Below are positions 1 through 24,998 of a stretch of 24,998 nt of DNA, piece by piece. Each line of letters starts with the position of its first letter. Positions within the stretch are counted from its first letter, which is position 1. The stretch comes from Candidatus Poseidoniaceae archaeon (GTDB taxonomy: Archaea > Thermoplasmatota > Poseidoniia > Poseidoniales > Poseidoniaceae): assembly GCA_965662895.1 (NCBI GenBank), contig CBFIJH010000003.1:1-24998 (forward strand), read 5' to 3'. The translations under genes were made by a program, and so were the position numbers. The notes beneath the pieces are model-generated. The model was not told where the DNA came from. It worked only from the letters and a program-made list of their open reading frames with translations, and ran no database searches.

Positions 1-63
1 CTGTGCTGCTCATGTCATTGCCAATCCGAGATTGGACATATGCCTTTTCGCTTGTTTCGATGC

Positions 64-1764
64 TCAACGACGCCGATTTTGACGTCCAGGACGTCCATTT
101 CCACGAGAATTATGTCGGCCACCGGGACCCTTTCGGCCTCCGCCTTGGCGCCCTCCGCCGTGTCGACCTCCTCCACCGTGTCGTCGTTGACTCGGATGTC
201 GACCTTCGGGCTGGAAGGTCCAATCGTCGCTTCGACGTGGACGGACGTATCGACGTCCAACACGTTCTTGTTCCAAATCTTGGACAAGTTGGTCGATGAA
301 TTCCTCAGGAAGTTCAACTGCAGTAATCTTGTCGAGCATTTCGATACGACCAACGGACGCATCGGGTAGATTGCCAACTCGATAGACCATGCCTGTGATT
401 GAGCCACGATCGATTCCGTCCATGGCGCCTAGTCCTAGGACCAATGCGGCTTTCGGACCGTTGTCGCTCTTGTTGACTTGAGGCGTGGAACTCTTCTCTT
501 TCTCTGGAGAGGAGTGCAACAGCTTGGAGAGTGCTGCAATTGCGATATTTTCAGCAGACAGCCCAGAAGCCACTGCTTCATTGAAGGTGTCGATCGCATT
601 CTGTTGAGGTTCGATTTCAGTGAATTCTTCGACCAATTGTGCTCGTTGGATGTGGTCAATGTCCTTTTGTGTTGGAATGTCCATTCGTTCCAAAGCACCG
701 GCTTTCTTCTCGATTCGCTTGATGTGGCGAACGGCTCGATTACCAACCATGAGGACACTTCGTCCAGTTCGACCAGCACGGCCAGTACGGCCCACACGAT
801 GGATGTAGGTGTCATCGTCAGTGGGTAGATCATCCTGAATGACAAGATCAACACGGTCGACGTCGATACCACGGGCTGCAACATCGGTTGCGACCAAAAC
901 GTTGGTTCGACCTTCTCGGAATCGGTTCATGACACGTGTCCGTTCCGCTTGTGACATGCCTCCATGCAGGGCTTCAGCACCCTTTGGGCGAAGGATGTCG
1001 GCTACGGTTTCGACTCTGTTTCGTGTCTTGCAGAAGATGATGGCTGCATTGGGCTGCCATGCGAGGAGGAGCTTCTCGATTGCATCGACACGTTCTCGAA
1101 GTGTGCAAACCATGACAAATTGCTGAACCAAACTCGGAGGTCGCTCTTCCTTACCGGATGCTTGAATGCGCTCTGGTTCATTCAGGATTTTGTTGGAGAG
1201 TTTCTGTACGTGCTTGGGCATGGTTGCCGAAAAGAGAAGGGTTTGATGTTCTGGATTCATTTGATCGACGATGTATTCCAAATCCTCAGCAAATCCCATG
1301 CTCAGCATTTCATCGGCTTCGTCCAAAACGAGAACATCGTACTGATTGAGATCAACATTGCCTCGCTCCATGTGATCGCAGATGCGACCTGGTGTGGCGA
1401 CCAAAATGGCATCTGGCCATTCGGTCAATTGTTGAATTTGCTTCTTCATTGAGGCTCCACCGATAAGGGCAGTAGCAATGTTGTCGAGTCCACTCAAACG
1501 TTCGATTTCATTGACGACTTGCAAGGCAAGTTCGCGAGTTGGACAGATGATGACACCAGCTCGGTGCGTTTGGAGGATAGGGAGCACGAATGCTGCGGTC
1601 TTTCCTGTTCCTGTGCGGGCTGTTGCAAGCACATCTTTGCCTTCAATTGCTGGAGGAATCGCCATGGCTTGAACTGGTGTGGCAACTTCGTACCCGAGCG
1701 CGTCAAGTCGTTCGAGAAGGTGAGCATCAAGATTGAGGCTCTCAAAAGTGGTTGATTCAGACAT
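64..1764 (-). CDS. DEAD-box RNA helicase (DeaD/CsdA-like) with C-terminal DbpA-type RNA-binding domain and Gly/Arg-rich tail
   Basis: Q-motif (ATPVQ), motif I ARTGTGKT, PTRELA, TPGR, DEAD, SAT, TDVAARGID, HRVGRTGRAG. ATG 1764 (MSESTTF) preferred over GTG 1773. Confidence 0.95.
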   Translation of the reverse strand: MSESTTFESLNLDAHLLERLDALGYEVATPVQAMAIPPAIEGKDVLATARTGTGKTAAFVLPILQTHRAGVIICPTRELALQVVNEIERLSGLDNIATALIGGASMKKQIQQLTEWPDAILVATPGRICDHMERGNVDLNQYDVLVLDEADEMLSMGFAEDLEYIVDQMNPEHQTLLFSATMPKHVQKLSNKILNEPERIQASGKEERPPSLVQQFVMVCTLRERVDAIEKLLLAWQPNAAIIFCKTRNRVETVADILRPKGAEALHGGMSQAERTRVMNRFREGRTNVLVATDVAARGIDVDRVDLVIQDDLPTDDDTYIHRVGRTGRAGRTGRSVLMVGNRAVRHIKRIEKKAGALERMDIPTQKDIDHIQRAQLVEEFTEIEPQQNAIDTFNEAVASGLSAENIAIAALSKLLHSSPEKEKSSTPQVNKSDNGPKAALVLGLGAMDGIDRGSITGMVYRVGNLPDASVGRIEMLDKITAVELPEEFIDQLVQDLEQERVGRRYVRPRRSDDWTFQPEGRHPSQRRHGGGGRHGGGRQGGGRKGPGGRHNSRGNGRPGRQNRRR

Positions 1765-1865
1765 TTTGCACACCGCTAGGCGTGCCCCAGCAGTTTGCCC
1801 TGCTCGCCCCCCTCGTTTAAGCGCGCCCTATGGATTGAGGATTTGTCTCTTGTTTGACACGATTG

Positions 1866-2318
1866 TCATCCTTTCCGTTTCTCGACGATGTGAAGGTCGG
1901 TGATTTTGGCGTTCGGATATTGCCCATCATCGTCTTTTTCGTAGGATTTGATCATGTCAAGAACGCACAATAGCCCTGCACTGACACCCGTGATGGCTTC
2001 CATTTCGATGCCAGTTTTGTAGTGTGCTGAGACGTGAACTGTGCAACGAAGTGTGGTTTCTTCCCATGCCCAATCAACTTTGCATCCTTCCAATGGAATC
2101 GGATGGCAGTGAGGGATAATTCGAGGTGTTTCCTTAACCGCTTGAATCGCAGCAATGGTTGATGCTTCGAGAACGTCTCCTTTCTTGACCGTCTTGTCAA
2201 CAATGGCCTGTTTTGTTGCTTCTTGAAGATGCAAGAGGCCAGTTGCGGTTGCTTTTCGCTCAACAACTGGTTTTGTTCCTATCTCGACGATACCTTGTAT
2301 TTCCTTGTCCATGTTCAT
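1866..2318 (-). CDS. moaC: Cyclic pyranopterin monophosphate synthase MoaC
   Basis: KGDVL, IPHCHPIPL and TGIEMEAITG motifs. ATG 2318 overlaps the moaE stop (ATGA). Confidence 0.93.
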   Translation of the reverse strand: MNMDKEIQGIVEIGTKPVVERKATATGLLHLQEATKQAIVDKTVKKGDVLEASTIAAIQAVKETPRIIPHCHPIPLEGCKVDWAWEETTLRCTVHVSAHYKTGIEMEAITGVSAGLLCVLDMIKSYEKDDDGQYPNAKITDLHIVEKRKG

Positions 2319-2740
2319 CCCAATCCTGCTTTCCAAGTCGATCCTTCTGAGGTCACTTCACGTTTCCACAATGGAGCCTGTTTCTTGAGTTCATCGATGA
2401 GCCACTCACACGCTTGGAATGCTTCCTTACGATGAGGGCTTGCGACGTGTATGCTGACAATCGATTCTTGTGGTTCGACACGTCCCGTTCGGTGCGCCAT
2501 GGCTACGGATAAGGTTCCGAATGTGTCGCACGCTTGGTTGGCTAAATCTCGAAGCACAGGTCCAAGCTTTTCTTGCCATGCATCGAACTCAAGAGCATAG
2601 ACTTCTGCGTCACCTTCCGTCCCTCGAGTGATGCCGAGGAACGAGACGATAGCGCCACATCCTTTGGTCTCAAGCTGTTCTCGTAACGCTGCATGATCAA
2701 GAGCATCAGGGGCTTCTTCGATGATGATATGGCGCCCCAT
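2315..2740 (-). CDS. moaE: Molybdopterin synthase catalytic subunit MoaE
   Basis: CGAIVSFLGITR, HRTGRV, SPHRKEAF, IDELKKQAPLWKRE. Start 2740 chosen; 2761 is an alternative. Confidence 0.92.
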   Translation of the reverse strand: MGRHIIIEEAPDALDHAALREQLETKGCGAIVSFLGITRGTEGDAEVYALEFDAWQEKLGPVLRDLANQACDTFGTLSVAMAHRTGRVEPQESIVSIHVASPHRKEAFQACEWLIDELKKQAPLWKREVTSEGSTWKAGLG

Positions 2741-2791
2741 GATGATGCGAAGGGAGCGCATGATTCAAGGGTAACGGCTCGATGGGGCAAC

Positions 2792-4057
2792 ATGGCCGAT
2801 AGCGCTGACTCGACCAAACCCATTCACATCATGGGTGCTGGATTGTCGGGTCTGGCTGCTGCAACAATTCTTGCGAAAGCAGGTAGGGAGGTGCATGTTC
2901 ACGACATTCGCACCGATTCAGGTGCGCGATTCGACGGAGATTTTCAGGCGCTCGAGAACTGGTCGATGAACGTTGATTTCTTTGACCAATTGGAAGAATG
3001 GGGCTTTGATGCTTCGGAGTTTCAAGCCACGGAATTTCAGGTCGTTGATTTGATTCATCCTGATGATGTCATCACACAGCCAAAGAGTGACCGGGTTGCC
3101 TATCGAATCGTAGAGCGTGGAACCTCTGACCACACCATCGACCAAGGGATGAAGCGTCAAGCCATGGATGCTGGAGCAACCATTCATTACAAATCTCGCG
3201 TTAAGGAAGAGGATTGCACCATCATCGCTTGTGGTCCAAAAGGAACGTCTGCCGTAGCCTATGGTGAAATTTTCAAGACCTCTCATCCCAATCACATTGC
3301 GTTTCAATTGAACGACAAACTTGCACCAGGAGCGTACTCGTATCTCATCATCGTCAATGGCGTCGGCCTCATCTGTACGTGTTTATGGAGAAAGCAATCC
3401 AAGAGTGAACGCTTCCTCAACGAGACCATCGCATGGTACGAAAAGCACTATCCGAACCTTGATCGAACGCCCATTAAGCGCGTCGGTGGGAAAGGAGATT
3501 TCACCATCAATCAACGATACAAGCAAGATGGGCGATACTATGTCGGCGAATCGGGTGGTCTTCAAGATTTCATGTGGGGATTCGGCATGCGGATGGCTGT
3601 TTGGTCTGGCGTTTTAGCCGCCAAGGATTTGCTTGGTGAGTGCGATTATGAAACCGAGGTTCGCAAGCAATTGTTGCCGTATGTTCGCACCAGTGTTGCA
3701 AATAGGTGGCTCATGAACCGTGTTGGTGATGGTATGTTCAAGCGAATGTGTCGTGCATGGATGAAAGATCAGAAGAAGCGAGGCGATGGCTTGGTTTGGA
3801 TTGGTAAATTGTTCCGGCCACGATGGTACAAGACACTCCTGTATCACCTCGTCACACCGTTCATGCTGACCAAGGATCCGAAAGCGATGGGTCGTGGTGT
3901 TCGACGCATGCCGTTTAGGAAAGCTAAGGCGAGAGATGTTTGGGAACAGTCCCCAGAAGCAGCCTCCATCGGAGAACAATGGAATGAAGTTCGACGAGGT
4001 GGAGGCAAGGTTTCGTTTGCCAACGACTCGGATGAGGCGAGCATTTCCAGCGAATAG
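2792..4057 (+). CDS. FAD-dependent oxidoreductase (geranylgeranyl-reductase-like superfamily)
   Basis: N-terminal Rossmann IMGAGLSGLAAA, APGAYSYL segment, VGESGG FAD motif. Start moved to 2792 to avoid overlapping moaE. Confidence 0.75.
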   Translation: MADSADSTKPIHIMGAGLSGLAAATILAKAGREVHVHDIRTDSGARFDGDFQALENWSMNVDFFDQLEEWGFDASEFQATEFQVVDLIHPDDVITQPKSDRVAYRIVERGTSDHTIDQGMKRQAMDAGATIHYKSRVKEEDCTIIACGPKGTSAVAYGEIFKTSHPNHIAFQLNDKLAPGAYSYLIIVNGVGLICTCLWRKQSKSERFLNETIAWYEKHYPNLDRTPIKRVGGKGDFTINQRYKQDGRYYVGESGGLQDFMWGFGMRMAVWSGVLAAKDLLGECDYETEVRKQLLPYVRTSVANRWLMNRVGDGMFKRMCRAWMKDQKKRGDGLVWIGKLFRPRWYKTLLYHLVTPFMLTKDPKAMGRGVRRMPFRKAKARDVWEQSPEAASIGEQWNEVRRGGGKVSFANDSDEASISSE

Positions 4058-4099
4058 GCGCGACGATTTGTTCATAATGCGAATCGTTTTCGGGCAAAT

Positions 4100-4954
4100 A
4101 TGAGCGACCTCAATTTCGAAGCCATGCCCAACAAACTCGTGAACTATGCTACTCTCGATGGTATTGCCGTCATCGAATTGGCAAGTGATGCTGCAGGAGC
4201 ACCACTAACCGAAACCAACGACCGTTCACCTAATACTTACACGCACGAAATGATGAGCGATCTTGATGATGCCATCATCAAGGCTCGATTCGATGACGAT
4301 GTTTCCTGCATCGTCTTGACAGGAAACGGTTCCTCATTCTTTTCGGCGGGAGCTTCGATTCAAATGTTGAACAGTGTATCGCCAGGATTCAAGTACAACT
4401 TCTGTCTTCATGCTAATGAAACGCTTTCTCGCCTCGAACAGACCTCAAAATTGGTCGTTTGTGCCATCAATGGACACGCAGTCGGTGGCGGTCTTGAAAT
4501 CGCCATGGCTGCAGACATTCGCATTGCTCGCAAGAACTCTGGAAAAGTCGGTCTACCTGAAATCAACCTCGGTGTTCTCGCAGGTACGGGTGGAACCGCC
4601 CGATTGACTCGACTCATTGGAAAGGCCAAGGCGCTTGAGATGATGGTTACGGGTGAACTCATGTCCTTTGAGGATGCGCATGCACACAACCTCATCAACC
4701 ACATCTGGGAAGGCGACGCTGCTGATTTCCGTCGAGACATTCTCGACTGGTGCAGCCAGTTTACACTGCCAAACAAGGCAACTAAGGCTGTTGGAAACAT
4801 CAAGCGTTCCTGCCAGACTGGGCCAGAAATTCCATTCGAGTACCATCTTGCTCTTGAGCGAGAGTTGCAAGCTGCACTCTTCAACTCAAGTGATGCGAAG
4901 GAAGGAATTGCTGCATACGTCGAGAAGCGCGTTGCGAACTTTACTGGTGAATGA
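4100..4954 (+). CDS. Enoyl-CoA hydratase/isomerase (crotonase) family protein
   Basis: FFSAGA, AINGHAVGGGLEIAMAADIRIA, GLPEINLGVLAGTGGT, DAKEGIAAYVEKR. Confidence 0.92.
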   Translation: MSDLNFEAMPNKLVNYATLDGIAVIELASDAAGAPLTETNDRSPNTYTHEMMSDLDDAIIKARFDDDVSCIVLTGNGSSFFSAGASIQMLNSVSPGFKYNFCLHANETLSRLEQTSKLVVCAINGHAVGGGLEIAMAADIRIARKNSGKVGLPEINLGVLAGTGGTARLTRLIGKAKALEMMVTGELMSFEDAHAHNLINHIWEGDAADFRRDILDWCSQFTLPNKATKAVGNIKRSCQTGPEIPFEYHLALERELQAALFNSSDAKEGIAAYVEKRVANFTGE

Positions 4955-4965
4955 GGTCGAATGGA

Positions 4966-5892
4966 ATGTCTGACTACCACATTCCTGCTGACGTTCCCGA
5001 CGACCTTGCAGACACGTATCTTGAGAACTTGATGGCTGCTACATGCGGTACAGGTTCCATGAACTTGTTTGCATGCGATCAGAAAATCGAACATTTGAAT
5101 GATGACTTCTATGATGGTGGGGATTCGATTCCACTCTCATCCAACGACCCCGGGCACTTGTTCGAGATTGGAGCACAAGCCCATCGAGAAGGTACGGTCG
5201 GTGTTCTTGCTGCACAAGGCGGACTCATCTCATTGTACGGTCGCGACCATCCGGATGTTCCTTACTTGGTGAAACTGAATTCCAAGTCAAATTTGGTCAA
5301 GACCAAGCAACGCGATCCAATCAGTCTCGCCATGTGGGACATGGACGATGTTATGTCTCTCGTTTCCAACGGACTGAACGTCGTTGGAATCGGTTACACT
5401 GTCTACATCGGTAGCGAGTACGAGCATGAAATGATGACCGAAGCGGCGCATTTCATTCGCCAAGCCCACGAAGAAGGCATGATCGCTGTTGTTTGGATGT
5501 ATCCTCGAGGCAAGGCTGTTGAAGATGAGAAAGATCCACAGTTGATCTCTGGTGCAGCAGGTGTTGCAGCGTGTATTGGTGCTGACTTTGCAAAGGTCAA
5601 CTACCCACGTGCATGGGATGGAATGACACAACCAGAATCTCTCAAAGTCGCTGTTGAAGCTGCTGGCCGATGTGGAATCATCTGCTCTGGGGGAGGCTCT
5701 CTCCCTCCACGAGATTTCCTTCAACGTTTGTGGGACCAAATCAACGTCAGTGGTTGCAAAGGTGCAGCGACTGGACGAAACATTCACCAGAAAACAACCG
5801 ATGAAGCCGTTCGGATGACCGCTGCTTGCCATGCGATTATTTCACAAGGTGCAAGTGTTGATGAAGCAATGGCAATCTTTGAAGGCAACTAA
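4966..5892 (+). CDS. Class I aldolase, DhnA/FbaB family (fructose-bisphosphate aldolase-like)
   Basis: DQKIEH, YPRG, GADFAKVNYP (Schiff-base Lys), GRNIHQ. GAGGT SD precedes ATG 4966. Confidence 0.85.
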   Translation: MSDYHIPADVPDDLADTYLENLMAATCGTGSMNLFACDQKIEHLNDDFYDGGDSIPLSSNDPGHLFEIGAQAHREGTVGVLAAQGGLISLYGRDHPDVPYLVKLNSKSNLVKTKQRDPISLAMWDMDDVMSLVSNGLNVVGIGYTVYIGSEYEHEMMTEAAHFIRQAHEEGMIAVVWMYPRGKAVEDEKDPQLISGAAGVAACIGADFAKVNYPRAWDGMTQPESLKVAVEAAGRCGIICSGGGSLPPRDFLQRLWDQINVSGCKGAATGRNIHQKTTDEAVRMTAACHAIISQGASVDEAMAIFEGN

Positions 5893-5953
5893 ACCAAATC
5901 TGTTCACTGCAACTCGAACAAGGGTTTATTGTTCAAGCACTGGATTTTACGAT

Positions 5954-6190
5954 ATGAAAAACGTTGGTGGTGGCGAAAGAGCCCTTCGTGCGCTTTTCGG
6001 ATCAAGCTTCGTATTGCTTGATTTTTTTGCAACGATTCAACTCGAATTCGTTTTTCTTATTCTTGGACTATGGGGAGTCCTTACATCGGCCTTCGGTTAT
6101 TGCCCCTTCAACAGTCTTCTCGGAAGAAACACTTGCGCAATCAAGTATGAAGAGCCATCAAAGGATGACATGACGGTTGAACCGATCTAG
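5954..6190 (+). CDS. DUF2892/YgaP-family small membrane protein
   Basis: MKNVGGGERALR, two hydrophobic segments, GYCPFNSLLGRNTC signature. Confidence 0.85.
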   Translation: MKNVGGGERALRALFGSSFVLLDFFATIQLEFVFLILGLWGVLTSAFGYCPFNSLLGRNTCAIKYEEPSKDDMTVEPI

Positions 6191-6513
6191 TTCTTCTTCA
6201 TATCATCGCCCATTGTGATGTTGCCATCTTTGTCGATGATGATTGGAGTGCCTTCTTTCCATCCTGGGCAGTTGTCTTCAACCCAGATTCGGGTTGCCCA
6301 CTCGCAGATGTCGTATCCTCCGGAAAGAATACCTGAACGCTTGATGTAGCCGACTTTGACGATGTCTTTGTCCTTTGAAAGTACATTTCCAAGTTGTTGA
6401 CTTGTGGTGCCGTGTCGCATGGTGCTGTTGATGTGCTCCAAAATTTCAGCAGTATTTCGTGGGCGATCGCCTAGGAATTTCTTGATTTTTTCTCGTATGC
6501 GTACAGTTTTCAT
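6187..6513 (-). CDS. DUF3860-family winged-helix putative nucleic-acid-binding protein
   Basis: MKTVRIREKIKKFLGDRPRNTAEILEHINSTMRHGTTSQQLGNVLSKDKDIVKVG matches my recollection of the marine DUF3860 family (not searched). GGAGGA SD before 6513; 6549 is an alternative start. Confidence 0.8.
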   Translation of the reverse strand: MKTVRIREKIKKFLGDRPRNTAEILEHINSTMRHGTTSQQLGNVLSKDKDIVKVGYIKRSGILSGGYDICEWATRIWVEDNCPGWKEGTPIIIDKDGNITMGDDMKKN

Positions 6514-6785
6514 ATTTTTGTCCTCCTGTGAATTTCGCTTTTCGCTCATTGGCGAAGTCGCTGAACCGTAGGAGCGAGGCCACTCATATAACCGTTCCTC
6601 CAACAATCAACGAGTTTGTTACCAATACTGACAAGAATAGGTGTAATTTTTACACGAATCAACGTCTTAAGTAAGTGAAATCTCACAATTCCAGTAGAAA
6701 CCAGTAACTAATTGTAACTATTTTGTGAAGAAAGAGGTAACAGATAAAAAGGATGGCCTTTACGTAGTGGTAAAAGTGACTCATC

Positions 6786-9305
6786 ATGCCAAAAAAGACC
6801 ATCCGAAGTCGTTACCAACGACGTATCCTCGATTGGCTTCTTGATGACGGAGGAACGGTTTCTCAGGCCTCGGATGCATTAGGCATCGCAATGCCTCACG
6901 CCTCACTTGCGCTGCGTCAACTGCGGGAATCAGGCGAAGTTCAACGAGATGAATCAACATCGATACGTGGAGCTATGCATCGTTTAACGCCGGTTGGAGC
7001 AAATCATTTGTTTCAGGATATCGTTGAGCGCGTCCGCAAGTATGTCACTTCCGTACCTCGTGGAATGAATGCCGTTGTTTTGTCCAACGATCAATCAAGC
7101 ATCGTTCTCGGCATACTTTCTTTGCCTCCATCCAGACTCATTTCGTTGCCAAGAAGAACCGAATTGTTGGAACAAGAACAAGGCTCACGTTCCACTGGAA
7201 AGAGAGGGGGGCTCTGGGCGCTCCAACGCGGCTCCACCGTTCATTGGGTTTCACGCTCAACTTACGAGCCAGTCTCCGCACCTTCTCCTCCAGTCGAAGG
7301 GACATTGACGGCTTTCTCGACACAAACCGATGCCATCGGTATCCTTCGCCTTCGTCTTCTTTCCCAATCCGATACTTGGGGCGTTGCAAATGGAACCTGG
7401 ATACGCCTCGAGGAGAAGGAAGTCGAAGGACCATCGCAACTTCATGTCGGCGAACATGCCATTGGTCAAGTCGTAGGAACGCCCTTTTCAGTCCGACCAG
7501 AACATGGCTTGTACGCCCATTTACCCTCGCCCGTTGACCGTACTCTTCTTGCTTCGTCGTTGGGCAATCGAGCCCAAATTTTGACGGAGTCTGTTTCGTT
7601 TTCAAACAACCGATCCTTACCTGTTGGCGTACTTGGGCCGTGGATGAAGAAACGTCATCCTCGCCTGTCCTCAAAGAAACGAAAGAGCCGTCTCCGTTCG
7701 TTGACGCGTTGGCTTCTTTCTGGTCGAGGAAAACAACCTGTGCTCAGTGTGCGAAGGGATTTGTTGGCAGATTTTGGTGAACGCACTTGGAGAGACCAAT
7801 CAGGGGCGATTGATGTTGTTCTCTTGGATGGTATCTCGCAGCACGGCGCCATTTGCATTGTCGAATGGATGCTCGAGACAACGGACTTTGACATGGTTGT
7901 TGAATGGCCTTGGTCGGAAGTCGAGGATTCGTCATTAATGGAACGCCTCCTTTCTTCGGGTCGATGCCGGGCCCTCATTACGTCTCGTGGTGAGGCAAAG
8001 AATTTCTCAAGCAAAACCGCAACGATTTCTTCAACGGATCAACTTGCAACAGTCTCCTATCGTCTTTCTGAACAGTACGAATTTCCAGTACAATTGGACC
8101 GAATCGTGTCACGATCAGAACCGGAAGCAACACGAGACGGTTTGCCAGCAGATGCTTCAGAACTTGTCCGATGGTTTCAATCTGGTGGACTTGATGAGGG
8201 CATTTTAACAAACAAGAAATCTGAATCAAGCCAGTCTCGCCACCATATCCGGCAAGCAATGCGTTTGTTTCCTGAAGGGGATTCCGATTTTTCGAATTCA
8301 ATGGAACGAGAAGCACCACTCGCTGCTTGGATTGCCAGTCCAGAATCAGAACGCCCCACACGATGGAAACGACTGGAATCGGTTCTGCCACATGGGTGGG
8401 TGGATTTGGTCGCAGTCGAAACCTTGGATGCAGTTACGCTCGTGAAAGCAATGGCTCGAACCACGACCGAGTGGAAACAGAGAGCTGCTCGAGAAGTCAT
8501 GAATGCTTTTGATTCGAATTCATCATTGCTGGTCGACATCGTACCACTTCTTGATATCGAGGCCTACAAAACAATGGCTGCGCACGTTCTTCTTCTCTCA
8601 AACAAAAGACATCATTCGGATGTGAAATCGATTCTTCCCAAAGCTGCAACAGTTTGGCTTGATGCGCCATTTGATGAAGAACATGTCTTATCTTCGCTTT
8701 TTGGTTTGAGAAAAACGCATCAAATTGATGGAGATTTGTTGCAACGTTTCCTCAAAGGAGCAAGTGTTCATCCACGTGGCTCCTTCCTTCGGACGTGGTA
8801 CGAATTGCTTACAGTATTGGATGAGGGCGCACCTATTCCGATGGATTTCATGCGAACCTGCATCAATGTGCTACCCGAGATCTGGTGGTCAACATGGGCG
8901 CTTGACTGGCTTGATGCTCAACTCTCGACGGCAGCAGGACGAGAATGGCTTGCCCATCATCCAAAGGCTTGGCCAGCATTACTCTTCAGACCGAATGGTG
9001 AATCCCTTGGACTACCTGGCCATCCTCGTCAACATCCAGGATACACAAATCGGACAAATATGAAACTCAATTTGCTGATGGTTCCAGAAGGGTCCGGAAC
9101 TCCAGCCCTCATGGATGTCCATGATATGATTCAACGTCTGGAGCATGGTGGTCAAGTTCACCATGGCCGAACGCATCCACTCGTTGGTTGGCTAACGTGT
9201 GATGTCGAGAAGTGGCCTGATTTTTCAATGGAAGAACTTCTTGACGGGCATGATGAGATTGCTCGACTCCTTGTTGGAAAATCGATGTTGTACAGAATGC
9301 ATTGA
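6786..9305 (+). CDS. Large hypothetical protein (839 aa) with N-terminal winged HTH
   Basis: Long uninterrupted ORF. N-terminal ILDWLLDDGGTVSQASDALGIAMPHASLALRQLRESGEV...HRLTPVG resembles an ArsR/MarR-type wHTH; the rest is unrecognised. Confidence 0.8.
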   Translation: MPKKTIRSRYQRRILDWLLDDGGTVSQASDALGIAMPHASLALRQLRESGEVQRDESTSIRGAMHRLTPVGANHLFQDIVERVRKYVTSVPRGMNAVVLSNDQSSIVLGILSLPPSRLISLPRRTELLEQEQGSRSTGKRGGLWALQRGSTVHWVSRSTYEPVSAPSPPVEGTLTAFSTQTDAIGILRLRLLSQSDTWGVANGTWIRLEEKEVEGPSQLHVGEHAIGQVVGTPFSVRPEHGLYAHLPSPVDRTLLASSLGNRAQILTESVSFSNNRSLPVGVLGPWMKKRHPRLSSKKRKSRLRSLTRWLLSGRGKQPVLSVRRDLLADFGERTWRDQSGAIDVVLLDGISQHGAICIVEWMLETTDFDMVVEWPWSEVEDSSLMERLLSSGRCRALITSRGEAKNFSSKTATISSTDQLATVSYRLSEQYEFPVQLDRIVSRSEPEATRDGLPADASELVRWFQSGGLDEGILTNKKSESSQSRHHIRQAMRLFPEGDSDFSNSMEREAPLAAWIASPESERPTRWKRLESVLPHGWVDLVAVETLDAVTLVKAMARTTTEWKQRAAREVMNAFDSNSSLLVDIVPLLDIEAYKTMAAHVLLLSNKRHHSDVKSILPKAATVWLDAPFDEEHVLSSLFGLRKTHQIDGDLLQRFLKGASVHPRGSFLRTWYELLTVLDEGAPIPMDFMRTCINVLPEIWWSTWALDWLDAQLSTAAGREWLAHHPKAWPALLFRPNGESLGLPGHPRQHPGYTNRTNMKLNLLMVPEGSGTPALMDVHDMIQRLEHGGQVHHGRTHPLVGWLTCDVEKWPDFSMEELLDGHDEIARLLVGKSMLYRMH

Positions 9306-9331
9306 ACGCCGATGATTTGAAAAGGACTTTG

Positions 9332-9647
9332 TTTGAGGGTCGGGTGCCGTGCGTGCAACATCAGCCTGAGCTACTGTGAAATTGCAATGACGTCTGATAC
9401 CAACGACGCGGTCCGCTATCGAAGACTGGGGGGACCCTTCGGGGAGTGAACTCCGGTGCAAAAGCGGAAACCTGGGCTGGTCTATGGGTCCTCGATCGAC
9501 TTCGGGATGAAATCGAGACAACCAACCGGCTCTACAGTACGCCCTGATACCGAGGGTCAGGCCTTCGAGGAAACAATGAACAAGGCCGTTAGGTATCAGG
9601 GCACAGCTTTTTGCACGATTCACGCAATTCGGAGCGATGCTCTCAAA
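9332..9647 (+). ncRNA. Candidate structured non-coding RNA (~316 nt), family not recognised
   Basis: About ten mutually compatible nested helices, including terminal 9332-9340/9639-9647 and a perfect 11-bp 9541-9551/9592-9602. Two C(UUCG)G loops (9437-9442, 9500-9505). G-U pairs favour the + strand. Confidence 0.65.
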
Positions 9648-9671
9648 GGCCGCACGCTCTAGCCAACCCAT

Positions 9672-10694
9672 ATGCAAGCGGACCGTTCGTTTCGTCGATG
9701 TCTCATCGGTGGAACATTCGACCGGTTTCATTCTGGACATCAGTTGTTGATTCAAACAGCATTGCGGCAAGCCGATTTCATCGAAGTTCATGTTGTTAAT
9801 GAAGAAATGGCGCAAGCGAAAGGGAACTGGGTCCAATCCCTTGATGACCGAATGGATAACTTACTGAATTGGCTCGATGATGCGGCGCATTTGCGTTATG
9901 AAGTTCATGTTCTCAACGACCCGCATGGCCCTGCACCAACACATCGAACTGCAGACAGTATAGTTGCAACGGTTGAAACAATTCCTCGCTGTCATCAAAT
10001 CAACGAGCGTCGATATGAGAACGGACTTCCACCGCTTTCGATTCTCGAAGCACCTCACCTGAACGATGAACTTGGAGGCATTTTGTCATCGAGTCGAATC
10101 CGTCTTGGCCTTATCGATCGGGAGGGGCATCCATGGATTCCACCATCCTATGAAGGAAAGGTTCTACGCATGCCCGCAGTGCTTGATGATGAATTCAAAA
10201 CCCCGATGGGCGAATTGTTTGAAGGTCCTGAAGATGCACCAGAGGTGGCACTGTCTGCAATGTTGGAAGCGCTGCCGCACAATCACGGAACCATCGTCGC
10301 AGTCGGAGATGTTACCGTCAAAGGGCTCATGGACATGGGTGTCCTTCCAGACATTGCCTTCGTTGATGGACAAACCAAACGAGAAGCATTGGATGCAGCA
10401 TTGCTTGTTCGTGGAGATGAATATCCGCTTCGCAGAAATGTTGTCAATCCACCTGGTCAGTTAACACCTGAATTGTTGGATGTCGTTCGTTGGTCACTCG
10501 AGCAAGACGAATCTGTTCTGATCGAAGTTGATGGTGAGGAAGATCTCGCCCCAATGTTCGTTCTCGCTGCTGCACCACTTGGCACAATCATCGTGTATGG
10601 GCAACCTCGCAAGGGAGTCGTTATGCGTATCTTGGATTTGGAAGCAAAGCATCGTGCACGAAATCTCCTTGTACATTTTGAGGCAGAAGAATGA
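9672..10694 (+). CDS. coaD: Fusion of archaeal phosphopantetheine adenylyltransferase (PPAT) and DUF359 GTP-dependent dephospho-CoA kinase
   Basis: N-half: GGTFDRFHSGH (HxGH) and SSSRIR. C-half: VGDVT, DGQTKR, NPPG, VDGEEDL, YGQP typical of DUF359. Confidence 0.88.
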   Translation: MQADRSFRRCLIGGTFDRFHSGHQLLIQTALRQADFIEVHVVNEEMAQAKGNWVQSLDDRMDNLLNWLDDAAHLRYEVHVLNDPHGPAPTHRTADSIVATVETIPRCHQINERRYENGLPPLSILEAPHLNDELGGILSSSRIRLGLIDREGHPWIPPSYEGKVLRMPAVLDDEFKTPMGELFEGPEDAPEVALSAMLEALPHNHGTIVAVGDVTVKGLMDMGVLPDIAFVDGQTKREALDAALLVRGDEYPLRRNVVNPPGQLTPELLDVVRWSLEQDESVLIEVDGEEDLAPMFVLAAAPLGTIIVYGQPRKGVVMRILDLEAKHRARNLLVHFEAEE

Positions 10695-11794
10695 GCGAGC
10701 CGACCCTTGTCACTGTGACCGTATGTGCACGTAACGGTGCACATTGGGTGAACGATTGTCTCGATGCTATACACGCACAAACCCATCGACCGTTGGAAAT
10801 CATTGCAGTGAACGATGGTTCAACAGATTCAACAGGGGCGCTGATGGATGAATGGAAGCAGTCGAACAGTGATTCAGATGTTGAAATTTCCATTCTCCAT
10901 CAAGATGCGATTGGTTTGTCTGCAGGCCGAATGGCTGCGCTGAATCATGCCCAAGGCGAATGGGTCGCCATCACCGACATCGATGTTCGTCCTGAACAGG
11001 ACTGGATTGAACAGTTGCTGCGTGCGAATGTTCCGGTCGGCGAAGAGAACATTGTTGCTGTAACCGGTCGAACCATTTTCCAGACGCACACGGATCTAGT
11101 CAGCCGATTTCGTGCAGTTGAAATCGCTTCAAAATACCGAAGCCGACCGAGGCGGACCTCGCTTGCAAATGGGCCATGTTCGATGTTTCATCGCCAATCC
11201 TTGCTCGATGTAGGTGGTTTTGATCCAAGCTGGTATCATGCAGAAGATATGGAAGTAAGTTTGCGGTTGTTGAATTCGGGCGGAAGTATTGTCTATGCTC
11301 CTGACGCTCTCGTTTCTCACGTTCCAGAGATTGGAATCCGCCGTTTCTTACACAAACGAAGACGCGATGCTCGTGCGCATGTTCGAATTGTTCGCCATTA
11401 CCCTTCGCGACAACGCCAAGGTCCTGGTTTTGATTTCATTGGAAGTGCAGGTATTGCATTGTCAATCTTTCCAATTACCATGTCGATGCTCCTGAGTTTC
11501 CTTCCATTGTTGCTGGAGCTCCCAAATGGGGGGTCGTTGCAGGACATGTGGCAAACCCAATTAGCACTCGGTGGATTGATGCTGGGGGTTCTCGTTGAGC
11601 TGATGTTCTGGCGAGGTCCGCTTGGAGTTATTGCTCGGAGTATCAAAACCACGAACGAAAGCGGTGGGTTGTTGCTGATTGTTTCTGTTCGAATTCTCGT
11701 TCTGCGTTGGTCGATTGCTCTATGGCAAGGACTTCTCTTGGGTTGCATGGATGCACTGTTGGCGAGAAATGGTCACAAACGATTGTTTCGTTGA
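10691..11794 (+). CDS. Glycosyltransferase family 2 with C-terminal membrane helices
   Basis: VNDGSTD, DID (DxD), GGFD, AED; hydrophobic C-terminus; ATGA overlap with the upstream gene. Confidence 0.9.
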   Translation: MSEPTLVTVTVCARNGAHWVNDCLDAIHAQTHRPLEIIAVNDGSTDSTGALMDEWKQSNSDSDVEISILHQDAIGLSAGRMAALNHAQGEWVAITDIDVRPEQDWIEQLLRANVPVGEENIVAVTGRTIFQTHTDLVSRFRAVEIASKYRSRPRRTSLANGPCSMFHRQSLLDVGGFDPSWYHAEDMEVSLRLLNSGGSIVYAPDALVSHVPEIGIRRFLHKRRRDARAHVRIVRHYPSRQRQGPGFDFIGSAGIALSIFPITMSMLLSFLPLLLELPNGGSLQDMWQTQLALGGLMLGVLVELMFWRGPLGVIARSIKTTNESGGLLLIVSVRILVLRWSIALWQGLLLGCMDALLARNGHKRLFR

Positions 11795-12379
11795 TCACAT
11801 AACGGTTTCGTCACCGGGTGGAGCCCGGCTTGCCGCATTCAATGCAAACCCAAATGCTACGAGTGTAATCGAAACGGAGTAAACACCAAGGTCAATCCAA
11901 GTCATGTACAAGACGCTGTATCCGATGTAAAATCCGAAACCGAGAACGAGACACCATGCTCCAACTGCTCGCATGATCCCACCCTCTGAGCCAACCAAGG
12001 CTGGCCAGGTATCATTGACGAAAATTGAAGTTAAAAATCCAGTAAGTCCACCTTCTACGTTTGCGTTGATTGATCGAAGACCGAGTCCGAGAAGTGCGAG
12101 ACATGCTGCGATAAAGACGCCGTCCCCGGGGACGAAGGCAGGAGCATCATCCTTGTTTCCGAATGCATCTGCAAGCGCTTCGAATGAAAGAAGGCCTCCC
12201 CAAGAGACGCGATACGTTGGGTGAATGAGTCCCATCATGTTGAGAATTGCAAGCGTAAGACCCCATGCTCCGATTGCAACGTACCACTTCGAGAGGGTTG
12301 TTGAAGGATTGATGAAGATGTCTGCCAATCCGCCAGACTCTGCTGTCTCTTCACTGCTCATGGACTTGCCGACCCCCAT
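11795..12379 (-). CDS. Hypothetical integral membrane protein (about 4 TM)
   Basis: Several long hydrophobic segments; fills the gap directly downstream of cdc6. Start could be 12361. Confidence 0.75.
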   Translation of the reverse strand: MGVGKSMSSEETAESGGLADIFINPSTTLSKWYVAIGAWGLTLAILNMMGLIHPTYRVSWGGLLSFEALADAFGNKDDAPAFVPGDGVFIAACLALLGLGLRSINANVEGGLTGFLTSIFVNDTWPALVGSEGGIMRAVGAWCLVLGFGFYIGYSVLYMTWIDLGVYSVSITLVAFGFALNAASRAPPGDETVM

Positions 12380-12400
12380 TTGCCATATAAGAACAACGAA

Positions 12401-13642
12401 TCATAGTGGCCGTTGTTGACGGTAGCGATTGTTGAATACAGTTTGCATGTTTTCGTCCGCATTGATCATGATTTCTTGCGTTTCGACGTTGCTTGGTATG
12501 CATGAATTGATTTCTTTTGAACGGCCGTATCGGCCACGGCTTCGAGTTCGTGCAGTGATCAAGCCGAGCATGTCAAGATTCGCAATGATTCCTGAGATTC
12601 GACGTTGCGTGAGCGATGGAAGGTTCAGATAGGAGCATGCCTGGTCGTAAACGTCGTACAATTGACCTGTTTGGATGTTTTTCAACCCATTTCGTTCGTT
12701 GATCAATACCGCAGCAAGAACCAGTTTCTGCTGGGTCGGTAGACCTGCAATAACAGGTTCAATCTGATCAGCCTCAATTTGATGCTGAGCCATTCGGACG
12801 TGATGCTGACCGACTTTTTTGTCGCCAAGTTGTTCAGCCTTTTCAGTTGAAACACGGAGCAAATCCAACGCACACCGCGCATCACCGTGCTCCTGTGCAG
12901 CGAATGCAGAACAGAGGGCAATCACACTTTCCGAGACCACCTCGGGTGCGATGGATTGTTCGGAGCGCTGGCGGAGAATGTCCTTGAGTTGTTCAGCATC
13001 ATATGGCGAGAAAAGGATGTCTTGTTGACCGAGACGGGAGCGAACGCGAGGGTCGAGAAATTCTGTAAATTTGAGATCGTTGGAAATACCGATGACGCAT
13101 GCACGGGCTTCGTCAAGGAAGGAATTGAGATTTGTGAGATTGTAGAGAAGGTCGTCTCCAGCCTTACGAACGAGATGGTCGATTTCGTCAAGGACGACAA
13201 CATACACGCCTTTTCGTGAGTCCATCCTTCGGACCAACTCCTTGAAGACCCGGTCTGTGGGCCATCCAGTAAATGGAATTTCATCAATCTCGTGATCTTC
13301 TAAGAGGCTATTTCCGATGTGAGAAAGGACTCGGTATTGGGTATCGATTTGGCGACAGTTGACAATAACGGGTGTAATGTCTCGCCCCATTTGTTGACCT
13401 TTTTCCTTGAGAAGATTGGTGACATGGAGTGTCACTGCTGTTTTTCCTGCTCCTGTGACACCATAAAGAATCATATTCGAAGGGATTTGTCCGTTGAGAG
13501 CCTCTACGAGATTGAATGCTATACGTTCGATTTCCTTCTCCCTGTGAGGCATCACTGCTGGTCGATGGCTGTGATGGAGAATTTCCTTGTTCGTGAATAA
13601 ACTCTGTTTGGAGAGCAAAGTATCGAAGATGTTTTTCTTCAT
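12401..13642 (-). CDS. cdc6: Orc1/Cdc6 replication initiator
   Basis: Walker A GVTGAGKT, Walker B VVLDEID, LDPRVRSRL, GDARCALDLLR, C-terminal wHTH with RGRYGR. GGAGGT SD at 13649-13654. Confidence 0.96.
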   Translation of the reverse strand: MKKNIFDTLLSKQSLFTNKEILHHSHRPAVMPHREKEIERIAFNLVEALNGQIPSNMILYGVTGAGKTAVTLHVTNLLKEKGQQMGRDITPVIVNCRQIDTQYRVLSHIGNSLLEDHEIDEIPFTGWPTDRVFKELVRRMDSRKGVYVVVLDEIDHLVRKAGDDLLYNLTNLNSFLDEARACVIGISNDLKFTEFLDPRVRSRLGQQDILFSPYDAEQLKDILRQRSEQSIAPEVVSESVIALCSAFAAQEHGDARCALDLLRVSTEKAEQLGDKKVGQHHVRMAQHQIEADQIEPVIAGLPTQQKLVLAAVLINERNGLKNIQTGQLYDVYDQACSYLNLPSLTQRRISGIIANLDMLGLITARTRSRGRYGRSKEINSCIPSNVETQEIMINADENMQTVFNNRYRQQRPL

Positions 13643-13671
13643 TTTTTGACCTCCATTATATACCTCACCTA

Positions 13672-13689
13672 CGGGAGGTTAACCTCCCG
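13672..13689. repeat. Perfect 18-bp palindrome upstream of cdc6
   Basis: CGGGAGGTTAACCTCCCG is its own reverse complement. Confidence 0.9.
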
Positions 13690-13834
13690 CAACTGGATAG
13701 TTTCTTTGAGTCCGAGTCCCCCTCATAAGGATGTCCGTTGAAAAAGTTTGAACCCCTTTATTATCGGACAAAAGTGGATTTTATTTCAGTGCAATGATTT
13801 CTGCAAAATCCCTTATTATGGATGAAAAAATAAC

Positions 13835-14629
13835 TCAATTTTTGATGGGCATCCATTCCGAATTCTGGAAAATCCACGTGTCCCCATCTTCGAGATGATG
13901 GACATTTTCCGGATGTTCTGGGATTGAATTTGTCAAAACCGGATCAAACTCCGAATTCATTGAGTCGACGAATGTATGCGTGATGAGGAGTTCAACATTT
14001 GGATGGCGTTCTGCCAACGCCTGAATATCGTCAGGTTTGTGATGATGGTCCGAAGGAACCCATTGTGGAAAGCCCATTTCAACGACCGAAATTTGTGAGC
14101 GTGCAATAGCTTGTTCCAAATTCTCACACGGTCCAGAATCTCCAGAGTGGACAAATGAGCAACCATCAGCGTGCTCGAAGCGATAGCCAAAGGGGTCCAC
14201 TGCATCATCGTGGTGCACGCGGAAACGTTCCCAATTCCATCCATCAATTGTTCCGAATTCTGTCTCAACGAACCGAACGTGGTCCAGGGCATCATCAAGG
14301 CTCCCTGGGAATGCAAGACTGCAAAGTTGACGAAGACGCTCATGAACCCCACGTGATCCTACGATGGTGAGTGGGCGTACCCCCTCACGATCGGAAATGT
14401 ATTTCTTCTCGAGGAGAAGAAACGGAAGACCAAACACGTGATCTCCATGGAGATGGGTGATGAAAATGGTCTCAATATCGGAAGGAGAAATTCCCGCACG
14501 CCGCAAACTTAGGAGAGCAGTGGGTGGCGCATCGATGATATGTTTGCCATCAAACACAAGGAATGAATGATAGCGAAGATGCGGCAGGAACGCATTCCCA
14601 GTCCCAAGCATCTTCACCTCGTGGGTCAT
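13835..14629 (-). CDS. Metallo-beta-lactamase-fold hydrolase, RNase Z-like
   Basis: LGTGNAF, THLHGDH (HxHxDH), HSGDSGPC, LLITH. GAGGAG SD before ATG 14629. Confidence 0.85.
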   Translation of the reverse strand: MTHEVKMLGTGNAFLPHLRYHSFLVFDGKHIIDAPPTALLSLRRAGISPSDIETIFITHLHGDHVFGLPFLLLEKKYISDREGVRPLTIVGSRGVHERLRQLCSLAFPGSLDDALDHVRFVETEFGTIDGWNWERFRVHHDDAVDPFGYRFEHADGCSFVHSGDSGPCENLEQAIARSQISVVEMGFPQWVPSDHHHKPDDIQALAERHPNVELLITHTFVDSMNSEFDPVLTNSIPEHPENVHHLEDGDTWIFQNSEWMPIKN

Positions 14630-14744
14630 ATGGTCTCCTCTCGAATCCACTCTTTCAACCCTATGTCGCAAGACTATGGGCGTTAGAGAATGATGATAAG
14701 TAGTCCTTAGTTGGAAAAAACGTCGCGAGACAAGAGGTGTTCAC

Positions 14745-15995
14745 GTGAGTAACTGGTCCGCAAAAAACCCTTACAGCTCCAAAATTACAGAAAACTACGT
14801 CCTCAACGGTGAAGGTTCTCGAAAAGAAACACGCCACATCGTTTTCTCCTTGGGAGATTCAGGCCTTGATTACAAAGTCGGCGATGCGCTCGGCGTCCTG
14901 CCAGAAAACCCTCCTCACATCGTTGAGGAACTCATCGAGGTCCAAGGGTGGGATCGTGATCAAACCGTTGAAACGCATAAAGGAGAAAAAGACCTCTTCA
15001 CGGCTCTCAAGAAAGACTACGAAGTTCACATGGCGAACAAGAAGTTTGTCCAATCCTTGACCGACAAGATTGTCTCATCCGGTATGTCAATCTCCATGAA
15101 CATCGTCAAGCGAAGTCGAGACAACATGGAGTGGACAAGTTCTGAAGAAGGCGACTTACCTCCTGGACTGAATTCAAGCCTTCCTTCCGACGACCCAGCA
15201 TCGAATGTCAAGGCTATCGTCGCTGATGCCAAAGCGATTGAGGATTATCTTTGGACACGCGACTATGTTGATATCATGCGAGAATTCAACGTCAAGTACT
15301 CTCCTGAAGAATTCCTCGAGTTGGCTGATCGGCTCAAGCCCCGGCTCTATTCCATTGCCTCTTCGCATGATGCGCATCCAGGTTTCGTTGAATTAACGGT
15401 TGGAATCGTACGATTCAACTACCATGACCGTCAACGAGGCGGCCTGTGCACGCAATACATGGCGGATGAGGTCGTTGTCAACCAAACCGATGTCGGCGTC
15501 TTCATGTCACCAACCAAGTCGTTTATCCTTCCAGAGGATGCAAACACCGACATCATCATGGTCGGTCCGGGTACAGGTATTGCACCGTTCCGGGCTTTCA
15601 TGGAACAGCGTGTTCATGACAAAGCACCTGGCCGTAACTGGCTCTTCTTTGGTGACCAATCGGAAAAGACTGAGTTTTACTACAAAGATCAAATCGAAGG
15701 ATGGCTTGATAGCGGAGACCTCTACAGATTTACGACCGCTTGGTCACGAGATCAAGAGGAAAAGATCTACGTTCAACACCGGCTTAAGGAGCATGGTGCT
15801 GAAGTTTGGGAGTGGTTTGAAAATGGAGCATACTTCTACATCTGTGGTGACAAGCAATACATGGCAAAAGATGTCCATCGAGCACTGATTGACATCGCTC
15901 AGGAGCACGGCGGAATGTCCGAAGCTGATGCAACCCATTTCATTGAAAAGACCATGATGAAGGAACAGAAGCGCTACCTGCGTGATGTGTACTGA
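14745..15995 (+). CDS. CysJ/cytochrome P450 reductase-like FAD/NADPH-binding oxidoreductase lacking the flavodoxin domain
   Basis: PRLYSIASS, GGLCT, MVGPGTGIAPFRAF, WLFFG, KIYVQH, YICGD, C-terminal RYLRDVY. GTG start after GAGGTG. Confidence 0.88.
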   Translation: MSNWSAKNPYSSKITENYVLNGEGSRKETRHIVFSLGDSGLDYKVGDALGVLPENPPHIVEELIEVQGWDRDQTVETHKGEKDLFTALKKDYEVHMANKKFVQSLTDKIVSSGMSISMNIVKRSRDNMEWTSSEEGDLPPGLNSSLPSDDPASNVKAIVADAKAIEDYLWTRDYVDIMREFNVKYSPEEFLELADRLKPRLYSIASSHDAHPGFVELTVGIVRFNYHDRQRGGLCTQYMADEVVVNQTDVGVFMSPTKSFILPEDANTDIIMVGPGTGIAPFRAFMEQRVHDKAPGRNWLFFGDQSEKTEFYYKDQIEGWLDSGDLYRFTTAWSRDQEEKIYVQHRLKEHGAEVWEWFENGAYFYICGDKQYMAKDVHRALIDIAQEHGGMSEADATHFIEKTMMKEQKRYLRDVY

Positions 15996-15996
15996 T

Positions 15997-16251
15997 TTAC
16001 TCAACATCATCAATGTGGAACGCCCACAAAGACTGCAGTTGTCCATCAATGATTTGTTTCTCAACGCATGTTACAAACGGAGATTTTCGTAACGCTCTTG
16101 ATAGGATGTGGGCTTGTACAGGGCGACCTTCTTGTTTGAGCGCTTGAATAATCGCTCGGGTTGTTTGCGGACCGTGCACTCTCAGATAACCAACGATCCA
16201 GTCTGCATGCTCACGTTGCAAGCGACGCTCTTCAGTCCATCGCTTGCGCAT
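15997..16251 (-). CDS. Small hypothetical winged-helix-like protein
   Basis: 84-aa ORF filling the gap between convergent and divergent neighbours; GPQTTRAIIQAL...ILSRALRK...LWAF helix/wing pattern. Confidence 0.65.
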   Translation of the reverse strand: MRKRWTEERRLQREHADWIVGYLRVHGPQTTRAIIQALKQEGRPVQAHILSRALRKSPFVTCVEKQIIDGQLQSLWAFHIDDVE

Positions 16252-16265
16252 GCACCACGATATCG

Positions 16266-16287
16266 AAACACCTGTTTAAACACCTGT
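16266..16287. promoter_or_regulatory. Tandem direct repeat AAACACCTGT x2 overlapping a central TTTAAA in a divergent promoter
   Basis: Exact 10-mers at 16266-16275 and 16278-16287; palindromic TGTTTAAACA at 16273-16282. Confidence 0.55.
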
Positions 16288-16303
16288 GATTGAAGAATAC
16301 ACT

Positions 16304-17122
16304 ATGCCCGAAGGACCTGAGATTCATCGGGCTGCAAACACCATTCGCCGAGCGCTTGAAGGTCAAATCATTACACATGCAGAGTGTCCCTATGCAACCA
16401 TCCGTGGGCAGGAGCATCGATTTCTAGGAAAGGAGGTTCTCAGAGTGAAAGCCCGGTCAAAGGCGATGCTCATCTACGTCGGTGACGACGTTTTGTACAG
16501 TCACAATCAATTGTATGGTCGATGGACTGTTCAAAAGAAGACGAGCAAGGAGCGCAAAACAAATCGGTCGTTACGAATCCGGCTGGAAACGAACACACAC
16601 GTAGCATGTTTGTGGTCTGCGACAGACATTGAACTTCTTGAGCCTTGGGAGGTTGAACAACATCCCTACATTGCTCGACTTGGTCCAGATGTTGCCGACC
16701 AGGAAATCGAACACAATTCTGTTCTTGAACAAATCCAGAATACAAAATTCGGAGGTCGTCAATTATGTCATCTTCTTCTCGATCAATCGTTCTTGGCGGG
16801 TGTCGGAAACTACCTTCGAAGTGAAATTCTCTTCAGTGCAGGACTCCATCCCACTCGGAAATTGAAGTCGCTTACCGAAGATGAGCAATCACGTTTTGCA
16901 CATTCTACAATTTCAACAACACAACTTGCCTACAAACAAAAAGGTGTAACGGTCGACAAGGAACTCTACGATCTCTTGCGCGAACAAGGACTGTCTCGTC
17001 GCCAAGCACGGCATTATGTTTTCACAAGGGACGGATTAAATTGTCACACGTGCCACGATCTTATTACCCACACACGACTAAGCGGTCGTCGTTTGGATTA
17101 TTGCGGGCGTTGCCAACTCTGA
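16304..17122 (+). CDS. nei: Fpg/Nei-family DNA glycosylase (endonuclease VIII-like)
   Basis: N-terminal MPEGPE, LLLDQSFLAGVGNYLRSEILF (H2TH), C-terminal CHTC...CGRCQ zinc finger. Confidence 0.9.
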   Translation: MPEGPEIHRAANTIRRALEGQIITHAECPYATIRGQEHRFLGKEVLRVKARSKAMLIYVGDDVLYSHNQLYGRWTVQKKTSKERKTNRSLRIRLETNTHVACLWSATDIELLEPWEVEQHPYIARLGPDVADQEIEHNSVLEQIQNTKFGGRQLCHLLLDQSFLAGVGNYLRSEILFSAGLHPTRKLKSLTEDEQSRFAHSTISTTQLAYKQKGVTVDKELYDLLREQGLSRRQARHYVFTRDGLNCHTCHDLITHTRLSGRRLDYCGRCQL

Positions 17123-17436
17123 TCATCATCAACATAGACTTCGATTTTGAAGGACTCTCCTTGGTGTCCCCAATGGCAGATTCCTGGTTGTTCGCCATGA
17201 ATCATGAAGTATTTGGTTTGGAATCCGTGACCAAGGCTTGCATGTTCCCGTTCAAATACGATGCGAATTCTTTCACTGTATCCTCCAAACGCATCGACAC
17301 CTACGTTTGCAGGAATTCCGTCGACAAGTGCGGGACGTAGTTTATACGGAGTGCCATCGCTAGGATTCATAGCGTGACTGCCGTTTGGTACGATTAAATC
17401 TTCTTCTTTTGCTGGACGTGTTATTCTTTCTGACAT
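17098..17436 (-). CDS. Hypothetical protein
   Basis: GGTGAG SD before ATG 17436; protein-like composition; 25-nt convergent overlap with nei. Confidence 0.65.
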   Translation of the reverse strand: MSERITRPAKEEDLIVPNGSHAMNPSDGTPYKLRPALVDGIPANVGVDAFGGYSERIRIVFEREHASLGHGFQTKYFMIHGEQPGICHWGHQGESFKIEVYVDDDQSWQRPQ

Positions 17437-17555
17437 TGTCTCACCAATGTAGGACAAACATAGGAACTTAATAAACCCGGCGACTTATTAAAAAATTAGA
17501 ACAACCAGACATTGCGACCGCTTTCCTCATAGGGTGTCTCGTTCACCCAATCGGC

Positions 17556-18896
17556 ATGGGTTTCTCGAAAGTCCTCATTGCGAACCGTGGTGAAATAGCG
17601 CTTCGAATCATGCGTACGTTGCGAGACATGGGTATCGAAGCAGCGATTATCTACGGAAAAGAAGACCGATTGTCCTTACCAGTTCAGCTTGCAGATGATG
17701 CTACATTTAGGGATGTGATCAATCCACTTGACGCATACTTGGACATCGAAGCGGTTGTCCAGGCTGCGAAAGATATGGGTTGCGATGCAGTCCATCCAGG
17801 TTATGGATTCCTCGCAGAAAATGCTGGTTTTGTGAAGCGACTTGAGGAGGAAGGAATCACATTCATTGGTCCAAGCGCTGATGTCATTACATTGCTTGGA
17901 GATAAAATCGAGGCCAGGGCTGCGATGGAAGCCGCAGGCTTGCCGACTGCAAAAGGGTCTTCAGAACCTATTTCAGAGGCTTCCGTAGCCTCGGCCTTGG
18001 CCGATGAAATCGGCTATCCTGTCATCATCAAAGCAGCCGCCGGGGGTGGGGGAATCGGCATGCAAATCGTTGAACAGGAAAATGAATTTGAAAGCGCCCT
18101 CAAACTTTGTCAGTCGAGAGCGAAGTCGGCATTTGGAGACGACCGTGTCTTTGTTGAGAAGTACATTCAAGGTGCTCAACATGTTGAATTTCAGGTGCTT
18201 GCTGATGGTAAGAATGCCATCCATTTCGGTGAGCGCTTTTGTTCGATTCAGCGTCGTCATCAGAAACTTGTCGAAGAAGGCCCATGGCTGACTCCAGAAA
18301 AGCGACATGAAATTGGATCCTTGGTTTGCAAAGGCGCAGAATCTGTTGGATACAAAGGTCTTGCAACCTTTGAATTCTTACGAGATGCGAACGGTGATTT
18401 TTACTTCCTCGAGGTCAATCCCCGTGTTCAAGTCGAACATACCGTCACCGAATTGATTACCGGACACAATCTCGTCGAACTTGGCATTCGTGTTGCTCAG
18501 GGCGAGGCATTACCGCTTACACAAGAGGAAATCACATGGCGAGGTCACAGCATTCAATGTCGACTAAATGCCGAAGATCCGGCAGAGTTTATTCCAAGCC
18601 CTGGTCGATTGTGGGAGTGTCATTTCCCATCTGGATTTGGTGTTCGCGTCGATACGCATGCACATCCAGGGTACGAGATGCCAGGTTGTTTCGATTCATT
18701 GCTTGCAAAACTATTGGTCTGGGGTCGGGACCGTGAGGACGCAATTCGACGAATGCGCACAGCCCTGGACGAAACGGTCATTACAGGTGTTGAGCATTTG
18801 ATTCCACTGCATCGAAGGATAATGGATGAAACCGATTTCATGAATGGGGACATTACGATTCAGTACATCGATATGCATCAAGAGCTCCTCGGGTAG
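17556..18896 (+). CDS. Biotin carboxylase subunit (AccC/PycA family)
   Basis: KVLIANRGEIA, HPGYGFLAEN, KAAAGGGGIGM, CSIQRRHQKL, EVNPRVQVEH, DSLLAKL. Confidence 0.95.
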   Translation: MGFSKVLIANRGEIALRIMRTLRDMGIEAAIIYGKEDRLSLPVQLADDATFRDVINPLDAYLDIEAVVQAAKDMGCDAVHPGYGFLAENAGFVKRLEEEGITFIGPSADVITLLGDKIEARAAMEAAGLPTAKGSSEPISEASVASALADEIGYPVIIKAAAGGGGIGMQIVEQENEFESALKLCQSRAKSAFGDDRVFVEKYIQGAQHVEFQVLADGKNAIHFGERFCSIQRRHQKLVEEGPWLTPEKRHEIGSLVCKGAESVGYKGLATFEFLRDANGDFYFLEVNPRVQVEHTVTELITGHNLVELGIRVAQGEALPLTQEEITWRGHSIQCRLNAEDPAEFIPSPGRLWECHFPSGFGVRVDTHAHPGYEMPGCFDSLLAKLLVWGRDREDAIRRMRTALDETVITGVEHLIPLHRRIMDETDFMNGDITIQYIDMHQELLG

Positions 18897-18904
18897 GTGA
18901 GAGT

Positions 18905-19843
18905 GTGGATGTCCTCATCGTTGGAAGTATCGCTTACGACAGCATTACCTCTCCTCGAGGCTCATCGCTGAATACTCTGGGGGGTTCTGCAACATATGCT
19001 GGTTTGGCAGCATCCTTTCACGCCCGTCGTTTAAATCTCCATAACATTGGGCTTGTTGGTGTTGTAGGAACTGATTTCGGGAAAGAAGACTTTGCAACCT
19101 TGACCAATGCAGGCCTTGATACAACAGGTGTCGAGGTTGTTGAAGGTTCAACGTTTCATTGGGTTGGATCATACCACGGTAACATGGCTCAGGCTGAGAC
19201 GCATGAAACACACCTCAATGTGTTTGAGACCTTCCAACCCAAGGTTCCTGAGCATGGTGCCTCATCAAAAGTAACGTTTTGTGCCAATCTCCACCCTTCC
19301 ATACAATTGTCTGTGCTCGATCAATCCAGTCCAACGCGTACAACGATGCTTGATTCGATGAATCTATGGATCAACATTGCACATGACGAGTTGCTTCAAG
19401 CCATGAAGCGTGTCGACATTGTCGTCATCAATGATGGTGAGGCTACTATGCTTGCAGAAACTGACAATCTTATTCAGGCTGCGAAGGATGTTCAAGCCAT
19501 GGCCGATATTCCAACACTCATCATCAAAAAAGGTGAACACGGGGTCATCGCCTTGCATGAGGATGAACTCATTGCATTACCAGCGTACCCTACAGATGCA
19601 GTTGTTGATCCCACCGGATGTGGAGACACGTTTGCGGGTACTATTGCAGCATGTCTCGCTGCAGGGAATGGACCTGTTGAAACGGATGAACTGCGCGATG
19701 CTCTTCTTCATGCTACAGTATCTGCAAGTTTCACATTGGAAGATTTTGGAACCAAAGGACTTCAATCCATGACCAATGAAATTTACCAACACCGATTGCT
19801 CAACTACTGCTCGATGACTGGTACATCAATCAAGTCGTCGTAA
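18905..19843 (+). CDS. PfkB-family carbohydrate/nucleoside kinase
   Basis: GGSATY, KKGEHG, DPTGCGDTFAG. GTG start after GGTGA SD. Confidence 0.92.
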   Translation: MDVLIVGSIAYDSITSPRGSSLNTLGGSATYAGLAASFHARRLNLHNIGLVGVVGTDFGKEDFATLTNAGLDTTGVEVVEGSTFHWVGSYHGNMAQAETHETHLNVFETFQPKVPEHGASSKVTFCANLHPSIQLSVLDQSSPTRTTMLDSMNLWINIAHDELLQAMKRVDIVVINDGEATMLAETDNLIQAAKDVQAMADIPTLIIKKGEHGVIALHEDELIALPAYPTDAVVDPTGCGDTFAGTIAACLAAGNGPVETDELRDALLHATVSASFTLEDFGTKGLQSMTNEIYQHRLLNYCSMTGTSIKSS

Positions 19844-21259
19844 TCCATGTTCACTCGTTTGAGCCGGTGCAGTTTCCTGAGACTCAGTCAAAGCACTGAA
19901 GGAGGATGGGACTGGGTTCTCATCTTCTTGCTGAATATGTTCAGTCATGATCCCGATCATTTCTTCATCGATTCCTTGTTCACGGAGCCCTGAAATTCCA
20001 TTGCGTACTCTGTTAAGAAGCGATGAAAATCTCCGAGGCTGTTCCTCTCCCGCATTGTTTCGTGTTGACGCAATTCGCTTTCTTGACGAGGTTCGCGGTT
20101 GAATTCGCTTGAGCTGACCCTTTGAATTTCGGCGAACTCGTGCAGATGTGTTCATCTGTGTAGGACGCTGATGTCCTGAACGAATCATACCTTGTTCAAC
20201 GAGTGAGAGTTCAGGCTCATTGTCAATCAATTCTGCGTTCATTAGAGGGAGATCTGGCGAAACAAACACATCTGCTGTGGAAGGCATGTGCTCTTCTCGT
20301 GCAAATTCATGGTTCTCGATGGGACGTATGAGATTGTCAGAGAGTGACGCTCCCCGAACATCTCTCGATTTTTCCATCGCTTCATGAATCCTTTGAGACG
20401 AGCTCATTTGATTTTGATGCATGGGGATTGGAAGTGGAGCATCCCCAATGAATTGGGTGTCGGGAAGTTGACCTGGGCCGGGGGTTGCATGCATGTCCAA
20501 CGGGCTGACATGCCCGCGTCGGGTTCCTGCATTTTCGATTCCTCTCTTCAAGATTCCATGCGCTCTCGGTTCGGATTCGAAACCAACCTCGCCTCTCTGA
20601 TTCATCGTATCCTTTGCCCATCGGGGAAGAACCTCATCAATTTCAAATTCTTCTTGTTCAGTGTTTGCATTTCCGAGGAAACTGGAGAGACTTCGGGCAG
20701 GCTCCAAATCCTCCATTGGTGCTGGCAATGATAGCGCAGCAGTAGCAGCGGCTTGTCTCGGGAATTCAGTATCTTCATTGAGAAAATCAACGCCTACTCG
20801 TGCTTCTTCAAGTGATAATCCGTCATTCATACGCTGAATCATGGTTGATAATTTGAGCAATCGAGAATCAATAGCATGCAGGACGTGGCAATCGCCAAGT
20901 TCAGTGTCGAGCGTGAGTGTTGGGCGTTTTGTCAGCACCCAGCCCGAGATCATCGTAAGACCAATTCCAAGCCCAATAAGACGGAGATTTGGAGGTGTAA
21001 TGACACGCCAGGATGCGTAGAGAATGCAGAATCCAACAAAAGCAATCCACCCGGGAATCAATGTCGTATTGTGGTGCTGCATGCGAACAATTCGGTCGTA
21101 GCGAATATCGATGCAATTTCCATTCTTGAATTCAATCGATAGGCGGGAATTTCCAAGGCTGGCTCTCGCTCGGCCGCTTTCACCTGCCACGCGTAAGCCG
21201 TGGAGAACCATTTTCTCCCCAGACTCCGCAAGGCGTTCGTTGCGCCCTCTCGTCTGCAT
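19826..21259 (-). CDS. Hypothetical membrane-anchored protein with long low-complexity C-terminal region
   Basis: Two hydrophobic helices (WIAFVGFCILYASW; LIGLGIGLTMISGWVL) inside a beta-rich N-domain, then a P/E/S/R-rich tail. Start uncertain (21343, 21259 or 21211). Confidence 0.7.
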   Translation of the reverse strand: MQTRGRNERLAESGEKMVLHGLRVAGESGRARASLGNSRLSIEFKNGNCIDIRYDRIVRMQHHNTTLIPGWIAFVGFCILYASWRVITPPNLRLIGLGIGLTMISGWVLTKRPTLTLDTELGDCHVLHAIDSRLLKLSTMIQRMNDGLSLEEARVGVDFLNEDTEFPRQAAATAALSLPAPMEDLEPARSLSSFLGNANTEQEEFEIDEVLPRWAKDTMNQRGEVGFESEPRAHGILKRGIENAGTRRGHVSPLDMHATPGPGQLPDTQFIGDAPLPIPMHQNQMSSSQRIHEAMEKSRDVRGASLSDNLIRPIENHEFAREEHMPSTADVFVSPDLPLMNAELIDNEPELSLVEQGMIRSGHQRPTQMNTSARVRRNSKGQLKRIQPRTSSRKRIASTRNNAGEEQPRRFSSLLNRVRNGISGLREQGIDEEMIGIMTEHIQQEDENPVPSSFSALTESQETAPAQTSEHGLRRLD

Positions 21260-21350
21260 CCCAGCGTGCAGTTCGCGCCACCTATTATCAATGCATCCCT
21301 TGCAAAGATGCCTGAAACAATCGTTCGGGGTTTTTGTTTCCAACGCCGAC

Positions 21351-22373
21351 TTATTCGACTTTGTTCAGTAGAGCACTGCCCATGATTCGAGGTTTTGAAT
21401 CAAGTTGTGCAATTAGAACTCCAGGCGCATCGTCGATTCGTTGCAAGAGCGGTGTCTCCCAACGAACTGTCATCTCACTTTCCGTAACCGATTCAATTCG
21501 ACCAACATTGAATTGCAGGTCAATGGATGCGTGAACAACATCACCGACAACAAGTTGCTTTTTTTGAAACGGAGAAACATTCAGCGTCATCGATGAAACG
21601 GTATGAGATTCAAGTGGCAATGGGCGGTATGTGTTGGTTTTCTTATCCTCAATTTCCGGGTGGACAATGAGACACGTACCTGACAAACTTTCCTCTTTTG
21701 CGTTACGCAGCGCAATACCTACTCTGTCACCAGCACCTGCTCGTTCAACATCGTCGTCCATGACCTGGAGAGATTTCACAGAACCAGCACCCCCATGCGG
21801 CAACATCGTCAGTTCATCATGAACCGATACGACTCCAGATTGTACGTATCCGATTGCGACCAAACCTATCCCTTTGACGTTGAAATGCTGATCGATCGGA
21901 ACGACAAGTGGCTGCTGTTCAATCGATGTTAGGAGTTCTGAGACGCTCTCCATGATTTCGAAAAATGCGCCTCGGAGTTCGACGCCTTCCCCTTTTTCGA
22001 AGGACCATTTTGAAAGGCCGGCTTGTTTGAACAAGGTCTTGACCATGTCCTCATCGATCCATTCTCCTTGTGGCGGGGCGATAACCGCCACACCATGCTC
22101 AATTCCAGCGCTAGAAAAAGCGACCAATGCTTCACCAAGTGTTGCATCGACAGCAGTAACTTCGATGAGTCCTGCTCGAGCGGCCGAGAGAGCATTGAGC
22201 AGTGGGCGGATTCGCTCGGGATATTTTGCCGGACGAATCAACGACAAAATTTTCGCTTGTTCATTGGCTGTTTCCTTGTGCACATAGGTGTGAACGTCAC
22301 GCTGGTCCGTCGGTTTTGCAAGTTCACGAGCGAGCTCATCACTTCCGACCATTGCAATGTTCAAAACGGGCAT
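21351..22373 (-). CDS. SelB-like/EF-Tu-domain protein (aSelBL type) with degenerate G domain
   Basis: Domain II signature PIDQHFNVKGIGLVAIGYVQSG...VKSLQVMDDDVERAGAGDRVGIALRN; no intact GxxxxGK[ST] P-loop at the N-terminus. Confidence 0.8.
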   Translation of the reverse strand: MPVLNIAMVGSDELARELAKPTDQRDVHTYVHKETANEQAKILSLIRPAKYPERIRPLLNALSAARAGLIEVTAVDATLGEALVAFSSAGIEHGVAVIAPPQGEWIDEDMVKTLFKQAGLSKWSFEKGEGVELRGAFFEIMESVSELLTSIEQQPLVVPIDQHFNVKGIGLVAIGYVQSGVVSVHDELTMLPHGGAGSVKSLQVMDDDVERAGAGDRVGIALRNAKEESLSGTCLIVHPEIEDKKTNTYRPLPLESHTVSSMTLNVSPFQKKQLVVGDVVHASIDLQFNVGRIESVTESEMTVRWETPLLQRIDDAPGVLIAQLDSKPRIMGSALLNKVE

Positions 22374-22399
22374 ATGGTTGCCCACCCGCCATTCTTTCA

Positions 22400-22873
22400 T
22401 CAATCCTCTTGTTTGGCTTTCCGTTTTGACAACATATTGTTGCGAATTTCTTGGGCAATAGCCCACTCTTTCTTTTCTTCATCACTGACTGGTTCGAGTT
22501 GTGGAATTGGAATCGGACGCATCATTGAATCAATGGCGACCATGAAGAAATATCCCTCGCAGATAACACGGGTTTCCCAATCGGATTTCGTCATAGCACA
22601 CGCTGTGACTTTGACGCCAGCCGTATGTGTGCTTGTGAAGACTACTCGGCCGGTGACCTCGATCAAATCACCTTGGCGAGCTGGTGCTTTGAAGGTCAAT
22701 GTGTCAATCGAAATGGTCACAAATTCCCGATGAGCAAATTTGGAGCATGCGATGCCTGCAGACTTGTCCATGACAGAGAGTAATCTTCCACCGAACAGAG
22801 TATCGTAGGAGTTTGTATCTTGTGGAAACACTTCTTCGATGAGGGTAACGGGTTCGGTTGAGAATGGTTTCAT
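22400..22873 (-). CDS. Acyl-CoA thioesterase (HotDog fold, YciA-like)
   Basis: VFPQDTNSYDTLFGGRLLSVMD, VTISID, F-x-MVAID...PIP. Confidence 0.92.
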   Translation of the reverse strand: MKPFSTEPVTLIEEVFPQDTNSYDTLFGGRLLSVMDKSAGIACSKFAHREFVTISIDTLTFKAPARQGDLIEVTGRVVFTSTHTAGVKVTACAMTKSDWETRVICEGYFFMVAIDSMMRPIPIPQLEPVSDEEKKEWAIAQEIRNNMLSKRKAKQED

Positions 22874-23018
22874 GCACGCACTATGCCTCCATCTGATATG
22901 AAGTCTTAGTGGGAAATGCAACAATTGGACGGATTTCATTGGTTTTTTGATGTACGGGAAGGACGACAAAGCGACGAGATTTTAGTACAGTGTTGATACG
23001 CAAGGGTTAGGTGACACC

Positions 23019-24998
23019 ATGGCCGATAAAAACCGACAAACAAAAATAGCGCTCTTTCTGGTTCTGTTGATGATTTTGACTCCATTTGCGAGCGGAGCAA
23101 ATGTGACTGATTTTAGCGCAGGGTCGAGCGAGGTTGAAATCGTCATCAATGATTCGAGCACATACTCGAATCTCGAGGATGGATCCATTGATTTGCCGCA
23201 GACCGAATCGATTACTGCAGCAACCATGGCAATTTCTTCCGATCCGGCCCTCCACATATCACACACTCGAATCGACTCGGAATCAAACGCACGGGTATGG
23301 AACCCTATCTTCAACGGCCTTTCGACCGATTTTTCCAACATTGGAGTATTCCAACTCGAAAACGGTTCTGTTTCGACACCTGTTTCACTAAAATCTGATG
23401 GCTTAGTGACGGACTTTGAAAAGGACTCGTCAGGATTTGTCGATGGATCATCATTTCTCGCTTCAGGTGATGCATGGCAACACGGCAGTTTGACTGATGG
23501 CTCCGTCATTCCTGCAAATTGTGCGTCAGGAGACATGTGCATGGGGACCGGGTTGTACGACACAGATTATTCAGATGATAACACCCAAAACGGCAACTCC
23601 CAGGGATTCTGGGAGATACTCTATTCTCCGACCCTCAACATGCGAACGACTCCTGTGAAGGATCCGTCGGTCTATTTTGATTCATTTCACCAATTGATGA
23701 CCTACACAAATGGGGCACAGAACCCAATCAATCGGTATGCAGACTGCGCATATGTCGAGGTCCGAACATCGAACGATCCTTCATTTGGGCCTGGTGAACT
23801 TGCTGAGACGACCGGCTGGTCACACATTGACATTGACATTCAAAATTCAACTGGTATCTCCTCGTTTTCGGGATATTACCAAGTTGGAGGCCAATTTGAT
23901 AACAATAGGATTGACGGCCGATGCAATGGTGTAAGCAACAATGACTACGCCCTAGGTGGAACATCAATTCGAACCCTCAACAACCCAACTGGTTGGGCAA
24001 ATCTAAAGATTGATCTGTCCCACATAGGCCCGAAGTACATCCAACTACGGTTTGTTTTGGAGCACAATAATATAAAAGAATCTGACCAATTTGGTTATTC
24101 CCTCGCCAATACAACGATGCAGGGATGGTACATCGATAATTTCAGGTTTGGTGATAAACTCCCTTCATCTGAATGGATGGAAATTCGGAAAATTTTCCCG
24201 TCGGACAGTAACGGAGTCAATTCTCCCAACGGTTACGGCCTATTGGTCGTAGAATCAGAAATAAGCCAATCAACTTCGCTATCGCTGGACATCATCGATC
24301 CTGTGACGACACAACCGGTAGTCGACAAGCATGGTGACCAACTAACGGGACTCTCGGGCTCAATCATTGAACTATGGGACATTAACTCATCCGAATATCC
24401 TGAAATTTGGTTGCGATTCACCTTCGATACAGGAGTTGAGCGATTATCCACACCCATTCTTTATGGGGTCTCTGTCGGTACGCGACTTGGTACAGATTTC
24501 AATGGTACTTTCGAAATGCCAAACCCTCCTGTTGGAGGGGTTTGGAGTCCTATGGGCCCCGGTGACTTGTTCACCTACGTGCCAGAAATTGAAGACAAAA
24601 CATTTACGAGTCCAGTGAAACGATCACACTTCAGCCATCCCATTGCTTCGATAACACCGCACGTTTTGGATGATTGTGCTGCGGAACCATTTTTCCTTGT
24701 GAACCTCGATTCCTATGCCATCCAAATGGAAAACAATACAACATATACACTCGGAACAGATTCAGGATTACCATCATCTGCGTTTGGCTTTGCTGCTGAA
24801 ATGTTTTACGATACTCCTTGCAATGTATTCAGTGTTTGGTTCGACCTTGAGTTTGCCCATTATGCTGAACAACTCGAAATCGATGTAGCAGGCGATGGAG
24901 ATGTCGAATATTCATTCACAGAACCAGCTTTCGACAGATTTGGAAGGCAAACCCAATTCATTACATCCAAAGATGCGAACAATGTCCACTATGGTTCC
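23019..24998 (+). CDS. Large secreted/cell-surface protein, 3'-truncated by the window edge (at least 660 aa; absent from the ORF track)
   Basis: GGTGA SD at 23010-23014, ATG 23019, signal peptide MADKNRQTKIALFLVLLMILTPFASG. My manual translation stays open to the window end. Contains W..IDL...YIQLRF...GWYIDNF, typical of MAM/cleaved-adhesin-like jelly-roll domains. Confidence 0.85.
   Translation, partial: MADKNRQTKIALFLVLLMILTPFASGANVTDFSAGSSEVEIVINDSSTYSNLEDGSIDLPQTESITAATMAISSDPALHISHTRIDSESNARVWNPIFNGLSTDFSNIGVFQLENGSVSTPVSLKSDGLVTDFEKDSSGFVDGSSFLASGDAWQHGSLTDGSVIPANCASGDMCMGTGLYDTDYSDDNTQNGNSQGFWEILYSPTLNMRTTPVKDPSVYFDSFHQLMTYTNGAQNPINRYADCAYVEVRTSNDPSFGPGELAETTGWSHIDIDIQNSTGISSFSGYYQVGGQFDNNRIDGRCNGVSNNDYALGGTSIRTLNNPTGWANLKIDLSHIGPKYIQLRFVLEHNNIKESDQFGYSLANTTMQGWYIDNFRFGDKLPSSEWMEIRKIFPSDSNGVNSPNGYGLLVVESEISQSTSLSLDIIDPVTTQPVVDKHGDQLTGLSGSIIELWDINSSEYPEIWLRFTFDTGVERLSTPILYGVSVGTRLGTDFNGTFEMPNPPVGGVWSPMGPGDLFTYVPEIEDKTFTSPVKRSHFSHPIASITPHVLDDCAAEPFFLVNLDSYAIQMENNTTYTLGTDSGLPSSAFGFAAEMFYDTPCNVFSVWFDLEFAHYAEQLEIDVAGDGDVEYSFTEPAFDRFGRQTQFITSKDANNVHYGS

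Follow-up and report, generated by a model that had tools for sequence, protein, structure and literature searches.

The plus strand of positions 9347..9608 very probably encodes one small RNA of about 262 nt, consisting of four tandem box H/ACA-type hairpins (units A to D) that serve as pseudouridine guides for 23S rRNA. The RNA gene is real, conserved and expressed in marine Poseidoniales, and the class to which the RNA belongs is a known one. It is located in the 366-nt gap (9306-9671) between an 839-aa ORF (6786..9305) and a 340-aa ORF (9672..10694), where an initial annotation of the window, i.e., the whole 24,998-nt stretch of DNA analyzed, had placed a multi-branched RNA of approximately 316 nt (9332-9647). 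The presence of an RNA gene in this gap was correctly recognized, as were its origin from the plus strand, which agrees with the plus-strand motifs and ACA boxes, and its conservation in marine archaea, which was borne out by searches of Poseidoniales genomes. The conserved RNA is shorter than proposed, and the suggestion of an undescribed kind of RNA did not hold, since it has the anatomy that defines the archaeal box H/ACA sRNAs guiding pseudouridylation. Nor is the gap the largest of the window, as had been stated; on a crude map of ORFs of at least 90 aa it ranks second to a gap of 519 nt (22467-22985).

An alignment of 29 homologues from six genera was used for testing the helices. RNAalifold predicted four separate hairpins with compensatory changes in 23 of 43 pairs, and the four-hairpin model had 89.5% of its cells paired compared to 78.9% in shuffles, with both sides changed in 30 of 60 pairs and a covariation score that none of 500 shuffles reached. 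In a control where the partner was slid by one to three columns, only 30-44% of the cells were paired. In a model-based alignment of 43 phylum-wide sequences, both sides had changed in 20 of 22 pairs and 92.5% of the cells were paired (0/500 shuffles). In contrast, the plus strand folded as a single sequence had an ordinary energy (-121.5 kcal/mol, z = -0.16), 41 of 100 shuffles being as good, and the structural evidence is thus comparative rather than thermodynamic. Of the two structural checks proposed in the initial annotation, covariation in relatives was accordingly confirmed, whereas a folding energy better than that of shuffled controls was not. The minus strand gave a z of -1.80, which is outweighed by the plus-strand motifs and ACA boxes.

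Several helices drawn in the initial annotation were recovered in the 29 homologues, namely 9425-9431/9451-9457 (98% of cells paired), 9435-9437/9442-9444 (98%), 9491-9496/9512-9517 (97%), 9541-9551/9592-9602 (94%) and 9560-9565/9582-9587 (95%), and both TTCG loops are present (9438-9441 and 9501-9504). The lower stems 9412-9417/9463-9468 and 9474-9481/9525-9532, belonging to units B and C, were paired in 76 and 59% by column, yet they formed in all 19 representatives folded singly, among which their sequences differ between genera. The long-range pairings were not supported: the closing helix 9332-9340/9639-9647 was paired in 55% and not predicted by RNAalifold, 9352-9358/9611-9617 was paired in 47%, and 9372-9377/9534-9539, although paired in 78%, hardly varied, a single pair type occupying five of its six positions and two types the remaining one, and is lost in genus g11. 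The small helix 9391-9394/9405-9408, paired in 65%, was likewise unsupported. Judged by RNAalifold and these helix-by-helix counts, the multi-branched fold gives way to four separate hairpins in a row with no closing helix.

Each hairpin comprises a lower stem, an internal loop, an upper stem and a K-turn or K-loop, in accordance with the archaeal box H/ACA design, and the four are joined by linkers of 1-6 nt, all on the plus strand. Unit A (9347..9411) has a lower stem of 8 bp plus a bulge, A9406 (9347-9354/9403-9411; 98% paired with compensatory changes), loop strands at 9355-9360 (GCAACA) and 9398-9402 (TACCA), of which the words GCAAC and ACCA are kept order-wide, an upper stem (9361-9366/9392-9397; 91% paired with compensatory changes), tandem G.A pairs formed by 9368-9369 with 9389-9390, and an apical stem-loop at 9370-9385; there is no ANA box 3' of this hairpin. 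Unit B (9413..9470) has a lower stem (9413-9416/9464-9467) of only 4 bp in this genome and of 7-9 bp in family f3, loop strands at 9417-9424 (TATCGAAG) and 9458-9463 (GCAAAA), an upper stem (9425-9431/9451-9457; 97.5% paired) in which four of seven pairs have changed on both sides, G.A pairs formed by 9433-9434 with 9448-9449, an apical CCC-TTCG-GGG at 9435-9444, and AAA at 9468-9470. Unit C (9474..9536) is made up of a 7-bp lower stem (9474-9480/9526-9532), loop strands at 9481-9490 (TCTATGGGTC) and 9518-9525 (ACAACCAA), an upper stem (9491-9496/9512-9517), K-loop G.A pairs at 9498-9499 and 9509-9510, and an ACA box at 9534-9536. Finally, unit D (9541..9605) combines an 11-bp lower stem (9541-9551/9592-9602) with loop strands at 9552-9559 (GAGGGTCA) and 9588-9591 (GTTA), an upper stem (9560-9565/9582-9587), K-loop G.A pairs at 9567-9568 and 9578-9579, and an ACA box at 9603-9605; both of its stems show many compensatory changes.

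The dimensions of the units were compared with those of known H/ACA guides. A lower stem, an internal loop and an upper stem, with covariation, were found in all four units, the upper stems being 6-7 bp and the loop strands 4-10 nt long. A published H/ACA search descriptor asks for a lower stem of at least 7 bp, an upper stem of at least 5 bp and loop strands of 5-11 nt (as given in PMC2377435), and the 4-nt 3' strand of unit D falls just below its lower limit. In units A to D, the tandem G.A pairs are placed 9, 10, 9 and 9 nt above the foot of the upper stem, 9-10 nt being described as the archaeal norm (PMC7075261, PMC7991803). All 29 family sequences carry a GA on the 5' strand and an (A/G)TGA on the 3' strand in each of the four units, as do nearly all of the 20 sequences aligned from outside the family, and from these letters we predict that the pairs adopt a sheared geometry. 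Units C and D are canonical, with the ACA directly 3' of the lower stem and distances of 16 and 15 nt, respectively, from the upper stem, within the norm of 15 +/- 1 nt described for the distance from the target position, at the foot of the upper stem, to the ANA box (PMC7075261, PMC7991803). Both ACA boxes are present in 29 of 29 family sequences, and outside the family that of unit C is missing in two of the 20 sequences (GCAA and CACC there) and that of unit D in one. In unit B, the distance is 10 nt to the AAA in this genome and 12 nt to an ACA in g11, and Thalassarchaeaceae-type genomes (family f3) are without any ANA at this unit; in G303, a relative outside the order, the same loop words occur with an ACA in place. 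The final ACA of the RNA is followed by GCT and then by a T-run, and an end at this point would agree with the expectation that the last ACA of an H/ACA RNA stands 3 nt from the mature 3' end (as stated in PMC7075261 and PMC7991803).

The flanks of the RNA are consistent with an independent transcription unit. A putative promoter on the plus strand, CGATG-N3-TTGAAAAGG (9310..9325), lies about 28 nt upstream of the first conserved base of the RNA and includes the TATA-like TTTGAAAA (9316-9323); the motif is kept in all genera aligned. A TATA-like word at -45..-20 was found before 16 of the 39 RNA genes of the genome, the four-hairpin RNA included, as compared to 275 of 5000 random places. Enrichment was confined to this looser word; the strict promoter pattern gave 71 matches, mostly within genes. 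At the other end, the T-run TTTTT (9609..9613, plus strand) begins three bases past the last ACA and is likely to be the transcription stop, and a T- or pyrimidine-rich tract follows the last ACA in most genera, with g3 as an exception. A second promoter-like box, GCGATG-N3-TCAAAGG (9634..9649, plus strand), about 28 nt before the ATG at 9672, would belong not to the RNA but to the neighboring 340-aa ORF, whose product carries the Pfam domains CTP_transf_like and DUF359; this type of box is kept before the downstream gene in all genera aligned, also in loci without the RNA.

Transcription, another check suggested in the initial annotation, was verified by RNA-library contigs from three studies, which cover only 9345-9606 and stop on the 3' side at 9591-9606, although contigs cannot fix ends. 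One contig of 245 nt lies entirely within the RNA, and the word depth in one RNA-library run was up to about 70,000. Exceptions were one low-depth contig that extends from 9345 another 91 nt upstream and a contig from a relative that spans the RNA and the start of the downstream gene. A junction 9467>9534, which skips unit C, was also noted and may be either genuine or a product of reverse transcription.

A DNA search found the conserved core in 179 of 201 genomes of the family. A model of units C and D, the 3' half, matched 148 of 151 Poseidoniales genomes with one copy each and all 22 genera sampled, and it additionally matched genera g4, g5, g6 and g9, of which the last three had been missed by the DNA search. 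Weaker full-length matches were obtained in 21 of 126 genomes from the rest of the phylum. In most Poseidoniales, family f3 included, the RNA lies directly upstream of the CTP_transf_like and DUF359 gene, and three Poseidoniaceae loci (L126, L128 and L129) have the same downstream gene without the RNA before it.

We searched for targets by scanning the 16S and 23S rRNA of a complete relative (G012) with the canonical rule, i.e., both loop strands pairing around an unpaired U-N with at least 8 bp in total and at least 3 per side, and compared each unit with 1000 shuffled guides; E. coli positions were assigned by aligning the G012 23S to that of E. coli. Unit D pairs perfectly (4+8) around U1893 of the G012 23S, corresponding to E. 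coli U1915 in helix 69 (score 12, next best 8.5; equaled by 8 of 1000 shuffled guides), and unit C pairs 6+6 around U2526, corresponding to U2555 in the A loop (score 11.5, next best 7; 32 of 1000). Unit B pairs 4+8 around position 2467, corresponding to E. coli 2496 in the peptidyl-transferase region (score 12, next best 8; 12 of 1000). Individually, these shuffle tests are of modest significance (0.8-3.2%). The three 23S sites are identical in 18 family segments and 20 additional rows (18 of f3 and 2 of f1), up to two of the additional rows falling short of a given site. The loop cores of units A, B and D are fixed across the order, and those of unit C vary in part of f3, where the loop words of the Thalassarchaeaceae-type genera g16, g19, g21, g25 and g26 break pairs with an unchanged A loop. 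The predicted site of unit D is U1915, possibly together with U1917, and that of unit C is U2555, or U2554 if the last A-U pair is open. Unit B would address the U carried by Poseidoniales at 2496, in an atypical mode without a proper ANA box. By numbering offsets, this last site may correspond to Pyrococcus abyssi position 2588 and to a yeast pseudouridine, a correspondence that we do not count as evidence.

Unit A is an orphan, having the same shape but neither an ANA box nor a target found. In 16S and 23S rRNA no canonical target was detected (best score 6, equaled by 871 of 1000 shuffled guides), and neither was one in 36 tRNAs, RNase P RNA and SRP RNA, in 5S rRNA or the 1.5-kb rRNA flanks, or when looser central gaps were allowed. 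A genome-wide pattern search returned three matches against about one estimated by chance. In swapped order, the loop strands of unit A are complementary to 12 neighboring 23S bases (2579-2590 of G012); we rejected this pairing, as the rRNA of f3 changes one paired base with an unchanged guide and that of g6 changes another.

In the proposed mechanism, the RNA would be transcribed from its own promoter and end three bases past the final ACA. L7Ae would bind the K-turn or K-loop of each hairpin, and the lower stem and ACA of units C and D would dock the pseudouridine synthase Cbf5-Nop10(-Gar1), so that the two strands of an internal loop could pair with the 23S rRNA flanking an unpaired U-N and the U be converted to pseudouridine. 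The same genome encodes Cbf5 (312.6 bits), Nop10 (42.5 bits) and L7Ae-family proteins (73.2 and 43.9 bits). No match to the Gar1 family PF04410 was found in this genome, which is 92% complete, and PF04410 also missed one of four archaeal control genomes.

The lack of properly placed ANA boxes in units A and B, whose loop words are nevertheless fixed order-wide, raises the question of whether all four hairpins modify rRNA. The whole RNA, or units A and B, could be a K-turn, L7Ae-binding RNA whose loop complementarities serve to hold or fold nascent 23S rRNA, or to assist in its processing, without modifying it, for which the processing H/ACA snoRNAs of eukaryotes are a comparable case. Unit A being without a canonical target fits this explanation, as does the unit B duplex, which would cover the stretch aligned to E. 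coli 2498-2505, adjoining the catalytic center. However, units C and D follow every structural rule of modifying guides, among them the distance that brings a U into the active site, the normal ACA of unit B in G303 suggests a guide that has lost its box, and the one non-canonical pairing of unit A, in swapped order with 23S 2579-2590, is not kept in f3; we therefore consider this explanation improbable. A division of labor, in which the 5' half (units A and B) is a tethered, non-modifying rRNA chaperone or assembly factor and units C and D modify the A loop and helix 69, respectively, is unlikely too, though it deserves some credence; unit B could then hold the peptidyl-transferase strand and unit A a further partner. 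If true, archaea would have an equivalent of the eukaryotic H/ACA snoRNPs that act in processing and do not modify.

The initial annotation had instead suggested a new large RNA or a cis-regulatory leader, and the absence of any matching Rfam family in the window search would be compatible with a new multi-branched RNA or with an element acting in cis on the downstream CoA-synthesis gene, as a leader or a riboswitch. At E <= 10, the region 9250-9720 gave only two chance-level matches, sR58 (E 3.4) and Yar_3 (E 4.6), and no H/ACA family. Neither SRP nor RNase P RNA, which the initial annotation had considered for their size without finding their motifs, matched in the window, and the genome has its own copies elsewhere, as that annotation had proposed to check (SRP RNA at C1:64215-64519, 135 bits; RNase P RNA at C13:38817-39114, 231 bits). 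The position just upstream of the CTP_transf_like and DUF359 gene in most Poseidoniales and the contig of a relative joining the RNA and the gene start also speak for a leader. Against this, a promoter-like box of its own precedes the downstream gene, the RNA ends with ACA, 3 nt and a T-run, and the contigs of three RNA studies end at 9591-9606. Moreover, the gene occurs without the RNA at L126, L128 and L129, loci of unassigned genus, while genomes of g5, g6 and g9 carry the RNA, homologous hairpins are carried by relatives elsewhere in the phylum, and the helices that a multi-branched fold needs were paired in 47-65%, or in 78% but nearly invariant, none of them being predicted by RNAalifold. 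A multi-branched RNA or leader is thus very improbable. Least probable of all, to the point of being negligible, is a minus-strand protein gene, an ORF of 203 aa with a TTG start (9225..9836) that runs across the gap. Its frame is open in the window, and in 15 of 29 homologues some frame is open across the core, but the remaining 14 have stops in all six frames, the variable columns lack a three-base period (45/87, 52/87 and 56/88), the gaps are mostly of 1-2 nt, and the helices show compensatory substitutions instead. The ORF also lacks a Pfam match and overlaps both flanking genes, and we regard its coding capacity as refuted by the six-frame stops, the missing period and the short gaps.

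Returning to the preferred reading as a four-unit guide RNA, the closest known system is sR-h45 of Haloferax volcanii, likewise an intergenic, multi-hairpin archaeal H/ACA RNA from a euryarchaeote with few guides (as described in PMC7075261). Its 3' stem-loop, stem-loop 2, targets U1915 and U1917 of helix 69 as is predicted for unit D, and the other stem-loop targets domain V near the peptidyl-transferase center; its K-turns contain tandem G.A pairs, and an ANA box follows each stem-loop (PMC7075261). In contrast, that account gives sR-h45 two stem-loops separated by a 56-base linker, whereas the Poseidoniales RNA has four joined by 1-6 nt, and the helix 69 target of sR-h45 leaves UNUN unpaired, whereas the loop of unit D can also pair U1917 (PMC7075261). 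The domain V sites differ as well, Haloferax 2605 as compared to E. coli 2555 and 2496, as far as the published description allows a comparison (PMC7075261). Pab40, Pf7, Afu4 and Pho40 similarly carry several H/ACA motifs per transcript, each with a K-turn or K-loop, and their 23S targets are clustered in domains IV and V; they are described with three motifs and an ANA after each, whereas the Poseidoniales RNA has four, with a well-placed ACA only in C and D (PMC2377435). As to units A and B, ACA is reported to be dispensable in vitro for typical guide-target pairings (PMC7075261), and H/ACA-like guides that lack it work in Sulfolobus islandicus (PMC11077068). These atypical guides of Pyrobaculum and S. 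islandicus, without ACA yet active with Cbf5, provide a precedent for units A and B, but are described as single crenarchaeal hairpins that also lack a lower stem (PMC11077068). Units A and B, on the other hand, retain lower stems (4-9 bp) and form the 5' part of a fusion with two canonical units.

Among surface-ocean archaea, the uncultured Poseidoniales (Marine Group II) rank with the most abundant, and our literature search found no description of an RNA-modification system in this order. The RNA constitutes a family that Rfam 15 does not contain and that is ready for a covariance model; with it, almost all genomes of the order gain an annotation for one of their larger "empty" gaps. With its four H/ACA units, the transcript exceeds the one to three motifs per RNA that the papers cited here give as the archaeal range, and the strong constraint on units A and B, which are without ACA, bears on the extent to which this box is required in vivo. 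In conclusion, the box H/ACA guide class is known, while a four-hairpin version of it, predicted to act on the catalytic region of the ribosome, is new, and its three predicted modified sites in the large-subunit rRNA are checkable in existing marine RNA data.

The 366-nt gap between an 839-aa ORF (6786-9305) and a 340-aa ORF (start 9672) contains an RNA gene on the + strand (9347-9608) with four hairpins, units A (9347-9411), B (9413-9470), C (9474-9536) and D (9541-9605). The downstream protein carries the Pfam domains CTP_transf_like and DUF359, and its closest relatives have record titles of Candidatus Poseidoniaceae and Poseidoniales, i.e., Marine Group II. The 839-aa protein, initially annotated as wHTH, had no Pfam match at E ≤ 0.01, and in 11/11 relatives with ORF maps listed its gene lies upstream of the RNA and is co-oriented with it. 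No known family was recognized in the gap, as Rfam 15 at gathering scores returned nothing in the window and a search of 9250-9720 at E ≤ 10 gave two chance-level matches only. The suspicion that the RNA is neither SRP nor RNase P RNA was borne out, since the genome has both at other places, on contigs C1 (135 bits) and C13 (231 bits), respectively. A crude ORF map showed further gaps in the window at 22467-22985 (519 nt), 2337-2692 (356 nt), 5893-6186 (294 nt) and 15996-16285 (290 nt), where Rfam at gathering scores also found nothing.

The initial annotation proposed a multi-branched RNA of about 316 nt at 9332-9647 and named conservation, covariation and folding energy as ways of judging it. 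A DNA search with the gap matched 179/201 genomes of the same family, including 41/41 high-quality ones, with 87-92% identity inside the genus, 70-83% identity to other genera and a common core at approximately 9345-9610. Among 29 homologs no reading frame was kept, stops occurred in all six frames in 14, variable columns lacked a 3-base period and gap lengths were mostly 1-2 nt. Folding energy by itself would have failed the finding, as the + strand value of -121.5 kcal/mol (z = -0.16) was no better than that of shuffled sequences, 41/100 of which were equally good. Covariation was found when 29 sequences from six genera were aligned: compensatory changes were evident by eye, and RNAalifold returned four separate hairpins without a closing helix, with 23/43 pairs changed on both sides. 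When a hand-written four-hairpin structure of 60 pairs was tested on this alignment against 500 shuffles, 89.5% of the cells were paired (78.9 ± 0.5% in shuffles), both-side changes occurred in 30/60 pairs, cells changed on both sides numbered 193 (61.7 ± 7.3 in shuffles), and the covariation score was reached by 0/500 shuffles; sliding the partner by 1-3 columns reduced pairing to 30-44%. Column scores were lower for the lower stems of units B and C because the alignment shifts among genera; single-sequence folding formed both in 19/19 representatives, with sequences differing by genus. An alignment of 43 phylum-wide sequences, fitted to the model and hence biased towards it, was 92.5% paired, with 20/22 pairs changed on both sides and 0/500 shuffles as good. 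Of the 11 helices originally proposed, seven are local stems of the four hairpins, and the remaining four, the closing helix among them, are not conserved. One complementarity, between the apical loop of unit A (9372-9377) and the ACA-box region of unit C (9534-9539), is paired in 78% of cells and nearly invariant, with two pair types at one of its six positions and a single type at the other five. Genus g11 has lost this complementarity; it could be due to chance or could represent a tertiary or regulatory contact.

Each hairpin consists of a lower stem, an internal loop in which both single strands are conserved, and an upper stem of 6-7 bp, above which one non-standard pair is followed by a fixed GA opposite a fixed (A/G)TGA, the signature of a K-turn or K-loop. 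From the upper-stem base to the distal G.A there are 9, 10, 9, and 9 nt in units A, B, C, and D, and the rule reported for this distance is 9-10 nt (PMC7075261). A conserved ACA directly follows unit C (9534-9536) and unit D (9603-9605), which puts 16 and 15 nt, respectively, between upper stem and ACA, the archaeal H/ACA rule being 15 ± 1 nt, and TTTTT starts 3 bases past the last ACA. Such anatomy defines archaeal box H/ACA guide sRNAs (PMC7075261; PMC7991803; PMC2377435), and we are confident that the RNA is of this type, with predicted guide roles for units C and D. Genes for Cbf5, Nop10 and L7Ae-family proteins are present in the genome. Gar1 was not found using PF04410; its gene may have diverged or be missing from the assembly, or else the particle may function without this protein.

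Since 16S and 23S rRNA are absent from the assembly, we scanned the rRNAs of complete relatives using the canonical rule, in which the target leaves U-N unpaired and binds the 3' loop strand with its 5' part and the 5' loop strand with its 3' part; E. coli numbers were obtained by aligning the relatives' 23S with an E. coli 23S. In the complete relative G012, unit D is predicted to aim at U1893 (E. coli U1915) in helix 69 with a 4+8 pairing and no mismatch (score 12, next 8.5; 8/1000 shuffled guides as good). We consider this site probable; in Haloferax sR-h45, stem-loop 2 has been shown experimentally to target U1915/U1917 of helix 69 (PMC7075261). For unit C the predicted target is U2526 (E. 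coli U2555) in the A loop, with a 6+6 pairing (score 11.5, next 7; 32/1000 shuffled guides as good). The A loop is somewhat favored as its site; in five genera of the Thalassarchaeaceae-type family, the unit C loop words differ such that pairs with the A loop, itself unchanged, are lost. Unit B is predicted to pair 4+8 at 2467 (score 12, next 8; 12/1000 shuffled guides as good), corresponding to E. coli 2496, a C in E. coli and a U here, and the case for this position is evenly balanced. The sites of units B, C, and D are invariant in every covering 23S segment examined from both large Poseidoniales families, in keeping with the fixed loop cores, but this leaves no guide-target co-variation to test. 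Compared to E. coli, Poseidoniales 23S has several differences in the otherwise conserved 2494-2499, including U for C2496 (locus L056, 2462-2470), and is strongly divergent in the stretch aligned to 2606-2620 (L056, 2575-2600).

The 5' units lack a properly placed ACA. Unit B has an AAA at a spacing of only 10 nt in the window and an ACA at 12 nt in genus g11, and in the Thalassarchaeaceae-type family this unit lacks an ANA altogether. In G303, a relative that belongs to this phylum but not to Poseidoniales, the loop words of unit B are the same, and after them come a lower stem, an ACA at the proper place, and then units C and D (L258, ~180-250 of the oriented locus); thus, unit B of Poseidoniales resembles a normal motif with a lost box, and the G303 form looks like an ancestor-like, three-motif version without unit A. 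Unit A lacks an ANA, and a target was found in none of the RNAs tested; the rRNA scan gave no pairing and no site, the best score of 6 being equaled by 871/1000 shuffled guides. Even so, the loop words of unit A are conserved throughout the order. A swapped-order pairing with 23S 2579-2590 was rejected, as it is not kept in relatives.

A cis-regulatory leader of the downstream gene had also been suggested. However, the RNA has its own promoter-like box, CGATG-N3-TTGAAAAGG (9310-9325), approximately 28 nt upstream, and a similar box (9634-9649) lies approximately 28 nt upstream of the downstream gene's ATG. Both boxes fit the pattern CGATG-N3-T[TC][GC]AAAGG, which suggests that this may be the Poseidoniales BRE/TATA element and that the mRNA is leaderless. 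TATA-like words at -45 to -20 occurred in 16/39 RNA genes of the genome, compared to 275/5000 random places (5.5%); a strict promoter pattern was not specific. Moreover, in some Poseidoniaceae (L126, L128, and L129, ~1050-1200) the same downstream gene follows a short gap without the RNA, and in genera g5, g6, and g9 the RNA is present somewhere in the genome; loci L195-L201 also belong to this comparison. Hence, given its own box and the downstream gene without upstream RNA in L126, L128, and L129, the RNA is very unlikely to serve as a leader.

Parts of the stretch were present in 22 sequencing runs. We compared contigs from four RNA-library runs of four studies, which show presence and not ends, strand or level. 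In three of these runs the contigs were confined to 9345-9606, one 245-nt contig lying entirely within the RNA (9355-9599), and the fourth had a single 975-nt contig of a relative extending into the downstream gene. Word depth reached ~70,000 in one run, which yielded 28 contigs, and one low-depth contig carried 91 unlike bases upstream of 9345. A contig of run X3 joins 9467 to 9534, skipping unit C (depth 7407, shorter side 31 letters); this junction could be a reverse transcriptase jump over the stable-hairpin base, a variant strain that lacks unit C, or a product of misassembly.

A covariance model of units C and D gave one match each in 148/151 sampled genomes of the order (73/74, 2/2, and 72/74 by family; 22/22 genera). 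It also matched the genera missed by the DNA search (g6 7/9, g5 2/2, g9 1/1, and g4 2/2), and all four units were found in the aligned sequences of families f3 (18) and f2 (2). In the rest of the phylum, weaker full-length matches of 22-50 bits occurred in 21/126 genomes; ten of these sequences were inspected, and units C and D were present in all, unit B in some, and unit A words in place in none. In conclusion, the RNA gene is real and belongs to a known class, with a layout unusual for that class, having four hairpins per transcript compared to one to three in the cited archaeal H/ACA literature. It is a near-universal single-copy gene, of which almost every sampled genome of the order has one; its canonical 3' units C and D are predicted to aim at helix 69 and the A loop, while the 5' units A and B have lost the ACA box yet stay constrained, one of them without a recognizable target.
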